Source: Candidatus Bathyarchaeia archaeon
GTDB taxonomy: Archaea > Thermoproteota > Bathyarchaeia > Bathyarchaeales > Bathycorpusculaceae
Length of the DNA stretch: 64,000 nt
Direction of reading: 5' to 3'
NCBI GenBank assembly: GCA_038883855.1
Contig: JAVZLH010000001.1
Location: 96,001 to 160,000 of the forward strand
Under the pieces are notes generated by a model. It made no database searches. It was not told the DNA's origin and saw nothing but the letters and a program-made list of their open reading frames with translations. The position numbers and the translations under genes are program-made. Of the stretch, positions 1-64,000 are shown piece after piece (within the stretch, counting starts at the first letter, position 1; every line of letters begins with the position of its first letter).

Positions 1-338
1 ATGGTCTAATATCACTAAATAGACCTTTCTGCTCCGAAGCTGCGGCGGGCAAAAACCCAGTAAGCCACGTTGGGAAGATCTACAATGTTTTAACTTACAA
101 GATAGCTCAGCACGTTTATGATGAAGTGCCTGAAGTCGAGGAGGTTTACATTTGGCTTCTAAGCAAAATCGGTAGTCCTATAGATCAGCCGGCTGTGGCT
201 GCAGCCCAAGTTGTGATGCGGGGCGGCAACTCTCTAGAAAAGGTTAGGCGCAAAATAGGCGAGGTTTTGGATTACGAGCTGGAGAACATAGAGAGTTTTT
301 GCATGGAGTTGGCTCAAGGAAAGATCCAAACATACTAA
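1..338 (+). CDS. mat: Archaeal S-adenosylmethionine synthetase, C-terminal part (5' truncated by window edge; frame starts at nt 3)
   Basis: Frame from nt 3 reads GLISLNRPFCSEAAAGKNPVSHVGKIYNV...LLSKIGSPIDQP, which contains the archaeal MAT signature AAAGKNPxxHVGKIYN. Confidence 0.92.
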   Translation, partial: GLISLNRPFCSEAAAGKNPVSHVGKIYNVLTYKIAQHVYDEVPEVEEVYIWLLSKIGSPIDQPAVAAAQVVMRGGNSLEKVRRKIGEVLDYELENIESFCMELAQGKIQTY

Positions 339-386
339 AGACATAAATGAGCAATTGTTATATTCGTAGGGAAAGGCGAAGCTTGA

Positions 387-647
387 ATGTCTGGAACAGA
401 AGAGAAGCTCCCAATATCAGAATTCTATAAGGTTGTTGATTATGTTACCATTTTTAAAAGTGAAAAATGGTGGGAGGCAATAGTGATTTTTGAATCTTTT
501 GGAAGGCGGTCAATAGGCTTGTACCTTTGGCAGAAAAGGAATGGCGCTTGGAAAAGGAAACATAAGTTTAACATCAGGAATCTTGAGGAGTGGAATAAAC
601 TTAAGAACGCGATAGAACAGCTCGCTCCTAAACTGCTGTCAAAGTAG
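387..647 (+). CDS. Small basic hypothetical protein, possible PC4-like fold
   Basis: 86-aa ORF; Trp/Lys-rich beta strands followed by helix EEWNKLKNAIEQL. Confidence 0.7.
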   Translation: MSGTEEKLPISEFYKVVDYVTIFKSEKWWEAIVIFESFGRRSIGLYLWQKRNGAWKRKHKFNIRNLEEWNKLKNAIEQLAPKLLSK

Positions 648-743
648 TTTTTCATATTCTAAATTCTTATTCAAAAAACGAATCTGAAATTGGATAGTCT
701 TATTAATTCACGCTAACAACAAAAACGCAAGAAGGCGAAGAGC

Positions 744-1129
744 ATGGCAACCGAGCAAGAGAATCAAGAAGAGATTCACCTTAAAGAAGGCGAAGAAAAT
801 ATCCAATACATGGAAGGCGAACAAGAAGCCACAGTGGAAATTGAAGAGCAAGAACAAGCAAAAATAATTGATTTGAGGCGAAACAATCAATGGGCTGTCA
901 GAAGCAGCTTTGTTCACGGGCTTTCCGTTGGACTCGGGATTGGGTGCTTAGCCACTTTCGTTATAATTTGGATAGCTGTATTTTTCACTCCGCAGCTGCC
1001 GTCTTCAGTGACATATGAGAGCCTGCTATCCATATTCATATATCCAATGGTCTACTACTAACAGTAGGTTTGGTTGCGTTAACAGCTGGAATAGTTAGAG
1101 AATACTATACTCTAAAAGATAAATTATAG
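744..1129 (+). pseudogene. Membrane protein with acidic N-terminus, frameshifted at ~1055
   Basis: ORF 744-1061 stops at MVYY*. The shifted frame 1055-1129 continues the hydrophobic helix LLTVGLVALTAGIVREYYTLKDKL*. Confidence 0.6.
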
Positions 1130-1191
1130 ACGCCAAGGTCTCTTTCCAAAACAGTTTTAATAATTGCTGCTAAAACTATAATTGTGAAACT

Positions 1192-1821
1192 ATGCCTTAC
1201 TTATTCAGAAAACATCTGGAAAATATTGTGGGCGAAAAAGCTCCCGGGCCACCTCCCACATTCTCTGTTCTCCATATTTTGCGGGCATTTGAGCTCATAG
1301 CGGAAAAACCCACCGGACGCAGAAAACTCGCTGAGAACTTAAATGTAGGAGAGGGAGCTATCCGCACGATAATTAGTAGACTAAAAGATGCTGGCTTAGT
1401 TACAACTTCAAATGCTGGCTGCATCCTTACAGACAAAGGTCTAAGGTTGTTTAAGGAGTACCGGTCTTTTTTTAAGAAAAAGATCGAAATTAGAAAAAAT
1501 GAGTTAACCATCGCCAAACATAGTATTGCGGTTTTAATCAAAAATTGCGGGCATAAAGTAAAATCAGGTGTTGAACAGCGGGACGCAGCGATAATGGCTG
1601 GCGCGAAGGGTGCCACGACCATGCTGTTTAAGAAAGGACGTTTAATAATTCCAACTGTAAGCGACGATGTAGCTAAAGATTTTCCTGAAACAGCAAGTCA
1701 AATATTGACCTCTATGAATCCGGAAGAGGGTGATGTAATTGTTGTATCTAGCGCTGACTCTTTGGAAAAAGCTGAATATGGAGCCTTAGCTGCTGCATGG
1801 ATGCTGCTTGATGACTGTTAG
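1192..1821 (+). CDS. Winged-HTH protein with DUF4443-like C-terminal domain
   Basis: N-terminal HTH GRRKLAENLNVGEGAIRTIISRL; C-terminal GVEQRDAAIMAGAKGA motif. Confidence 0.75.
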   Translation: MPYLFRKHLENIVGEKAPGPPPTFSVLHILRAFELIAEKPTGRRKLAENLNVGEGAIRTIISRLKDAGLVTTSNAGCILTDKGLRLFKEYRSFFKKKIEIRKNELTIAKHSIAVLIKNCGHKVKSGVEQRDAAIMAGAKGATTMLFKKGRLIIPTVSDDVAKDFPETASQILTSMNPEEGDVIVVSSADSLEKAEYGALAAAWMLLDDC

Positions 1822-1872
1822 AGGAAGCAGATTGATAAAAATGTGTCTTAGACAAGAAGCGAAAAGATGATG

Positions 1873-2634
1873 TTAATACGTGTATTTTTCTCCGCCGGAT
1901 AAAATGCGTTCTAAGGCCATGTTAAAGTTAATCATTCCCTCATTCGTTTTTGCTGAAATTGGAATCAGCAGAAACCTTAAACCTAAGTGGTGAATTGCTC
2001 GCATCATGTTTCTACTTAGCAAACGTTTTGTTCCTTCGAGTTTTTGTTCTATTGCAAACTCTAAGGCTTTGGGGTTAGATGACCACTCTACTATTTTGTC
2101 TACCTCTTCCTTTGGAAGTAAATCGCATTTCGATAGCAAGTGCACTTGAGGTAGGAAAAAACGGTTATAGACAGCAGCGGACAAGAAAAGGTTTGAAACG
2201 TAATTTAACGGGTTAGCTGAAAAAACCGCGTCAAACAAGTAGACTATGACTTTTGGCTCTCTCGTTAATTCATTGGCAATGTATGGCCCAGCAGCCCTAA
2301 AAGCAAACAACTCCATCTGTCCGGGCGTATCTACCAAAACAATATCCGACCTCAAATCTTCAATTTCGTCAGAAATTTTTTCAATTTCGTCTGCAACTAA
2401 GTCGGCAGCCATTATTAAGGCGCCGTTTGGGCCTAAACCATACTTTTCCATCAAATCTGCAATGTTGATGTAATCGCGGACATCTACATCTGGTGAATAC
2501 GGAAGTGTTAAGGCTCCTGGGTCGAGGTTGACAATTGCAACATCTTGCTTATTCATTTTGAGCCATTCTCCAAATGTTGCAGTTAGCAGAGACTTTCCAG
2601 AGCCTGCTGTTCCTATTATAAAGACTATAAACAT
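1873..2634 (-). CDS. GPN-loop GTPase
   Basis: GTAGSGKS P-loop, NLDPG, GLGPNGA (GPN loop), DTPGQME, SKCD. Confidence 0.93.
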   Translation of the reverse strand: MFIVFIIGTAGSGKSLLTATFGEWLKMNKQDVAIVNLDPGALTLPYSPDVDVRDYINIADLMEKYGLGPNGALIMAADLVADEIEKISDEIEDLRSDIVLVDTPGQMELFAFRAAGPYIANELTREPKVIVYLFDAVFSANPLNYVSNLFLSAAVYNRFFLPQVHLLSKCDLLPKEEVDKIVEWSSNPKALEFAIEQKLEGTKRLLSRNMMRAIHHLGLRFLLIPISAKTNEGMINFNMALERILSGGEKYTY

Positions 2635-2704
2635 TTGTGATCCCTTTCGATAGAGATGGTTTGTTAAGTATCAATATTTCGCTTAATTAAAGTCTTTATA
2701 GTTA

Positions 2705-3845
2705 TTATGGGATTTCAGGAATCTGCGGTTGCGGTTTAGAGATATCTTGTTTCGTTTGTCTCGTTGTTAAGTAGACGGCTAAACCAATGCAGGCTAAACA
2801 ACACATGCTATTAATAACAAGATGAAGAATGAAGACACTATTGCTACGGTCTGAACTGGGCTGTCTGCCCCTATGTAATCTTCATTTCCAGACCAGCTGG
2901 CCCGAACATAGCATATACCTGCTGCATCTGTGATCCAAACATATGTGAACTTTCCGTTGGAATCCGTGACTGCATTTCCCAAAACAATCCATGGCGAATT
3001 ATTGATTCTTACGTAAATTGTGATGTTTTCGCTTTGGAGTGCTGGCAAAAGCTGTCCTAAAACGTTACTGACCAACCTTGAAAAACTAAAGTTGATGAAA
3101 CCGACAGCGAAATTGTTGAAGTTTCAATGTTTTCGTAGGTTGCGGAGACTTGTCCTGGAGCTTGTTGTTCACAGTTTTCTAGGGTGATTACTTGCACAGG
3201 GACATTTTTTAGGCCGTCGGGTATTTCGCCGACTCTCCAGCCATTTTGAAGGTCTCCACCTGTGCACTCAGCTACATAATACCTAACATGGTTATAAGTT
3301 ACATAGTAGGCTGGTTCACGGGAGTCTTGGGGTGCATGGGAGAGGCTGACACCGACGTTCATGTGAGATGCATTCTCGTAGTATAGTAAGACAGTGTCGA
3401 GACCGCCAGCTTTCATGATTGAGGCAGCAATGTAGGAGAAAAGGTCGCAGTCTCCCTGGTTTTCGACAATGGTCTCCACGGGATATTTAACTGGCAAGGT
3501 TTCCACGTAGGGTATTTGGTGCACAATCATTAACACGCTGTTTGCAAAGTCTTCATTATCGCTGTATTTTTCTCTGAGGCGGTCGGCTATTGGTTTTAAA
3601 GCATCTGGAGTGACAAACTTTGCAAAGTCACTTTCTGAATGTAGTGTATGGCTTTGTCCGCGATAATAGTCATAAAGCGACTGCTGAACAGCGACATTCA
3701 GCCGATAAATAACAGAACCGCCCGGCTCGTTTAGAAGCTGATATGAGATACTGTAGTTTTGCGACTGGCAAAATGGAGCAAAATAGGAAAATGTAAGAGG
3801 AAAAACCGTTATCGCTATGGCTGTTGCTGAAAGTTTATGCCTCAT
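2705..3845 (-). pseudogene. Secreted, membrane-anchored transglutaminase-like Cys protease with Ig-like domain; two frameshifts (~3060, ~2796)
   Basis: Signal peptide, KYPVET..GDCDLFS and HMNVG triad motifs. ORFs 3057-3899 and 2794-3075 plus the tail LACIGLAVYLTTRQ...PEIP* (stop at 2705) join by single-T shifts. Confidence 0.7.
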
Positions 3846-3935
3846 TTTCTTGAAATATGCAAAATTTCTAAAATATGGTTTTTGCGATTTTTTAATCAAT
3901 AGCAGAAATAATCTTGAAACAAGCTTCTACTTGAC

Positions 3936-4730
3936 TTAAATTTTCAAAAAGTTTTTTTGTCTGCAGTTAAACAAACAAGTGTGAGTGTAACCCACTTTCT
4001 TGGCTAATTTTATCGCTTCTCTGAAATTTCTGCCTACATCCTCTGGTTGGTGCGCGTCTGAACCGAAAACTATGGGAACGTTGTAACTGTGTAATATTTT
4101 CAAGAATTGTTCGCTTGGATAAATCTCATTACATGGTTTTCTTAATCCAGCGGTATTGATTTCTGCGCAGATGTTTGATTTTGCCATGGCTTCGGCAACT
4201 TCCACAAGCATTTGGGAAAAATCGTTTTTTGGTTTAAATCCGAATATTTTGATAAGGTCTGGATGCGCCAAAACATCAAAAAGACCACTTTTACACAATT
4301 TTTTAACTATGCCAAAATACTCCTCATAAACTTGAAAAGTGTCCCTTTTTGCGTGCTCGTGAATTTGGGTTGGGTGGTCGATAGCCCACCTTCCAATAAA
4401 GTGTACCGCCCCAATAACATAATCAAAAGGATGTCTTTGAATGAATTCCCTAATTTTTTCTTCATCACCAATAATGAAATCTATTTCAACACCTAATTTG
4501 AGTGACGATTCTGCTTGTTCCTTCAAATGTAGGAATTGCCGAAGGTAGGTTGGCATTGACTTAATAGGCATAGATGGCGCATCTTTTATTTCATGAAATG
4601 AAACATGTTCAGAAAAACCTATTTCGTTTAGTGCCTTTTCCTTTGCTTTCCTTACATATTCTTCCATCGACCCCTTTGCATCTGGGGAGTTTTCCGTGTG
4701 AATATGGTAATCAGCAAGCATTTTCTTCAC
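3936..4730 (-). CDS. PHP-family histidinol-phosphatase (HisJ/HisK-like)
   Basis: DYHIHT, GFSEH, LGVEID, IGAVH, LAHPD, EINTAG and GSDAH motifs. Confidence 0.88.
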   Translation of the reverse strand: MKKMLADYHIHTENSPDAKGSMEEYVRKAKEKALNEIGFSEHVSFHEIKDAPSMPIKSMPTYLRQFLHLKEQAESSLKLGVEIDFIIGDEEKIREFIQRHPFDYVIGAVHFIGRWAIDHPTQIHEHAKRDTFQVYEEYFGIVKKLCKSGLFDVLAHPDLIKIFGFKPKNDFSQMLVEVAEAMAKSNICAEINTAGLRKPCNEIYPSEQFLKILHSYNVPIVFGSDAHQPEDVGRNFREAIKLAKKVGYTHTCLFNCRQKNFLKI

Positions 4731-4735
4731 AGAGC

Positions 4736-5572
4736 TTATTTTTTGGGCACTTTGATTTTCCCGCCACTTTTCTGCACGAGTTCTGTCAATTGAGCTATGG
4801 TTTTTCCGAGACGTTCCCGTGCGATTTTAGAATCTTTAGCTGTTGTTGATATGTGAAGTTCAATGTGGGGTTTTTTCTCTACACCCTTGGGATGCGATTT
4901 TATGTAAACATAGGGATTATCGTGCATCGCCTGGTCGATTAAAGGCGCTAACGTGGACTCAGGTATGCCCTCTGTATAAATGCTTGTTTCAAAAAACATG
5001 TTTCCCTCAGCTTCCTTTTTGAGCAAAGGTGAAATAGACTGTTCAAAAATGGCTTCCATTTCCGAGGGCACACCTGGCAAAGCTATCAAAAATGTCTCGT
5101 CAATGATTATTTGTACGCCTGGGGCTGTTCCCACAGGATTTGGCAGTGGTTCTGCTCCTTCCGGAAGCGTTGCCATTTTAACTCTCGCGGACGTAAGTTC
5201 AGCTTTCTCAATTTTTCCTTCTTTTGCGTACGCCTCATACCTTTCTTTAACCATTGCTAAGGCTTTGTCGTTAACTTCCAGTTTGCGGTTTAATGCTTTG
5301 GCGATGCCTTCCAGTGTTTTGTCATCGAACGTTGGACCAAGCCCGCCAGTTGTTATTATGAACTTTGGTTTTCTTTGTAAAGCCTCTTTTACGGCGTTGG
5401 CGATTTCGTCGACATCATCTCCTACAACTGTTATTCGTTTTACCGTTATCCCGAGAGAAGTGGCGCGTTTAGCCATCCAGTGGGCGTTTGTGTTTAATAT
5501 TTTGCCTATTAGCAGTTCGTAGCCGATGCATATTATCTCCATCTGTTGAGTCATTTCCTCGTTCTCCCGCAC
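4736..5572 (-). CDS. CinA-like molybdopterin-binding-fold protein (probable pyrophosphatase)
   Basis: IGYELLIGKILNTN, TTGGLGPTFDDKT, GTAPG, LPGVPSEM. Confidence 0.85.
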   Translation of the reverse strand: MRENEEMTQQMEIICIGYELLIGKILNTNAHWMAKRATSLGITVKRITVVGDDVDEIANAVKEALQRKPKFIITTGGLGPTFDDKTLEGIAKALNRKLEVNDKALAMVKERYEAYAKEGKIEKAELTSARVKMATLPEGAEPLPNPVGTAPGVQIIIDETFLIALPGVPSEMEAIFEQSISPLLKKEAEGNMFFETSIYTEGIPESTLAPLIDQAMHDNPYVYIKSHPKGVEKKPHIELHISTTAKDSKIARERLGKTIAQLTELVQKSGGKIKVPKK

Positions 5573-5593
5573 GAATCCTAGAATTGAAATAAA

Positions 5594-5623
5594 CTGTCTG
5601 TTTTATAAGCTGTCTGTTTTATA
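5594..5623 (-). repeat. Tandem 14-bp direct repeat containing a TATA-like box upstream of the CinA-like gene
   Basis: CTGTCTGTTTTATA at 5594-5607 and 5610-5623 (TATAAAACAGACAG on the minus strand). Confidence 0.6.
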
Positions 5624-5935
5624 CGTTTACTACCGTTATATTACACTTTTTCTTTCTTGGGGCTATAAACTGTTTTAAAATCTAATTCTTGCAAAGAACT
5701 AAAGTTAAGTTTTTCTGTTTAGCATTGTTAAATGGCGAGTTTAATAAAAGAGGATATTATGGAAAAGACCGTCTTTAAGTAGCCTATATGGTTGTTGAAG
5801 GATAGACATCTTGGGAAGAAGCGTTTAACTACTGCTGGGTTGTAATTTTGTGGGGGAGGATATACTTTGGTTGGTTTAGGGCTCTCGGGCAAGTTTAAGA
5901 AGTTTCAATGCCAACTAATTGCATAAATGGCTGGT

Positions 5936-6139
5936 TTAAGGTGTTTTTACATGCTTAAGTTTTTCGCTTGCTTGCTCTCCGCCTATTCCCCAATTTTCTT
6001 TTGGAACTTCATGGATTAAGACTTCAACTGCTTCGGCTGGTATACCCATATCAGTAAAAACCTTTGTTACACCCTCTATTACTTTCTTCTTAGCCTCGTT
6101 TGAGAATCCTTTCCAAACATACACGTGAACAGTTGGCAT
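5936..6139 (-). CDS. 4-oxalocrotonate tautomerase family protein
   Basis: Pro-1 after Met, 67 aa, C-terminal EVPKENWGIGG. Confidence 0.88.
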   Translation of the reverse strand: MPTVHVYVWKGFSNEAKKKVIEGVTKVFTDMGIPAEAVEVLIHEVPKENWGIGGEQASEKLKHVKTP

Positions 6140-6194
6140 AAACTAAGGTTTTACAATAACATTATTTAAAGTTTTACTGTTCTTTCTTGTGCGG

Positions 6195-6401
6195 TTATTT
6201 TTTCTTGCTGAGCCACCACTTTAAGTATTCCTTTTTTCTCTTCTCCCGTTCTTCCCCCTCATTTTCGAATGAGGGTCTTAGTTTTTCTCTTAGTTCTATG
6301 AGTTCTTGCTGTGTTACGGATAAGCCGCAACTTTTACATATATAGTGTTTTGTAGCTATAACATAATGCATTTCTCCACCGCATTCTGGGCAATATGGCA
6401 T
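6195..6401 (-). CDS. Small zinc-ribbon protein
   Basis: CPECGG...CKSCG plus a charged tail ending YLKWWLSKKK. Confidence 0.75.
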   Translation of the reverse strand: MPYCPECGGEMHYVIATKHYICKSCGLSVTQQELIELREKLRPSFENEGEEREKRKKEYLKWWLSKKK

Positions 6402-6435
6402 TCTTATTCACTTCTGTCTTTAGATGGCGCATGCT

Positions 6436-7326
6436 TTAAGAAATAGCTTTCGATAACCTATCCGCTTCCTTTATGGCTTCAAGAGCAACTTCAATCATTT
6501 CATCATCAGGTTTCTTCGTTGTAAGATACTGAAGAGCTAAACCTGGTGCAACCAAAGCCTTCATGATTTTTGAGTTTCTATATTTGTCGCTAAACCTTAA
6601 AATTTCGTAGGATATTGCGCCAATTACTGGGATTAGAAGGATTCTGTAGGCGACGTTCATGTAGAATCCTAAGTTTGGCATTAACGATAGTAGGATTATT
6701 GTAATTAATAAGACTGTGAATAGAAAGGAGGTTCCGCATCTCGGGTGGAAACGTGAAAATTTTTTAGCTTCCTGAACGGTTAAATCAATCCCTGCTTCGT
6801 AGGCGTTTATGGCCATATGTTCTGCACCATGATATTGGAGAACTCTTCTAAATTCTTCAATTAAAGAAATGGCCGCTAAATATGCTAGAAAAATTCCAAT
6901 TCGGATTATGCTTTCTACTATGTAAAAGGGTGTTCCGCTGAGGTTTAGGGTTCCAGACAAGAAGGTTGTTATAAAAAACGGTAATAGTGTAAACAGAAAT
7001 ATGGCGAGGGCAAAGGCGAAAACTACTGTTAAAACCGCTTCTTTTGTATTTAGCTTTTCTCCTTCCTCTATGTTTGCGTTTGCAGAAAAAAGCAGCCCTT
7101 TAATGCCTAAATATAAATTTTCAAACAATGCTATGATTCCGCGTAGAAATGGTGCTCTTAAAACTTTATGCCTTTCAGAAATTGATTTTATTTCTTCCAC
7201 TTTTTTCAGTATTTGTTTGTTTGGTTGTTTAATGCAGATTACCATGTGTTTTCTGGAGCGAATCATGACGCCTTCTATTACTGCTTGTCCGCCGAACGCC
7301 ACCGAAGGTTCTTTTTGTTCTTTCAA
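6436..7326 (-). CDS. DUF1385 family membrane protein
   Basis: GGQAVIEGVM, QYHGAEH, HPRCGTSF, PGLALQYLTT. Confidence 0.9.
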   Translation of the reverse strand: MKEQKEPSVAFGGQAVIEGVMIRSRKHMVICIKQPNKQILKKVEEIKSISERHKVLRAPFLRGIIALFENLYLGIKGLLFSANANIEEGEKLNTKEAVLTVVFAFALAIFLFTLLPFFITTFLSGTLNLSGTPFYIVESIIRIGIFLAYLAAISLIEEFRRVLQYHGAEHMAINAYEAGIDLTVQEAKKFSRFHPRCGTSFLFTVLLITIILLSLMPNLGFYMNVAYRILLIPVIGAISYEILRFSDKYRNSKIMKALVAPGLALQYLTTKKPDDEMIEVALEAIKEADRLSKAIS

Positions 7327-7379
7327 AGAGTTTTCACACTTTCTTTAAAGATACTCTAATTTTTTGCTGTTCTGCGTGT

Positions 7380-8501
7380 TTAGGTTATGAAGTTTTGTAG
7401 TTTTGCTTCTTTGGCTAAGCTTATGGCTTTTTGCATTTCTTCTCGTGTTAGTCTCCGCCGCAGTTCTGGTATTTCATATGCTCGCCATTCTGGTCTGTAC
7501 TGGAACATGACGTTTACTCTTGTTTCCGTGCCAAGGTTTTCAGCTATCCAGTTTAGGATGGGTCTTGTGCAGCATTCTAAGTGGTTTGGCAAGACGAGCA
7601 CGCGTATTATTAGTTCGCCGTATTTTTTCGCCATTAAGTGGTTTTGGGTGCAGACTTGCCAGTAGTTTGGCGTGTCGGAAATTTTTTCGGCGCATTCACT
7701 GGGGCCGTACTTGAAGTCTAGGAGGTAGACATCAGCGAATCCAGCTAGCAACTGTGCTGTTTCTGGGCTGTAGTAGGTGTTTGAGTTCCAGACTATTGGG
7801 ATGTTTGTGTTTACGTGTTTGAAGGTTTTTAGCCATTGTTGGAGCCATGGTGTTGGTTCTCCGCCGACGAGGTTGGCGTTTCTGCATCCGTTTTGGCGTA
7901 GGGTTTCGACTTCTTTTGCCAGTTCTTTTGGTGTGTAGACTGTTCCGTTTTCTATCCACTGGGAGATTGTCCAGTTTTGGCAGTGGCGGCAGCGCATGGT
8001 GCATCCCATTGTGAAGATTGTTCCTGAAGGCACAAGTTCTGGTTCTTCGCCCATGTGTTCGAAGATGCTTGAAACCACTATGTCTAAGCCGCATCTGCAA
8101 TAGCCCAATTTGCCTTCCAGTCTGTTGACGCTGCATCTGCGGGTGCAGAAGTGGCAGTTACGAAGGATTCTGTTTGCAATTTCGATTTTCAAGTCAAGAT
8201 AAGATTTTTCCGGGTTTTCTTTTGACAACTTTCTTTTTCCAGCGTCAACCTCTCTTTCAACGCTATAAAATTCCCGTGTGAGGTCTGCATGTTTTCTCCA
8301 AAGCTCTTCTGTCGAGTCTTTTTCGCTGAATTCTGCTGGAATTGCCTTGGCTATTTTGAACTTGGCGGGGCGTTTGTCTTTCATAACAGCGAAGTATCTG
8401 TTTAGGCTTTTCTGTGCCATTTTGTCGTTTAACACTGCTATGGCATCTGAACGGAGGAGTCTCCACATAACTCTTCTAATTAGTATGGGTGGAAACGTCA
8501 A
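7380..8501 (-). CDS. Radical SAM protein, PflX-like
   Basis: CHFCTRRC, HMGEEPEL, SGTIF, CTMRCRHCQN (CxxxCxxC), DFKYG, MFQYRP. Confidence 0.88.
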   Translation of the reverse strand: MTFPPILIRRVMWRLLRSDAIAVLNDKMAQKSLNRYFAVMKDKRPAKFKIAKAIPAEFSEKDSTEELWRKHADLTREFYSVEREVDAGKRKLSKENPEKSYLDLKIEIANRILRNCHFCTRRCSVNRLEGKLGYCRCGLDIVVSSIFEHMGEEPELVPSGTIFTMGCTMRCRHCQNWTISQWIENGTVYTPKELAKEVETLRQNGCRNANLVGGEPTPWLQQWLKTFKHVNTNIPIVWNSNTYYSPETAQLLAGFADVYLLDFKYGPSECAEKISDTPNYWQVCTQNHLMAKKYGELIIRVLVLPNHLECCTRPILNWIAENLGTETRVNVMFQYRPEWRAYEIPELRRRLTREEMQKAISLAKEAKLQNFIT

Positions 8502-8658
8502 AATAAAAGTATAGCTTGAAATTTTTCATCGTTTTGGTGTGTTTTCAAACCAATAGCAGACCTCTCCCTCTAGTTTTTAACAGCCAATTTTGTCTTGCTA
8601 TTTTACCCTAAATTGGGCTAGCCCCCCAGAATTTTGCTAGGCTTAGCTGGTTGCACTG

Positions 8659-9708
8659 TTAGAATAGGGCGTAGGGGTAGGAGTATCCGCTTGGGTGCAG
8701 CTTACCCTTAATTGGGATTTCGTGTCCGCAGACTGGGCAGCGCATGTCCTTTGTCAAATTCCACCTTACTATTTCAAAACTATAGCGTTTAATCACCATT
8801 TCATTGCAGTTTGGGCAGTATGTGTTTTCGTAGGGGTGTCCCGGTACGTTTCCAATATACACGTAATTTAGTCCCGCGTTTTTTGCAGTTAAGCAAGCCT
8901 TTTCCAATGTTTCGATCGGAGTGGAAGGTATTGTGGTCAATTTGTAGTCTGGGTGGAACCGTAAAAGGTGGAAGGGCGTGTCCTTTCCCAGCGCGTCTCT
9001 TATCCATGTTGCAAGCTTCTCTATCCTTTCAAGCGAATCCCCTATCTTCGGAATAACCAAGTTTGTGATTTCAATGTGGATATCATTCCTTTTCATTTCC
9101 TTCAAGGCTTCGTAAATTGGCTCAACAGAAGGAACTGAAGAAAAAGTTTTGTAGAACTCGGGTTCTCCGCCGCCTTTAAAATCCACTGTTGCCGCGTCTA
9201 AGTAAGGTGCTATGGTTTTAACTGCTTCTGGCGTCATGTAACCGTTCGTCACAAAAGTGTTGAAGAACCCGACTTGGTGGGCGAGTTTAGCCGTGTCGTA
9301 AGCGTATTCCATGAAAATTGTTGGTTCAGTGTAAGTGTAGCTTATGCCTTGACAACCATTATCTCTCGTTGCCTTCACAACTTCTTCTGGCGGAAAATGC
9401 TTGCCTGCAATCTCCTTCTCTTGGCTTATCATCCAGTTGTCGCAAAAGCGGCAGCGAAAGTTGCAGCCAACTGTGGCGATGGACATGACAAGCGCTCCAG
9501 GGTGAAAATGCAAAAGTGGCTTTTTCGTTATTGGGTCTACACAGGCGGAGATGGCTTTGGCGTAAACAAGTGAAAAAAGCGTGCCCCCCTCATTTTTTCT
9601 CACTAGGCAGAAGCCTGTTCCACCATCGTTTATGACGCATCTTCTTCCACAAAGGTTGCATCTAACTTTTTTGTTTTCCAGCTTTTCGTAAAGCATGGCT
9701 TCAATCAA
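8659..9708 (-). CDS. amrS: AmmeMemoRadiSam-type radical SAM enzyme
   Basis: DPITKKPLLHFHPG, GCNFRCRFCDNW, YTYTEP, YVYIGNV, TYCPNC. Confidence 0.88.
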   Translation of the reverse strand: MIEAMLYEKLENKKVRCNLCGRRCVINDGGTGFCLVRKNEGGTLFSLVYAKAISACVDPITKKPLLHFHPGALVMSIATVGCNFRCRFCDNWMISQEKEIAGKHFPPEEVVKATRDNGCQGISYTYTEPTIFMEYAYDTAKLAHQVGFFNTFVTNGYMTPEAVKTIAPYLDAATVDFKGGGEPEFYKTFSSVPSVEPIYEALKEMKRNDIHIEITNLVIPKIGDSLERIEKLATWIRDALGKDTPFHLLRFHPDYKLTTIPSTPIETLEKACLTAKNAGLNYVYIGNVPGHPYENTYCPNCNEMVIKRYSFEIVRWNLTKDMRCPVCGHEIPIKGKLHPSGYSYPYALF

Positions 9709-9800
9709 TTGTTACTCCTACCCTCTTTGTGTGGAAACTTCCACTATTAAAAGCAATGTTTAGCACTATTTTAACGTTAAACATTAAAGTTTAATTTGCG

Positions 9801-10376
9801 TTACTCTCCCTTAATTTCGAAAACGAATGGAGGCGTAGAAGTTTTCACATCCAACTTCTTTCCGAGAAGCCCCTCTAAAAGTCCTGCCCAAACTTCAGTC
9901 TCACCAATAAACGGTGTTTTTATGAGTATGTATTTGTCTTTTAGGTAGAAGTCGCCGAAACCCTGCACTCTCAAGCGTTTAAAAACATATTGCCAGCATT
10001 CGCGAACTTCGGTTTTGATGTCAAGGGTTGCCTCCATGAAGACCTTTAGGGCTTCACCCATTTTTCTCCCAACCTCACGCCATTTCTCTTTCGGAATATT
10101 TTGGAGCATTATGTCGATCAATTCTATGTTTAGGAAGGCTATGCGGCTTATGCCGCAATAATACTCTCCTGGAAAACGCCAGTCGTAAACCATCATGCTT
10201 CTGTAAACGTCAAGCATTTTAGAAATTAGAGGCTTTATGCCTGGTTCTTTTCCTTCGCGGATTAGGGAGTCGATGAATTCTCTTTCTTCTTTTTCAAGGA
10301 TTATTGTGGTTCTTTTGGCTGTTTCGCTGTTTTTTTTGGTGAGTTCTTCGAGTTTTTTCCCTTTTTCCTTCTGCAT
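9801..10376 (-). CDS. Hypothetical protein (possible RHH-like N-terminus plus V4R-like domain)
   Basis: 191-aa ORF; KRTTIIL strand-helix start; GRKMG..GFG pattern. Confidence 0.55.
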   Translation of the reverse strand: MQKEKGKKLEELTKKNSETAKRTTIILEKEEREFIDSLIREGKEPGIKPLISKMLDVYRSMMVYDWRFPGEYYCGISRIAFLNIELIDIMLQNIPKEKWREVGRKMGEALKVFMEATLDIKTEVRECWQYVFKRLRVQGFGDFYLKDKYILIKTPFIGETEVWAGLLEGLLGKKLDVKTSTPPFVFEIKGE

Positions 10377-10623
10377 AACTAGTATATCCTATAGCATATC
10401 TTATATGCTTTATGAATTTGTATAAAACACAACCGTATCTTCAAAACAGTTGTGTGCCTTCACTCGCTCCAACTTAATATCCTTCTCCCTTCTTTAACCC
10501 AACCGCTATGGCAAAATAATCTTAGTGAAAATCTCTTCTGGCGCAATATAGCTTTTCTTTTCACTTGGCACTTCCTTCAAACGTAAATTCAGTCGCATTC
10601 TTCTTTAAGCCTTCCAGAAACCG

Positions 10624-11052
10624 TCATTTTTCCTTAGATCTGCTCCATTCTGGAACGCGTGCATCTGGAATAGAATCATGCGATGGAATGTAGGGTTTAA
10701 TGTCAACTAACGGTGAGCCTTCCAAAGCGTCAAGTCCGCTGACAGTCAAAGTGCAACTTTCAACTTTTAGCAACTTTGTTACGCATAAGCCTATGGGGTT
10801 CGGGCGGGACGGACTTCTACACGCAAAGACACCTACTTCAACGTTCACCTTATGCCTCTTAGGAAAAACAAGCAAAGTTCGTCTTTCCTCCTCATTATCC
10901 CGCAAATGAATCCAGTAAAGAACGATTAAATGCGAAAAATCTTCTATGCCTTTCAAGCCAGAACAGTATTCTGGAAAGATGCGTACTCTAGCCTCTTGTT
11001 CCCCAGCCTTTTCAACAACTCCTATAAAACGAAGCCTACCGTTTGCACCCAT
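10624..11052 (-). CDS. tsaA: tRNA m6t6A37 methyltransferase TrmO/TsaA
   Basis: FSHLIVLYWIH, GVFACRSPSRPNPIG, GLDALEGSPLVDIKPY. Confidence 0.92.
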   Translation of the reverse strand: MGANGRLRFIGVVEKAGEQEARVRIFPEYCSGLKGIEDFSHLIVLYWIHLRDNEEERRTLLVFPKRHKVNVEVGVFACRSPSRPNPIGLCVTKLLKVESCTLTVSGLDALEGSPLVDIKPYIPSHDSIPDARVPEWSRSKEK

Positions 11053-11071
11053 GCCTCTTCCCTCCAGCGTT

Positions 11072-11932
11072 TTACCGCGTCTTCAAGTAAGCTTCAACTT
11101 TTCCGGCAATTTCCATAAAAGCTTTCGAAGCAGGAGAATTTGGGTCTTCAACTATGAAAGGCAACCCCTTATCTGAAGCTTGGCTTATTTTCTGGTCTAT
11201 CGGTATGCTACCAAGAAACGGAATACCAAGTTCATCAGCCATGCGCTTTCCGCCTCCAGACTGAAATATGTCAATTTTTGAGCCGCAATGGGGGCAGACG
11301 AACCCACTCATGTTTTCCACAACACCGATAATAGGCATCCCAAGCCTATTCGCGAAACTCACAGCCTTCTTAACAACAACCTGCGAAACCTCAGACGGAA
11401 TCGTAACAATTATCACGCCGTCCATCTCTGGCAAGAGCTGAGCAATACTTAGCGGCTCATCTCCGGTTCCAGGGGGCAAATCAATAAGCAGTATATCCAG
11501 TTCTCCCCAAACAATGTCTGAAAGAAACTGGCGTATCGCCGTCATTTTCAATGGTCCACGCCAAATGACAGGCGCATCTTCATCGGGCAACAAGAAATCC
11601 ATAGAAACAACTTTTATTCCAAGCAACCCGAAAACGGGAAAAACGCCGGGCGGTCCAATTTGAAGCCTTTGACCTGTTAATCCCAATATTTTTGGTATGC
11701 TTGGTCCGTGGATGTCTGCATCTAAAACTCCTACACTGTTTGTGTGCCCGTGCATGGCGAAGGCTATGGCAAGGTTTGCTGTGATTGTGCTTTTTCCAAC
11801 GCCGCCTTTTCCGCTTATCACGGCTATTTTATGTTTGATTTTTCCCATCTTAGCCTTCAGCTTCTCAAATTCCTCAAACATCTGTTTCCTTCTTTCTTCA
11901 ATCGCCTTAACATTCTCCTCTTCTTTACTCAT
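11072..11932 (-). CDS. Mrp/NBP35 (ApbC) Fe-S cluster carrier ATPase
   Basis: SGKGGVGKS, DADIHGPS, IWRGP, DLPPGTGD, ENMSGFVCPHC. Confidence 0.93.
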   Translation of the reverse strand: MSKEEENVKAIEERRKQMFEEFEKLKAKMGKIKHKIAVISGKGGVGKSTITANLAIAFAMHGHTNSVGVLDADIHGPSIPKILGLTGQRLQIGPPGVFPVFGLLGIKVVSMDFLLPDEDAPVIWRGPLKMTAIRQFLSDIVWGELDILLIDLPPGTGDEPLSIAQLLPEMDGVIIVTIPSEVSQVVVKKAVSFANRLGMPIIGVVENMSGFVCPHCGSKIDIFQSGGGKRMADELGIPFLGSIPIDQKISQASDKGLPFIVEDPNSPASKAFMEIAGKVEAYLKTR

Positions 11933-12111
11933 AACAACACCAGAACTAGCGCTTAATGTCTTGCATGGTTGAAGATGGTGAACAACACTAAATAGTTTTT
12001 GTATACACCCTAATTTATTTATTGAAAATGCAGATTTACAGTTTATTTTTTGAATTCATAAGAGTTTTAATGTTTTCAACTCTAAGCAATTAGTTGCAGG
12101 GTGAAAGTTGC

Positions 12112-12330
12112 ATGAGTGAACAAATCCTTCAAGCTTGCAAAGAATTAATCGACGACGCAAAAATTGGCTGCGCCGACCTTGTTTTTAAAGAAATATGCCT
12201 TGAAATTCTTTCAAGAGCGAAGAATATCTTAAATGAAAGACAGTTTAGGCAGCTAGTTTCTTACGCTGCTGAAAAAATGAGGGAAAGAATTCCTTTTGAG
12301 TGTGAGCGCGAAATTACCTTAAACCGATAA
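12112..12330 (+). CDS. Hypothetical helical protein
   Basis: SD-like GGGTGA upstream of ATG 12112; 72 aa. Confidence 0.65.
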   Translation: MSEQILQACKELIDDAKIGCADLVFKEICLEILSRAKNILNERQFRQLVSYAAEKMRERIPFECEREITLNR

Positions 12331-12355
12331 AGAAATGGGCACCCACTGTAGAATT

Positions 12356-12417
12356 TGAGCAGCATCTAAGCTGCCGACACCATGAAGCGCCGATTAAAAG
12401 CAGCTTCACCCTGCTCA
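12356..12417 (-). ncRNA. Candidate structured RNA (three-stem hairpin) between convergent genes
   Basis: Stems TGAGCAG/CTGCTCA and AAGCTGC/GCAGCTT, plus an apical CGGCGC/GUGUCG stem that pairs only on the minus strand through G-U. Confidence 0.4.
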
Positions 12418-12430
12418 TGTTTTTCTGGTT

Positions 12431-12916
12431 TTAACCAAGCTTATACCCTATTCTCCGCAGAAACTCCTTCCTCGCCTTAATATCCCCTTCTTTCTCTATG
12501 CCTCTGCTCTTTAAACCGTCAACTACGCCGATTATGCCTCTGCCCTGCTCCGTTTCCGCAATAACAACTTCTAAGGGATTCGCTGTGGCCGCGTAAACCG
12601 TGCAGACCTCAGGCACTTTCTTAATCTTGTCTAAAACGTTTATTGGATACGCATTTCTTATGAAGATTATGAAGCTGTGACCGCATGCGAGTTCAAAGGC
12701 TTTTTCAGCCGCCAAACGCCTCAGTTCCTCATCGTTTCCCTCGTGTCTAACCAAGCATGGACCGGAACTTTCGCAGAAGCCGATGCCGAACTTTATGTTT
12801 GGAACAGCGTTAACCAAAGCTTCGTAAAGGTCTTCGACTGTTTTAATGAAATGCGCCATCCCCAAAATCACGTTACAATCCTTCGGCACGTCAATTTTGA
12901 CGGTTTTTAGCTCCAA
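12431..12916 (-). CDS. Adenosine-specific kinase family protein (DUF355)
   Basis: [50 protein letters not shown]. Confidence 0.9.
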
Positions 12917-12964
12917 TACGACTCCTCCAACCTAGGTTTTTGTTGATAGAAATGTAGTGCGCGT

Positions 12965-14255
12965 TTAGGATTTAAATGCTATTTTTACAGCAAAAAGTAA
13001 TGTGCCCAACGCTACTATAATCAAAGAAAGATAGAAAGCGTTAACACATGCTGTTTGTTTTGGCAATCCGAGGACAGTAATTTGAAAATCGGCGAATGGT
13101 CCGCCGATAAGCATTCCTGCTGGTCCCCAGCTTAATGCCATAACTGTGTTATATCGGCTTAGTAGTCGTCCTCTTTTGTGTTCTTGAATTAGGTCTCCAG
13201 CGAGGGCGAAGCCAACTGTTTGAATAATCCAGAATGATGCTCCGTTGAGTCCGTAAACTAACGCCATTAAGAGGACATTTCGAGCAAAGGCATAAGAGAG
13301 CGGCGTAAATGTCGCTAGAATCAGCCCTAATAATATAACTTTGCTTTTCCCAATCTTGTTGGCTAAACCTCCAGAGATTATGCTTGCGATCATTCCGCCA
13401 ATAGTCCAAGAGGCAAGTATAATACTCATTTCGTAGCTTTCTACGCCTAAGCCTTCTGGAAGTTCTAGAAACAGGAGGAAAATCTGATTTATTGAAGCTG
13501 CTCCTAAGACTATTATTGTAAGGGCTACTAGAAACCAATTGTAGGTTTTTCGTCTTCGATACAAATTTTATTCACATGTTCCTCGTGTTTATGAATGAGT
13601 AAGGCGTCTTTGGTTTTTGTTCTTTCACGCCTTGAAACTAAAGCCATTGTTATTGTTCCAATAAAAAGCAAAATAGTTACTATGTAAAAGATTATTCCAC
13701 TTTTGAAGCCTTCTCCGTCAAAGTACAGGTATCCAGCACATAATATGCCTACCATTCTACCAAGGGAAGCGATAAAATTTAATGCTCCGGTAACCTTCCC
13801 TCGTGTTTTTGGAGTTGTAACATCCGTTAGTAGCGCTGCCCATCCAACATCCGACATGGACCAAAAGAACTCCAATATAGATAAACCGAAAATTATTGTT
13901 AAGCCAGCAGCGAAATTGTTTTCAACATCAAAAAAGATCTGTGAATCAGAAAGACTGCTATGTAAGTGAATCCCGCTATGGTTTCGCCTGCTATTATAAG
14001 CGTCGCTTTTATCTTGTAGCGGTCGCTTATCTTACCCCAAATCAGATTTTGACCTAGAGCCGAAGCAAGCATGTTAAGCGTTCCAAGAGCCGCTGTTGAT
14101 GTGACGTTTCCCATCAACATGTAAAGATAGTTTATCATGAACGTGTAGAATATGCCTCTCCTAACAAAAGTTAGAAACTGAAAAAGGCTTAAATTAAAAA
14201 ATATGTCTCTTAAACCAGCAGACGTCAAAGCTTCAGCATCATGAGCCTTCGTCAC
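12965..14255 (-). pseudogene. MFS transporter split by two single-base frameshifts (~13930, ~13563)
   Basis: Three consecutive hydrophobic ORFs with MFS motifs WGKISDRY, TRGKVTG and GGLANKIGKS; each junction is repaired by one extra T in a T run. Confidence 0.75.
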
Positions 14256-14349
14256 CGTTTCGTCGCCTCAACTTAAGACTGTAATAGTAACAACAGTGAT
14301 ACATAAAACCTTAAAGCCAACAGAGCCACCAAAATATCAAGAAGAGCTT

Positions 14350-14427
14350 GGGCCGGTAGTTCAGTTTGGTACGAACGCCTGACTTGCACTCAGGAGGTCG
14401 GGGGTTCAAATCCCCCCCGGTCCACCA
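14350..14427 (+). tRNA. tRNA-Ala(TGC), intronless, CCA encoded
   Basis: Cloverleaf: GGGCCGG/CCGGTCC acceptor with G3:U70, D stem GTTC/GAAC, anticodon arm CCTGA-CT TGC AC-TCAGG, T arm GGGGG-TTCAAAT-CCCCC, then ACCA. Confidence 0.97.
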
Positions 14428-14538
14428 CCATGCTGACATCTACTCAACCAACTTATGCTTTGAACCTCTATTATTGGAACTTTCAAAATGGCAAAAGGTT
14501 AATTCACTCATGTACATAGGTGATTAGGTGGCAAGCCT

Positions 14539-14943
14539 ATGCCAATAAAGTACATTGAAGCTTCAGATGTGAAAAAACGAGTTGATGAAATCGCTGAAAA
14601 CCTTAACCTTTTCCACATAATTCCGCAATTCGTTTTCTGTGTGAGGAGTAAATGCTCAAAATCCACACGTACAATTGCCCGCATTCACGGTTTAGGCAGG
14701 ATATGGCAGGAAACGCTTAATCTTCCACCATCCTACATTATCGAGGTTATTTCTGAACGTTACGACAAGTTGTCAGAGGAGGAGAAGGAGAAAACCCTAA
14801 TCCACGAGCTTCTACATATCCCGCATGGGTTTTCCGGAGGCTTCCGACCACATAAGGGCTATGTAAGCCGCGAGAAAGTGGAGCAGCTATACAGGAAACT
14901 GAAACAAAACAGGGCTAGGAAAGTTATTAACGAAAATTTTTAA
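14539..14943 (+). CDS. Putative zinc metallopeptidase
   Basis: ARIHGL...YIIEVISE...LIHELLHIP (HExxH). Confidence 0.82.
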   Translation: MPIKYIEASDVKKRVDEIAENLNLFHIIPQFVFCVRSKCSKSTRTIARIHGLGRIWQETLNLPPSYIIEVISERYDKLSEEEKEKTLIHELLHIPHGFSGGFRPHKGYVSREKVEQLYRKLKQNRARKVINENF

Positions 14944-15037
14944 TAAACCTTTCAGCAGCGGTGTTTAATGCTCTTTTCTTGCAAAAGTTTAATTTGCTTT
15001 AAAGGCGAAATAACGGGCGCATGGAAGTGAATGTGAA

Positions 15038-15319
15038 ATGATGTCTCAAATACCGATAAAAATTGAGAAGGTTAGCGAGAAGCTTTTAGACCGCGAAATC
15101 TTGAGGGTGGCAATAATCGCCGAGTTAGACGCCGTAAGCCTCTATGAGCAGCTGGCAGCGGCAACGAAAAACGAAGCTATCAAGAAGGTTCTCTTCGAAG
15201 TGGCTAGGGAAGAGAAAACGCATGTCGGCGAATTTCAAGCGTTGTTGTTGAAGGAAGACGCAGAGCAAGTCACGGAACTGGAAAAGGGCAAAAAAGAAGT
15301 CGAAGAAATAACAGAGTAA
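15038..15319 (+). CDS. Small ferritin-like protein (encapsulated-ferritin/Flp type)
   Basis: AIIAELDAVSLYEQ...EEKTHVGEF di-iron half-site. Confidence 0.85.
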   Translation: MMSQIPIKIEKVSEKLLDREILRVAIIAELDAVSLYEQLAAATKNEAIKKVLFEVAREEKTHVGEFQALLLKEDAEQVTELEKGKKEVEEITE

Positions 15320-15470
15320 ACAACGGGCAACTTTCTCTTTTCTTTCTACATTCAACGTATTAACGTTGGTTAACAGCTTGGCATTGTGCCGCTGTTTATT
15401 TGGAAGACAAACCAAAATAGATAAAAGTGTGGAAATTTAAAGAGAGACACCGAAACTTGGAGAAAAAAGT

Positions 15471-15665
15471 ATGCCTACAGAGATCTTTGACGTTGACAAG
15501 TTCATCGAAATAAGCGGACGCGCAGAATACTGCATTGTGAAAAGGTTAAAAGATGTTGTTAAGCTAAAGTTGCGCACATCTAAAAAGCTTATTACACTGA
15601 AGGTGGAGCCGACGAGAGCGGAGGAAATCCTTAAAAAACTTCAGTGCGAAATCCGTGAAATATAA
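15471..15665 (+). CDS. rpl38e: Ribosomal protein eL38 (L38e)
   Basis: MPTEIFDVDKFIE...VKLKLRTSKKLITLKV matches the eL38 pattern MPxxIxDxxxF...KxKxRxxxxLYTL. Confidence 0.8.
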   Translation: MPTEIFDVDKFIEISGRAEYCIVKRLKDVVKLKLRTSKKLITLKVEPTRAEEILKKLQCEIREI

Positions 15666-15675
15666 GCTATGCCTT

Positions 15676-16728
15676 TTATGGCGTTTTGCTTGCGCCCCTC
15701 TTCTTCTTAGAAAGCTTAGTCAGAAGGTTTAGTGCGTTAGCTTCCTCTTCTGCAGCCTTAACATTTAGGATTCCCGCTTTCTCAGCTTTCGAAAATAGTT
15801 CTTCGCCCCTTTCTGTGCGTATGATTGTGAATGTCCACTTGTCAAGTCCCAAACCACCAGCTGAGATGTCAGCAAGCTCAGAACTGAAGTCATCGCAGAA
15901 ACTGCAACTTCTGCGGGCATACTGCTTTATTTCTGGCAATGGTATTGCTTGAACGCCTTTTTCTGTTGTGACAAGCATTTTCCCCTTAATATTCATCTTC
16001 TTTATGTCACTCAAGTTTATTCCAAGCTTTTCTTGAATGTGCTTTTGCATAAGCCCATCGTAATAGAAACATTCTGAGCACATTAGCCCAATCAAAAACT
16101 TTATGGGCGCCGTGAACCTTTTCAGCCCAACCATCTGCATCTTTCTAACTGCGTGAATTTGGCATGGTGTGCCAACAAAAGCGAGGCTTGACTTTTTCTG
16201 TTTTACGCCTTCTGCAAGGGCTTGGATGTTTGGCGAGTAGGAATATTTTGTTCCAGCGCTTTTCAAAATATCTTCACATGTCAACGCCAGCTTTGGAACT
16301 GGGTGGAAGGTTTTTTCTTGGCTTAAACCAGAAACAACCGCGCCGTCTATAAGCCCGTTTTCTAAAGCAAACAAAAGAAGCGCGGTGACGACGCCCCCGT
16401 CTTGGCATGCCCTTAATACATCATCGTTCTTTACTTGGGCTACGACAAGTTTGCGGTAAACTCCGAAATCCTCCTCTGGCTTTCTTTCTCTTCCAAAAAC
16501 GAAATTCTCCGCTTTAGACCAATCCCAATCATAACGGGGACACGCTTGCGCGCAGATTCCGCATATCTTACATTCCTTAACTACCTTCGGCTTCTCCTCC
16601 ACATATTCAAGGCAGTTAACTGGGCAGATGACAACGCATGTGCTACAACCAACACATTTTCCAGCATCCACAACATTCTTTCCAAGCGAATCTTCAAAAC
16701 CAACCTTCGGAGCACTCATGGATAGCAC
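15676..16728 (-). CDS. Coenzyme F420-binding FrhB/FdhB/FpoF-family subunit with 2x[4Fe-4S] ferredoxin domain
   Basis: CVGCSTCVVICP, CKICGICAQACP, QDGGVVT, GTKY, VGTPCQ, GLMCSE, CSFCDD, ADISAGG. Confidence 0.9.
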   Translation of the reverse strand: MLSMSAPKVGFEDSLGKNVVDAGKCVGCSTCVVICPVNCLEYVEEKPKVVKECKICGICAQACPRYDWDWSKAENFVFGRERKPEEDFGVYRKLVVAQVKNDDVLRACQDGGVVTALLLFALENGLIDGAVVSGLSQEKTFHPVPKLALTCEDILKSAGTKYSYSPNIQALAEGVKQKKSSLAFVGTPCQIHAVRKMQMVGLKRFTAPIKFLIGLMCSECFYYDGLMQKHIQEKLGINLSDIKKMNIKGKMLVTTEKGVQAIPLPEIKQYARRSCSFCDDFSSELADISAGGLGLDKWTFTIIRTERGEELFSKAEKAGILNVKAAEEEANALNLLTKLSKKKRGASKTP

Positions 16729-16848
16729 GCTTTATACACAATAACAAGATGTTCAAGTTTAAAGTTTTTGCAAAAGCATTTTACCTATTATGGCTTGGAA
16801 AGCTGAACTTAAATAGTTGCAGGCTCCCAGTTAAAAGCGGAAGTTTCC

Positions 16849-17607
16849 ATGAACCCCATTCAAATAATAGGAGTTGAAGGCTTGCCAATTATAAAGGCCG
16901 GAGACAACATCGCCCAACTCATCTGCAAAGCCGCTGAAAAACAGGGAACGCCAATCCAAAACGGAGACATAATCGTAATAACACACGTTATTGTTTCTAG
17001 AGCAGAAGGAAAAATTGTAAACCTAGACGAGGTTGAACCCTCCGAGTTTGCGAAGAACGTGGCTAGGCAATATGGGAAAGATCCAGCGATGGTTGAAGTT
17101 GTTCTTCGCGAATCCAAAAACATAAAACGCATGGGAGACGGCAAAATAATAACAGAAACAAAACACGGGTTTATCTGCGCAAACTCAGGTGTTGACAAAT
17201 CCAACGTTCCTAAAGAACGTTTTGTCGCCTTGCTACCCGACAACCCAGACATTTCAGCTCAAAAAATTAGAGGGGAAATAAAGAAGCTGACAGGCTGTGA
17301 TGTTGCAGTTATAATTTCTGACACTCACGGGCGCCCATTAAGGGAGGGCGAAATTAACGTGGCTATTGGTGTAGCGGGAATAAAACCCATTCGAGATCGG
17401 AGAGGCGAGAAAGACTTGTTTGGTTACGTCTTGCAAGTTAAGCAAACAGCGGTTGCTGACGAGTTAGCTTCTGCTGCAGAGTTGGTTATTGGGCAGGCGG
17501 ATGAAGGGGTTCCGGCAGCCATAATCCGCGGATACAAATATCAAAAGTCTGAAAGCGCAAAAGCCACAGAGTTAATAAGACCAGAACATAAGGATTTGTT
17601 CCTATGA
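16849..17607 (+). CDS. cofE: Coenzyme F420-0:L-glutamate ligase
   Basis: VSRAEG, CANSGVDKSN, LLPDNPD, ISDTHGRPLREG, DLFG, ADELASAA. Confidence 0.93.
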   Translation: MNPIQIIGVEGLPIIKAGDNIAQLICKAAEKQGTPIQNGDIIVITHVIVSRAEGKIVNLDEVEPSEFAKNVARQYGKDPAMVEVVLRESKNIKRMGDGKIITETKHGFICANSGVDKSNVPKERFVALLPDNPDISAQKIRGEIKKLTGCDVAVIISDTHGRPLREGEINVAIGVAGIKPIRDRRGEKDLFGYVLQVKQTAVADELASAAELVIGQADEGVPAAIIRGYKYQKSESAKATELIRPEHKDLFL

Positions 17608-17815
17608 TGCTGAAATAAGTTGACAGCGTATAAATGCTAAGCTCATGGAAAACTCCATTGACCTTTTGTCCAAGCTGGCATAATAAACTCCGTTCATTAC
17701 GCAAGGCAAATGACGAGAGTCTCTGAGATTTACGCTGTGACGCGCGGCTTTCTTGCTGGAAAGACTGCGAGACAAGGATAGACAAAATGTTAAAGTACTT
17801 AAACAATTAAACCCA

Positions 17816-17921
17816 GCGTTAGTTGGGGCGTCTTTGCAATTGCAAAAACAATGCCTAACGCCTTTGTTTGGAACAGGTAGGCAGCCTATACCGCCTATAG
17901 CGAGTTGCGCGCGAGTAAGGC
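17816..17921 (+). promoter_or_regulatory. Structured leader/operator region upstream of the DHS-family gene
   Basis: GCGTTAG/CTAACGC stem enclosing the perfect palindrome TTTGCAATTGCAAA; further GCCTT/AAGGC and TAGGC/GCCTA pairings. Confidence 0.35.
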
Positions 17922-17991
17922 AATTTTGAAAAATAAAAATTTAAAAGACAGTTGGAAAAACATTAATTTTCTAAAAGTGTGGTGTGAAAAA

Positions 17992-19035
17992 GTGATTAAA
18001 GAAAAAAGGGCAACTCCATTCTTTAAAAAGAAGCTTGAGCCTATAGAGGTGAAAGTTCCGAAGAAAATATCGGAGCTTCTGTCTGAGATGGCTAAGACTG
18101 GCTTTCAAGGGAGAAAGCTTGGCGAGGTAGTTGAAGTCTGGGGAGAAATGCTCAAAGATGATTTAACCATATTTTTTGGTTTTGCTGGTTCTATGAGCAC
18201 AACGGGACAATGGAAAATAGTTAACTGGCTTATTGAAAAACGCTTCATCGATGTAATAGTCTCGACTGGCGCAAACATTTCTGAAGACATTTTGGAGGCT
18301 ATGGGCGGCACTTACTGGCAAGGGCACCATCTTGTTGACGATAAAGCTCTCTTAGATGCTAAAATAGACAGGTTCTACGATGTTTTCGCAGATGAATTAG
18401 AATATAGGCAAATGGAAAGTTTAATCGCTACTTTCATGAAAAAACTAAAACCCGACTACAAGTATTCCTCAGCAGAGTTTCTGTATTTGTTTGGAAAAGA
18501 GCTTTCTCAACTTGGAATAAAGAGCATTACGGCGACAGCTTACGAAAACAAAGTGCCAATATTTTGCCCAGCTATAGTTGACAGCGGATACGGAATAGCC
18601 TACTTGCTAAACAGAAAACTTGAAAGCGGCTTCAACATAACTATCGACCAGATGAAGGATTTTGAGCAACTGGTCGATATTAAAGCCAAAACCGCGAACA
18701 GCGGAGTAATATACATAGGCGGCGGAGTTCCAAAAGACGTTATCCAACTGACATCAGTTGGCAGAAGCCTAACCGAATCCAGAAAGTATGAAAGAACTTA
18801 TCCTCACAAATACGCCATACAAATAACCACGGACGCTCCACATTGGGGCGGGCTTTCTGGCTGCACTTTTGAAGAGGCTATAAGTTGGGGAAAAGAGGCT
18901 AAAGAAGGAAGGAATGTGCAGTGCTTCTGTGACGCAACCATAGCCTTGCCGATAGTGGTTCATGCGTTGGCTGAAAAAATTGAAAAACGAGAGAAACGTC
19001 CAGACCTTTCGTGGCTTTTTAAGGACTTAGAATAG
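17992..19035 (+). CDS. Deoxyhypusine synthase family protein (probable start GTG 17992)
   Basis: TGFQG, STGAN, DRFYD, PAIVDS, IGGGVPK and EAISWGK (catalytic Lys); SD GGTGTG at 17981. Confidence 0.88.
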   Translation: MIKEKRATPFFKKKLEPIEVKVPKKISELLSEMAKTGFQGRKLGEVVEVWGEMLKDDLTIFFGFAGSMSTTGQWKIVNWLIEKRFIDVIVSTGANISEDILEAMGGTYWQGHHLVDDKALLDAKIDRFYDVFADELEYRQMESLIATFMKKLKPDYKYSSAEFLYLFGKELSQLGIKSITATAYENKVPIFCPAIVDSGYGIAYLLNRKLESGFNITIDQMKDFEQLVDIKAKTANSGVIYIGGGVPKDVIQLTSVGRSLTESRKYERTYPHKYAIQITTDAPHWGGLSGCTFEEAISWGKEAKEGRNVQCFCDATIALPIVVHALAEKIEKREKRPDLSWLFKDLE

Positions 19036-19134
19036 ATGGTTTAACCTGTAATTTCAAGTACGCATCTCAACTCCCCCCTTTTGTGGGAAATCATAAATAA
19101 GTTTGTGATGGTAAGTTAACTGTGAGGAAAATAT

Positions 19135-19914
19135 TTGAAAATCGCTGTTTCAGGCAAAGGCGGTGTAGGCAAAACCCTAATCGCTGGTAGTCTAGCTTAT
19201 TTTTTCGCGAAAAACGGCTTAAAAACCATAGCAATTGACGCTGACCCTTCGCCGAATCTCGCTTTAACAATGGGGTTGTCGCCTGAGGAAGCCCGCAAAA
19301 TATTGCCTATATCCGAAAATAAGGAGTTGCTTGACTCGAAAACTAGCACGGGTTATTCTGGAGTTTTTAGGCTGTCCTTCACCGTTGATGACATTGTACG
19401 CGACTATTCTGTGGAGACCCCTTTAGGCGTGAACCTTATTGTCATGGGTACTGTGCGTTCAATGGGTTCGGGATGCACTTGTCCAGCAAATGCTGTTATA
19501 CGTGCTCTTCTTAGGCATTTGGTTGTCGAGCGCGATGAGGCCGTGGTTGTTGACATGGAAGCAGGCATAGAACATATTGGGAGAGGAACGGCGCAGCATG
19601 TGGATGTTATGCTCATAGTCGTAGATGCTAGTTTGAAGGCTCTTGAAACCGCCAAAAACATTTATGACTTAAGTGCTAAAGCGGGCTTAAAGAAAATTTT
19701 TCTCGTCGGTAACAAAGTTGGAGACGAGGTTCAAAAGAAAGTTATAGAAGGGTTTGCAGAAAAAAACGGTTTAAAGGTTCTTGGTCTTGTGCCTTTCGAC
19801 CCAAAAATTGTGGAGGCCGAGATGCGCGGGGAAACACCGCTTAAGCATGAGAAGTCTGAGGCTATAAGAGCCATAGAAAACATTTGTAATAGGCTTATGG
19901 CTAAAAACGTCTAA
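19135..19914 (+). CDS. cooC: CO dehydrogenase Ni-insertion ATPase CooC
   Basis: SGKGGVGKT, DADPSPNL, GSGCTCP (CxC), DMEAGIEH. Confidence 0.9.
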   Translation: MKIAVSGKGGVGKTLIAGSLAYFFAKNGLKTIAIDADPSPNLALTMGLSPEEARKILPISENKELLDSKTSTGYSGVFRLSFTVDDIVRDYSVETPLGVNLIVMGTVRSMGSGCTCPANAVIRALLRHLVVERDEAVVVDMEAGIEHIGRGTAQHVDVMLIVVDASLKALETAKNIYDLSAKAGLKKIFLVGNKVGDEVQKKVIEGFAEKNGLKVLGLVPFDPKIVEAEMRGETPLKHEKSEAIRAIENICNRLMAKNV

Positions 19915-19952
19915 AATACTTGAACGTATTTTAATTTGATGGGGCGAGATTT

Positions 19953-20723
19953 ATGAAAATGCTTGTAACGATAGGCCGCGGCGGAACAGGAAAAACAAGC
20001 TTTGTCGCTTTAATGACTAAATACTTTGTCGAGGCAGGAGAAACCCCGTTATTGCTTGTGGACGCAGACCCTGACCAGAACCTCAGCGAAATGGTCGGAG
20101 TCGACTTGAAAGAGGCTGGGAAAAAGACAATTTCAGAATTGCTTGTAGAAACTTTTATCGAAGGTGGAGGAACAACAGTAGGTATTCCGCCGACTGAAAG
20201 AATTGAAAGTAGAATTTGGATGTATGGGATGTATGAAAGCGACGCTTTCGACTTTATTTCTCTTGGGACAAAGTGGGTTGAGGGCTGTTACTGCTTGCCC
20301 AACTCTGCCTTAAAAGGTGCGTTGGAGTCCTTAACCAAAAATTACAAGTATGTTTTGATTGACTCGCCTGCTGGTTTAGAGCATTTAAACCGTAGGATCA
20401 CGTCTAGGGTTGATGACATTTTCGACGTTCTTGACCCATCCAAAAAGTCCTTTGACCATGTGGAAAGGGCTTACCGCATAGCAAGGGAGGTTAAGATTGA
20501 CTTCAAAAACTTCTACGTTGTAGGAGGTTTCCGTTTTCCTGAAAACCTAAGCGAGAAGGCTGAAAAAATGTTGAAGCATAAGTTTCTGGGGAAAATCGCC
20601 TACGACGAGAGTGTTGAGGAGCATGTTCTCGCTGGAAAATCTTTGCTGGAGTTACCCGAGGATTCTCCTGCTTATGTTTCTGTCGTGAAGATTCTGGAAA
20701 AAGCTGGTTACTTGCAAAGATAA
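19953..20723 (+). CDS. CooC2/AcsF-like Ni-insertion ATPase
   Basis: GRGGTGKT, DADPDQNL, EGCYC, DSPAGLEHLNR; directly upstream of cdhA. Confidence 0.88.
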   Translation: MKMLVTIGRGGTGKTSFVALMTKYFVEAGETPLLLVDADPDQNLSEMVGVDLKEAGKKTISELLVETFIEGGGTTVGIPPTERIESRIWMYGMYESDAFDFISLGTKWVEGCYCLPNSALKGALESLTKNYKYVLIDSPAGLEHLNRRITSRVDDIFDVLDPSKKSFDHVERAYRIAREVKIDFKNFYVVGGFRFPENLSEKAEKMLKHKFLGKIAYDESVEEHVLAGKSLLELPEDSPAYVSVVKILEKAGYLQR

Positions 20724-20820
20724 ATGGCAGCGTTTTCTTTTCATTCTTATCATGAAAATATTTCTAGAAAAGTTTAAAACACTGTGTTGTTAAGGATAAA
20801 TCTTCTGAACCATTTAGGTT

Positions 20821-23178
20821 GTGTTATTGGTGAATAGGAAGAATATTAACATAAAAATTGACGAGCTTAAAACTGACATTGGGATTTTCAAGAATCTTCA
20901 ACTTTCCATAGGCAAACTCGCTGAAGAAAAATGGACGGAGCCTATGGGACCAACACCATTTCCGTCGTTGACGGCGCTGAGAGATTGGGATATGAAACTT
21001 CTTCAACGCTACAAACCCTTTTACCTACCTTTCTGCGACGTTTGTTGCCTCTGCACATTCGGCAAATGTGACTTAACTGGAAACAAACGTGGAGCATGCG
21101 GAATAAACATGCCAGCTCAACAATCGCGGATAGTGCTTTTAGCTTGCTGCATAGGCGCAGCAACACACATTGGGCATGCCCGTCACTTAGTTGAACATTT
21201 AATTGAGAAGTTCGGGCGAAACATGCCTCTAGATGTTGGTGGACTGAATGTTCAGGTTGAGGCGCCTGTAACCCGTCTTGTTTGTGGAGTAAAACCCGAG
21301 ACTTTAGGTGATTTGGAAGAAGTTTTGGATTATGTTGAAACTCAACTCACCCACTTGGTGTCTGTTACACATACTGGACAAGAGGGAGGCAACCTCGACT
21401 TTGAGTCCAAGGTTTTTCACGCTGGTATGATAGACCAAGTTGGGATGGAAGTCGCAGATATCGCTCAAATAGCAGCTTATGGACTTCCAAAGGCAGACCC
21501 TGAAGCTCCGCTGGTTGACCTGGGTTATGGAACCATAAACATAGAAAAACCCGTAATCCTATGCATAGGTCACAATGTTGTTCCTTCAGTTGGGATAATA
21601 GATTACATGAAGGAGAACGGGTTTGACGGCGAAATTGAAGTTTGTGGACTTTGCTGCACAGCCCACGACATAACAAGATATTATAACCGCGGTAAAATCA
21701 TTGGGCCGATTTCTTGGCAACTTCGTTTTATAAGAAGCGGCGTCCCAGACGTTGTTGTCTTGGATGAACAGTGCATAAGGGCTGATGCGTTCTATGAAGC
21801 TCAAAAGATTAAGGCGCCAGTGATAGTTACATCAGAAAAGAACTGCATGGGCTTGCCGAACCGTACAAACGACCCAGCAGACGCCGTAGTGGAAGACTTA
21901 GTAAGCGGAAAAGCGCCTGGAGCATTAATTCTCGACCCAGAAAAAGTCGGAGAAGTAGCCGTAAAAGTCGCTTTGAAAGTTGCGCCTTTAAGGAAGAAGT
22001 TTAAGGTAATCCCTGAAGTTGAAGAGGTTCTTCAAAGAGCAAAGGACTGCAGACAATGTGGCGACTGCAGAAGGGCATGTCCGCAAGACTTGCAGATTCC
22101 AGAGGCTGTGAAGGCAGCCGCGCAAGGGTCATTAGCAAAACTTGCCGACTTATACGAACCATGCGTTGGCTGTGGCCGTTGCGAACAAGCTTGTCCCGTT
22201 GGCTTGCCAGTTCACAGTTTCATCGTGAAGGCTGGAGAAAAACAGCTTAAATCGGAAACCTACAAAGTTAGGGCTGGAAGAGGCGCAATTCAAGACATCG
22301 AAATTAGGAACGTCGGCAGTCCAATTGTGCTCGGTGAAATTCCAGGCGTAGTTGCTGTCGTAGGCTGTTCCAACTATCCAAGTGGCGGAAAAGATGTCGC
22401 GGAAATCTGTATGGAATTCGCTAACAGACGCTACATAGTTGTGACATCTGGCTGCTCAGCCATGTCAGCCGCTATGTACAAGAATGAGGAGGGCAAAACA
22501 CCATACGAGTACTTCACTGGAGAATTTACTGCTGGCTGTCTTGTGAATGTTGGTTCGTGCGTTTCAAACTCCCACATTGCAGGGGCCGCGATAAAAATTG
22601 CCAATATCTTTGCAAAGCGCAATTTGAGAGCTAACTACGAAGAAATAGCTGATTACATCCTGAACCGTGTAGGCGCAGTTGGACTTGCATGGGGCGCTTA
22701 CTCGCAGAAGGCTGTAGCAATTGCCAGCGGATTCTGGCGTTTAGGTGTTCCAGTAATTGTTGGTCCTCATGGAATTAAGTATAGGCGTATGCTTTTGGGA
22801 AGGGCTGACCGCGAAGAGAACTGGTATGTTTATGATGCACGAACAGGCGAGAAAGTTTACGTTGGACCAGCACCGGAACATCTCTTCTACGCTGCTGAAA
22901 CCAAAGAAGAAGCCATGGTCATGATAGCCAAGCTTTGTATGCGACCCAACGACACCACGAAGGGCAGAGCCATAAAACTCACACACTACATAGACTTGCA
23001 TAAGAGATTGTATGGCACAATGCCCGAAGACATACACCTATTCGTGCGCACAATTGCAGACATTCCAGTGACAATGAAAGATGAAATTGTCAAGATTCTG
23101 GACGAGAAAGGGTGGAAGGAAACAGTGATTCCAGACCCGACGCTTCTTCCACGGATGATTAGAAAACATAAGGAGTGA
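20821..23178 (+). CDS. cdhA: ACDS complex alpha subunit (Ni-CO dehydrogenase)
   Basis: CDVCCLCTFGKC, RGACG, GHN, GLCCT, DEQC, two ferredoxin motifs, GCSN, SGC, GSCVSN. Confidence 0.97.
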   Translation: MLLVNRKNINIKIDELKTDIGIFKNLQLSIGKLAEEKWTEPMGPTPFPSLTALRDWDMKLLQRYKPFYLPFCDVCCLCTFGKCDLTGNKRGACGINMPAQQSRIVLLACCIGAATHIGHARHLVEHLIEKFGRNMPLDVGGLNVQVEAPVTRLVCGVKPETLGDLEEVLDYVETQLTHLVSVTHTGQEGGNLDFESKVFHAGMIDQVGMEVADIAQIAAYGLPKADPEAPLVDLGYGTINIEKPVILCIGHNVVPSVGIIDYMKENGFDGEIEVCGLCCTAHDITRYYNRGKIIGPISWQLRFIRSGVPDVVVLDEQCIRADAFYEAQKIKAPVIVTSEKNCMGLPNRTNDPADAVVEDLVSGKAPGALILDPEKVGEVAVKVALKVAPLRKKFKVIPEVEEVLQRAKDCRQCGDCRRACPQDLQIPEAVKAAAQGSLAKLADLYEPCVGCGRCEQACPVGLPVHSFIVKAGEKQLKSETYKVRAGRGAIQDIEIRNVGSPIVLGEIPGVVAVVGCSNYPSGGKDVAEICMEFANRRYIVVTSGCSAMSAAMYKNEEGKTPYEYFTGEFTAGCLVNVGSCVSNSHIAGAAIKIANIFAKRNLRANYEEIADYILNRVGAVGLAWGAYSQKAVAIASGFWRLGVPVIVGPHGIKYRRMLLGRADREENWYVYDARTGEKVYVGPAPEHLFYAAETKEEAMVMIAKLCMRPNDTTKGRAIKLTHYIDLHKRLYGTMPEDIHLFVRTIADIPVTMKDEIVKILDEKGWKETVIPDPTLLPRMIRKHKE

Positions 23179-23185
23179 ATGAACC

Positions 23186-23737
23186 ATGGCAGCAGTAACT
23201 GAACCTTGGCAAACGGCAGAAATCCCAGGACCCAAAAAAGCTTTAGTCATAACAAAGGCTGATGTCGTTGCCGCCATGATTAAACGGGCGAAACACCCAA
23301 TACTAGTCGTGGGACATAAGACTGTCGAAACAGAGCTTGAAGGACGGAAACTAATCGACTACATGATTGACCTTGCGAAAAAAGCCAATATCCCAGTAGT
23401 AGCCACAGCCCACATAGTCAGCGATTTCACAAAAAGAGGCTATAAACCCGCTGGCTTCATGCCCGCTGTAGACATTGGAAACAGGCTTGTTGACGCCTCA
23501 TGGAATGGGATCGACGGCAAAGGACCGCATGACCTAGCTTTGTTCGTCGGTCTTCCATACTACATGGAATGGACAATCCTTTCTGGTCTAAAGCACTTCG
23601 CCCCCAACCTGAAAACAATAACCCTGGACAACGTGTATCAACCACACGCAAGCTGGTCGTTTCCAAATATTTCTGTTAAAGATTGGATAGAAAACCTCAA
23701 GTTAATAATAGGAAAATTTGAAGGAGGAAGTGAATGA
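23186..23737 (+). CDS. cdhB: ACDS complex epsilon subunit
   Basis: IKRAKHPILVVG, WNGIDGKGPHDL, LKHFAP, YQPHASWSF; operon position. Confidence 0.95.
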   Translation: MAAVTEPWQTAEIPGPKKALVITKADVVAAMIKRAKHPILVVGHKTVETELEGRKLIDYMIDLAKKANIPVVATAHIVSDFTKRGYKPAGFMPAVDIGNRLVDASWNGIDGKGPHDLALFVGLPYYMEWTILSGLKHFAPNLKTITLDNVYQPHASWSFPNISVKDWIENLKLIIGKFEGGSE

Positions 23738-23738
23738 A

Positions 23739-25148
23739 ATGTCAATGTTTAAAGACATACCGGTAGATGTGGGTGTAATCTATGAAGGCGAAAGGATCCG
23801 TAGAAAAGACATGTATGTGGAGCTGGGCGGACCAGACGTCAAAGAAAAATTCGAACTGGCAAGAGTCAGAAAACCCGAGGAAGTCGAAGATGGAAAAGTA
23901 ACAATTATAGGGCCGGACATAAAGGATATGGCGGAAGGGAAAACCTACCCTCTGGGCATCCTCATAGAGGTTGCTGGCGCAAAACTTGAGCCAGAACTTG
24001 AAGGTGTCATAGAAAGACGTATACACGCCTACTGCAACTACATCGAAGGCTTCATGCACCTAAACCAGCGCTACGACATATGGCTTAGGCTAAGCAAAAA
24101 ATCCTTTGAAAAAGGGTTAAACTCCTTCCAACTCATCGGAAAAGTCTTACATAGACTTTTCAAAAGCGAACTGCCAATAATCGAAAAAATGCAAGTAACC
24201 TTCATAACAGACCCAGAGAAAATAAAGCCGCTCTACAACGAGGCTCTGCAAATTTATGATGCCAGAGACGCCAGAGCAAGAGGGCTCAAAGACGAAGAAG
24301 TAGACAAATTTTACGGCTGCATCCTATGCCAGTCTTTCGCTCCAACCCACTGCTGCGTAATAACCCCGCAGCGATATTCGAACTGTGGAGCCATAAGCTG
24401 GTTTGATGGAAGAGCCGCAGCAAGCATAGACCCGAAAGGTCCGGTGTTCACAATTGAAAAAGGCGAGCTGCTCGACCCTGTTAAGGGCGAATACTCTGGC
24501 GTAAATGAGGCTGTAAAGAAACGTACTCTAGGCGAAATTACTAGGGTTTGGCTTTACACAGCCTTTGGCTACCCGCACACTTCATGCGGCTGCTTTGAAG
24601 GCGTTGCCTTCTACATTCCAGAAGTCGACGGCTTCGGCATTGTGCACAGAGGCTACAAAGATGTCACTGTTAACGGACTGCCCTTCTCAACACTTGCAGA
24701 CTCAACTGCTGGCGGAAGACAAGTGGACGGATTCCACGGCATATCAATAGAATACATGCGCTCAAAGAAGTTCCTGCAAGCTGACGGCGGATGGAACCGA
24801 GTTGTTTGGATGCCAAAGGAAGTAAAGGAAAGAGTGAAAGACTTCATACCAGCCGAACTGGTTGACAAAATTGCAACAGAAGAAGACGCCAAAACAATCG
24901 ATGAACTGAAGGCTTTCCTGAAAACGCAGAACCACCCGGTTTTAACGCGGTGGAAAGAGGAAGCCGTGGCAGTTGCAGAAGCGGCGCCAACCGAAGCTGC
25001 AGAAGAAGCGCCAATTGTGCCTGTGGCGACAGCCGCAACCCTGCCAATAACAGCGGGAGGCTTCAAAATAATCTTAAAAGACGCAAAAATCTACGCAAAA
25101 AGAGTCATCATCCGCTCCATGAGAGGCGAAAAAACAGAGAAAAGGTGA
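23739..25148 (+). CDS. cdhC: ACDS complex beta subunit (acetyl-CoA synthase)
   Basis: EGERIR, ERRIH, CILCQSFAPTH, PHTSCGCFE A-cluster motif, DGGWNRVVW. Confidence 0.97.
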   Translation: MSMFKDIPVDVGVIYEGERIRRKDMYVELGGPDVKEKFELARVRKPEEVEDGKVTIIGPDIKDMAEGKTYPLGILIEVAGAKLEPELEGVIERRIHAYCNYIEGFMHLNQRYDIWLRLSKKSFEKGLNSFQLIGKVLHRLFKSELPIIEKMQVTFITDPEKIKPLYNEALQIYDARDARARGLKDEEVDKFYGCILCQSFAPTHCCVITPQRYSNCGAISWFDGRAAASIDPKGPVFTIEKGELLDPVKGEYSGVNEAVKKRTLGEITRVWLYTAFGYPHTSCGCFEGVAFYIPEVDGFGIVHRGYKDVTVNGLPFSTLADSTAGGRQVDGFHGISIEYMRSKKFLQADGGWNRVVWMPKEVKERVKDFIPAELVDKIATEEDAKTIDELKAFLKTQNHPVLTRWKEEAVAVAEAAPTEAAEEAPIVPVATAATLPITAGGFKIILKDAKIYAKRVIIRSMRGEKTEKR

Positions 25149-25154
25149 AAACAC

Positions 25155-26366
25155 TTGGCTGAAAAAGAGAAGGCTTTAGGGCTGAAACTCAGCCCGCGCC
25201 TTATGGAACTTCTCGCAAAACTTCAGGAGATTGAGCTTGAAGACTTTGAAATGAATGTTGGAGATTTGGAAATTTGGCTTCAACCCGGAGCCGTTTCCGC
25301 TCCTGTTGTTGCGCCGCCAAAAGTTGTTCCGCCAGTGAAAGCTAAACCAACGGCTATTCTCGAGGCAGAGTTTATCCCCCCGGTTGAAACATACCCTGGT
25401 AAAATTGTGGAAGTGAAGCTTGGAGCCACGAGAAGCGAAGGTGGTACTCGTGGAAAAACTGTTACAATTGGAGGCGAAACCACCCCGGCCTTCTACACTT
25501 TTGAGCGTCCCACACCACACCCTCCAGTTGTAACGCTTGATGTTTTTGATATCGAAGTTCCCCTCGCAAAGGCTGTGAAGATGCATGTGAAAGATGTTTT
25601 GGGAGATCCTGCCGCTTGGGCTAAGCTCGCAGTTGAAAAGTTCGGTGCGGACCTCGTGACAATCCACCTAATCAGCATTGACCCTCTTGTGAAGGACGCC
25701 ACGCCAAAAGAGGCTGTGAAAACGGTGGAGGAAGTGGCGCAAGCAGTTGACGTGCCCCTTGTAATCGGAGGATGCGGCGACCCAGTGAAAGACGCTGACG
25801 TTTTTGAAGCGATTGCAGAAACATTCAAAGGTGAACGTTTCTTGATAAGCTCGCTTACGCGGGACATGGATATTGAAAGATGCGGCAAATTTGTAAAGAA
25901 AAACGGGCATGTCGCGCTTTCATTCACACCCATGGACTTGAACTTAGCTCGGGAACTTAACCGTAAACTCTACGATTACCTATCTAAAGAAGACATAATT
26001 ATGGATTTGACAACCGCCGCGCTCGGCTACGGTCTCGACTACGCTTTTACAAACATGGAAAGAGCTAGGCTCGCAGGTTTAATGGGCGACCCAGAACTGG
26101 CGCATCCCATGTCCTCTGGAACAACAAACGCTTGGGCGGCAAGGGAAGCGTGGCTTAAAATGGCTCCAGAATGGGAACCCCGCGAACTGAGAGGACCCTT
26201 ATGGGAGGTTGTGACGGCTTTGACTCTGCTGCTTGCTGGTGTAGACCTGTTTATGATGATGCATCCGGCTGCCGTAAAAACTCTGAAAGAGGTTGTTAAA
26301 CAGTTGACTGGTGAGGGCATCGGGAACGCTAACAAACTCGTGGAATGGGTTTCCATGAAAGTTTAG
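25155..26366 (+). CDS. cdhD: ACDS complex delta subunit (corrinoid FeS protein small subunit)
   Basis: GATRSEGGTR, ALGYGLDY, ERARLAGL.GD, AWAAREAW, MMMHP. Confidence 0.95.
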   Translation: MAEKEKALGLKLSPRLMELLAKLQEIELEDFEMNVGDLEIWLQPGAVSAPVVAPPKVVPPVKAKPTAILEAEFIPPVETYPGKIVEVKLGATRSEGGTRGKTVTIGGETTPAFYTFERPTPHPPVVTLDVFDIEVPLAKAVKMHVKDVLGDPAAWAKLAVEKFGADLVTIHLISIDPLVKDATPKEAVKTVEEVAQAVDVPLVIGGCGDPVKDADVFEAIAETFKGERFLISSLTRDMDIERCGKFVKKNGHVALSFTPMDLNLARELNRKLYDYLSKEDIIMDLTTAALGYGLDYAFTNMERARLAGLMGDPELAHPMSSGTTNAWAAREAWLKMAPEWEPRELRGPLWEVVTALTLLLAGVDLFMMMHPAAVKTLKEVVKQLTGEGIGNANKLVEWVSMKV

Positions 26367-26399
26367 ATTGAGGGGTGTTTTGGAGAGAGAGTGTTTGGT

Positions 26400-27833
26400 A
26401 TGAGTGGAAAAGAAGGTAAAGTTGGCGTGAAAGAGCTAAGCCCAATAGATGTTTACAAGCTTCTACCCAAAACAAACTGCAAGGAATGCGGCGAAGAAAA
26501 CTGCATGGCTTTCGCAACAAAAGTTGTTAACCGCGAAGTCACCATCGAAAAATGCCCGCCACTACTGAAGAAAGAACATGAAAAAGCCTACGCTCAGTTG
26601 AAAGAGATGCTGAAACCCGCCATAAAAGAAGTCATCGTAGGCGCCGGAGACAAAGCCGTGAAAATCGGCGGAAAACTAGTTATGTACCGCCACGAACTCA
26701 CATACTTTAACCCAACGGCAATCGCAATAGACGTAACGGACGAGATGTCTGATGAAGAAATTCTTGACAGGGTGAAGCGCACAGAAAAGTTCAGCTTTGA
26801 ATATATCGGGCAAACGCTGAAACTGGACATGATTGCAGTTCGCTCCACATCAAACGACCCTGAAAAGTTTAAGGCAACGGTAAAGAAAGTTGCAGAAAAC
26901 ACAACCTTGCCACTAATTCTCTGCTCGCTAAACCCAAACGTTCTGGAAGCGGGATTAATTGCAGTGCCAAAAGCGAGACCACTACTGTACGCGGCGACGA
27001 AAGACAACTGGAAAGACATGGCTGAACTTGCATTGATGTATAACTGTCCGTTAACGGTGTTTGCGCCAAACAACCTTAAACTGTTAAAGTCTTTGGCAAA
27101 AACCCTAATTGAATACGGTGTTGAAGACCTTGTGCTTGACCCCGGCACTTTTCCAAGCGAAGGCTTAACTGACACGCTGAACAATTTCACAATGATTCGA
27201 AGAGCAGCTTGCAAAGGAGGAGACGAACTTTTAGGCTTCCCGTTAATGGGTGTGCCCATGACGGTTTGGATGGAGAAAGGCGAAGCCCCCGCGGAAATTG
27301 CAAAGTGGAAAGAGGCTTACTTGGCATCTATGCTTATCGTCCGTTTTGCAGATGTTGTGATAATGCACAGCGTTGACGGTTGGTCTCTTCTTCCAACGGT
27401 TATATTGCGGCAAAACATTTACACAGACCCACGCAAACCCGTAGCTGTAGAGCCAGGTTTGAGAGTTTTCGGGACACCAGACGAAAACTCGCCAGTAATG
27501 TTCACAACTAACTTCGCTCTCACATACTACACGGTAGCTTCCGACATAGAATCCGCAAAAATAAATGCTTACCTGCTGGTTGTTGACACCGAAGGCATAG
27601 CCGTAGACAGTGCAGTGGCTGGAAGAAAATTGACAGCAGAAAAAGTTGCAGACGCCTTAAAAGCTTGTGGACTGGAAAACAAAGTTAAGCATAGAAAACT
27701 AATAATTCCAGGAAAAGCAGCGCGGCTAAGCGGAGAAATTGAAGAACTCAGCGGTTGGCAAGTGATGGTTGGTCCAAGGGACTCGTCTGACATACCGAAG
27801 TTTCTACAGGAAAAATGGGCAACACAAGTTTAA
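26400..27833 (+). CDS. cdhE: ACDS complex gamma subunit (corrinoid FeS protein large subunit)
   Basis: LPKTNCKECGEENCMAFA..CP, YRHE, LRQNIYTDPRKP, TTNFALTY, GPRDSS. Confidence 0.96.
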   Translation: MSGKEGKVGVKELSPIDVYKLLPKTNCKECGEENCMAFATKVVNREVTIEKCPPLLKKEHEKAYAQLKEMLKPAIKEVIVGAGDKAVKIGGKLVMYRHELTYFNPTAIAIDVTDEMSDEEILDRVKRTEKFSFEYIGQTLKLDMIAVRSTSNDPEKFKATVKKVAENTTLPLILCSLNPNVLEAGLIAVPKARPLLYAATKDNWKDMAELALMYNCPLTVFAPNNLKLLKSLAKTLIEYGVEDLVLDPGTFPSEGLTDTLNNFTMIRRAACKGGDELLGFPLMGVPMTVWMEKGEAPAEIAKWKEAYLASMLIVRFADVVIMHSVDGWSLLPTVILRQNIYTDPRKPVAVEPGLRVFGTPDENSPVMFTTNFALTYYTVASDIESAKINAYLLVVDTEGIAVDSAVAGRKLTAEKVADALKACGLENKVKHRKLIIPGKAARLSGEIEELSGWQVMVGPRDSSDIPKFLQEKWATQV

Positions 27834-27849
27834 TACTTCTTATTTTATC

Positions 27850-27868
27850 CCTTTTTGGGTAAAAAAGG
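27850..27868. terminator. Possible bidirectional terminator between convergent cdhE and thermosome genes
   Basis: CCTTTTT-GGGTA-AAAAAGG inverted repeat flanked by T-rich tracts. Confidence 0.35.
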
Positions 27869-27882
27869 AATAAGGTTTTGTT

Positions 27883-29529
27883 TTAGTACTCTTCTCCACC
27901 GAGTTCTTCTTTAGGCTTTTTCTCCTTCTCTTTCTCCTTCTCCATGCCTTTCGCTGCAATCAAATCGTCGATCTTTAGTATCATGTTTGCTGCTTCTGTT
28001 GCTGATTTGATGACTTGTTGCTTAACTCGTAATGGTTCCACAACTTTTAGTTCAAGCATGTCTCTGACTTTGCCAGAGAAGACATCAACTCCATAAGATG
28101 GTGTAGCTGCGCTTTCGTGTTTAGCTCTTAAAGCAACCATAATGTCAATAGGGTCTAAACCAGCGTTTTCAGCCAAAATAAGCGGAATCGACTCGACAGC
28201 ATCCGCGAAAGCTTCGATTGCCAGCTGCTCGCGTCCACCGACCTTAACAGCGTAATCCCTTAACTGCTTTGCAACTTCCGCTTCTGGTGCACCACCGCCT
28301 GGAACTATTTTTCCATCTTCTATGGCGTTTCTGACAACGCATAATGCGTCATGTAAGGAGCGCTCTGCTTCGTCGACGACATGTTCTGTTCCACCTCTGA
28401 TGACGATGGTTACTGCTTTGGGGTTCTTGCACTCCTTTACATAGATAAGTTTGTCCTCGCCTATCTTGACTTCTTCGACAATTTTTGCTTCTCCAAGCAC
28501 GTCTGGCGTTAAGTCTTTGACACTGGCTATAATTTTGCCTCCAGTTGCCCTTGCAAGTTTCTCCATATCACTTCTGGTGAGGTTTTTAGCCGCTAAAATG
28601 CCTCTTTTAGCCAAGAAATGCAGCGCCACATCGTCTATGCCTTTCTCGCATAAGACAACGTTTGCGCCGACCTCTGCAATCTTGTCAACCATTTCTTTAA
28701 GCATGCGTTCCTCTTCATCCAAGAAAAGTTTCATCTGCTCCGGGGTTTCAATGTTAATTTTTGCGTCAAATTCCGTTTTCTCGATCTCCAATTTGGCATT
28801 TAAAAGCGCAATCTTCGCGTCTTTGACAAGTTTTGGCATCTGCGGATGAGCAACTTCCTTGTCAATGACCACGCCTTTGACAAGCTCTGTTTCGTCTAGA
28901 CTTTTGCCGTGTTTCTTCAAAATTTTAATTAAATCAATGTCAGCCTTGAACTTTCCATCTTTCTCCTCTGCAACTTGTTTTACGGCTTCAACAGCTAGTT
29001 TGGCAAAATGCTCTTTAGCCACTGTTATGCCTTTGCTGCCCATAGAAGTAACCGCTATGTCGATAAGCCTTTCATCGTCATTTATGCTTATTGGTAACGC
29101 CATTTTCTCCAAGACTTCTTGGGCTTTTTCGCTGGCTTTCTTAAAACCTTCAATAATAACTGTTGGATGAATGTTCTGGTCTAAAAGTGTTTCAGCCTTT
29201 GCCAGAAGTTCCCCAGCTAAAACTGCTGCTGTCGTTGTTCCATCGCCCACCTCGTTGTCTTGAGCTTTTGCGACTTCCACGAGCATTTTTGCTGCTGGAT
29301 GCTGTACATCAAGCTCCTTCAAGATTGTTGCGCCATCGTTTGTTATTGAAACATCTCCAAAACTGTTTACGAGCATTTTATCCATGCCTTTCGGGCCTAA
29401 GGTTGTTTTCACAGTTTCCGCTATTATTTTTGCGGCCATTATATTGTTTCTCTGCGCTTCTCTTCCTGTCGTTCTGCTTGTTCCTTCCTTTAATATCAAT
29501 ACTGGAACAGTTCCAGAAGGTACGGACAT
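27883..29529 (-). CDS. ths: Thermosome (group II chaperonin) subunit
   Basis: [37 protein letters not shown]. Confidence 0.97.
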
Positions 29530-29620
29530 TAGACATCACCTCCACACATGTTTTCTCATGTGAAAGATTAATTTGTTATGACAAAATTCTACACGAAAAG
29601 ACACTTCTATATAAGCATTT

Positions 29621-30688
29621 CTAATCTTCGTCAGCCTTAACAATCTTGTATCCGGAAGCCTTACGAAGTCTATTCATAACCGCCAAGCCAAGCCCCTCCA
29701 TGGGTATGCCCTCCGCCACTATAACATCAACATTCTCAGCATCGAATTCTCTGAGAAGCCTAAACAAATTCCTAGCGATAGACGTCGTGTCGCTTCTACT
29801 TCCCAGAGATTTAACAACGCCAACCCCGTAGCCTGCAACAGTTTCATCGGTGGCAAGAACCCCAACCCTTTTGCCTTCTCGCGCGTAGATTTCAGCTAAC
29901 TCCCTCGCTTTGTTAAACACTGCCGGCAGTTTTCCCTCAACAACAACCAAGTCTGCACGTGGAGCATAATGCTTATGTTTTACGCCGGGCGAACGTGCCT
30001 TCTCAACATCTACTTCCCTATCTGCAACAGCGACAAGACTAAGTCTCACATCCTTAATAAACTGCTTTAACACTTCAAATGGAGTTCCTCCAGGACGAAG
30101 AACTTGCGGAGGGCTAGCTGTCAAATCCAGAACGGTTGATTCCACCCCAATGTAAGTGGGTCCAGCATCCAAAACCGCATCTACCTTTCCATCCAGATCC
30201 TCCAAAACGTGCTCTGCCGATGTGGGACTTGGTCTTCCAGCCAAATTTGCACTTGGTCCTATTATTGGGCGTTGGCTTTCCCTTATCAAGGCTAATGCAA
30301 CTTCATGTCTTGGCATCCTAATAGCTATCGTGTCCAAACCAGACACGGTCACGCTGGGAACAATGCTTGAACGTTTAAAAATAAGTGTTAATGGGCCTGG
30401 CCAAAGCTTTTTCATGAGATTTTCAGCTTCGGAGGGGACATTTTCGGCGAGTTTGTAAACTTCTTTTACGTCTGCCACGTGAATTATTGGAGGGTTGTCA
30501 AGGGGACGTTTTTTAGCTTCAAAAGCAGCTAAAACAGCCTTTGGATTTAGTGCATCTGCTCCCAAACCATAAACAGTTTCCGTTGGGAAAGCCACCAAGC
30601 CTCCCTTCTTTATCAAGTCTGCTGCCGTCTGGATTTTTTCTTTCTCCGGTTTTTGAGGGTTAACCTTTAACACTATGGTTTTTTTCAT
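29621..30688 (-). CDS. sua5: Threonylcarbamoyl-AMP synthase Sua5 (YrdC + SUA5 domains)
   Basis: FPTETVYGLG, KKRPLDNP, WPGPLT, PSAN.GRPSPT, PGVKHKHYAP, NRLRKA. Confidence 0.95.
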   Translation of the reverse strand: MKKTIVLKVNPQKPEKEKIQTAADLIKKGGLVAFPTETVYGLGADALNPKAVLAAFEAKKRPLDNPPIIHVADVKEVYKLAENVPSEAENLMKKLWPGPLTLIFKRSSIVPSVTVSGLDTIAIRMPRHEVALALIRESQRPIIGPSANLAGRPSPTSAEHVLEDLDGKVDAVLDAGPTYIGVESTVLDLTASPPQVLRPGGTPFEVLKQFIKDVRLSLVAVADREVDVEKARSPGVKHKHYAPRADLVVVEGKLPAVFNKARELAEIYAREGKRVGVLATDETVAGYGVGVVKSLGSRSDTTSIARNLFRLLREFDAENVDVIVAEGIPMEGLGLAVMNRLRKASGYKIVKADED

Positions 30689-30816
30689 TGGGTGTCTTGT
30701 CCTTACTGTTTACTTCTAGATAAAACGAATGTGTGAGTTTCTTTATCTTTTTCCTTTCCATGACAACTTGCTGAACTATTATTTTAATAATTGGTCATAT
30801 AACGGGGTAGGTCTTC

Positions 30817-31305
30817 TCAGACAACATAGTAATCTATGACTTTTTTCATGCTTTTTGGCGCAACATGTTTTGCAGCAAGCTGTTTAAGTATTTTTATCAT
30901 TTGAGGCTGGAAACGAGCTATGTCTGTGAGGCTTACCAAACCTACGAGGCGTTTTCCATCTACTACTGGCAGCTTTTTAATTTTCATCTGAAACATTAAC
31001 CGTACGGCTTCCTCTAAATCGGTGCTTGGTTCAACGACGACAAGCGGACTTGACATAACGTCTTTCACCTTCGTTTTATTTGCATCCCTAGCCTCTGCGA
31101 CAACCCTCTTCAAAAGGTCCCTTTCGGTTATTATGCCGATGGCTTTCCCTTTTCTGACGGCGATTAAACATCCTATCTCAAACTTGTTCATGACTTCTGC
31201 TGCCTCTTTAACTGTTAGGTTCTCATCTATTGTTATTACTTCCCTAACCATAACATCCTCAACTTTCAGCGTTAAGCCGCTTTCTTCTTCGTCAGACGAC
31301 AACAA
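30817..31305 (-). CDS. CBS-pair protein
   Basis: VEDVM..IGIITERD..VKDVMSSP..LPVVD..LVGLVSLTD. Confidence 0.9.
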   Translation of the reverse strand: MLSSDEEESGLTLKVEDVMVREVITIDENLTVKEAAEVMNKFEIGCLIAVRKGKAIGIITERDLLKRVVAEARDANKTKVKDVMSSPLVVVEPSTDLEEAVRLMFQMKIKKLPVVDGKRLVGLVSLTDIARFQPQMIKILKQLAAKHVAPKSMKKVIDYYVV

Positions 31306-31344
31306 ATCACCGTCCTTTATCTCTCTTAAAATCCCATATATAAG

Positions 31345-32706
31345 TTAGTGTGCGGAAAATTTCTTCTTTAAAGCGCTTAAATTGCGGATAACCTCTTTGA
31401 CATGTTCGCTGGCGGGAATTTCGGCGTGTTCAAACTTATCCTTGGGTTTAGTGAACGGTCTGGTGGCGTCTAAGCCAACTTTGGTAGTTAAGCCTGTTTC
31501 TTGGTCTGCTGAAGAGTCTAGGGATGAGCCTCTCGCATTTTCTATTACAATTAGGTCTTCGCTCGCCTGAAAGCGTGTTGCGATAGCCCACTCCACATCG
31601 GAAACGCTAAAAACGTCGATGTCTGAGTCCACGACAACAGCATGTTTTAGGCTGGGATGCGCAGCAAAAGCCGCTAGCAAAGCGTTTTTTCCATCTCCGT
31701 CAAGTTGTTTATCTATTGAGATTATTGCGTGAAGCCATCCGCATCCACCTTCTGAAAGGTTGACAGCATGAACTTTCGGCACAACCTTTGAAACAGAATC
31801 CCAAATCAACACTTCATGAGGCAACCCCATCAAAAGCCTATGCTCTGCTCCAGAAGGCAAAAGCGCCTGATAAACATAGTCTCTGCGATGCATGACGCCG
31901 ACTATTTCCACAACAGGCTGTTTTCGCACAATGTCGTAGGTTCCAGTTACATCCACAAAGGGGCCCTCGTCAACTTCCTTTTTCGCAGATATTTTGCCCT
32001 CCAAAACCAGTTCTGCTTCTGCAGGGGCATAGGCGTTTACATGTTCGCACGCGATTAGGCGGAGACCGCCGTCCATCAAAGTGTTTGCCACCTCAAACTC
32101 GTTAACTCCAAAAGGAAGTGGTGAAGAGGCTACTAGCATAACTGCTGGATGTACACCAATGGAGATGGAAACATCCAAGTCTTTGCCTGCTTCCTTCGCC
32201 ATGGACCATAATTTATAAAGGTGTCGTGGAACCAAGCGAATTGCTAAATGCTTCCTGTCCAAAAGTTGGAGGCGATGCACAGACACGTTTTCAATGGCGC
32301 CGTCAAGGCTTCTGCCGTACACAACTGCTGAGGTTATGTATGGAGCAGCATCTCTTTCAAAATGGTGAAGGATTGGAATTTCTGACAAATCATTTTTAAC
32401 AACTTCCTTAACCGGGCCGTCGCTTGCGATTTTTGGTTTTTTCGGTGAACGCCACGCCTCGATTAGCCTCTTATAGATTTCCTCTTCTTTGACTTTAAGC
32501 GCCGCGCAAATCCTTTTACGAGTTCCACACACATTAGCAACAACTTTTGTCTTGTAGCCTTCAACGTTTTCAAACATGAGGATTGGGCCGTTGCTGTCGA
32601 AGTTTTTCATAATGTAGGCCGCTTCAAACTGCGGGCTAACTTTATCCTTTATGTGTAGAATCTCCTCCTTTTCCTCCATCACTTTAAGAAATTCTCTTAG
32701 GCTCAT
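31345..32706 (-). CDS. UbiD-family prFMN decarboxylase (possibly the anhydromevalonate-phosphate decarboxylase of the archaeal mevalonate pathway)
   Basis: NVSVHR, EGPFVDVTGTY, GGCGWLH, VVDSDID, WAIATR, KVGLDAT. Confidence 0.88.
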   Translation of the reverse strand: MSLREFLKVMEEKEEILHIKDKVSPQFEAAYIMKNFDSNGPILMFENVEGYKTKVVANVCGTRKRICAALKVKEEEIYKRLIEAWRSPKKPKIASDGPVKEVVKNDLSEIPILHHFERDAAPYITSAVVYGRSLDGAIENVSVHRLQLLDRKHLAIRLVPRHLYKLWSMAKEAGKDLDVSISIGVHPAVMLVASSPLPFGVNEFEVANTLMDGGLRLIACEHVNAYAPAEAELVLEGKISAKKEVDEGPFVDVTGTYDIVRKQPVVEIVGVMHRRDYVYQALLPSGAEHRLLMGLPHEVLIWDSVSKVVPKVHAVNLSEGGCGWLHAIISIDKQLDGDGKNALLAAFAAHPSLKHAVVVDSDIDVFSVSDVEWAIATRFQASEDLIVIENARGSSLDSSADQETGLTTKVGLDATRPFTKPKDKFEHAEIPASEHVKEVIRNLSALKKKFSAH

Positions 32707-33074
32707 GTTGCTGTTCCCTCTTTTTCCGCCTCTGCGTGGACAACTTTTTCGATGAGTTTCATAAAAACTGATTGCGCCTGCATCTCGCTGACTTTTTCTA
32801 AGTAGATTGATACTAGGGCTATTTTCCCCTTTCTTGACGCGATGTATTCAGCGAACATTCTGGCGGAAATCGCGTTTCTGTCGCCTAAGAGAACAGAAGA
32901 TGATGGAAGGCCAAGCATGTCTTTGGGTTTTGGAACAGCTATTGCCAATGTTCCAAGCTTGTCTTCTCTCTCGCTTAAAAGGATTAGGCAAGCATTGCTT
33001 GTTTCCATGTAAACTGCCAGAAAATTTGTGTCTAACTCCACCATTTCGCCCTTAACGATTTTTGCTCGCTCCAT
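32703..33074 (-). CDS. Proteasome assembly chaperone PAC4/PSMG4-like protein
   Basis: LGTLAIAVP...SSSVLLGD...ARMFAEYIASRKGKIALVSIYL resembles, from memory, the PAC4 pattern LxxLAVAM..STxLLG...LAQRLARKTxKxVFVSxNL. Confidence 0.55.
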   Translation of the reverse strand: MERAKIVKGEMVELDTNFLAVYMETSNACLILLSEREDKLGTLAIAVPKPKDMLGLPSSSVLLGDRNAISARMFAEYIASRKGKIALVSIYLEKVSEMQAQSVFMKLIEKVVHAEAEKEGTAT

Positions 33075-33142
33075 CGCTTTTCTCCACTCCTTATATAGCC
33101 TACATATTCACTATTTATTGTTTTCAAAGGATGATGCCACGT

Positions 33143-33811
33143 ATGACCGAGAACAGAGCTGAAAAAATCTTGGAGATTTTGAGAAAAACCTTTACAATGC
33201 CAAGATGGATAACGTCGACGAAAGACGCGTTTAAAACGTTGATTGTCACGGTGATTTCCCAGAACACCAACGACAGAAACACCGCTAGAGCCTTCGAAAA
33301 ACTTTCGAAACAGGTTGAGATTACGCCCGAAGCCTTAGCGAACGCAGAGACAAGTCAAATCGAAGAATGCTTAAAAGTGGCTGGTTTATACAGAAACAAA
33401 GCCAAAACAATAAAGCAGCTTTCAAAAATAATCCTTGAAAAATTCAACGGCAACCTAAACACCATCTTGTCATTACCGCTTTCTAAAGCAAGAGAGGAGC
33501 TTCTTCAACTTCCCGGAGTTGGACCTAAAACCGCCGACGTTCTGCTGCTCTTTTACTCGGAAAAACCCACAATTCCCGTGGACACTCACGTCAACCGCGT
33601 GGCAAAACGCTTGGGTTTGGCGCCTCCGGATGGAGGTTACGAGCTGGTTCGCGGTTCTCTTGAATCGCTTTATAAATCTAAAGATTACTTGGCGGTTCAT
33701 ATACTGCTGATTTTGCTTGGCAGAAGATATTGTAAGGCGAGAAACCCATTATGCGAGGAGTGTCCTGTGAACACCCTTTGCCCGTCTAAACTAATGAGGA
33801 ACAAGGAATAA
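33143..33811 (+). CDS. nth: Endonuclease III
   Basis: ISQNTND, HhH LPGVGPKTA, PVDTHVNR, [4Fe-4S] CKARNPLCEECPVNTLC. Confidence 0.95.
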   Translation: MTENRAEKILEILRKTFTMPRWITSTKDAFKTLIVTVISQNTNDRNTARAFEKLSKQVEITPEALANAETSQIEECLKVAGLYRNKAKTIKQLSKIILEKFNGNLNTILSLPLSKAREELLQLPGVGPKTADVLLLFYSEKPTIPVDTHVNRVAKRLGLAPPDGGYELVRGSLESLYKSKDYLAVHILLILLGRRYCKARNPLCEECPVNTLCPSKLMRNKE

Positions 33812-33828
33812 TTCTCGTATGCAATGTT

Positions 33829-35136
33829 TTACTTGATAGTTGTGGGCTCTAAATTTTCTTCTTCGGCGAAAATCGGTATTTCCTTCATGTTCTTGTCAAG
33901 TTTAACTTTTCCAAAAGCAATTGTTGAAACGTTCTCAGAGACAGGTGTATAAATTTTAAGAGTTTTTCTAGCGAAGTCAACTTCATGTAAAATGCCTATT
34001 CCTAGAAACTTTCTTTTTTGATCATACAAAGCTGTAAGTAATCCTGCCTCCTCGCCTTTCCGAATGACGACAGCTTTCTTTTTGGTGAATTCCTCAATCT
34101 TTTTGATGTTGTCTTCGTTAACCCAGCGACCTCTCCCAACAACTATGCAAATTCTATCTGGTAACTCAGCAAAGTGTAATGGTTTCATTTCCAAAAGTTC
34201 GTAGACTTTTCTTGCATATCTAGCATTTCCTGAAGCTCTATCTAAACCAAGCAGCCAATCGTCCTCTATTTTCAGCCAGTTTATGGGAAAAGACTGCACT
34301 TTTGCATTTTTCAAGTATTTTATATATCCAAGCTCCCTCAGGCTTTTGCGTTTTTCCCTGTCCCTCTGCCTAATAGCTATGGGAGAATCAACAACAACCT
34401 TTCTGAACTTTTCAAGAGCATCTAACAGAGGTGTTAACTCGTCTTTTTGTTGGATGTAGAAAACAATATCGGGGTTAAGCTCTTCAACAAGCTTAACTTT
34501 GTAGCTTACCGCTTCTTCTCCCTCAACCCAACCATCAGTGTTTATAACGATGAACTCAGGGTTGTCTTCAATAATTTCCCTTTTTAATGCTACTAGTCCA
34601 TCAACCACTTTGGTTAGCGCTGCACTTGGAGATGTTACACCAACAAAGAAGGCATTTTTAAGTTCCAAATTAAACAGGTCAGTTACTGGCTTTGCGACAA
34701 AGGTATATGCAACTGTGCACGGTGGTCCTATATCGGATTGACCTAAATCCCCATCTAAAACCACAACTTTCCGTTTTTCCCTCAGTAAATTGTTTACTAG
34801 ATATGTGCAGAAACTAGTTTTTCCAGAGTCAACAGTCCCTAAAACCATTGCGACGGCTGGTCTTGCGTCAACCTTCGCGAGTTCTTCATAAGCGTTGTTC
34901 CATGAAGGAGGAATAGTGTTTCCATCAACCTCTTCAACGCTTGCGTTTTCTCCCAGCAAAATCTGAAAACTCGCCTTTTCTGTTACCATAAATGGTAGTC
35001 TTTTACCCTCTCTTATCACAACTTTGCTTGCACTTCCAAGAACTGAGCCGAAAACCTCAGCCTTACCGGATACGACTGTGACAGAAGCTGGGCCATCAAC
35101 CAGCAGTGTTTTGCCATTTTCAACTGTTCGATTCAT
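33829..35136 (-). CDS. Clp1/Grc3/Nol9-family polynucleotide 5'-OH kinase
   Basis: GTVDSGKTS, DGDLGQSDIGPP, INTDGW, lid RDREKRKSLRE. Confidence 0.9.
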   Translation of the reverse strand: MNRTVENGKTLLVDGPASVTVVSGKAEVFGSVLGSASKVVIREGKRLPFMVTEKASFQILLGENASVEEVDGNTIPPSWNNAYEELAKVDARPAVAMVLGTVDSGKTSFCTYLVNNLLREKRKVVVLDGDLGQSDIGPPCTVAYTFVAKPVTDLFNLELKNAFFVGVTSPSAALTKVVDGLVALKREIIEDNPEFIVINTDGWVEGEEAVSYKVKLVEELNPDIVFYIQQKDELTPLLDALEKFRKVVVDSPIAIRQRDREKRKSLRELGYIKYLKNAKVQSFPINWLKIEDDWLLGLDRASGNARYARKVYELLEMKPLHFAELPDRICIVVGRGRWVNEDNIKKIEEFTKKKAVVIRKGEEAGLLTALYDQKRKFLGIGILHEVDFARKTLKIYTPVSENVSTIAFGKVKLDKNMKEIPIFAEEENLEPTTIK

Positions 35137-35773
35137 TCCTCTTCCCCCTCGGAAACATATGTCCGCTTCTTCCAGCTATCTTCATGGCAGACACAATATC
35201 CCTAACTCCCCTTCTATGCTTGTTGTCGCTTAGATAACGGTTTGTCCCCGCTTCACTTACACTTTCCAAAACAACATGCGGCGGCAAAGTCTCATCTAAA
35301 GCCTCTAAAAGCTTCTCCTTGTATGCGCGGACTCCATCGCCAACCTTTATAGAAACCGAAGTTGTCGGCGTCCTTTCAATGTTCTTCAGAAGGTCCTTAA
35401 TTTTTTCTAATGTTTCCTCCACGCTGAAACAGTTTTCTGTTTTTATAACTTTTCCATCAGCCAAAACAGCCAGACCGAAGACTTCGCCGGGATCTACACC
35501 TATAACTATTTTTTCGTAAGCTTCCCTCCCTTCAATGATTTGGACTGCTTGATTTACTATGGCTTCTGGCTCGGTGTTTTCTTGAAAAACTAGAATTTTT
35601 TCATGGTTTATCTGGTTTTTCTCCTTTTCCGTGGTTATAACCACCTTTATTTCTACCGGGATTGGTTCTTTCGGGATTAGACTTAAAAATGGTATGCTTC
35701 GCTTTTTCAACTCATTAACGATTAAATAGTATGCTTTCCCTGAAACCGTTGCCACCGCAATCTTCGCTTTCAT
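35120..35773 (-). CDS. Protein with C-terminal RNase H-like (YqgF-type) domain
   Basis: IGVDPGEVFGLAVL, VGDG, VSEAGT, DIVSAMKIA. Confidence 0.65.
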   Translation of the reverse strand: MKAKIAVATVSGKAYYLIVNELKKRSIPFLSLIPKEPIPVEIKVVITTEKEKNQINHEKILVFQENTEPEAIVNQAVQIIEGREAYEKIVIGVDPGEVFGLAVLADGKVIKTENCFSVEETLEKIKDLLKNIERTPTTSVSIKVGDGVRAYKEKLLEALDETLPPHVVLESVSEAGTNRYLSDNKHRRGVRDIVSAMKIAGRSGHMFPRGKRNESNS

Positions 35774-35845
35774 ACAGCCTTTCCTATTTTTGGTTTTAAA
35801 CGCAAGACAAATTATTAGTTTCGCAACTTATATTCGTTGATGTGA

Positions 35846-36562
35846 ATGGAATTGCCGCTAGCCATCCCAACAGGTTGTAAATCCATCGACAAAGCCTTGG
35901 GCGGGGGCATACCGCTAGAAACTATTAGCTTAATTTATGGAGAGGCTGAAACTGGAAAGACTGCTCTAAGCATGCGATGTGCTGTGAATTGTGCAGAGAT
36001 TGGCTACAAAACACTTTTTGTTGATTGCGACGCCACATTCTCTGTGCAAAGGCTTTCTCAAATTACATCTGGAAAACTCAATAAAATTGCAGAATACATA
36101 ATTTTAATGAAGCCAAGCAACTTCCATGAACAGGGAATAGTGATAGATCATATGGCGGATTACATAACAAAAAACTTTGGGCTCGTGGTTTTTGATACAA
36201 TTACATCCCTTTATCGTGTTGAGGTTTCAGAAAATCCTAAAAACACATTTAGGCTAAACCGCGAACTGAACAGGCAAGTAGCGGCTTTAGCGCAAATTGC
36301 GAAGACGCACAAAATCGCAGTTTTGATGACAAGTCAGGTTCGAAATGTTTTTAATGATTCTGTTTATGTAGGAGTCGAGCCTGTTGGGACGAGAGTTTTA
36401 AAATTCTGGTCTGATGTGATAATTGCCATGAAACCTACTCAAAACTCCAAAATAATTGAGGCAGTAGTAGAGAAAGCTCCAAAAGAAGCCAAAAAGAAAA
36501 GCAAACCCATATGTTACTTAAAAATAGATGAAAATGGAGTACATGAGCATACCTTTCATTGA
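35846..36562 (+). CDS. radB: DNA repair protein RadB (RecA family)
   Basis: TGCKSIDKALGGG, GEAETGKT, VVFDTITSLYR, TSQV; no RadA N-terminal domain. Confidence 0.8.
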   Translation: MELPLAIPTGCKSIDKALGGGIPLETISLIYGEAETGKTALSMRCAVNCAEIGYKTLFVDCDATFSVQRLSQITSGKLNKIAEYIILMKPSNFHEQGIVIDHMADYITKNFGLVVFDTITSLYRVEVSENPKNTFRLNRELNRQVAALAQIAKTHKIAVLMTSQVRNVFNDSVYVGVEPVGTRVLKFWSDVIIAMKPTQNSKIIEAVVEKAPKEAKKKSKPICYLKIDENGVHEHTFH

Positions 36563-36578
36563 CTGTGAGGGCGTTTAT

Positions 36579-37079
36579 ATGCAACTAATCATTGAGGCTT
36601 TGCTATTTATATTCCCCGCTTATTGTGCAAACGCCTTACCCGTAATAACTGGCGGAGGCCTTCCGTTAGACTTTGGAAAACGTTTTATCGATGGAAGACC
36701 AATTTTTGGAAAAAACAAAACTTTTCGAGGTTTCTTTTCAGCACTGGCTGTTGGAACAGTTGTCGGTTTTGCAGAAAACGCCTTTTTCAATTATCCCAAG
36801 AATGTTCAAGGTTTTCAATTTGGTTTTCTATTGTCGTTTGGAGCTTTACTAGGCGACTTAATAGGTGCGTTTATTAAACGGAGACTTGGACTTGCACCTG
36901 GAGAACCATTGCCGATCATTGACCAAATCGACTTCATAGTAGGTGCTCTTTTGTTCGCACATTCTCTAGGAGTAGTTACTTGGGAGCTTACAGTTATTGT
37001 TCTAATAATAACTCCACCAATTCATTTGTTGACAAATTTTGCAGCCTATAAAATGGGTCTAAAAAATACGCCGTGGTAA
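36579..37079 (+). CDS. carS: CDP-archaeol synthase
   Basis: PAYCANALP, DGRPIFGKNKTFRG, GDLIGAFIKRR, DQIDF, C-terminal K.PW. Confidence 0.93.
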   Translation: MQLIIEALLFIFPAYCANALPVITGGGLPLDFGKRFIDGRPIFGKNKTFRGFFSALAVGTVVGFAENAFFNYPKNVQGFQFGFLLSFGALLGDLIGAFIKRRLGLAPGEPLPIIDQIDFIVGALLFAHSLGVVTWELTVIVLIITPPIHLLTNFAAYKMGLKNTPW

Positions 37080-37083
37080 GATT

Positions 37084-37506
37084 TTATCCGTAATATAGTT
37101 TTGACTTTATAAGGTATTCTAGGGCGATGTAGGCTATCAAAAGAAGCGATATTCCCGCTAGAAACATCATGTAAGCTTGTCTTGGCTTGTAAGCGTATTT
37201 GGTGCTCTGATAAATAGATATTAAACCAATAACGCCGAGTGCGTAGAGAACCGGTACAACAATGTTTTCGGTTCCAAACTGCTCAGACAGCCCTGGATAA
37301 AGAAAGATAAAGCGTCCACCGTAATATACGGCTGGAAAAGGCTTCATTATTAAAGTGTAGAGGCCGCCTCCCAATAGGAAAACGGCGAAGGCAACAACGA
37401 TTACTGAAAGAGTTAACGTTGAGGGTTTTACTGTTGAAATGCGCTTGTATAACCTATTCATGGAATAAGGCAGTGAAGAAATTATTTTCTTAACTTTCAG
37501 AGGCAT
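37084..37506 (-). CDS. OST3/OST6-family (DC2/OSTC-like) three-helix oligosaccharyltransferase accessory subunit
   Basis: FLLGGGLYTLIMKP...F...QFGTE...LYALG.IG...IKSKL mirrors DC2 F..GG.IY..I..P...F...Q...E...LF..G..G..M..KL. Confidence 0.65.
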   Translation of the reverse strand: MPLKVKKIISSLPYSMNRLYKRISTVKPSTLTLSVIVVAFAVFLLGGGLYTLIMKPFPAVYYGGRFIFLYPGLSEQFGTENIVVPVLYALGVIGLISIYQSTKYAYKPRQAYMMFLAGISLLLIAYIALEYLIKSKLYYG

Positions 37507-37723
37507 CTTGGTTTTCTCCGGTTTTTGTTAGGTATTCCGCCACCTCTTTAGCCCATTCGCCTGTTAATGGATTTTTAACAATCTCCCTTAAATACTCTCC
37601 CCAAGAAATTTCTAAAGCCTTTTTCCAAACTGCATACTTTTTCTTGATGCTTTCGTAAGCCTTCATATGTAACTCGCAAAAGCCTTTATCAACTGCCTTT
37701 CTGCTGCAGATTTGGCATTTCAA
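37490..37723 (-). CDS. Small C2-CH zinc-finger protein overlapping the topA end
   Basis: CQIC-x8-CELH; W..YL...TGEWAKEVA. Confidence 0.7.
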   Translation of the reverse strand: MKCQICSRKAVDKGFCELHMKAYESIKKKYAVWKKALEISWGEYLREIVKNPLTGEWAKEVAEYLTKTGENQDASES

Positions 37724-39800
37724 TTCTTTTCATCCTCTCCTCTTTTATTGGACATTTTGGGTTGAAACAGAGGTTCCATGGGCGCCTTCCTTTAATCTTA
37801 ACCTGAACCGTTGGCCAACCGCATCCGCGGCAGTTTTTACCAAGAGGTCGTACAGTGCCCTTCTGAGGTAGGGGGAATGAGGCTGAACACAATTTTTTGA
37901 AGTAGTTTGTGCAGCCGATAAATCGTTTGCCTGTTTTCCTCGAATAGAGTACCATGAGTTTTCCCGAGTTGCAGATTGGGCAAACGCCTATTGTTCTTTC
38001 TTCTAGTCTGGCTCTTTTTATGGCGTTGCTTAGTTGTTCGCCGATCACTTCCTCTTTTTCCTTCAACTTCTCTACTGCTGGTTTAAGGATTTCAACAGCG
38101 TCCACTAGAATGTTTTCTCTTTTCTCGTTGTTTAATTGAATCTTGTTCATTTTCTCTTCAAGTTCTTTTGTCAACTTGACGGAAACAACCGTCGGGCAAT
38201 ACTGTTTTAGAACTTCCATAACCTCAAAACCTAAGTCTGTGACAACCATCCTCTCGTCGCGGATATACTTTCTATCATACAAGGTCTGTATGATTTCTGC
38301 CCTTGTGGCTTTGGTTCCAATTTCCTCTTCTTCCATCCTCTTTAGGAGGCTGCCGGGGTTATATCGGGGAGGTGGTTTAGTGAACTTATCCTCTAGAATA
38401 ACTTTCTTAATAATGACCTCTTGTCCTTCCTTTATTTGCGGCAAAAGAACTTCCTCCGACCTCACGTGAGGTCCATAGAAACGCATCCACCCTTCCTTTA
38501 AGATTTGTCTTCCTCTCAAGTAGAAGTGGTGTCCGTTGACGTTAATGTGAACTTTCATGCTCTGTCTAATTGCTGGTTCTTCAAAAACCGCCATAAACCT
38601 CCTTACCACAAGATCCCATAGGTTTCTCTCTTGGTCGCTTAGAATTCTTTCTGGAAGATTCCCTGTTGGATAAATGGCTGGGTGGGCTGGGTCCTCTTTC
38701 TTTCCCTCTTTTGGTTTCAGTTCTGGTTTTGCGAGAAGTTCTGCTGCCAGCTTCTTGTATTCAGGGGCTTTGCCTAGGTTTTTCAGTATCTCCTCATAGT
38801 TTATTGTCGGCGGAAGTTTTTGGCTGCTTGTCCTCGGGTAGGAGATTAAAGCGTCTAGATAGAGGCGTTGGGCTATGTCCGAGGTTCGCATTGGCGTATA
38901 GCCAAATAGGCTGTAGGCTTCGCTTTGTAAAGTTCCCAAATCGAAGGGTGTCGGCGGCAGCTGCTGGAACTGTTTAACTTCAATTTTCTCTACTTCCCCA
39001 TTTTTCCCTTTACACTCACTTAATATCATGTTTGCTTCTCTTTTAGTTTCAATAACTTCCTTTTCATATTCAGCCTCGAAGGTTTTCCCGTCGATTTCGA
39101 TTTCAGCCTTAATCTCCCAGTATGGTGTGGGCACAAAACTTCTGATGGCTTTTTCTCTGGCTATGAGAAATCTTAAGGTTGGTCCCTGCACTCTTCCAGT
39201 GCTTAATGTAGCATATTTTCCGCTCCAATCCCTTGCGGCTATGGTTAAAGCTCGCGAGAGGTTTACTCCGTAAAGCCAATCCACTTCGTGTCTTGTCCGC
39301 CCAGCCTCTATTAACGCGAAATCAAGGTGGGGTAGCAGCTCATTATAAGATTTTTCCAGCTCCTCTTTGGTTAATGTTGAATACTTCATCCTCTTTGAGA
39401 CGCTTTCCTTGTTTCCACAAGCATACTTTAGTATACAGTATCCGATGATGCTTCCCTCTGTGTCATAGTCGCATGCGTCAATAAACATGTCCGCGTCTTT
39501 TGCCAGTTTAGAAATGGTCTCAAGCCATGTGCGGATTTGTTTTGCGCCTCTCTCGGCAAGGTATCTTGGCACCCACTTGAAGTTAAAGACCGGGTAATAG
39601 TTTCTTTCGCTTCTTTCTCCAGTGACAGTATATAAGTGGCCTATGGCTGGGACGACAACTATATCTCTGTCCCTTTTAGCCACATAGTAGGGCACACCGT
39701 TTTCTTCTTTTTTGCTTGTTTTCCCCTTCGCGTCAAGGGCTGAAGCTATTCTCTGCGCTGCATCTGGCTTTTCAGTTATGATGAGCGTATATTTTTCCAT
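37689..39800 (-). CDS. topA: DNA topoisomerase type IA with C-terminal zinc ribbons
   Basis: TEKP Toprim, DYDTEG, STGRVQGPTL, ISYPRT (catalytic Tyr), AHPAIYPT, GTKATR. Confidence 0.96.
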   Translation of the reverse strand: MEKYTLIITEKPDAAQRIASALDAKGKTSKKEENGVPYYVAKRDRDIVVVPAIGHLYTVTGERSERNYYPVFNFKWVPRYLAERGAKQIRTWLETISKLAKDADMFIDACDYDTEGSIIGYCILKYACGNKESVSKRMKYSTLTKEELEKSYNELLPHLDFALIEAGRTRHEVDWLYGVNLSRALTIAARDWSGKYATLSTGRVQGPTLRFLIAREKAIRSFVPTPYWEIKAEIEIDGKTFEAEYEKEVIETKREANMILSECKGKNGEVEKIEVKQFQQLPPTPFDLGTLQSEAYSLFGYTPMRTSDIAQRLYLDALISYPRTSSQKLPPTINYEEILKNLGKAPEYKKLAAELLAKPELKPKEGKKEDPAHPAIYPTGNLPERILSDQERNLWDLVVRRFMAVFEEPAIRQSMKVHINVNGHHFYLRGRQILKEGWMRFYGPHVRSEEVLLPQIKEGQEVIIKKVILEDKFTKPPPRYNPGSLLKRMEEEEIGTKATRAEIIQTLYDRKYIRDERMVVTDLGFEVMEVLKQYCPTVVSVKLTKELEEKMNKIQLNNEKRENILVDAVEILKPAVEKLKEKEEVIGEQLSNAIKRARLEERTIGVCPICNSGKLMVLYSRKTGKRFIGCTNYFKKLCSASFPLPQKGTVRPLGKNCRGCGWPTVQVKIKGRRPWNLCFNPKCPIKEERMKRIEMPNLQQKGS

Positions 39801-39941
39801 ACTTGCACAAACCACGTTAATGGGCGTTGAAGCGGCTGGTTTCCAGATTAAGCGTTATAGAGGAAATTAAAAGTTTCTATGCCAAACACCGGAGTTAAAG
39901 CTCTTAAGCAGAGGAATCTTCTAACAAAAATGATTAAGGGT

Positions 39942-40685
39942 TTATTCAAATCCTTCCACAAAGGCTCTAACGTTTTTGCCCAAAACCTTATGGTTGTAGC
40001 CTCCCTCTAGAACAGCGTACCTCCTTCCGCCGCAAACTCTCTCTGCAAAATCCTTTATAACTTGAGCTGTTTTGAAGTAATCACTAGTGCTTAGGACGCC
40101 GCCCCAATCCTGTTCATGACGGTCAAAACCAGCGGAAACAACTACAATATCACATTTAGGAATCGAACTCAAGAACTTCTCCAAATCATTAAAGAAGTTT
40201 TCTCTGCTTCCGTCTGCGATATGATGGTATAAAACCTTTGGAGAGTTTGCGAAGATGTTTGCTGTTCCATCTCCATAATGAAGGTCTATATCCAAAATAA
40301 CAGCCTTTGCAATTAACCCCTTCCTAAGCAATCTCTCAACAGAGACGGCAACATTGTTGAAGTAGCAAAACCCCCAGCAACTGTTTGGGCTGGCGTGATG
40401 TCCAGGCGGCCTTACAACCCCAAAGGCTGGTTCACCTTTCATGGCGCCTCCCACAGCCAGCAAAGCAACTTCATAAACTATGGGCGTGTTATTGATATGT
40501 TCTATGTGGCTTTTTCCATGAACAAGCGCCACATCATCATCCGTCGCCATTTCGGGTTCAACAACATCGAAGCCGCTTAACTCTTTCATGATGGATTCCA
40601 TTCGCCCCGGTGCAGCAGCTGGCTCGGATGAGTATACTCTGCAATAGTTTTTGTGAAAGACTATCTTCATCCGAGTCTCCTCCAT
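39942..40685 (-). CDS. Histone deacetylase family (Zn-dependent deacetylase)
   Basis: RPPGHHA, GFCYFNN, DIDLHYGDGT, SAGFD, LEGGY. Confidence 0.92.
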   Translation of the reverse strand: MEETRMKIVFHKNYCRVYSSEPAAAPGRMESIMKELSGFDVVEPEMATDDDVALVHGKSHIEHINNTPIVYEVALLAVGGAMKGEPAFGVVRPPGHHASPNSCWGFCYFNNVAVSVERLLRKGLIAKAVILDIDLHYGDGTANIFANSPKVLYHHIADGSRENFFNDLEKFLSSIPKCDIVVVSAGFDRHEQDWGGVLSTSDYFKTAQVIKDFAERVCGGRRYAVLEGGYNHKVLGKNVRAFVEGFE

Positions 40686-40736
40686 CTATTTAAAAATACG
40701 CTTCATTCCTCTTTTAAATGCGTTGGCAAATGTTTT

Positions 40737-41591
40737 TCAGCCGAGGTGTGAAAGGATTTTTGAAGAAAGAGATTTGCGGAATGTTCGTTTCACCTTCTCT
40801 AATGGTTCTCCAATGATGGTGATTTTGTTTAAGTCACATGTTCCAAGACCTTTTTCCTCAGCTAAAACAAGGTGCTTAACCTCTTTTGGGTCTACACCCA
40901 TGACAGCAGCGCCGACAGCGTCAACTGCTACAGAGTCCACTCCAGCAATAACTAAATCCATTTCTACGGGATTTCCACTTGTTTCATGTCCTTCTCCAGC
41001 TATTATCCCGTCTATGACTGTTAGGCTTGGTGTGAGTAATGATGCTAAGTCAGCGATGTTTTTGCTGAGCCAGCCATTATGCATAGAGCCTTTAGAAGCC
41101 AATGCGCCCATCATGTTCTTTAAGCCTAATGTGACTGTTGCCATTCTGTGAAGCTTAAGCTTCGGGACGCTTATTATGATGCTTTGTAAGGCGGTTTTAG
41201 CCACTTTAACCTTCTTAAGCGCTAGTGGATTAGGCGGGTAAACTTCAACAAACTCGTCCTTGTTAAGGTCGACAAGTTTTACATTCCACCTTTCTGCAAC
41301 AGCGTCAACTCCCGCAACTCTGAAAGCTTCAAAAGTGTCCACAAAACCGCTTCCCTCACCTATAACAATATTTTCTACACCGCTTTCTTTCAAAAACTTT
41401 ACAACACCCTCTACTACTCTACTGTCGGTTGTGATGCCGGTTGAGGGATGCCTTGAGTTAATATAGTTAGGTTTAACTAAAATTGGCTTATCCGCTGAAA
41501 ATATGAAACTTAAGTCATGTTCAATCATTCTAAGAGCGTTAACTGTTATTTCTATTGGATTTTTTCCTTTTACAATGGCGACTTTGACCAT
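40737..41591 (-). CDS. DUF362 domain Fe-S protein
   Basis: LVKPN, TTD, IGEGS, VPKLKLH, TLGLKNMMG, IDG..GEG, D.VAVD. Confidence 0.88.
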   Translation of the reverse strand: MVKVAIVKGKNPIEITVNALRMIEHDLSFIFSADKPILVKPNYINSRHPSTGITTDSRVVEGVVKFLKESGVENIVIGEGSGFVDTFEAFRVAGVDAVAERWNVKLVDLNKDEFVEVYPPNPLALKKVKVAKTALQSIIISVPKLKLHRMATVTLGLKNMMGALASKGSMHNGWLSKNIADLASLLTPSLTVIDGIIAGEGHETSGNPVEMDLVIAGVDSVAVDAVGAAVMGVDPKEVKHLVLAEEKGLGTCDLNKITIIGEPLEKVKRTFRKSLSSKILSHLG

Positions 41592-41705
41592 TTGAAAGCA
41601 CTAAAACTTTTAGGGTTTTTACGGCAATTTGAATCTTTCCTTAACAGAATAGGCAACCAATAAATATGCCGCAAACATTACTTTTCCTTTATTAAAGGGG
41701 GATTT

Positions 41706-41873
41706 ATGGTGCCCCAACGTGTTATTTGCCAAGGATGCGGTCACGTGTTGTATGAGGGGGTTGACCTTAAACCTCCCGACGAAATCCTCAATCAATATAA
41801 TGGAAAATGCCCAAAATGCGGCAAAAAGTTATCACTAATGCCAATCGATGTGGACGTAAAACCCATCAAATAA
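41706..41873 (+). CDS. 55-aa zinc-ribbon microprotein (not in ORF track)
   Basis: MVPQRVICQGCGHVLYEG...GKCPKCGKKLS...; GGGGG SD-like and TATA-like AATAAATA upstream. Confidence 0.8.
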   Translation: MVPQRVICQGCGHVLYEGVDLKPPDEILNQYNGKCPKCGKKLSLMPIDVDVKPIK

Positions 41874-41895
41874 ACGTTGCCGGGGGGAACAAAAC

Positions 41896-42325
41896 GTGAC
41901 GGAAAAATTTGAAAAACCCAACTTTACAACTTTCCTAAGTAAAATGCGAAAATGATAATTTTTGCAAGCTTTGAATTGCCCCTATGGTATAATTCCCGAA
42001 CAACCTATGATGCGCAACAGCGTGGGCATTTTCGACGTATCTCGCATGGAAGAATAAAATTGCTGGCGCTGACGCCATTCTTGATGTTGGCTATAGTATA
42101 GAAACTTCGAAATTCGCGACGATGAAGGAGAAGTAGGGAAGTTGGCTAGCGGAACATTTTAGCCGATTCTTAACTGCGGTATAGGAATGGGCTATATTCC
42201 AGCCCTCTAACGCTAAAAGGGAAAATCTTGTATGTAAAGATTCGGAACAAAAATAAAGGCGAAAATCGAAGCCTTTCCTTTCTACGACTCAGAGAGATGC
42301 GTGGTACAAGCGTAAGTTTCAGTAA
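41896..42325 (+). pseudogene. gcvT: Glycine cleavage aminomethyltransferase T relic (both termini kept, middle deleted)
   Basis: Fragments AKMIIFASFELPLWY, RNSVGIFDVSRM (cf. GxFDVSHM), SGTF*PILNCGIGMGYI, YVKIR and FPFYD, with frameshifts and stops. Confidence 0.8.
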
Positions 42326-42401
42326 ATAGGATATTGCGTATTCGCTTTCCACCGTAAGAATAATAAAATACTTCCATAATCTTGTAGGAGAGATGACCTA
42401 A

Positions 42402-44708
42402 ATGAAACTAACCGAAGCCGTAACACGAGGACGTATTGTTGCTGGACTAAAAAGTTTTGGCAAAATCCGCATAAAAATGGACCATGCATCATTGATGACT
42501 TATTCAACTTTGCTGCTGATCCTCTTCATCGCCTTTGCCGTACGCGCTTTCCCTCTTCGCTGGGAATTACAAAAAAATGTGATATCTCTCTCCGAGTTCG
42601 ACCCTTACTTTCAATATAGGCTAACAGAGCATATGGTGCAGTATGGTCTCCTGTCGCCTTACTGGCCTAAGCCATGGATTGACACTCAGCGTTGGTATCC
42701 AGATGGGCAGAACATGGCAATGTCATATCCAGCATTGCCCATGACCGCAGCAGCTCTCTATATTATTCTTTCAACTTTAGGTGTGAGAATTGAATTGATG
42801 AGTTTCTGCGCGATTCTTCCCGCAATCTTTGGTACTTTAGCATGTCTAATCATTTATTTTGTTGGAAAAGACATCGGGGGAAAATTCGCTGGCATGCTTT
42901 CAGCTCTCTTTTTAGCCTTAAGCTCCTCCTATATCCAAAGAACTTCTGTAGGGTTCTTTGACGATGAAACTATAGGAATGGTTGCCCTTTTATTGTTTAT
43001 TTTCATGTTTCTAAGAGCTATTGAAGAAGAAAGACCTGTCAGCTCAACCGTAAAATATTCGTTGGGCGCCGCCGCAGCACTAGCGTATTTCTGTTCCGGC
43101 TGGGGTGCATCATATTACCCAGTGGGTTTGACCGTTTTATTCGTTTTCGTGTTGATACTACTTAAGAGATACTCACAGCGTCTCCTCTTGTCATATAGCA
43201 TAACCTTTGGATTAGGATTGTTTGTTGCCATAAATGTTCCATATGTTTCAACAAGGTACTTAACATCGCAAGTTATAATGGCTGTTGCCGGAATCTTCAT
43301 ATTGCTTTTTATAAACGAGTTTCTCCGTGCCTTAACCACTACACGTTCAAAAGTTTTATGCATTATAATATCTTTGGCGGCGCTTGCGGGCGGTTTCGCA
43401 GTACTTTGGCACTTGGGTTATATGGAAGCTGTGGCTGGTAAGTTTCTTACTGTTATAAACCCTTTTCTGCGGGCAGAATCTCCCTTGTTCGAATCTGTGG
43501 CTGAGCATAGGATTTCAGCTTGGGGTTCCATCTACTACGAGTTTGGAATAGGATTAATCTTCTTTATAGCTGGTTTAGTATTCACCCTACGAAACCCTAC
43601 AAACAAAAATTTGTTCCTGCTTCTTTTTGGTTTAACATCCCTCTACTTTGCCTGCTCAATGGTGCGTTTACTCGTCATTTTGGCTCCCGCCTATGGTCTT
43701 CTGGCATCCGTTGGAGTTTTCAGCATTCTAAAACCTTTTAGCGCATTGATGATGGAACCTCAAAAAGTGTTTGCAAAAGCAAAGCATGGTTTAGATCGTG
43801 TCGGCAAAGAGTTCAGCGGGGCGGCTGTCTTCCTAATATTCATTATCTTAATGACAAACCTTGCCTTTTCACCGCAAACGGGCGGCATACCAAAAGTGTA
43901 CAGTCAAGCTTACGCTCCAGTTACAATCTCTGCTGGTAGCCTTCCCATAGCACCAAACGAGCCCGTACAGGAATGGTTCAATTTGCTTAATTGGTTAAAA
44001 AGCAACTTAGGATACAAGCATGAAAGCGAAAAAGTTGTTTGCAGCTGGTGGGACTATGGATATTGGCTGGCAATAATTGGTAATGTAACATCTCTTGCCG
44101 ACAACGCCACAATAAACAATACGCAAATAGAGAACATAGGATTTGTATTCATGGCTAATGAAACCGACGCATTAAAAATGCTAAAACTTTACAATGCGAA
44201 ATACATCTTAGTGTTCACAACCTTGTTTGTTGTGACGTATGGAGACTCTTGGTACGCATATTGGGCTGGCTACGGCGACGAGGGAAAGTGGATGTGGATG
44301 GCGCGAATTTCTGGTAAAGCGCAAACTCGCTTTCTTAACGGCGACGCCAACGGCGATGGAAAGACGGATGTTCCTAACTTGATAGATGAGGCTTCTTCGT
44401 GGGTTAACGAGACTAAATTTGGACAGTACAACGCTACTACAAGTAGATGGGAGTGGAACGATGCTGGAAAGAACTCCACAATTTACAAGCTGATGAGCTG
44501 GGGAAAACAGCGATGGTGCAACCAGAACGGCGCCACACCCGATGAGTCTGGCATTCAACCTGAATACTTTAAAGAAGCTTACTTTGCTGGCTTAGACTTG
44601 TCCGGTGATGAGGCGCTCAGCAGGTACGCAGTAGCTTCAGACCGTGCCTTGGTTCCTCTTGTGCTACTCTATGAAATTGACTGGCAAAAATACGGTTTAA
44701 GCCAGTAA
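42402..44708 (+). CDS. aglB: Oligosaccharyltransferase catalytic subunit AglB/STT3
   Basis: EFDPYF, GFFDDE, SVAEH, WWDYG, DNATINN, DEGKWMWMARI (DK motif); many TM helices. Confidence 0.96.
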   Translation: MKLTEAVTRGRIVAGLKSFGKIRIKMDHASLMTYSTLLLILFIAFAVRAFPLRWELQKNVISLSEFDPYFQYRLTEHMVQYGLLSPYWPKPWIDTQRWYPDGQNMAMSYPALPMTAAALYIILSTLGVRIELMSFCAILPAIFGTLACLIIYFVGKDIGGKFAGMLSALFLALSSSYIQRTSVGFFDDETIGMVALLLFIFMFLRAIEEERPVSSTVKYSLGAAAALAYFCSGWGASYYPVGLTVLFVFVLILLKRYSQRLLLSYSITFGLGLFVAINVPYVSTRYLTSQVIMAVAGIFILLFINEFLRALTTTRSKVLCIIISLAALAGGFAVLWHLGYMEAVAGKFLTVINPFLRAESPLFESVAEHRISAWGSIYYEFGIGLIFFIAGLVFTLRNPTNKNLFLLLFGLTSLYFACSMVRLLVILAPAYGLLASVGVFSILKPFSALMMEPQKVFAKAKHGLDRVGKEFSGAAVFLIFIILMTNLAFSPQTGGIPKVYSQAYAPVTISAGSLPIAPNEPVQEWFNLLNWLKSNLGYKHESEKVVCSWWDYGYWLAIIGNVTSLADNATINNTQIENIGFVFMANETDALKMLKLYNAKYILVFTTLFVVTYGDSWYAYWAGYGDEGKWMWMARISGKAQTRFLNGDANGDGKTDVPNLIDEASSWVNETKFGQYNATTSRWEWNDAGKNSTIYKLMSWGKQRWCNQNGATPDESGIQPEYFKEAYFAGLDLSGDEALSRYAVASDRALVPLVLLYEIDWQKYGLSQ

Positions 44709-44712
44709 CGGA

Positions 44713-45576
44713 GTGGTAACTTGTTTGTTTCCAAAGGTTCCAGACCAACACAAGCCAAACAAGCCCTTGGTTCCAACAGGCTTAGGCGTAGTATATGTGA
44801 TATTAAGCGCAGCTTACCTTTTCCTGTTGCATTATTCGGTTGACACTGAAGAGGCTTTAACATTAGCTGCTTGCATATTGTTCGGCGGCTTTATGGGATT
44901 GCTTGACGATTGGATGGATTTAAGGTGGCGCTACAAAGCTTTTTTCCCGTTGATAGCTGCGATTCCACTTATTTCTTTGGCGACGAAACTCGGGCTTCGT
45001 ACGTCTATGGCTATTCCATTTCTTGGAACAATAGTCTTTGATAACTACTACTATTTTATGATTATTCCATTAATTGTAACGGTGACCACTAACACTGTAA
45101 ACCAGCTAGGTGGGTTGAACGGGTTGGAAACTATTTGCCCCTCTATAATCTTAATTGGGCTAATTTTCCTTTCAGGCTCTAACGCTGTTCTTTTATACTT
45201 CCCATTAGTTGTTTGGCTCATGCTTGCCTTTTTTAATTTTCAAGGAAAAATTTTTGTTGGAAACTCCGGGTCCTTTGCCATAGGGTTAACGATAGCGGCT
45301 TTTGCGATAATTGCTGATTTGAAGTCATTTTTGTTAATTGCACTTTTACCATATATCCTAAACTCTTCTTTGATTCTGTTAAATTATTTCTTTTTCAGAA
45401 CTAAGGCAAACGTCTCCTTTGACGGAAAGAAACTTTTTTCCGATCATAGAAGAAGTCTCATTACTCTTATCACTTATCATCGTCCTCTTACTGAACGCAA
45501 AATAGTAATAATAATCTCTGTTTTGGTTTCGTTGTCAACTTTTGCCGCATCAATATTCCAGTTGTTTATGACTTAA
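44713..45576 (+). CDS. Polyprenyl-phosphate GlcNAc-1-P transferase (MraY/GPT family, AglH/ALG7-like)
   Basis: DQHKPNKPLVP, GLLDD, NTVNQLGGLNGLE, KIFVGNSG; directly after aglB. Confidence 0.85.
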   Translation: MVTCLFPKVPDQHKPNKPLVPTGLGVVYVILSAAYLFLLHYSVDTEEALTLAACILFGGFMGLLDDWMDLRWRYKAFFPLIAAIPLISLATKLGLRTSMAIPFLGTIVFDNYYYFMIIPLIVTVTTNTVNQLGGLNGLETICPSIILIGLIFLSGSNAVLLYFPLVVWLMLAFFNFQGKIFVGNSGSFAIGLTIAAFAIIADLKSFLLIALLPYILNSSLILLNYFFFRTKANVSFDGKKLFSDHRRSLITLITYHRPLTERKIVIIISVLVSLSTFAASIFQLFMT

Positions 45577-45655
45577 CCTGTATGTTGTTGTGCGACACAC
45601 AAAAGGCAAAAATCGTTTAGAGTGAGGCTAATCTTAGAGGTTAGAGGACAAGCTT

Positions 45656-46130
45656 GTGCACCAATTTAATGTAATGTGGGAAATCACCAGTTTGGTAGGA
45701 GTTAAACTGGATGTAAGGGCGAAGACTGAAGCAATCAATTTTGATGTCAAAGCTAAACTGGAAGAAAGCGAGGAGCGCAAGAGCCAGATGGTTGTTGTAG
45801 GCTTCCGCCTTTTTCTGGCAACTAAACCAAGTATTGTTGAAGTTTGAAATTGAGGGCACCGCAACTTTAGCGGGAAAGGGACATGGAAATAAACGAAATG
45901 CTGGAAATCGACCCAGAAACAAAAGTGCCCTATGTCTTTCAAAAATTTACTAACATGCCTTTACAGCAATTATTTGCTTTCAACAATTTTAGGCGCCCTC
46001 CACCACCCGTGATTTGTTATTCTCTAAAAGACAAGACGCGTCTGGAGAAGAGGTAAGCGTGGAAACGGGTGAAACTGGAACTGTAGGCGTTGAGGTTGCA
46101 ACGGAGGAAGTAAGTGTTTCTGAAAAATAG
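45656..46130 (+). pseudogene. Multiply frameshifted conserved hypothetical gene (SecB-like fold suspected)
   Basis: Pieces INFDVKAKLEE..FRLFLATKPSIV / KFEIEGTATLAG / EMLEIDPETKVPYVFQK / LLSTILGA lie in changing frames. Confidence 0.55.
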
Positions 46131-46182
46131 TTTTCAGTAACATTTAATAGGAATAATTCTCTTCCGTTTAGAAACTGTTAAT

Positions 46183-46237
46183 GGCGGGTGAGTGGGCCTC
46201 CACCCGTTCCGCAATAAAACCCCGGAGTAGGAGGTGA
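46183..46237 (+). promoter_or_regulatory. Candidate riboswitch-like leader of the queT gene (hairpin, anti-SD, A-rich linker)
   Basis: Stem GGCGGGTG(46183-90)/CACCCGTT(46201-08), loop AGTGGGCCTC; CCTCC complementary to SD GGAGG(46230-34); AATAAAA linker; TATA-like TTTAATA at 46143. Confidence 0.5.
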
Positions 46238-46241
46238 AAAG

Positions 46242-46769
46242 TTGAAATTTGACAGTAGAGATTTAGCGTTGACAGCAGTTTTTGCCGCACTTTACGCTGC
46301 GCTGGTCATTCTTCTGGCGCCAATAAGTTTCGGGGTCTATCAAGTTAGGGTTGCTGACGCTTTACTTCCCTTATCAATGATATTTGGAGTTCCCATCGCC
46401 ATTGGGTCAAGCTTAGGTTGTTTGGTTGCGAATGTTTACGGCGGTTTAGGCGCCATCGACATTGTGGGCGGAGCGATTGCAAACTTTCTGGCATGTGTCT
46501 CAGCGTGGTATGTTGGCAGAAGTGGGTTTGCAAGTAGGCTTCTGGGAAGTTTTGTTGAAACACTGGTTATAACTGTAATTGTTGGTGGTTATTTGTCGTT
46601 AATATTTGATGTCCCCGTTGAGCTTGGATTGTTCGGCATTTTCGTCGGCTCTATCATTTCGATAAACATTTTAGGCTTTGCCCTTGAAGAAGTTTTACAA
46701 CGAAGCGGCGTATGGAAAAGGCACGCTGGAAAAGTTGCAACAAACATTGATGCGCATGGTACTACATGA
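46242..46769 (+). CDS. queT: QueT-family (ECF S-component) queuosine/archaeosine precursor transporter
   Basis: AVFAALYAAL...PISFG..QVRVADAL...LGCLVAN...G.IDIVGG; strong SD GGAGGTGA with TTG start. Confidence 0.85.
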   Translation: MKFDSRDLALTAVFAALYAALVILLAPISFGVYQVRVADALLPLSMIFGVPIAIGSSLGCLVANVYGGLGAIDIVGGAIANFLACVSAWYVGRSGFASRLLGSFVETLVITVIVGGYLSLIFDVPVELGLFGIFVGSIISINILGFALEEVLQRSGVWKRHAGKVATNIDAHGTT

Positions 46770-49443
46770 AGCGTTCCAGTTTTGTTAATCCTATTATTTC
46801 GTCGAAGTCTAAACCTAAAGCATCTAAAACCTGGTCGAATGTTGAGTGGAGATAGGCTATGTACTTGTCAACATCTATCTCGTTTTTTGTTGCCAACTCC
46901 ACCGGTTTAACATGGGGTTCGTTGACGACTTTCACGAAGCTTATTAAGTCGCCTGCTTTAGGCTCTACGCCTCCTTCTTTTAGAATTCTTGCTGCTTTAA
47001 CATGTTGAGGTGTTGTTTTTGTGTAACGTTCTGGCTCTTCGCCTAAGACCACGTTGAAGGCGAGTTCGTTTAGGCTTTCCCACTCGCGTCTTTTCAATCG
47101 CATGTAACAGTCGCGGATGTTTCGGATAATATCCTTTTTTGCGTCTTCGAAGTCTGCTGGAGTTTTCACGGCGGCTAAGCGTTCTTTCATTTTGTCGAAA
47201 GCCTTCTTGATAAACAGCGGTATGTGCCTCTTTTTGCCTGTCAACCCTTTCACGTCAACGCTTCCGTCCTCTAAAACTCCTAAATAATTCTTTTTTCTTG
47301 AGCTAAAAACTGCATATCGGTAAACCTTGTCCACATCCAAGCTCATTTTCAGTTCGCGTTCAGTCCACTCTCCCAACTCGCGGATTTGCTCTTTTGAAGG
47401 GTTCTTTAGGAAAACGCTGTCCGTGTCACCATAAAGCACTTTTATGCCCAACTCCTCCGCCCTATTAATTATTTGGGTTATTGCGTGTCTTCCAATGGCT
47501 GCTGTTGCCTCCGCAACTGGCGGGCAATATAAGTCGAAGGTTTCAGCCCCGAAGACTCCGTAGCTGGCGTTTAAAATTACCTTGAGGGCTCCTTGAATGA
47601 TGTTGTACCAGCTTCTCAACTCTGCCGTCAAAGCCTTGTCTTTAGATTTCGGCTTGTACCATTGTACTCGCAAATCTCTAAGTGAACCTATCAGAAGACT
47701 TTCTAAACCCCGCTTTTTTGTGCAGACCCAATGGGGTGTTCCTGGAACAAGGTTTGTGTGGCATTCTGGATGCGGACACAAAATGGACTGGTAGCCTAGG
47801 TTCCAAACTTTTATTATTGATGGGTATAGGCTTGGGAAATCCATTATGGCAACGTTGAAGTGGACGCCTGGGACTGGTTCAACAACTATGGCGCCCTTGT
47901 ACTTTTTGCCTTTAATTATGGCTTTTGTGGCTGTCTTGCCTTTTAAGGCCAGTATGTCTTCGGCGTTTGGGATGAGCATGTTTCTTCTGCGGTGTTCTCG
48001 GTGCATGAAATTTCTTATCCAGCGGGAAACTCCTTGGCGACTAACGTCTTCCATTGGCATGCTGCTGATTCTGGCTAAAACAAGGATAAGCTTCATCACC
48101 AGCTCATCTTCGAAGCTTGTAAGCGTGAATGTGATTTCAGCGTCTCTAAAACAGTATTGGGCAAGCTCAGTGTAGGTTAACTCTCCTATGCCCTTTTCTA
48201 GAGGTATCTTCTCCATTCCGACAAGGGCTTTGCCCACATCGTCGAGCGTAACATCTCGATAGCGGTTGTTGAAGGCGTAAATTTGGATTGAGCGGTTAAA
48301 GAAGAACTTGTAAAGGTCTATGTGGACACCATATTTTAGAAGACATACACGCCTACCTACATCTATTGGGACGTCGTCCCTTCTGAAACCGAAATTCTGC
48401 GCTCGATGAGCCAGATAACGCAGGTCAAAATCGTCGCCATTAAAAGTTACTACGAAGGGATAACTCCACAGAACATCAAAAATGGCTTTTATAAGCTTCT
48501 CTTCCGAATCAAAATACACAAGCTCCACACCAGCTGGTAAACGCTCAGCGCCTTCGCGGACCCCTTCCCGCCTTAAAAGTAAAACCTTCTTTTGTCCATC
48601 CGAACCATAAATTGAAGCGCAAACAACAGGGTAAGCAGCTTCTCGGGGGTCCGGCATTCTTGTTGGAACTGGCGTGTGCACCTCTATGTCGATGGCGGCA
48701 CGGTGAAACTTTGGAGCTGGATACTCCAGAAGCCTAGCCCACTGCTCAATATGTTCAAGCTCCTCTGGATGAGCGTCTCTAAATATTCCCTTTATTTTCT
48801 GGATGTTCTCCTCTACTTCTTCCAATCGTTTTGGAACCAGTTTGCCGTCTCTAACCTCATATATCATTCCCGGCCAAAGTTCACGGTCATAAATGTAGGA
48901 CTGGTAATACTTTATCTTGGACTCCCAAACTTTAATTGCCTCTGCTGGTATTGGGGTATCTGAAACTTTTGGGAAGTCCTCTGGGATTATGTCCCTTATG
49001 CATCCTGTTGGGCGTCCACCAATGGCTAACGGGTCTTTCGCCACTATTTTCGTTACTTTAACCATTTTATCTTGTAGCGGGTCAAACCTCTCTTCGAGTT
49101 CGAAATGGTCAAACCCTGGATGTTTTGTTAGGCGGTCTATTTTCTCAAGCTCGTATGGTGAGAGGTTTGTTAGGCAGTAGGGTTTATGTCCAGAATTGTC
49201 ATACCAAAAATAGATTTTCCCTGATGTTGGCTCGTAAAGTTTGATTAGGGCTTTTCCAGCTTTTCCGTCGTATGTGGCTGAAACAAAATATGAGGGCGGC
49301 AAGTTTTCAGGAGCCAACGGGGGAAAAGTACGCTGTCTTTTTTCTTTTTTTATGGCTTCTGTGAAGGGCAAGGCTTCCGTTTTGGCCTCTTCTTTGGGCT
49401 CTGCTCTTGGAAGCGAAAATTCGTCGAGACTTCTCTGCGCCAT
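46762..49443 (-). CDS. polB: Family B DNA polymerase (PolB1 type)
   Basis: Exo DIE, FNGDDFD, YCFRD; pol DFPSLYPS, KVILNASYG, YGDTDS, KKNY; N-terminal YDG..KA..KLY..GHKPY. Confidence 0.95.
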   Translation of the reverse strand: MAQRSLDEFSLPRAEPKEEAKTEALPFTEAIKKEKRQRTFPPLAPENLPPSYFVSATYDGKAGKALIKLYEPTSGKIYFWYDNSGHKPYCLTNLSPYELEKIDRLTKHPGFDHFELEERFDPLQDKMVKVTKIVAKDPLAIGGRPTGCIRDIIPEDFPKVSDTPIPAEAIKVWESKIKYYQSYIYDRELWPGMIYEVRDGKLVPKRLEEVEENIQKIKGIFRDAHPEELEHIEQWARLLEYPAPKFHRAAIDIEVHTPVPTRMPDPREAAYPVVCASIYGSDGQKKVLLLRREGVREGAERLPAGVELVYFDSEEKLIKAIFDVLWSYPFVVTFNGDDFDLRYLAHRAQNFGFRRDDVPIDVGRRVCLLKYGVHIDLYKFFFNRSIQIYAFNNRYRDVTLDDVGKALVGMEKIPLEKGIGELTYTELAQYCFRDAEITFTLTSFEDELVMKLILVLARISSMPMEDVSRQGVSRWIRNFMHREHRRRNMLIPNAEDILALKGKTATKAIIKGKKYKGAIVVEPVPGVHFNVAIMDFPSLYPSIIKVWNLGYQSILCPHPECHTNLVPGTPHWVCTKKRGLESLLIGSLRDLRVQWYKPKSKDKALTAELRSWYNIIQGALKVILNASYGVFGAETFDLYCPPVAEATAAIGRHAITQIINRAEELGIKVLYGDTDSVFLKNPSKEQIRELGEWTERELKMSLDVDKVYRYAVFSSRKKNYLGVLEDGSVDVKGLTGKKRHIPLFIKKAFDKMKERLAAVKTPADFEDAKKDIIRNIRDCYMRLKRREWESLNELAFNVVLGEEPERYTKTTPQHVKAARILKEGGVEPKAGDLISFVKVVNEPHVKPVELATKNEIDVDKYIAYLHSTFDQVLDALGLDFDEIIGLTKLERFM

Positions 49444-49524
49444 AGTCGCCTTAACCTAACTTTTTGTTAATGGATAGGATAGACTAAAATCTTACTAAAC
49501 CTAGATTCTACGGCTGGGAAGAAG

Positions 49525-50877
49525 TTGCTTAAGGAAGCTTGGATGCTTGCAATTGAAACCCTAAGCTGGATGGAAACGCAAAAATTAAGCGAACGTCTAG
49601 CCTTGGCAAAAACTGTTAAGCAACTAGGCATAAGCGACGTTGACGCCATAAGATTTGCTCACGGACTTGTTTGCGAAACCGTTAGGCGCCGCAACCTAAT
49701 CGACAAGTTCATTAACAACGTTTTGAAGCCAAGGGCAATAAGCGAGTTAACCCAAGGCGTCCAAGCCTTTCTAAGGCTTTACGTTTATCAGACGCGAATA
49801 GCCAAAAACTGGTCGAAAATCGACATTGAAGAAGCCCAAAACATAGCCAAACTAGCCCGTGCAATTTTAGGATGGAAAACTCTCCAAAAAGTTGAACATG
49901 TGCTAGGCTTATTACTTACAGAGAATCCAGCGGCAATATTGAAGGATGTTAGCGACGAAGAAAGAATTGGACTTTTAACCTTCCACCCAACATGGTTTGT
50001 TAAGTACTGCACTAAACTTTTTGGCAGAAAAGAAGCTATAGCCTTGCTGGAAGCAAACGCAGAGCCGCCGCCAACATACATAAGAATAAACACGCTTAAG
50101 GCAACTGAAAACCAGATTCTCGAAAAACTCTCGCAAGAAGGAATACACGTTGAGAAAGTTGAGGGTTTAAAGTACGCCTACAAAGTTTTAGGCGCAAAAA
50201 AGCCTTTAACCAGAACAGCAAGCTTCCAAGAAGGCTTATTCTATATTCAAGACAAGGCAAGCTGTTTTGCCGCTGAAGCTGCAAATCCAAAACCAGGAGC
50301 AACTGTGCTAGACGTTTGTGCGGCACCTGGAGCAAAGACGACTTTTCTAGCGCAGTTAATGGAGAATCGCGGCTTAATTTATTCCATTGACTATTCACGG
50401 CGTAGGATGGATGTTTGGCAAAGCGAAGTCTCCCGTATGGGTGTAAAAATAGCCTTGCCTATTATAGCAGATGCGTGCAATCCGCTGCCAATAGTTCCTG
50501 AAGTGGACATGGTTGTGTTGGACCCGCCATGCACAAGCACTGGCGCCTTTGGAAAGCTTCCTTCAGCCAAGTGGAGGCTTACGCAGCGTTTCGTTGAGAA
50601 GATGTCTGAAATACAGTGGCAGATGATAAACAACTGTGCTGAAAAGGTTAAGTCTGGAGGCGTGTTGGTCTATTCGACGTGCAGCATAACAGTTGAGGAA
50701 AACGAAATGCTTGTTGAAAAGTTTCTTAAGTGGCATCCAGAATTTTCGCTAATGGAAATAACGCCTAACATTGGTTTGCCGGGTTTAAGGGGCATGGAAA
50801 AGTGCCAGAGGCTTTACCCGCACATACATGAATGTAACGGCTTTTTCATTGCAAAACTGTTAAAGAACAGAATCTAA
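49525..50877 (+). CDS. RsmB/NOP2 family RNA m5C methyltransferase with NusB-like N-domain
   Basis: IRINTLK, QDKAS, DVCAAPGAKT, DPPCTSTG, YSTCS..EENE, GFFIA. Confidence 0.93.
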   Translation: MLKEAWMLAIETLSWMETQKLSERLALAKTVKQLGISDVDAIRFAHGLVCETVRRRNLIDKFINNVLKPRAISELTQGVQAFLRLYVYQTRIAKNWSKIDIEEAQNIAKLARAILGWKTLQKVEHVLGLLLTENPAAILKDVSDEERIGLLTFHPTWFVKYCTKLFGRKEAIALLEANAEPPPTYIRINTLKATENQILEKLSQEGIHVEKVEGLKYAYKVLGAKKPLTRTASFQEGLFYIQDKASCFAAEAANPKPGATVLDVCAAPGAKTTFLAQLMENRGLIYSIDYSRRRMDVWQSEVSRMGVKIALPIIADACNPLPIVPEVDMVVLDPPCTSTGAFGKLPSAKWRLTQRFVEKMSEIQWQMINNCAEKVKSGGVLVYSTCSITVEENEMLVEKFLKWHPEFSLMEITPNIGLPGLRGMEKCQRLYPHIHECNGFFIAKLLKNRI

Positions 50878-51773
50878 CGTTTTCTTGTTTTCCCTAGTTT
50901 GCAGAGTAGTTCAAAAATTATTTTTGCTGCTTGAATAGCTGAAACGCCTTGGTCATAGTTTGGTGCAACTTCAACCACGTCAAAGCCTACCACACGGCTA
51001 TCGCAAAGGGCGCATAGAATATCAAGCAACGTGTGTGTTTCGATCCCTTCCGGTTCTGGGTTTTGCACTGCTGGCGCATAAGCGGGGTCTAAAACATCCA
51101 TGTCTACGGATAAATAGAGGCTTTCTATTCCAGCCAGTTCCTTATTCAACAACTTTACAATTTGCATGCTACCTTTTTTTCTGATTTGCTGTGCTGTGAA
51201 AAACTGTATGCCCGCCTCTTCTGCATATTTGAGTTCTTCTTTGCAGACTGCTCTTGTGCCCACTTCAATTATTTTTGCTGGCTTTGCCTCTTCGTTTATT
51301 CTGCGCATAAACGTTGTGTGAGAAAGTTTGAGTCCCATAAACTCGTCTCGAAGGTCAAGGTGCGCATCAAAACTCACAACAGCTGTTTTATTGGCTTTTC
51401 TGCCTAAGCCTTTAACTGCTCCCAAAGTTATTGTGTGTTCGCCGCCCATGACGACTGGCGTTTTTTCAGCTTCCAGAATTTCTTTAACAACAAGCCCGAG
51501 TCTTTTCATGGTTTCAGCAGTATCCATATATACGTGTAAATCGCCTAAATCGTGCAGTTGCAAATTTTCCACGTCAAAGCCAGCGCGGAAACTGTAGGTT
51601 TCAATGTTTAGTGATGCCTCCCTTATGGCGTTTGGACCAAACCGCGCTCCAGTTCTATAGGTGCTTGTGGCATCAAATGGAACGCCTAAAATTATGTAAT
51701 CTGCTTTTTCGAAGGGTTTTTGGAAACCGCTGAAAACATTGGATTGTGAAACGAAAATTTCGCGGTAACCCAT
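50874..51773 (-). CDS. speB: Agmatinase (ureohydrolase)
   Basis: GVPFD, GARFGP, GGEH, DAHLD, SVDMDVLDPAYAP, DVVE. Confidence 0.92.
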   Translation of the reverse strand: MGYREIFVSQSNVFSGFQKPFEKADYIILGVPFDATSTYRTGARFGPNAIREASLNIETYSFRAGFDVENLQLHDLGDLHVYMDTAETMKRLGLVVKEILEAEKTPVVMGGEHTITLGAVKGLGRKANKTAVVSFDAHLDLRDEFMGLKLSHTTFMRRINEEAKPAKIIEVGTRAVCKEELKYAEEAGIQFFTAQQIRKKGSMQIVKLLNKELAGIESLYLSVDMDVLDPAYAPAVQNPEPEGIETHTLLDILCALCDSRVVGFDVVEVAPNYDQGVSAIQAAKIIFELLCKLGKTRKR

Positions 51774-51833
51774 TTCTATTATTCTTCCTACACTTTGTTC
51801 CTAGAGGTATGCTCCGAGCTCTTTTTAAAATTT

Positions 51834-52335
51834 CTACTTCCGAAAGGCAAAACACAGCCTTGCCAAATAAGCGATGATGCCTAAAAGGAAGGATAAGCTG
51901 CAAAGTCCGTAGATAACAGTGTATTGGTAAGGAACCAGAATGTTAATGAAGGGATTTCCTTGCAGCGGATAAAAGGGCGCCATTTCCCCATAAAGAAACG
52001 AGTCTAAAAACACATGCGAATAAACTCCTACAAAAGACGTTAAAAATATCCTCTTAAAAGAAGTCTTCTGCGGAATTCTGAAAAACGCCATCTTTGCCAA
52101 ACAATTCCCTAAGCGGATAAACAACTGCTGTGACAAAAAATGCCAGAATTGACGCGCTTAAATATGAGTGGAAAAAACCGTGAAGCGGATAACCAGAAAC
52201 GCCAAAAAACACCACATAGAGCGGCTCCACGTCTGGAATGACGCTTGCTATTAGAAGTGCTGGCAAATCAAAAAATGTGAATAAGGCTAGACCTAACAAC
52301 AACGCTGGACCAAAATGGAATGGAGTAAAGGGCAT
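51834..52335 (-). pseudogene. Membrane metal-dependent hydrolase (DUF4184/YbcI-like), frameshift at ~52100
   Basis: MPFTPFH..PDVEP..HGFFHS in one frame; SHVFLD..PFYP.GNP in the next. Confidence 0.7.
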
Positions 52336-52439
52336 AACCAAACCTTCTCTGCATAAATGTTGTTCCACTATTGACCAGTGACGGTATAATATTTATTAAT
52401 TTATTGCTGTTAATGCATTTGTTAAAAAGGGTGCAAAAC

Positions 52440-52793
52440 ATGGCGCTAAAATCTAAGCTTAAAATTGAAGGCAAGGGCATCGCAGCGTCCTTCATCTTTT
52501 ACGCTGTTGCTGGAATAATTTTCTTCATTGTTTTACCTTTAGCCTTTTTCCCACCCCACATTGGCATAATCGGAATCCTAAGTCTGCTCACAGCCTACGG
52601 CTTGCTAAAGAAAAGAGTTTGGGCAGTTTGGCTTGTTGTCATGTTATTCTTTATCAACACAACTTTTTCGTTGGTTACACTTTACTACTTTTTTCTGGGA
52701 GATATGCTCATTGAGGTGGGCGCGGCTGCATACTTAATTCTCACATGGATTTTCACAGCATACATCGTTGCAAAAAGGGAGACAATAAAGTAG
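52440..52793 (+). CDS. Small four-helix membrane protein
   Basis: Four hydrophobic segments; AYGLLKKRVWA motif; SD GGGTG before ATG 52440. Confidence 0.7.
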   Translation: MALKSKLKIEGKGIAASFIFYAVAGIIFFIVLPLAFFPPHIGIIGILSLLTAYGLLKKRVWAVWLVVMLFFINTTFSLVTLYYFFLGDMLIEVGAAAYLILTWIFTAYIVAKRETIK

Positions 52794-52803
52794 AAACTTC
52801 TCT

Positions 52804-53670
52804 TTAAGCAGCTTTCATTTCTCTTTTAAGGATATCGCGCATTTTCACTGCGTCCACATCAAGAACCGGGCTTTCGCTTATGATGACCGGGTTCAATTTG
52901 AACTCAGCTATAACTTTTGCTAGCATTTCAAAATCTGGGCCGTATTCGGCTTCCTCCATTGTGTGGTGTTGTTTCTCGCCTTTATCCGTGAATTCCACCT
53001 TCGTGAAGTGGCAATGCATATTTTTAACGGTTTCAGTTCCCAAGCGCTTTTCAATTTCCGCAACAACTTCACGAAAATCCTCAACAGTCTTGAAACGCCC
53101 CTTGCCCCTTGCGTGCAAGTGCGCCCAGTCAATGACCGGACTCGTTCGCTCAACTTCCTCGCAGAGGCCCAAAACTTCGTCTAAACTCCCAAATTGGGAA
53201 GGCTTGCCCATAGTTTCTGGGCCTAGTCTTACATTCTTAATTCCAAGCGTGCTCATGGCTTCAACAACTTCTTTTAAGGCCTCAATACATTTTTTAAAAA
53301 CATCTTTTGGCGCGTTTTTACCGTAAAACCCTGAGTGGAAAACCACTATGTATGATTTCAGCCAGTCGGCCGCGGTTGCGCCTGCAATTAAGCGTTGTTT
53401 ACTTGCTTCAACAACTTGTTTGTTCCCGCAAAAGTTTATGAAGTAGGAGCCATGGAGGCTTAGCAAGACATCAAATTTTTCTGCTTCTCGCCCGAGTTTT
53501 TCAGCCTCTTCCCTCTTTATCTGCGGTTTTACGCCCCATCGAACCGCTTGATATTCAAAGGCGTCAAGTCCCTCTTCCATAAGAAGTCTAGGGACGTCCG
53601 TTAAACCAGCTTTTCTAGCTCTAAAGGATGGAGGGACTCCGGCGGGACCGAATCTTGTACGGTTAGTCAT
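52804..53670 (-). CDS. nfo: Endonuclease IV (AP endonuclease family 2)
   Basis: FGPAG, SLHGSYFIN, VFHSG, PETMGK, DWAH.HAR, HCHF, GEKQH, ISESP. Confidence 0.92.
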   Translation of the reverse strand: MTNRTRFGPAGVPPSFRARKAGLTDVPRLLMEEGLDAFEYQAVRWGVKPQIKREEAEKLGREAEKFDVLLSLHGSYFINFCGNKQVVEASKQRLIAGATAADWLKSYIVVFHSGFYGKNAPKDVFKKCIEALKEVVEAMSTLGIKNVRLGPETMGKPSQFGSLDEVLGLCEEVERTSPVIDWAHLHARGKGRFKTVEDFREVVAEIEKRLGTETVKNMHCHFTKVEFTDKGEKQHHTMEEAEYGPDFEMLAKVIAEFKLNPVIISESPVLDVDAVKMRDILKREMKAA

Positions 53671-53682
53671 TAATTTCCCTTT

Positions 53683-54516
53683 CTACCTTCTCTTAACTGT
53701 TCTGTGTTTGAAAGCTTTCCGCTTGTAGCCGCCGTAAAATAGAGTAGCTAAAGCCGAAATCCAAGCTGCAAGGTTCTGGAAAACCAGATACTTTCCAGCA
53801 CCATCTAACAGAGTTAATGGTCCAATCAAAGAGCCCACGGCGACCACAAAATCCCTAAATCCGGGCGCCACGGCAATTAGCGCGTTATTTATAGCTGAAA
53901 AAAACGCGCCTATAGGGGTGAAAAACTGTGCTGTGCCTTTGATGAAGTTGAGTAGTGAGGCGTTGCTTTGGTAGGTGCCAGCTATTGTGTGATAAATTAG
54001 ATTAGGATAAGCCAAGAGGGAAATTATGATTATGAGAGTTCCAAAAGTCAGCAGCAATGTTAAAGTGCTTTTTATTGCGGTTCTAGCGAAATGTATTTTT
54101 TGCCAAATGTAGGCTATTCCCTTAAATTTTAAAAGTCTCCTTTTCGCTCCATCAAAAAACCTCTTTAGAAGTCCCGTTTTCTGTTCTCCTTTTGTAGATG
54201 CCTTGGTCTTGGTTTTTAATGTTTCAGCGGGTTTTATCGTGAAGTAGCTTGTTAAACATATCCAGCTGAAAATGAGCGATAGGATGACGGCTGCGGGAAC
54301 TAGATGGAATATTGGGCTAATCGTTAAAACGAAATTCCAATCCGTGCCCGGAAATATGAAACTCCATTGTAACAGTCCTTTGTCTTCTACCCCTAAGCTA
54401 ATGGCATAAAGAGCAACCAGATACTCGGTTAAAATAGCTATCAAAATGAAAAGAATTATCGCAGCTGCTCCCTTTAGTGTGGTCCAACGAATGACCAGAC
54501 GTTTTTGAGTTACCAT
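53683..54516 (-). CDS. Hypothetical membrane protein
   Basis: 277-aa ORF with several TM segments (ISPIFHLVP, KYLVFQNLAAW). Confidence 0.7.
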   Translation of the reverse strand: MVTQKRLVIRWTTLKGAAAIILFILIAILTEYLVALYAISLGVEDKGLLQWSFIFPGTDWNFVLTISPIFHLVPAAVILSLIFSWICLTSYFTIKPAETLKTKTKASTKGEQKTGLLKRFFDGAKRRLLKFKGIAYIWQKIHFARTAIKSTLTLLLTFGTLIIIISLLAYPNLIYHTIAGTYQSNASLLNFIKGTAQFFTPIGAFFSAINNALIAVAPGFRDFVVAVGSLIGPLTLLDGAGKYLVFQNLAAWISALATLFYGGYKRKAFKHRTVKRR

Positions 54517-54726
54517 CCCCGGTTCTCACCAGCGAATACATTAACCTCAATTACACTCTAATATGCGATTTTCTAACTAAAAAAGATGACTATGAAACAC
54601 TGGGTATATATTTTCACTCATAATTAGTTAGCCTCAACCTCTTTATTTAACGAATTAATTCAAAGCAGAGAGAGAACAAAACTGTGAATACTACTCAAGG
54701 GTGGAATGCATCTGTTGGCTTCATCC

Positions 54727-54885
54727 TTAGGAAAATGGGAACTCGTTTCCGCATTTTGGGCATTTAACCATGGAGCATTGTACGGAAGAGGGGCAGCCGG
54801 AGCAGGCAAATGCCCTGCCATATGTTATGTCAAAAGTGAAACCACATTTCGGGCATTTCACCAAATGCTTGGAATGCGTGTTCAG
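54727..54885 (-). CDS. 52-aa seven-cysteine microprotein (not in ORF track; CTG, TTG or GTG start)
   Basis: NTHSKHLVKCPKCGFTFDITYGRAFACSGCPSSVQCSMVKCPKCGNEFPFS*; AGGAG upstream of CTG 54885. Confidence 0.75.
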   Translation of the reverse strand: MNTHSKHLVKCPKCGFTFDITYGRAFACSGCPSSVQCSMVKCPKCGNEFPFS

Positions 54886-54991
54886 CGTTTTTCGCTCCTT
54901 TTAAGTAAATCATGGTGGGAAATTTTAAAAATGTTTCTCATAACTCTAAAGTTGATTTACACAAGATTTATTAAATTATTGAGAGGCAAAT

Positions 54992-55999
54992 TTGAAGTTT
55001 GAGACTGGGAAAGGGATGCAGAGAAAAAACAAAGCAGAGCGGTCAGAGCTTTACAGGGACCGTGACGTACAAGTTTTGCTAGGCAAATTTTTAAGCGGAG
55101 AAATCAGCAAGCTTGAGCCCGTTTACGACTCACAGGTTGGTTACCGTTACCCAGCGGTTGAGGAGATAATTGGTGATGTTTCAAAGGTTATGCCTTTTTT
55201 GAACAAGCTTTATGAGGCTGGAATCTTAGAGCGAAAGCTTTACGATAAGGTTATTTATTGCCCAAAATGTGGTTCCGCAAACATTTCTGTTCGTTATTGC
55301 TGCCCCTACTGTAAGTCTTTTGATATCCAAAAAAGTTCCCTCATAGAGCATGTCAAATGTGGGTATATGGATGTGCAAGAGAGCTTCTTGAAAGGGACTG
55401 AGATGGTTTGTCCAAAATGTGGTGAGGAGCTTAAAACAGCTGATGTTGATTATAGGAAGGCTGGAATATGGTGCACTTGTAAGGTTTGCGGGAAAAGTTT
55501 TGACATTCCAGTCTCCGTGCACTTCTGTAGAAATTGCCATGAAAACTTCACTTTTGAAGACGCAAAAATACAGGATGTTTATGTTTACAGTCTCAATGAA
55601 GAAGTAAAGGGAGAGGCTCCGCTCATCTGGGTTTTGGTGACACAAATTCAGGAAATGCTAGTGGAGGATGGCTTTCATGTTGAAAGTCCAGCTTTTATTA
55701 AGGGCAAATCAGGTGCAAACCATAGGTTTGACATTGCGGCGTATAAGGACACTGCTGAAAAATTGATGGTTATCGATTTTGCATCTTCCGTTGAAAGTGA
55801 GATTTCAGAGCAGCCGGTTATCGCTCTTTTCGCCAAAATATTTGATGTTTCTCCTGAAAAGGCTTACCTGATTGCGGTTCCGAGGATTAATGAGAATGGT
55901 AGGAAGATGGCTGAGTTATATAATATTCAGATTATTGAGGCTAGGAATCAGAAGGAAGTTGTAAAGGCTCTAAGAGAGAAACTGAAAAATAACCATTAA
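54992..55999 (+). CDS. TackOD1-like multi-zinc-ribbon protein with C-terminal restriction-endonuclease-like domain
   Basis: wHTH-like GYRYP..L.EAGIL, CPKC, CPYC, IEHVKCG, CPKC, CKVC, CRNC, then GKSGANHRFD. Confidence 0.7.
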   Translation: MKFETGKGMQRKNKAERSELYRDRDVQVLLGKFLSGEISKLEPVYDSQVGYRYPAVEEIIGDVSKVMPFLNKLYEAGILERKLYDKVIYCPKCGSANISVRYCCPYCKSFDIQKSSLIEHVKCGYMDVQESFLKGTEMVCPKCGEELKTADVDYRKAGIWCTCKVCGKSFDIPVSVHFCRNCHENFTFEDAKIQDVYVYSLNEEVKGEAPLIWVLVTQIQEMLVEDGFHVESPAFIKGKSGANHRFDIAAYKDTAEKLMVIDFASSVESEISEQPVIALFAKIFDVSPEKAYLIAVPRINENGRKMAELYNIQIIEARNQKEVVKALREKLKNNH

Positions 56000-58716
56000 T
56001 CTATTATGAAAACCGCCATGTTGCCTCTTTCCGTGACTATTTTAACTGTGAATTTATCTTCTGGCAGTTTTACGCCTGCGAGGACGTATGTTGTTTCTTC
56101 TCCCGAGTTTATGAAAAGGTTGGCATTGTAACGTTCATGGTTTGTTTGGCTTATTACCCATATGGCTATGATATGCGTTGTTGAGGGGCTGGGGTTTTTA
56201 ATGTTGATGCTTACTCCGTCGATCGTTGCTTTTAGGGCGAAAAAGTCTACTTCTATGGTTGTTTGGTTCATGCTTGTTCCGTCATCTGTAAATTGTAAGC
56301 GAACTGTACCGTTGCCGCTGACGTAGTCTGCCAAGTTTTCAGTTATGCTGGTTGCGTAATAATTCCACTCGTTTGGCATGGGTTGGATTCCGCCGGTGTT
56401 GTTAAAGCCTGCGTCGCTGAAGCTTGCAGTTGCCCAATTATATGCTTTTATAAACCATTTTTCTGAGCCTTCGGTGGCATTGTATCTGAGGAGTATTTCT
56501 ATGCTTTGTATTTGGTTTAGCGGGTAGCTAAACAAGTCTATCACAAAGTCGTTGTTTACGTTAAGCCTATAAGTACCTAACACTGTTGCCTCATACTGTA
56601 TCCAGTCAACTTTAAACTCGAACGGCGTATCCGTAGTTTTTATACATTTAATTTTCAACTTCCACTCTCCAGCGGCATCTCTGAAGCGTGTTGGACTGGT
56701 GGTGACGGTCTGGTTTTCTATAGTATCCGTTATACCAATGGTATCCGCCATGTAACCGTCGCCACTCGTTGAGTAAGCGCCTATTTCATAATTGTAAAGT
56801 TGCAACGTTACGTTAACGTCTGTTGTGGTACAACTGAGGTCAACAGTCCATGTTAAACTGTCCCACGACACTGTATTAGATGCGCCCGTAAACTCAGCTT
56901 CAGCCGTGAACTCTGTTGGGGATCCAAAATTCATGAACTCGATTTCAAAACATTCATATGTGGTTGTTGCTGTGTTTGATGAAAACATAGTTGAGCCTAT
57001 CACCGTAAGTGTTGCCCCATCCCAGTGTATTGCGCCTAAGTCAAGAGCGGTTGTTTCTAAAACTGCCCCCAAAATTTTGGCATCCCCACTTATGTTGCGG
57101 GTGTTCGTTCGCAACTGAACCCACAAGTGAGCATATGCACCCATTGACACATAAGTCGTCCAGTTTGTTCCCCAACCGGTGGATATGGAGTATGTGTTAT
57201 AGTGTATTCTTCCAACGGTTGTTCCCCAAACTATTAAGCCTTTGTTTCCTGTTGGTTCCCAAGCGAAGTCGACGCATCTTGTGGTGGCTGAATCAACTGC
57301 ATCATCAACTTCATTAACTATGTGAACTCTTGTTGGTGGGTCTGCGGACATGTTGAAAGCCCAAGCGTTTAAATCTCCGAGGTCGTTAACTCCAGCATAC
57401 ATGACAAAATCGTTTTGTGAGTTTCCCGCGGGGTCGCGTTTTAAGACACTAAAGCAGGCATCGTTTCCTCCGTCTGGGTCTGGGTCAAAGGATACTCCAG
57501 CAGTCCAGTCATCGTCGCCTTGAATGTAGTATTTCCAAGCCATGCTGTTGGGTCCGTCTCCTGAAACAACCAATATTTTCTTGTAGTACGTGGAGTATTC
57601 AATTGCGATTGTTTCTCTTCCAACAGTTGTATATGAAGTGGATATTGTAGTCATTTTCTCCCATGAACTGCCATTCCATATTCCCGCAAATGTATCAGCA
57701 TTTGTGTCATCTTGAAATGCTAAAGCAATCTGATTAGACGCTGGTTGTGGGTTGCTTGCTAAACAAACAAATGATATGGTTGGATTTACTGAGGCAACTC
57801 CGGCAAAATCTATGTAATATTCGTCGCTCCACGCCGTGCCGTTCCAAATTTTATACCCTAAATCTTTTGTGGCCTCTGCAACAACAACATCATATACTAG
57901 TAATGCTCTGCCGCTTGCCGTTTCATAAGCTATGTCGTAGGGGCGTTGCGCACCAGTTGGCGCCGTTGTCCAAACTTGAGCGATATTGTTTGTGGCAATC
58001 CATTCTATACCGTTCCAAACGTAAGCGTCAAGGTAACCATCGTCAGAACAAGTTACAACGATCCTCTCAAAACTTCTCTCTTCCACGGGGCAAGAAGCAA
58101 CTCTAACAGTTCTAACGGGACTGCCAGCGTCTGGCATCTCAACTTGCGAACTCCAACCTGCCGCTTCTCCATTCCACGTCCTCAGTTTAGGCGTATTCAG
58201 AGAGGCTGTGCTGTCGCGGTAAACTATGAAGGCGTCGGTTTTTGCTGTTGTTGATGATGCTGAAACATAGGAACGGAAACGCATGTAAACATTGTCTTCG
58301 TTTTGTAAATCGGTTATTGAGCCTGAAACAAGCGTTGTATACCCAAAAAGAGCGTAAGTCGAGGGATTATATCTATAAGAAATTCCTCCAGTGCCTCCTG
58401 TAGTAAACTCTTCTCTGAAAGCTTCGTAAAAATCGTCAATATAGTGGGTGTCCGTGTAAGTGCCGCTTACCCTAGTTCCAACTTCGATTGTAAACTCTTT
58501 TTGAGCTGTGAACCACGGCGAACCAGCTATACGAGTGGCGTTGGTAATCTGCACTGTTTCTTGCATCCTTTCCAAATCCAACTGGTTCATTTGAAAACTC
58601 CAGAGAACGACATTGCCAACAATCATCACTATCAAAATTAAACTTAACATGATGACTATCACATTGCTTATGCCGCGTTTATCGCGTTTAAGGCGCCTTA
58701 TAATAGCCTCCAGCAT
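55996..58716 (-). CDS. Giant type IV pilin-like adhesin (~906 aa, class III signal peptide)
   Basis: KRDKRG|ISNVIVIMLSLILIV prepilin motif; C-terminal KIVTERGN pilin motif; internal WNG-x2-W repeats. Confidence 0.8.
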   Translation of the reverse strand: MLEAIIRRLKRDKRGISNVIVIMLSLILIVMIVGNVVLWSFQMNQLDLERMQETVQITNATRIAGSPWFTAQKEFTIEVGTRVSGTYTDTHYIDDFYEAFREEFTTGGTGGISYRYNPSTYALFGYTTLVSGSITDLQNEDNVYMRFRSYVSASSTTAKTDAFIVYRDSTASLNTPKLRTWNGEAAGWSSQVEMPDAGSPVRTVRVASCPVEERSFERIVVTCSDDGYLDAYVWNGIEWIATNNIAQVWTTAPTGAQRPYDIAYETASGRALLVYDVVVAEATKDLGYKIWNGTAWSDEYYIDFAGVASVNPTISFVCLASNPQPASNQIALAFQDDTNADTFAGIWNGSSWEKMTTISTSYTTVGRETIAIEYSTYYKKILVVSGDGPNSMAWKYYIQGDDDWTAGVSFDPDPDGGNDACFSVLKRDPAGNSQNDFVMYAGVNDLGDLNAWAFNMSADPPTRVHIVNEVDDAVDSATTRCVDFAWEPTGNKGLIVWGTTVGRIHYNTYSISTGWGTNWTTYVSMGAYAHLWVQLRTNTRNISGDAKILGAVLETTALDLGAIHWDGATLTVIGSTMFSSNTATTTYECFEIEFMNFGSPTEFTAEAEFTGASNTVSWDSLTWTVDLSCTTTDVNVTLQLYNYEIGAYSTSGDGYMADTIGITDTIENQTVTTSPTRFRDAAGEWKLKIKCIKTTDTPFEFKVDWIQYEATVLGTYRLNVNNDFVIDLFSYPLNQIQSIEILLRYNATEGSEKWFIKAYNWATASFSDAGFNNTGGIQPMPNEWNYYATSITENLADYVSGNGTVRLQFTDDGTSMNQTTIEVDFFALKATIDGVSINIKNPSPSTTHIIAIWVISQTNHERYNANLFINSGEETTYVLAGVKLPEDKFTVKIVTERGNMAVFIID

Positions 58717-59113
58717 GATTCCCCCTGTTCGTAACGACATCAACATGGTAGACTTCACCTGAAACCCAAGAACATGAAACATTTAGCCATCCATGCTCCT
58801 CCATTTCCAAGTGGAAGGGCGAACTGAAGAGTTGAGGAGTGCCGTTAACGTAAACCCTTGAAACGTCAATGGCGCCCTTACCAATGTTGCGGAGATAAAC
58901 CATTATGACGTTAGTGGAGTTAAACCAGACATCCTCTACCAAAAGGCGCTCGCTCATGTTTTCCCGAAGATTTGTTGTGACACCATATGTAGAAGTTGTG
59001 GCGATTGCCATGGCTGCTACAGCCACGACCATAAGCAAAAGATTGCTTAGAACTGGCGTTATAGCACGCTTATCGCAGAAAAATTTTCTAAACTTATCCT
59101 TCACCTTTTCCAC
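58688..59113 (-). CDS. Archaeal type IV pilin
   Basis: DKRA|ITPVLSNLLLMVVAVAA class III signal; YLRNIG..VYVNG..VVTNRGN. Confidence 0.88.
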   Translation of the reverse strand: MEKVKDKFRKFFCDKRAITPVLSNLLLMVVAVAAMAIATTSTYGVTTNLRENMSERLLVEDVWFNSTNVIMVYLRNIGKGAIDVSRVYVNGTPQLFSSPFHLEMEEHGWLNVSCSWVSGEVYHVDVVTNRGNHAGGYYKAP

Positions 59114-59114
59114 C

Positions 59115-59942
59115 TCACAAGAAAAGTTTTAGTGCCACATAACCGCACACCATCATTATAAGACTATGTTTTAACCCAGCGCTCATTGTTCCATCGCCCA
59201 TTTTCCCCGCCACCAGCCCGCTAAAAAATGCTTGGATTGCTGTCATGTGGAAAAATAACCGTTGCATCTCTTCCGCCGTCATCACGGCCGCGCCAAGCGT
59301 CGGCAGCCCCTCTATCGTCGCAAAAAAAGACTTGAAAAGAAGCATTATTGTGAACAAGAAAACGAAAAAAGCTACGTAAATTATTGCGATGTAAGGTCTT
59401 GTCCGTGTTCGGCGTTCCTTTTCTAACAAAAGAGTCGTCTCTATAAACTTGCCCATTGGGTCAAAGACTCTTTCAACATGTCCTCCTGAACGCCCAGCCT
59501 CAATAATCATGGGAACCGTTCTCTGCATCAAAACCGTGTTAACTCGCCTCCCCAAAGCTAAAAGGGCATCATCAAAACTCATTCCCCAAGAAATCTGCGC
59601 GGTCATTTTCCTCAACTCTACCGTAAGCGGTCCATAATCCCTTTTTGCAGCTTCCTCTAAAGCTTGAGGCAACGTCATGCCCGTTTGTTGAGCTTGAACA
59701 ATGCTTCTGAAAAGATCTGGTAAACGCTCATCAACAGCTTTCCTCCATCTATATTCAATGTAGGTTAATATGGAGGTGGGTGCAATGGCGATTATTGCCG
59801 CAAAAAAGACGAGTTCATCAAAAATTTTGCTACCCCAAAACATGAAGTATGCGAATAGAATCATGAAAACAGCTAACAAAACAGAGATTGCAAGCGCAAA
59901 TTTTTTAGTTTTCTTCTCTATTTTCGGCATTTCCGCTACCAT
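59115..59942 (-). CDS. Type IV pilus platform protein (TadC/GspF-like)
   Basis: LPDLFR..GMTLPQAL..YGPL..EL..WG..SGG; TM helices; G.MGDG..AGLKH. Confidence 0.88.
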   Translation of the reverse strand: MVAEMPKIEKKTKKFALAISVLLAVFMILFAYFMFWGSKIFDELVFFAAIIAIAPTSILTYIEYRWRKAVDERLPDLFRSIVQAQQTGMTLPQALEEAAKRDYGPLTVELRKMTAQISWGMSFDDALLALGRRVNTVLMQRTVPMIIEAGRSGGHVERVFDPMGKFIETTLLLEKERRTRTRPYIAIIYVAFFVFLFTIMLLFKSFFATIEGLPTLGAAVMTAEEMQRLFFHMTAIQAFFSGLVAGKMGDGTMSAGLKHSLIMMVCGYVALKLFL

Positions 59943-60919
59943 CGTGGTGATATAGCATCCAATATTACCAGAAATATTATGGCACCAACAGGGATTCCGA
60001 TGTAAGTAAGTAAGTTCAGCATAAGCTCAGAGCTTAAACCCTTAAGGAATTCTCCTCCAAGCATGGATATAACTGCCAACATTATCACCAAGAGAAGCGG
60101 GCCAGTCAATAGAATAGATATGTAAAACTCCGACAGAATAGATAGGGTGTCGGAGAACTTCTTAAGACTTATTCTTTTCAGTTTCATAAATTGTTTAGAT
60201 TTTTCACGTAAATATACGGCTAAATTACCGCCAGAATGTATTGTTGAAATAAAACCTTCAAGTGTTTCTCGAAATACTTCCGATGAGGAACGTTTTGATA
60301 CTTCTTCAAGAGCTGAAATCACGTCTAAACCGAAAAGATTTATTTTTCTAACAACCTCCCTGGCTTCATAAGAAATCGCCAATGGCACACTCATGTTTGA
60401 AAGCGTATAGAAAATTTTTTCCGGTGAAACCCCAGAGCTGGCGAGAATGGCCATATAACCTGTTGTAAACGGCAACTCATCTTCCAACTCTCTCTTGAGC
60501 TTGTCCGCACGATAGATTGGGTAAAAGTAAAATCCCATGATTGTGAATGCGAAAGCAAACAATCCTCCACCGCAACCATAAAGAAGCGCTGGCAAAACTT
60601 GCGTGTGAAAGGCAAGAATCCATAGGGATGAAACAAGAACACCAGTTGCAATGGTGATCAGCATCGCGGAAAAAACAGTTAAACTGACATAAGCCTTGAA
60701 ATTAACTTTTATCCCAGACTTATGCAGATTTTGGTCCAAATCTCTAAAAAGGGGCAAAACTCGATCTATTCTACCGCCTAAAAGTCGAAATGCCAAAGAA
60801 TGTGGTTTATTAAGCTCTATACTAGGCTTTTTCTTAGTTGCTTCCATTTTTCCCTTAAACAATGCTTTGACGCGGATAACAAGTTTCTTGACTTTTTCCA
60901 GAACTTTGTTTTCACTCAT
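59936..60919 (-). CDS. Type IV pilus platform protein (TadB/TadC/GspF-like)
   Basis: ELPF..YMAILASSG..GLDVISAL..SS..F..I.SGG. Confidence 0.88.
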   Translation of the reverse strand: MSENKVLEKVKKLVIRVKALFKGKMEATKKKPSIELNKPHSLAFRLLGGRIDRVLPLFRDLDQNLHKSGIKVNFKAYVSLTVFSAMLITIATGVLVSSLWILAFHTQVLPALLYGCGGGLFAFAFTIMGFYFYPIYRADKLKRELEDELPFTTGYMAILASSGVSPEKIFYTLSNMSVPLAISYEAREVVRKINLFGLDVISALEEVSKRSSSEVFRETLEGFISTIHSGGNLAVYLREKSKQFMKLKRISLKKFSDTLSILSEFYISILLTGPLLLVIMLAVISMLGGEFLKGLSSELMLNLLTYIGIPVGAIIFLVILDAISPRW

Positions 60920-62487
60920 TTTAATCCCATTATAGCCTTTTGGAATATACGGCTTGGGTTAGAGTAGTATTCGCGAATTATGTTGGCGACATCCATGTAG
61001 CGGCGTATTCCAGTGTGCACCATCCATTCCAAAACTGTTTTTCTTCTCTTCAGCTCACGGGTAACATCATCTTCTGTTATGCCCATTTTTTTTATGTGAG
61101 CCTCTATAAACGGGCTTTTTCCAACAGGGATAAGTCTATCTTCTTTTGGATTCCATCGGAAAATTTCTTCTGTCAATATTTCTCTCGTTTTCTGGTCTAT
61201 ACCCGCAATTTCAGTAGTTGTGAGGGTTCGTCTCACCGGTTTTCCTTCCACTTCTGTTCTTGCTACAACCATTATCACGTCGGTCATAGCTATTAGTGAC
61301 CGTGGAATATTCATGGGTTCAGATTCCAACCTATTTATGACGGCTTCAACCGATTCTGCATGTATTGTGCTCATTCCAAGGTGACCTGTTGCCATGGCTT
61401 GAAAAAGTGTGTATGCTTCTTCGCCTCTAACCTCGCCGACAATTATGTAGTCTGGTCTTTGTCTGACGGCCGCTTTTAATAAGTCGAAAAGGGTTATTGT
61501 CCCGCTCTTTTTGTCTTCATGTCCAAAGCCTAGTCTTGCAACTGATGGTATCCAGTTTTCGTGTGGAAGGTTAAGTTCTTGTGTGTCTTCTACGCTCACT
61601 ATTTTCATTTCTGGCTTTATAAACATGGATAAACAGTTTAGCATCGTGGTTTTTCCCGCGGCCACGCCTCCTGCAACCAGCAGTGAGGCTCTGTTCTCTA
61701 TGATATACCATAGGTATGCAGCCATTTCGGATGAAACTGTTTTGAAAGCTATCAAGTCTGATATTGTTAATGGGTCGACTCTGAAGCGTCTAATGGTGAA
61801 TGTTGAGCCTCTACGTGTGACTTCATTTCCATAGGTTAATTGTACGCGACTGCCATCTGGAAGAGAAGCGTCCAAAATTGGCGAGGCTATAGAAATATTT
61901 TTTCCAGCAAGATATGCTAAGCGTATTATGAACGAGTTTAGTTCAGCTTCGTCCTTGAAAACTATATTTGTTGGCAAGGACTCGTAGAGCCTATGCCAAA
62001 CATATAAGGGTATGTTTACGCCATCCGCCGATATATCTTCGATTAGGTGATCCTTCATTAACGGGTCTATTTTCCCATAGCCTATGAAGTCTCTGATGAT
62101 GTAGTAAGTGAGTTTGTCAACGGCCTCTGGCGGAACTTTTATTCGATATTTCCTAATTATTTCCTTAGTTTTTTCTTTGAGGTAGTTTTCGGCTTTTTCT
62201 CTGGTTTCGATATCCTTTAAGTTTACATCTACTTCTTCCATTAAGAGCGTCTTTATTTCTTTGAGGAGGTTTTCCTCTTCTTTTTTCAGCGTGGGCTCTA
62301 TGACTTCGTAGACTATCTTTTGGGTTTCTGGGTTTTTTACTATGGCGGCGTAGACGTATGGTTCTTGTATTGGGTAGATTTCCCGGAATACTGTTGGTTT
62401 CTTTCCTTCTTCCTTTATTATTATGTCTACTCCTGACTCTTGCTTTTCCAAAGGGGTTAGCCTCCTGGTTTTCGTTGGATTTTTCAT
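60916..62487 (-). CDS. Type IV pilus assembly ATPase (TadA/VirB11/ArlI-like)
   Basis: GYGKIDPL.D..IEDIS, GGVAAGKTT, EDTQEL, RQRPDYIIVGEVRG, TGH...TIHA. Confidence 0.95.
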   Translation of the reverse strand: MKNPTKTRRLTPLEKQESGVDIIIKEEGKKPTVFREIYPIQEPYVYAAIVKNPETQKIVYEVIEPTLKKEEENLLKEIKTLLMEEVDVNLKDIETREKAENYLKEKTKEIIRKYRIKVPPEAVDKLTYYIIRDFIGYGKIDPLMKDHLIEDISADGVNIPLYVWHRLYESLPTNIVFKDEAELNSFIIRLAYLAGKNISIASPILDASLPDGSRVQLTYGNEVTRRGSTFTIRRFRVDPLTISDLIAFKTVSSEMAAYLWYIIENRASLLVAGGVAAGKTTMLNCLSMFIKPEMKIVSVEDTQELNLPHENWIPSVARLGFGHEDKKSGTITLFDLLKAAVRQRPDYIIVGEVRGEEAYTLFQAMATGHLGMSTIHAESVEAVINRLESEPMNIPRSLIAMTDVIMVVARTEVEGKPVRRTLTTTEIAGIDQKTREILTEEIFRWNPKEDRLIPVGKSPFIEAHIKKMGITEDDVTRELKRRKTVLEWMVHTGIRRYMDVANIIREYYSNPSRIFQKAIMGLK

Positions 62488-62670
62488 GCATGATATAATG
62501 TGTAGCGAGTCTTAATAAGTTATATGCACGCCTAATCTTTAGGAAATCTCTTGAACCCCAAAACATAAAAAATGCTAAGCGCATTCAAAACCTAAATTTG
62601 ATAACTTCAAAAGCGTAGCTATTATTGGCATTACCATGAGAATAGTGAACCGACGGGTACTCTTAACAGT

Positions 62671-62748
62671 TTACTTGTATCTTGCCCTTCTCTTTTGCCT
62701 CTTCTTTTTCTGCCGTCGCATCCTTTTCTTTTTCCATTTAGCGCGAAT
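62671..62748 (-). CDS. rpl41e: Ribosomal protein eL41 (eS32), 25 aa, probable ATT start (alternative GTG 62757); not in ORF track
   Basis: (I/M)RAKWKKKRMRRQKKKRQKRRARYK* versus eukaryotic [25 protein letters not shown]; SD-like GGGGTG upstream. Confidence 0.85.
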   Translation of the reverse strand: MRAKWKKKRMRRQKKKRQKRRARYK

Positions 62749-62769
62749 ATCCCGCACACCCCATAATTT

Positions 62770-63369
62770 TCATTCTATTGTGGCATGTCTACGTCGTAAA
62801 TCCTCCTCTGTTCGCCCCATTCGATGCATCAACTCCACAACCAAACTATCTAGAAAAACCATGCAGTTGTTCTCAAAAACACTTCCAAGAGGAGTTAGGG
62901 GCTCGCGTTCGCCAATAATTTGCCTTGCTAGGTAATCTTCTTCTTTCGGCCACCCGGTTTTTGTTCTTCCTTTAATCGTAACTATATGGTCAGCCATTTG
63001 ACCTAGTGGAGATTCTGGAAAGGATGTTATAGCAATTACTGTTGCTCCAATTTCCTTAGCGGCTGCGCCCGCGGTTAGAACCATCTTTGTGGCACCTGTT
63101 CCTGAAATTGCTATAAGTAAGTCTCCTTTTTCCGCTGCTGGCGTGATGGTTTCACCTAGAAAGTAGACGTTGAAGCCAAGGTTCATTAGTCGTAACGCAA
63201 AGGCTCTTGCAACAAACCCGCTTCTTCCCATGCCTACAATGAAGATTTTTTTATTTTTTGCTTCAAGTAGAAGTTTAATTAGTTGCTCAACCTCTTTCTC
63301 GTTTAACTCTTCAATACTTTTTTTGATTCCGGTGATGATTTCTTCTGCCGCCGCCTTCAGCCATTCCAA
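62770..63369 (-). CDS. hxlB: 6-phospho-3-hexuloisomerase (SIS domain)
   Basis: GMGRSG, FALRLMNLG, GETITP, ISGTG, PLGSVFE, RHATIE. Confidence 0.93.
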   Translation of the reverse strand: MEWLKAAAEEIITGIKKSIEELNEKEVEQLIKLLLEAKNKKIFIVGMGRSGFVARAFALRLMNLGFNVYFLGETITPAAEKGDLLIAISGTGATKMVLTAGAAAKEIGATVIAITSFPESPLGQMADHIVTIKGRTKTGWPKEEDYLARQIIGEREPLTPLGSVFENNCMVFLDSLVVELMHRMGRTEEDLRRRHATIE

Positions 63370-63438
63370 TTACTTCAAACTCCGAGAACCCATTACATTT
63401 TTCCCAGCATTAAAAGTCTTGCGGTTTCAAAGTGCCTT

Positions 63439-64000
63439 TTATTCCAAAAAGCTAAAGAGGGCTGGAATGCTGACACAAGTTAAGCGAACGTAAATTGCCA
63501 GTGTCAAAATTCCAACAGTAATAGCCAATAAAACAAAGTCGCCCTTATGCATTTTCAAGGTGTAAAGGTTTGTACGTTTTTTGGTGGCACCCCAAGCGCG
63601 TGATTCCATAGCTTCTGCCAATTCGAGGCTTCTGCGGATTGCGCTTACGATTAACGGCACAAGTATAGGAATATAGTTCTTTATTCTCTTAAGAAAGTTT
63701 CCGCGTTCCAACTCCAGTCCTCTTGCCTTTTGGGCGTCCATTATTGTTTGAGCTTCTTCAGCTAAAACTGGGACAAACCTGACGGCGGTTGTGAAGGCAA
63801 AAGAAAATTCGTAGGGCACTCGGGCTTGTTCTAGAGCTAAGCCTAGGTTGTCCGGTGATGTTGTTAGGAAAAATATGGAAAAGGACTCGATGAGCACTAT
63901 GAAACGCAACGTCATGGCAGCGGCATTTTCCAAACTCTCCGCTAATCCCTTCGCTCCAAAGTATGCAAACAAGAAGTTTGTTAAGAAAATTATTAGGGCC
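63439..64000 (-). CDS. ecfT: ECF transporter transmembrane component T (5' part outside window)
   Basis: LTTSP, AVRFVP, AQKARG and AMESR (conserved X-Arg-X motifs). Confidence 0.9.
   Translation of the reverse strand, partial: ALIIFLTNFLFAYFGAKGLAESLENAAAMTLRFIVLIESFSIFFLTTSPDNLGLALEQARVPYEFSFAFTTAVRFVPVLAEEAQTIMDAQKARGLELERGNFLKRIKNYIPILVPLIVSAIRRSLELAEAMESRAWGATKKRTNLYTLKMHKGDFVLLAITVGILTLAIYVRLTCVSIPALFSFLE

What the first reader, a model, noticed from the sequence alone, without database searches (positions are those of the whole stretch)
46143..46244. Candidate archaeal preQ0/preQ1-type riboswitch controlling a queT transporter
Seen: a GC-rich ~55-nt island lies in an AT-rich spacer between a TATA-like box (TTTAATA, 46143) and the queT start. 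It forms an 8-bp stem (46183-90/46201-08) with a 10-nt loop. CCUCC (46197-46201) is complementary to the SD GGAGG (46230-34), and CUCC to a second GGAG (46224-27). An A-rich linker AAUAAAA (46213-19) separates them. An alternative fold (GCGG/CCGC enclosing GUGG/CCAC) also exists. Known: stem + loop + A-rich linker + loop:SD pairing is the H-type pseudoknot layout of bacterial preQ1-I translational riboswitches, which typically control queT-type transporters. Archaea use preQ0 for archaeosine, and few archaeal riboswitches are described. Inference: this may be a novel archaeal deazaguanine-sensing switch. The loop lacks the canonical preQ1-I UUC core, so it would be a variant class. An 18-codon uORF (46181-46237) overlaps the element.
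Basis: partly seen in the sequence, partly recalled or inferred. Interest (0 to 1): 0.8.

Follow-up and report, generated by a model that had tools for sequence, protein, structure and literature searches.

The report
Conserved archaeal queT leader RNA pseudoknot
A roughly 60-base RNA element in front of a deazaguanine transporter gene is conserved across many archaea, folds so that a hairpin loop can cover the ribosome-binding site, and looks like a new, so far undescribed riboswitch class.

Summary
By itself the sequence folds no better than shuffled sequence (z +0.16). Comparison with other genomes shows it is real.

- **Distribution:** a covariance model built from 27 queT leaders hits one place in the window's genome (E 6.7e-22). 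It hits 95 of 151 sampled genomes of the class, and 15 genomes outside the class in a 151-genome sample of the phylum.
- **Gene association:** 84 of 86 downstream ORFs are Pfam QueT. In 29 of 40 QueC-carrying genomes, queC follows motif-queT.
- **Fold:** covariation supports a 5-bp P1 (GGCGG/CCGCC) enclosing an interrupted hairpin P2.
- **Pseudoknot:** the P2 loop pairs with the Shine-Dalgarno region, and the two change together, including non-SD pairs such as UCCGAC:GUCGGA.
- **Conserved unpaired bases:** GU and GUU at the P1/P2 junction, and AAA-N-CCC in the linker, are nearly invariant.
- **Known families:** no Rfam 15 family, including preQ1-I, -II and -III, matches it.

Best reading: a new translational OFF riboswitch for a 7-deazaguanine, probably preQ0. 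Ligand binding is untested.

The parts
46143..46149 (+). TATA-like box (TTTAATA) of the queT promoter. The predicted transcription start lies a few nt 5' of P1.
   Evidence: Sequence read. In one search, a TATA-like hexamer regex matched 53 of 99 aligned loci. In 46 of those 53 the match lies 28-41 nt upstream of the first P1 base (40 nt in the window). The start site itself is inferred and not mapped.
46182..46187 (+). P1, 5' strand (U-GGCGG).
   Evidence: alignment columns 7-12 with 46-51. Column pair 8/50 is GC 67, AU 18, GU 5, UA 3, CG 1. Column pair 12/46 is GC 90, CG 9. In the window copy G46183 faces A46213, a mismatch.
46188..46191 (+). Junction and lower P2, 5' side (G-U-G-A). G46188 and U46189 are nearly invariant.
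   Evidence: G.U pairs in 95 of 99 sequences at columns 13/44 (G-C in the other 4), and U.G in 99 of 99 at columns 14/42. Columns 15/41 are G-C in 86 of 99. A46191 faces C46204; that column pair (16/40) is G-C in 27 of 99 and not paired in 72.
46192..46203 (+). Upper P2 hairpin (GUGG / CCAC) with apical loop GCCU. GCCUCC (46196-46201) is the anti-SD strand of the pseudoknot.
   Evidence: columns 18/38 are UA 73, GC 9, CG 3, and columns 17/39 are GC 78, GU 5, AU 2, UA 2; the loop pairs with the downstream region by at least 5 contiguous bp in 95 of 97 sequences.
46204..46208 (+). Lower P2 and junction, 3' side (C-C-G-U-U), nearly invariant. U46208 is unpaired next to P1.
   Evidence: Conservation line and pair table.
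46209..46214 (+). P1, 3' strand (CCGC-A-A; CCGCC-A in most relatives).
   Evidence: The window copy is the only aligned sequence that combines UGGCGG with CCGCAA.
46215..46225 (+). Linker (pseudoknot loop 3): UA, then AAA-N-CCC (46217-46223), then GG. AAA and CCC are at least 97 of 99 identical.
   Evidence: CCC stays invariant even in the sequences whose ribosome-binding site is not G-rich (L206, L239, L240). It is therefore not simply a second anti-SD.
46230..46235 (+). Shine-Dalgarno GGAGGU, the 3' strand of the pseudoknot.
   Evidence: The window's duplex GCCUCC/GGAGGU is 6 bp, -9.0 kcal/mol. The partners change together across the alignment.
46242..46769 (+). queT (175 aa, TTG start), the regulated gene.
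   Evidence: Pfam PF06177, E 8.1e-27, 94.7 bits.

Best explanation
Window 46182-46235 is the aptamer and expression platform of a cis-acting translational riboswitch in the 5' leader of queT.

**Shown by comparison of sequences**
- The RNA forms a 5-bp helix P1.
- P1 encloses an interrupted hairpin P2. Its lower part is G.U, U.G and G-C, then an A/C mismatch; its upper part is 4 bp.
- The apical loop of P2 (GCCUCC) pairs with the Shine-Dalgarno sequence 30 nt downstream, which gives an H-type pseudoknot.
- The 17-nt linker between P1 and the SD carries an invariant AAA-N-CCC.

**Inferred**
- A 7-deazaguanine binds in the core made by the invariant P1/P2 junction and the linker. [quoted passage not shown]
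- Binding locks the pseudoknot, so the SD is hidden and synthesis of the QueT importer is shut off. Where queC follows queT, QueC is shut off too.
- Without ligand, the two C's shared between upper P2 and the pseudoknot (46200-46201) stay in the local hairpin, and the SD is free.
For: **Conservation**
- One copy in the window's genome (E 6.7e-22).
- 95 of 151 sampled genomes of the class hit at E <= 0.01, and 73 of the 94 high-quality ones.
- In the phylum sample 29 of 151 genomes hit. Fifteen of them lie outside the class, in families f44 (9 of 15), f56 (3 of 3), f60 (2 of 2) and f64 (1 genome).

**Gene association**
- 84 of 86 downstream ORFs are Pfam QueT.
- Four of the six loci left out of that set are QueT over the cut-off (L014, L159, L166, L221). 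A fifth, L201, is a below-cut-off fragment; L191 ends at its contig.
- 10 of 10 tested non-class loci are QueT.
- In 29 of 40 QueC-positive class genomes, queC lies on the same strand downstream of motif-queT: 28 within about 1.2 kb and one at 2.4 kb (coordinates).

**Structure**
- P1 plus P2: 8 of 14 pairs and 74 cells have changes on both sides. No shuffle of 500 reaches the cell count or the covariation score. Slid controls give at most 21 cells.
- Pseudoknot: each loop's mean contiguous helix with its own downstream region is 6.37, against 5.60 +/- 0.08 when partners are permuted (0 of 2000). Duplex energy is -12.6 against -10.8 kcal/mol (0 of 2000).
- Matched pseudoknot variants include CCUCC:GGAGG, CCUCCC:GGGAGG, CCCUC:GAGGG, CCUUCC:GGAAGG, GCCCCC:GGGGGC and UCCGAC:GUCGGA.

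**Riboswitch-like traits**
- Unpaired positions are nearly invariant.
- A TATA-like box lies 28-41 nt upstream in 46 of the 53 loci where the regex matched.

**Physiology**
- The window's genome (85% complete) has arcTGT (E 7.7e-85).
- It has no real QueC: only 24.5- and 21.2-bit N-terminal matches. It has no QueD. It must therefore import a deazaguanine.
- In bacteria, queT is a known target of all three preQ1 riboswitch classes (review PMC11625349, passages read).
Against: - No ligand-binding, structure-probing or expression data exist.
- No transcription start site is mapped, and no RNA reads were available.
- The single sequence folds no better than shuffles.
The nested MFE pairs the SD with the linker CCCC instead of the loop.
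- The core is so conserved that most of its positions give no covariation. The tertiary fold and the pocket are guesses.
- The related sequences are not independent, so the shuffle statistics overstate significance.
- An anti-SD-like loop will match any SD to some degree.
- Of the 151 sampled class genomes, 112 have QueT and 95 have a motif hit. All sampled genomes of families f20 (7 of 7 with QueT) and f21 (5 of 5) have no motif hit, so QueT can do without it there.
- The window copy has a G/A mismatch in P1.
Confidence: 0.68

Rival explanations
1. The element is an operator for a trans-acting RNA-binding protein (or a small RNA) that represses queT translation. The conserved unpaired bases are protein contacts, not a small-molecule pocket.
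For: Nothing here separates protein contacts from ligand contacts. The invariant GU/GUU/AAA-N-CCC and the SD-masking pseudoknot fit both readings.
Against: - No conserved partner gene travels with the motif. Beyond queT and queC the neighbours are unrelated: a THUMP methyltransferase, a Na/H exchanger, a metallo-beta-lactamase, a nitroreductase and a Dam methylase.
- The element spans several classes of the phylum with the same core.
- It is small and compact, and its loop 3 is A-rich. That is the anatomy of known small-ligand pseudoknot switches (PMC11625349).
Confidence: 0.12
2. The element is a ligand-independent structured leader. It would act as an RNA thermometer, a constitutive translation damper, or an mRNA-stability element that happens to mask the SD.
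For: - The window's DNA is held mainly by hot-spring metagenome runs, so temperature sensing is conceivable.
- SD masking by a loop needs no ligand.
Against: - A thermometer needs only pairing. It does not need about 20 invariant unpaired or wobble positions kept across genomes whose QueT proteins share as little as about 32% identity with the window's.
- The element is tied to one gene family and to queC, not to heat-shock or general genes.
- There is one copy per genome in most cases.
Confidence: 0.07
3. It is a divergent member of the bacterial preQ1-I family. This is the first reader's model: an 8-bp stem, a 10-nt loop, an A-rich tail and loop:SD pairing.
For: The element shares several features with that family: a 5-bp P1, an A-rich 3' tail, an H-type pseudoknot that reaches the SD, and control of queT (PMC11625349).
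Against: - No hit to RF00522 even at E <= 10 on the window, or at E <= 2 on 20 diverse loci.
- The bases just 5' of the P1 3' strand are UU, not the UC/AC specificity dinucleotide that the review names.
- A whole hairpin sits inside P1.
- The 8-bp stem does not covary.
- The review's text never uses the word archaea, and the phyla it names for the three classes are all bacterial.
Confidence: 0.05
4. The conserved block is coding: the 18-codon uORF 46181-46237, or an N-terminal extension of QueT.
For: An ATG-started frame exists in the window.
Against: - A start codon sits at the aligned site in 39 of 99 sequences, and ATG in 9.
- One- and two-base indels inside the block shift the frame, so the peptides differ after about 6 residues (for example ...STRSAIK against ...LPPVPPYK), and the stops vary.
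Confidence: 0.01

Closest known systems
preQ1-I riboswitch (Rfam RF00522; bacterial, three subtypes)
   Same: Both have a 5-bp P1 followed by an A-rich tail, an H-type pseudoknot whose second helix reaches the SD, and translational control of queT. Both are very small, with most bases conserved.
   Different: - The Rfam model does not match.
- This element is about 54 nt rather than about 34 nt.
- The P1 'loop' contains a complete interrupted hairpin, P2.
- The pseudoknot strand is the apical loop of P2.
- UU, not UC/AC, precedes the P1 3' strand.
- The linker carries an invariant CCC.
- It is found in archaea, whereas the phyla the review names are all bacterial (PMC11625349, passages read).
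preQ1-II riboswitch (bacterial, Bacillota; queT/COG4708 leaders)
   Same: It is found only in front of queT. The SD is buried in a pseudoknot helix, and control is translational only.
   Different: Class II is an HLout pseudoknot with four pairing regions and a three-way-junction pocket with U-A-U triples (PMC11625349, PMC11602147). The archaeal motif has no U-rich tract, no embedded P4 hairpin and no model match.
preQ1-III riboswitch (Ruminococcaceae and metagenomes; queT leaders)
   Same: An anti-SD in a hairpin loop pairs with the SD, and the element is associated with queT.
   Different: Class III is about 100 nt with five helices, and its SD lies far from the pocket. The archaeal motif is about half that size with a different consensus and no model match.
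Other archaeal riboswitches (TPP, fluoride/crcB; recalled, not checked here)
   Same: They are cis-regulatory RNAs in archaeal leaders.
   Different: Those classes are shared with bacteria. This motif was found here only in one archaeal phylum, and in no Rfam family.

Membership tests
preQ1-I (RF00522) | Scores at or above the Rfam gathering threshold of the family's covariance model | tested here: not met
   There is no preQ1 family among the matches on the whole window at gathering scores, on 46000-46400 at E <= 10, or on 20 diverse homologous loci at E <= 2.
preQ1-I (RF00522) | Specificity cytosine in a UC (type I) or AC (types II and III) dinucleotide directly 5' of the P1 3' strand (review PMC11625349) | tested here: not met
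   The two bases before the P1 3' strand are UU in the window (46207-08) and in nearly all of the 99 aligned sequences. The exceptions are 4 CU and 2 with an inserted A.
preQ1-I (RF00522) | Small H-type pseudoknot with an A-rich loop 3 and a second helix that touches the SD | tested here: met
   P1/P2 plus loop:SD pairing is supported by covariation. The linker is A-rich. However, the stem carries an extra internal hairpin, and the element is about 54 nt.
preQ1-II (RF01054) | Model match, and an HLout pseudoknot with P1-P4 and U-A-U floor triples | tested here: not met
   There is no model match. Only two nested helices plus one pseudoknot helix were found, with no U-tract. The family features come from passages read.
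preQ1-III (RF02680) | Model match, and about 100 nt with five pairing regions | tested here: not met
   There is no model match. The conserved block is about 60 nt.
Riboswitch (generic) | Conserved structured element in the 5' leader, with helices supported by compensatory changes | tested here: met
Riboswitch (generic) | Association with genes of one metabolic pathway | tested here: met
   QueT follows the motif in 84 of 86 cases. queC follows in 29 of the 40 genomes that have it.
Riboswitch (generic) | Direct, selective binding of a small molecule that changes the expression platform | not testable with these tools
   This needs in-line probing, ITC or reporter assays.
Riboswitch (generic) | The element lies inside the transcript (TSS upstream of it) | tested here: inconclusive
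   The only evidence is a TATA-like box at a fixed distance. No RNA reads were available.

The most novel reading that the evidence does not exclude
This is a fourth, archaea-specific class of 7-deazaguanine riboswitch that senses preQ0 rather than preQ1. It is widespread in the window's class and in several other lineages of its phylum. It controls a salvage module, queT alone or queT-queC, in organisms that lack QueD. On that reading many of these archaea live on imported preQ0 or 7-carboxy-7-deazaguanine for archaeosine, and regulate the import with an RNA of about 54 nt.
Probability: 0.55. Interest if true: 0.85.

Novelty: new variant of a known kind. Interest (0 to 1): 0.8.

Why it matters
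- **A rare kind of finding.** Few riboswitch classes are known in archaea, and those I recall (TPP, fluoride) are shared with bacteria. The 2024 review of the preQ1 family names only bacterial phyla and never uses the word archaea.
- **A ready test object.** This motif is small, abundant and strongly conserved, with clear genetic logic. It would suit structural study of how RNA recognises preQ0.
- **A possible tool.** It could serve as a ligand-controlled expression switch for archaea, including thermophiles.
- **A marker of auxotrophy.** QueD was found in 13 of 151 sampled class genomes and QueC in 40 of 151. The motif may therefore mark deazaguanine dependence in uncultured lineages.
- **A pathway question.** The queT-queC pairing without QueD points to salvage of 7-carboxy-7-deazaguanine. 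My searches found no description of that route, but none was aimed at it.

Tried and rejected
- **Single-sequence folding**. It gives no signal (z +0.16), and it prefers the stem that does not covary. I rejected it as a guide to the structure.
- **Bacterial promoter/terminator scan**. It does not apply to an archaeon.
- **Loose pattern scan of genome contigs** (GCGGGT, a 6-32 nt gap, CCGTTCCGC). Only L034, a MAG titled as Bathyarchaeia, was a true instance.
- **RNAalifold on the 27 seeds**. The seeds had too little variation to decide between folds. This was settled only after diverged hits were added.
- **The linker CCCC as the true anti-SD.** I rejected this as the main role, because CCC stays invariant where the ribosome-binding site is not G-rich (L206, L239, L240). 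It could still compete with the loop in the free state.
- **The uORF.** Rejected.
- **Expression and TSS.** No RNA holder was listed. All four runs I laid are contigs and cannot show starts. Two of them are labelled metatranscriptomic but flagged as probably DNA.
- **Depth peak in the laid runs.** Summed depth in bins 46172-46239 is 44-309, against 0-12 in the six bins just upstream and 18-28 in the next downstream bin. This reflects many co-occurring organisms sharing the motif. It is not expression.
- **Literature.** Searches found no paper that describes an archaeal preQ0/preQ1 or queT riboswitch. Searches, which used phrase terms, returned nothing at all and may be uninformative. McCown et al. 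2014 (PMC4145258) is not held, so I could not check whether its data mention archaeal sequences. Supplements were not opened.
Full report
**What is in the window.** The ORF 46242-46769 (+, TTG start, 175 aa) is a QueT transporter (Pfam PF06177, E 8.1e-27). Upstream lies an AT-rich spacer (GC 0.24-0.34), then a GC-rich block at 46165-46239 (GC 0.56-0.58). On its own the block is unremarkable. The MFE is -19.3 kcal/mol against -19.8 +/- 3.1 for shuffles, z +0.16. Rfam 15 finds only a tRNA in the window. Nothing relevant appears in 46000-46400 even at E <= 10.

**Conservation.**
- QueT is present in 54 of 61 related genomes.
- In 27 of the 30 fetched loci, a regex found the same ~60-nt block directly 5' of the start codon, although the proteins are only 32-95% identical to the window's. 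Two of the three exceptions (L017, L018) carry the block in front of an upstream queT paralogue. The third (L008) has a different leader.
- A covariance model of the 27 seeds (R1) finds one true copy in the window's own genome, at 78.7 bits, E 6.7e-22. The next match scores 13.4 bits and is noise.
- It finds matches in 95 of 151 sampled genomes of the class, and in 73 of the 94 high-quality ones. Most genomes have one copy. Two or three of the weakest matches lack the core and are false. At least one true diverged copy (G097, L267) was missed.
- In a 151-genome sample of the phylum, 29 genomes match. Fifteen of them lie outside the class, in families f44 (9 of 15), f56 (3 of 3), f60 (2 of 2) and f64 (1 genome).
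- One true instance from a named record is a MAG titled as Bathyarchaeia (L034).
- In the hot-spring metagenome contigs I laid on the region, summed depth is 44-309 in bins 46172-46239. It is 0-12 in the six bins just upstream and 18-28 in the next downstream bin. Loose ends cluster at 46178-46182. Many co-occurring organisms therefore share exactly this block. This says nothing about expression.

**Gene association.**
- Of 86 ORFs of at least 100 aa that start at the 3' edge of a motif hit, 84 are Pfam QueT.
- Of the two misses, L167 is a wrong-frame call. Its frame 1567-2097 reads as QueT by eye. L165 is a 232-aa protein with no Pfam family that looks like a membrane protein by eye.
- Six hits were left out of that set. 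L014, L159, L166 and L221 are QueT over the cut-off. L201 is a below-cut-off fragment, and L191 ends at its contig.
- 10 of 10 tested loci from the phylum sample are QueT. Nine of them lie outside the class.
- QueC is found in 40 of 151 class genomes. Comparing its coordinates with the motif coordinates shows that in 29 of these 40, queC lies on the same strand downstream of motif-queT. It is within about 1.2 kb in 28 of them and at 2.4 kb in one.
- Genes further downstream are unrelated.
- QueD (the PTPS family) is found in 13 of 151 class genomes, and in none of those 29.
- The window's genome is 85% complete. It has arcTGT (E 7.7e-85). Its only QueC matches are 24.5- and 21.2-bit N-terminal matches, which I read as other ATPases of the same fold, and it has no QueD.
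- The motif therefore heads a deazaguanine salvage module: queT alone, as in the window, or queT-queC.

**Secondary structure.** I tested two folds on a 99-sequence model alignment (A5).
- *Fold B.* P1 is window 46182-46187 with 46209-46214. P2 is 46188-46195 with 46200-46207, and U46208 is unpaired. This fold has 8 of 14 pairs and 74 cells with changes on both sides. No shuffle of 500 reaches the cell count or the covariation score, and 1 of 500 reaches the pair count. Sliding the partners gives at most 21 such cells.
- Examples from fold B: the inner P1 pair is G-C in 90 sequences and C-G in 9. The second P1 pair is GC 67, AU 18, GU 5, UA 3, CG 1. The second pair of upper P2 is UA 73, GC 9, CG 3.
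- The lower part of P2 is a nearly invariant G.U, U.G, G-C, followed by an A opposite a C. That position is G-C in 27 sequences.
It has no pair with changes on both sides, it does not exceed shuffles, and it is broken in the 9 GGCGC variants.

**Pseudoknot.** Indels put the loop and the SD out of register in the alignment, so I tested this without an alignment.
- For 97 sequences, I scored the longest contiguous helix between the apical part of P2 and the 3' region.
- Each loop scores a mean of 6.37 against its own 3' region, and 5.60 +/- 0.08 against permuted partners (0 of 2000 reach it). Duplex energy is -12.6 against -10.8 kcal/mol (0 of 2000).
- 95 of 97 sequences have at least 5 contiguous pairs.
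- The matched variants carry the argument: CCUCC:GGAGG, CCUCCC:GGGAGG, CCACC:GGUGG, CCCUC(U):(A)GAGGG, CCUUCC:GGAAGG, GCCCCC:GGGGGC, GCCCUCCU:AGGAGGGC and UCCGAC:GUCGGA. In the last one the partner is not a canonical SD and abuts the start codon. It appears in L206, L239 and L240, and in L207 by eye in the alignment.
- In the window, the helix GCCUCC (46196-46201) with GGAGGU (46230-46235) is 6 bp, -9.0 kcal/mol.
- This helix shares C46200 and C46201 with the top two pairs of P2. Those two P2 pairs show little covariation. It is therefore plausible, though not shown, that the hairpin top and the pseudoknot are alternatives. With the pseudoknot formed, the topology is a classic H-type knot: a 2-nt loop 1 (G46194, G46195), and a 17-nt loop 3 (46213-46229) running along P1 and lower P2.

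**Conserved unpaired bases.**
- At least 97 of 99 sequences agree at GCG of P1, G46188, U46189, C46204, G46206, U46208, CGC of the P1 3' strand, AAA 46217-19 and CCC 46221-23.
- CCC remains invariant where the ribosome-binding site is not G-rich, so it is not merely a second anti-SD.
- Invariance of this kind at junction and linker positions is what ligand pockets of small riboswitches look like. That is an inference.

**Promoter and uORF.**
- A narrow TATA-like regex matched 53 of 99 upstream regions. In 46 of these the match starts 28-41 nt before P1, and 40 nt in the window.
- Many of the 46 regions without a regex match show cttatta- or tttttaag-like boxes at the same place by eye.
- Archaeal TATA boxes sit about 25-30 nt before the start site (recalled). 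This places the 5' end of the mRNA a few bases before P1. That is inferred and not mapped.
- The uORF is not conserved.

**Mechanism proposed.** The anatomy is that of an SD-sequestering OFF switch. The regulated genes import a deazaguanine (QueT) and, where present, make preQ0 (QueC). Feedback by the pathway's end product fits this logic. For archaea that product is preQ0, the base that arcTGT inserts into tRNA on the way to archaeosine (PMC4770233 and PMC5372724, passages read).
- Shown: conservation, the gene association, P1, P2 and the loop:SD pairing.
- Inferred: that a small molecule binds, that it is preQ0, that binding stabilises the pseudoknot, and the direction of regulation.
- CDG, preQ1, archaeosine base and guanine remain possible ligands.

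**Comparison with known classes.** The 2024 review of the family (PMC11625349, passages read) and PMC11602147 describe three classes.
- *Class I* is an H-type knot. I recall its size as about 34 nt. It has a UC or AC specificity dinucleotide before the P1 3' strand.
- *Class II* is a four-helix HLout knot, found in queT leaders of Bacillota.
- *Class III* is about 100 nt with five helices, and an anti-SD loop pairs with a distant SD.
- The word 'archaea' occurs in neither text.
- The archaeal motif works like these classes. It uses SD masking by a pseudoknot, controls queT, has an A-rich loop 3 as in class I, and has a loop anti-SD as in class III.
- It fails membership of each class. No model matches on the window or on 20 diverse homologues. 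UU stands in place of UC/AC. A hairpin sits inside P1. It has neither a U-tract nor a three-way junction.
- My literature searches found no description of it. Two phrase searches returned nothing at all and may be uninformative. McCown 2014 and all supplements could not be read.

**Verdict.**
- The element is a real, widespread, structured queT leader (confidence about 0.95).
- It is most likely a new riboswitch class for a 7-deazaguanine (about 0.68 for the mechanism as stated).
- It is ready for a simple binding experiment.

Noticed in passing
window 46117-46141: An inverted repeat, GTTTCTGAAAA / TTTTCAGTAAC, ends 2 nt before the TATA-like box. It caused a spurious mir-3167 match in Rfam. 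Similar ...tttcag(t/c)aacatttaatag sequences precede the motif in several loci of related genomes. It could be an operator or BRE region, or the terminator of the upstream gene.
   Followed up: no
loci of G046, G116, G127, G052, G018, G194, G146 (L247-L253), and the coordinates: Motif-queT-queC operons occur in 29 of the 40 QueC-carrying genomes of the class. None of those 29 genomes has a QueD (PTPS) match. This suggests import of 7-carboxy-7-deazaguanine by QueT and its conversion to preQ0 by QueC. G052 and G060 carry a second queT after queC.
   Followed up: partly
L273 (G054) 150-310 and L262 (G064) 140-310: These two queT genes lack the motif. They share a different, longer leader with conserved blocks: GGCGGGTyG...TCCGCCkTTACC (which looks like P1 without the inner hairpin), GGATGATGGG, GGGAAATC and CCGCAGAA. 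There is no Rfam match. It may be a second variant of the switch, or another RNA.
   Followed up: partly
L165 1570-2265 (G108): Here the motif scores 74.8 bits and is of the GGCGC/GCGCC type. It precedes a 232-aa protein that looks like a membrane protein by eye and has no Pfam family. That genome has no QueT match. The protein may be a different transporter for the same ligand.
   Followed up: partly
L258, L260, L261 (family f21) and L254-L257 (family f20): These queT genes have no motif. In f21, queT follows a tRNA gene within about 50-70 nt (tRNA match in L258). In f20 the leaders are short and GC-rich, behind a cttttatgagg-like box.
   Followed up: no
window 45656-46131: The roughly 660-nt gap between the GT4 glycosyltransferase gene (44713-45576) and queT holds only short ORFs in different frames: 63 aa and 57 aa, plus a tail that ends at TAG 46129-31. 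The two ORFs have no Pfam match. This may be a decayed gene.
   Followed up: no
window 46183 / 46213: The window's copy has a G/A mismatch in the outer part of P1 (CCGCAA where most aligned sequences have CCGCC). The closest relative, L002, has CCGCCA.
   Followed up: no
window 46172-46239, runs X1, X2, X6, X7: Summed contig depth in these two bins is 44-309, against 0-12 in the six bins just upstream and 18-28 in the next downstream bin. Loose ends cluster at 46178-46182. The conserved block is shared by many organisms of the same hot-spring communities.
   Followed up: partly
L264 141-196 (-) (G066): A below-threshold match to archaeal C/D-box sRNA families (sR47, 27.8 bits against a gathering score of 40) lies on the opposite strand upstream of a motif-less queT.
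   Followed up: no

Follow-up and report, generated by a model that had tools for sequence, protein, structure and literature searches.

The eukaryotic ribosomal protein eL41, also named eS32, is a peptide of 25 residues that forms bridge eB14 and lies between helices h27, h44 and h45 of the small-subunit rRNA. Its known euryarchaeal homologues read RWKW rather than RAKW. In bacteria, the infC gene (IF3) begins with an AUU codon that acts as an autoregulatory sensor of start-codon stringency. In Pyrococcus abyssi, eL41 has been located on the 30S subunit near the P site, where it sits between h27, h44 and h45, touches aIF2-gamma and contacts modified bases connected with the P site (PMC7005279). 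Small basic peptides are described at the eL41 site of other small subunits also, namely actinobacterial bS22 and mitochondrial mS38 (PMC7005279). The distribution of eL41 among archaea has been called uncertain (PMC9932298, PMC9258230); outside Thermococci it is said to be 'sparsely distributed ... or absent' (PMC9258230), and Table 1 of a 2023 review enters it as absent from Bathyarchaeota and from all other TACK and Asgard groups (PMC9932298). Reviews give AUG, GUG and UUG as the archaeal start codons (PMC7531240, in which 'AUU' is found 0 times). Our literature search, which had supplementary files outside its scope (including the alignment in Supplementary Fig. 6 of PMC7005279), found no published report of an archaeal eL41 started at AUU, AUC or AUA (collectively AUH; ATH in the DNA).

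We analysed a stretch of 64,000 nucleotides, referred to throughout as the window, from a hot-spring archaeon of the Bathyarchaeia. The initial annotation of this DNA had drawn attention to a minus-strand frame of exactly 25 codons that begins at ATT directly after hxlB, to an SD-like GGGGTG about 8 nt ahead of that ATT, and to a GTG as the only other upstream start in frame; all of these details are correct in the sequence (Table 1). Judged by sequence, this frame is functional and encodes ribosomal protein eL41 in its 25-residue form, an identification that we regard as secure for both the gene and the family, and it is the distal cistron behind hxlB. That its start codon is AUU is the best-supported reading, and we consider it probable. 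On the minus strand, the TGA of hxlB (62772-62770) is followed by AAA TTA TGG GGT GTG CGG GAT ATT CGC GCT AAA TGG, which leaves a gap of 21 nt between the two cistrons, and the first G of the GTG is also the last G of GGGGTG. This GTG is the sole canonical in-frame start between the upstream stop and the ATT. The 25 codons from ATT to the last sense codon, AAG at 62676-62674, read IRAKWKKKRMRRQKKKRQKRRARYK. The identity of hxlB is supported by a score of 183.1 bits against the NCBIfam model RuMP_HxlB, whose cut-off is 160.

Table 1. Features of the eL41 locus in the window.
Feature	Position	Strand	Details
eL41/eS32 CDS	62671..62748	minus	25 codons from ATT, then TAA 62673-62671
ATT, proposed initiation codon of eL41	62746..62748	minus	codon-1 tally in relatives; identical contigs in 4 runs
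hxlB (6-phospho-3-hexuloisomerase), upstream cistron	62770..63369	minus	Pfam SIS E 3.6e-19; NCBIfam TIGR03127
SD-like GGGGTG	62757..62762	minus	8 nt (62756-62749) ahead of ATT
In-frame GTG, rival start	62755..62757	minus	most likely part of SD, not start codon

The ATT is real and not a sequencing error, a possibility that had been raised along with the original reading. Contigs identical to the window across the ATT site, with 0 other letters, are present in 4 public runs from 3 studies, and one of these runs may be the source of the window itself. A second and more abundant strain occurs in two runs, X2 (depth ~48) and X7; it carries A>G at 62746 on the plus strand, by which ATT becomes ATC, and differs at 62752-62754 also, the CGG after the GTG being replaced by TAA. 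None of the public runs that contain the stretch is on record as RNA, and two labelled metatranscriptomic are flagged 'probably DNA'.

Membership of the peptide in the eL41 family emerges from profile comparison. When a profile of 22 orthologous cores (A1) was searched against PDB sequences, its hits at E up to 1 were 25 distinct chains, every one of them named L41, eL41 or eS32. The best match was a eukaryotic 25-residue chain from wheat (4v3p_Lq; E 3.2e-5, residues 2-25 of 25), whereas the Pyrococcus and Thermococcus chains of 36-37 residues were matched at E 0.04-0.3 and over their residues 15-34. Since the profile aligns end to end with eukaryotic chains and weakly with those of Thermococcales, the protein is a short eL41/eS32 lacking the N-terminal hook known from P. 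abyssi (PMC7005279), in agreement with the eukaryote-like length first attributed to it. Comparison with the Pfam model Ribosomal_L41 (PF05162), which had been put forward as a check, succeeded for orthologues and failed for the window's own peptide. Three of the six orthologues tested exceed the gathering cut-off of 22.3 bits (G038 30.2, G048 32.6 and G035 23.3 bits), two lie slightly under it (G034 21.3 and G044 21.7 bits), and G039 gave no match. The window peptide falls under the cut-off in each of its versions, with 19.1 bits as a 28-mer, 19.7 bits as the 25-mer read and 20.9 bits when its first residue is taken as Met (E 3.6e-4 to 1.2e-3; alignment over 1-25 or 2-25 of 25). The passing orthologues belong to other families and, where listed, share 72-84% identity with the peptide of the window. 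In size, the peptide is within the eL41 range of 25-37 residues and it is highly basic; its length is 25 codons plus stop in 137 of the 141 loci considered below.

Within the order to which the window belongs, a query with the window peptide (E up to 1) found matches in 145 of 301 genomes. Outside the order, the same query matched 1 of ~233 genomes in a class-wide sample (E up to 0.01), and a profile query matched 1 of 354 genomes in a phylum-wide sample; both of these matches start with ATG. In g17, a genus of the window's own family, the window peptide found eL41 in 0 of 56 genomes, and three genomes of g17 together with one of g43 are also without a close hxlB. The prediction that gene callers would miss this gene is borne out by public annotation, in that 0 of 8 exact peptides, 7 of them from ATG-started orthologues, are present in a collection of 15 billion proteins and no NCBIfam model matches the eL41 peptides. 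Near-identical public contigs are, among the matches listed, MAGs of Candidatus Bathyarchaeia or Bathyarchaeota.

To compare start codons, 144 loci were collected from the same order, with 8 weak places (E above 0.06) left out; two loci (L029 and L140) were dropped as spurious and another (L144), which has no KW motif, was also dropped, leaving 141 usable loci. Codon 1 is ATG in 69 of these, ATC in 30, ATT in 18, ATA in 16, TTG in 6, and GTG and GCA in one each, the GCA locus having an ATG two codons upstream that gives a 2-residue extension. ATH therefore occupies codon 1 in 64 of the 141 loci, and the near-cognate start of the window is not private to it; the contrary outcome envisaged by the initial annotation, ATG in all orthologues, is not what the tally contains. 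The window's family, f1, has ATH in 42 of 46 loci (with ATG in 3 and TTG in 1), and ATH is the sole state in f3 (5/5), f10 (3/3), and f4 and f8 (1/1 in each). Family f7 has ATH in 6 loci, TTG in 2 and ATG in 1, besides the extension case, and f6 has ATG in 17, ATC in 5 and TTG in 2. In f11, 40 loci have ATG and one each has ATT, GTG and TTG, while f2, f5 and f12 have ATG throughout. GTH, CTN and TTA are found at codon 1 in none of the 141 loci, although an internal hydrophobic residue would permit them. By this tally, the position holds only codons one step from AUG, the extension locus excepted. When codon 1 was mapped on a tree of hxlB from 67 syntenic loci, there were 23 changes with each codon as its own state and just 5 among ATH, ATG and TTG, with about 18 exchanges among ATT, ATC and ATA; hence, exchanges among these three are common and returns to ATG are rare. 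We conclude that AUU, AUC or AUA at codon 1 is the normal state of the window's family and of several sister families, and not a lesion.

The start codons differ in the strength of the SD element that precedes them. In the window's family, a GGRG(N)GTG motif is kept at the same distance throughout. Duplexes with the anti-SD were predicted for positions -20 to -3 with energy parameters for 37 C and with the 16S 3' terminus of relatives (...GGATCACCTCCT), the genome of the window having no 16S. The median is -9.4 kcal/mol for ATH loci (IQR -10.4 to -9.2, n=64) and -6.2 kcal/mol for ATG loci (IQR -7.6 to -4.8, n=69). Within families the values for ATH and ATG are, respectively, -9.4 vs -6.3 in f1, -8.0 vs -6.6 in f6, -10.0 vs -7.4 in f7 and -13.9 vs -6.2 in f11, the lone ATT locus of f11 having a perfect GGAGGTG. 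A rank test of SD strength between ATH and ATG loci gives p = 9e-18 when the relatedness of loci is ignored; the tree of 67 hxlB loci contains 2-3 independent contrasts of SD and start codon, none of them reversed and too few for significance. ATH starts go with a stronger predicted SD than ATG starts, in few independent events, and the data are consistent with a trade-off in which a weaker start codon is paired with a stronger SD. The ATT of the window stands at an aligned SD spacing of 7 nt; in the same genome, counts of ATG peak at 4-7 after SD 5-mers.

Initiation at AUH does not appear to be confined to eL41. Counted over the whole genome, strong SDs are not enriched in front of ATH codons lying ahead of the first canonical start (2.6%, vs 2.9% for other codons), nor when extensions of at least 10 codons are considered (2.9% vs 3.1%); AUH starts are therefore a small minority, invisible to such statistics. 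Ten candidates for an AUH start were compared with Pfam domain boundaries, of which two were clear (fdhD and a glutamate-synthase-like gene, here gltB-like), two fit a canonical start and five were uninformative. The remaining candidate, L254, stands apart: the Pfam match extends upstream beyond the first canonical start, but the first profile position aligned is 21. The FdhD/NarQ domain of fdhD runs from residue 24 counted from ATA, and the first canonical start follows 43 codons later. The corresponding position is ATA in G000, G001, G007 and G009, GTG in G010, and ATG in G004 and G018; four more relatives (G005, G008, G011 and G012) have ATG at or near the position, some of the alignments beginning at query residue 3-4, and in G011 and G012 a further ATG stands in frame a few codons before it. 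Predicted SDs of fdhD are -10.1 to -14.6 in the ATA loci vs -4.6 to -7.9 in those with ATG or GTG. The gltB-like gene has a 4Fe-4S domain at residues 11-60, which translation from the first canonical start, 55 codons past the ATC, would leave out; its orthologues have ATG (6), GTG (1) and ATA (1) at the start position, and SDs are mostly strong in the ATG orthologues as well. Thus, fdhD and the gltB-like gene seem, from domain boundaries and alignments, to start at AUH codons (ATA and ATC), which would make AUH initiation behind a strong SD a habit of the lineage, and eL41 is its most consistent user. One initiator-type tRNA was found in the genome (A1:U72, three G-C pairs in the anticodon stem, anticodon CAT). 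A second initiator-like tRNA to serve AUH was considered and rejected, as none with another anticodon occurs among the 31 tRNAs found in this 85%-complete genome.

Where selection on the protein begins bears directly on the choice of start. In ATH loci, pN/pS is 0.08 for codons 2-9, 0.12 for codons 10-25 and 0.11 for codons 2-25, and 0.86 for the two codons directly upstream of codon 1 when these are treated as coding; synonymous differences are saturated, so that only the contrast of these values is meaningful, and the contrast of 0.08 with 0.86 marks codon 1 as the point where selection on the protein sets in. This near-neutral interval is what would be translated if, as the main rival reading of the window locus has it, synthesis began at GTG 62757 and produced a 28-residue eL41 (MRDIRAKW...) in which the ATT is an internal Ile codon. 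We judge that reading unlikely, although GTG is a canonical archaeal start that stands in frame and recurs three codons before codon 1 in 36 of the 42 ATH loci of f1, retention of Ile via all three synonymous codons would suit a 28-mer, and the N-terminal extension described for Thermococcales eL41 (PMC7005279) provides a precedent. The GTG overlaps the SD, and hence would have no SD of its own, and Val or Leu codons at position 1 are only ever GTG and TTG. A conserved extension from the GTG, which the initial annotation had itself named as contrary evidence, is not borne out: a stop or a change of frame interrupts it in 5 of the 42 ATH loci of f1, and ATH occurs without such an upstream GTG in f3, f4, f6, f7, f10 and G141 (f11). 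In G002, from the window's genus, the sequence is GTG TAA GAT ATC, a variant present also in the contigs of X2 and X7; TAG follows the GTG in G239 and G282; and in G259 and G272 a 1-nt change of spacing shifts the GTG to another frame, with the GGAG..GTG motif still at its distance. The homologous GGAGTGA of G008, a relative with an ATG start, likewise includes an in-frame stop. Because stops and frame shifts follow it while the motif persists, the GTG behaves as a part of the SD. Moreover, 21 of the 64 ATH loci, spread over seven families, have no ATG, GTG or TTG in frame between the preceding stop and the ATH, and in 14 of the 21 the upstream stop is within two codons of it. The internal Met10 was also considered as a start and set aside, since other families carry K, V, A, L, I or Q there.

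Two further explanations would deprive the ATT of significance as an initiation codon. According to one, ribosomes that end translation of hxlB would restart on eL41, so that the start codon hardly matters and ATH is simply a tolerated decay of ATG. The gap of just 21 nt leaves no obvious room for a promoter, 67 of the 141 loci have hxlB as the immediate upstream neighbour of eL41, and coupling of this kind is known in archaea (PMC10666635); according to the same source, however, it requires overlaps or very short distances, whereas the gaps in relatives are of 27 different lengths from 11 to 63 nt. ATH also occurs where hxlB is not upstream (f4, f10, part of f7 and G141), SD-directed initiation is favoured by an SD that is conserved and, in ATH loci, stronger, and fdhD and the gltB-like gene show the same pattern of ATH plus SD, all of which makes reinitiation improbable in our estimation. 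Two related arrangements were rejected. Read-through that fuses hxlB to eL41 would fit the window, where the two share a frame across the hxlB stop, but gap lengths in relatives are mostly not multiples of 3. A conserved coupling uORF might be seen in the ATG at 62764, which opens an 8-codon frame ending inside eL41; many relatives lack this ATG or have TTG or CTG instead, and the stop of the frame depends on a GCT codon. The other explanation, that the ORF is a chance Lys/Arg-rich frame or a decaying pseudogene that has lost its ATG, could appeal to its very short length and low complexity, to the Pfam score of the window peptide, to the failure to find eL41 in some genera of the family and to the dispensability of eL41 in yeast (PMC9932298). 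Against this, the peptide is identical in several genera in spite of saturated synonymous change, with pN/pS at 0.11, and both the length of 25 codons and the SD are conserved; we attach almost no credence to it.

If AUU is the start codon, initiation may be envisaged as follows. The GGGGUG would pair with the 3' tail of 16S rRNA (...GGAUCACCUCCU), holding the 30S subunit on the mRNA, and this pairing would bring the P site over the AUU, 8 nt downstream. AUH would be read, with two of three base pairs, by the ordinary initiator tRNA (anticodon CAU), and the product would be a 25-mer, presumably initiated with Met. The gene would be co-transcribed with hxlB, and its stronger SD may offset the weaker start codon, such that output is kept in a set range. 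By analogy with infC, it is conceivable, though we think it doubtful, that eL41 autoregulates through start-codon stringency, as an archaeal counterpart of IF3 in which the sensor is a ribosomal protein. Subunits without eL41 would then be more permissive for AUH and the eL41 mRNA would be translated, while subunits saturated with eL41 would reject AUH and synthesis would be shut off; if this were true, the rarity of returns to ATG despite ~18 exchanges among ATT, ATC and ATA would reflect selection for a non-AUG start. The case for a gene-specific regulatory role is weakened by fdhD and the gltB-like gene, whose starts likewise appear to be ATA and ATC.

The presence of a short eL41 in 145 of 301 genomes of a single order bears on inventories of ribosome evolution that compare archaea with eukaryotes. 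In genomes that use AUH, gene callers restricted to ATG, GTG and TTG would misplace N-termini and drop small genes. A clade in which AUU, AUC or AUA is the usual start of a ribosomal protein, and apparently of at least two enzymes, represents a class unlisted in reviews, and the trade-off between SD and start codon, combined with the location of eL41 at the site of start-codon checking, poses a concrete question on the fidelity of archaeal initiation.

Among known systems, bS22 and mS38 resemble eL41 by site and description alone, and no sequence relation to them is claimed. Thermococcales eL41 belongs to the same family as the Bathyarchaeia form and has its helical core in the region matched by our profile; what the Bathyarchaeia form lacks is the 14-residue N-terminal extension of those proteins, which contacts P-site nucleotides. 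With eukaryotic eL41 it has in common its length, its nearly complete alignment and a single basic stretch without N-terminal hook, the segment RAKWKKKRMRR being identical to that of the wheat chain. It differs in being archaeal, situated behind hxlB, SD-led and begun at AUH in 64 of 141 loci, and in a C-terminus of RYK vs the eukaryotic RSK; with no more than 24 positions, rich in K and R, a special phylogenetic tie to eukaryotes cannot be shown. The comparison with infC concerns the start codon. Unlike infC, eL41 uses all three AUH codons, any discrimination against AUH by eL41, or feedback on its own mRNA, is hypothetical, and its start is not specific to it, given that the metabolic genes fdhD and gltB-like of the same genome appear to use AUH too. 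Like infC, it is a gene of the translation apparatus with a conserved AUU-type start behind an SD, its product sits where start codons are checked (PMC7005279, PMC7531240), and the near-cognate start is conserved across a clade, reaching 42 of 46 loci in the window's family.

Two genes elsewhere in the genome to which the window belongs (G000) appear to begin at near-cognate codons. One is fdhD, for which the ATA behind AGAGGGGGC appears to be the start codon: the FdhD/NarQ domain (Pfam) begins at residue 24 when counted from this ATA, and the nearest ATG, GTG or TTG lies 43 codons downstream of it. Among relatives, ATA also occupies the start position in three genomes (G001, G007 and G009) and GTG does so in G010, while six further relatives have ATG at or near it. 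The other is a glutamate-synthase-like gene, in which an ATC behind GAGGTGG appears to serve as start codon, the first canonical start being 55 codons downstream and within or past the Fer4 domain. At the position of this ATC, orthologues carry ATG in six cases, GTG in one and ATA in one. We also counted, in long ORFs of G000 only, the codons lying at least 10 codons ahead of the first canonical start; the codon most often found behind a strong Shine-Dalgarno (SD)-like duplex was ACG (8/46, against approximately 3% overall), an excess that may be due to chance or may mark ACG as a further near-cognate start.

Features around eL41 in the window and genes with apparent near-cognate starts elsewhere in G000 (C, contig; L, single locus)
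Feature	Location	Strand	Context
99-codon ATG ORF	window 62636-62935	plus	antisense to eL41 and the end of hxlB
T-rich run cattttttatgttttgg	window 62557-62573	minus	about 100 nt past the eL41 stop, ahead of the next ORF
T2SSE-type ATPase	window 62487..60916		next ORF beyond the T-rich run
fdhD (L246, L256)	G000:C5:34866-35648, outside the window	minus	apparent ATA start
Glutamate-synthase-like gene (L250, L281), N-terminal 4Fe-4S domain	G000:C2:61511-63019, outside the window	plus	apparent ATC start

Within the window, the ORF antisense to eL41 is likely to be a trap for gene callers; F, L and C abound in its product, which is to be expected opposite a K/R-rich frame. The T-rich run could be an archaeal oligo-T terminator.

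Searches with the window peptide found no eL41 match in the 56 genomes of genus g17, and only a weak match in one of the 16 genomes of genus g43, both belonging to the window's family. A close hxlB is likewise missing from three genomes of g17 and from one of g43, and genomes of both genera are larger (2-2.9 Mb). The whole locus may have been lost in these genera, or it may have diverged.

The eL41 start itself varies. A second strain, dominant in sequencing run X2 and also present in X7, differs at window positions 62752-62754 and 62746 (plus strand), such that the start reads GTG TAA GAT ATC, as in the same-genus genome G002; its hxlB has many additional differences. In genus g29, two loci (L028 in G030 and L238 in G057) have an N-terminus extended by two residues (ATG TAC GCA, giving MYARKKW...), and in G030 the usual stop is gone and the C-terminus is longer by nine residues. 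A TTG-start eL41 is present, with a Bathyarchaeia-type hxlB end, on a 2950-base contig (L198) whose record is titled Desulfonauticus sp., and which was probably mis-binned into a bacterial MAG.
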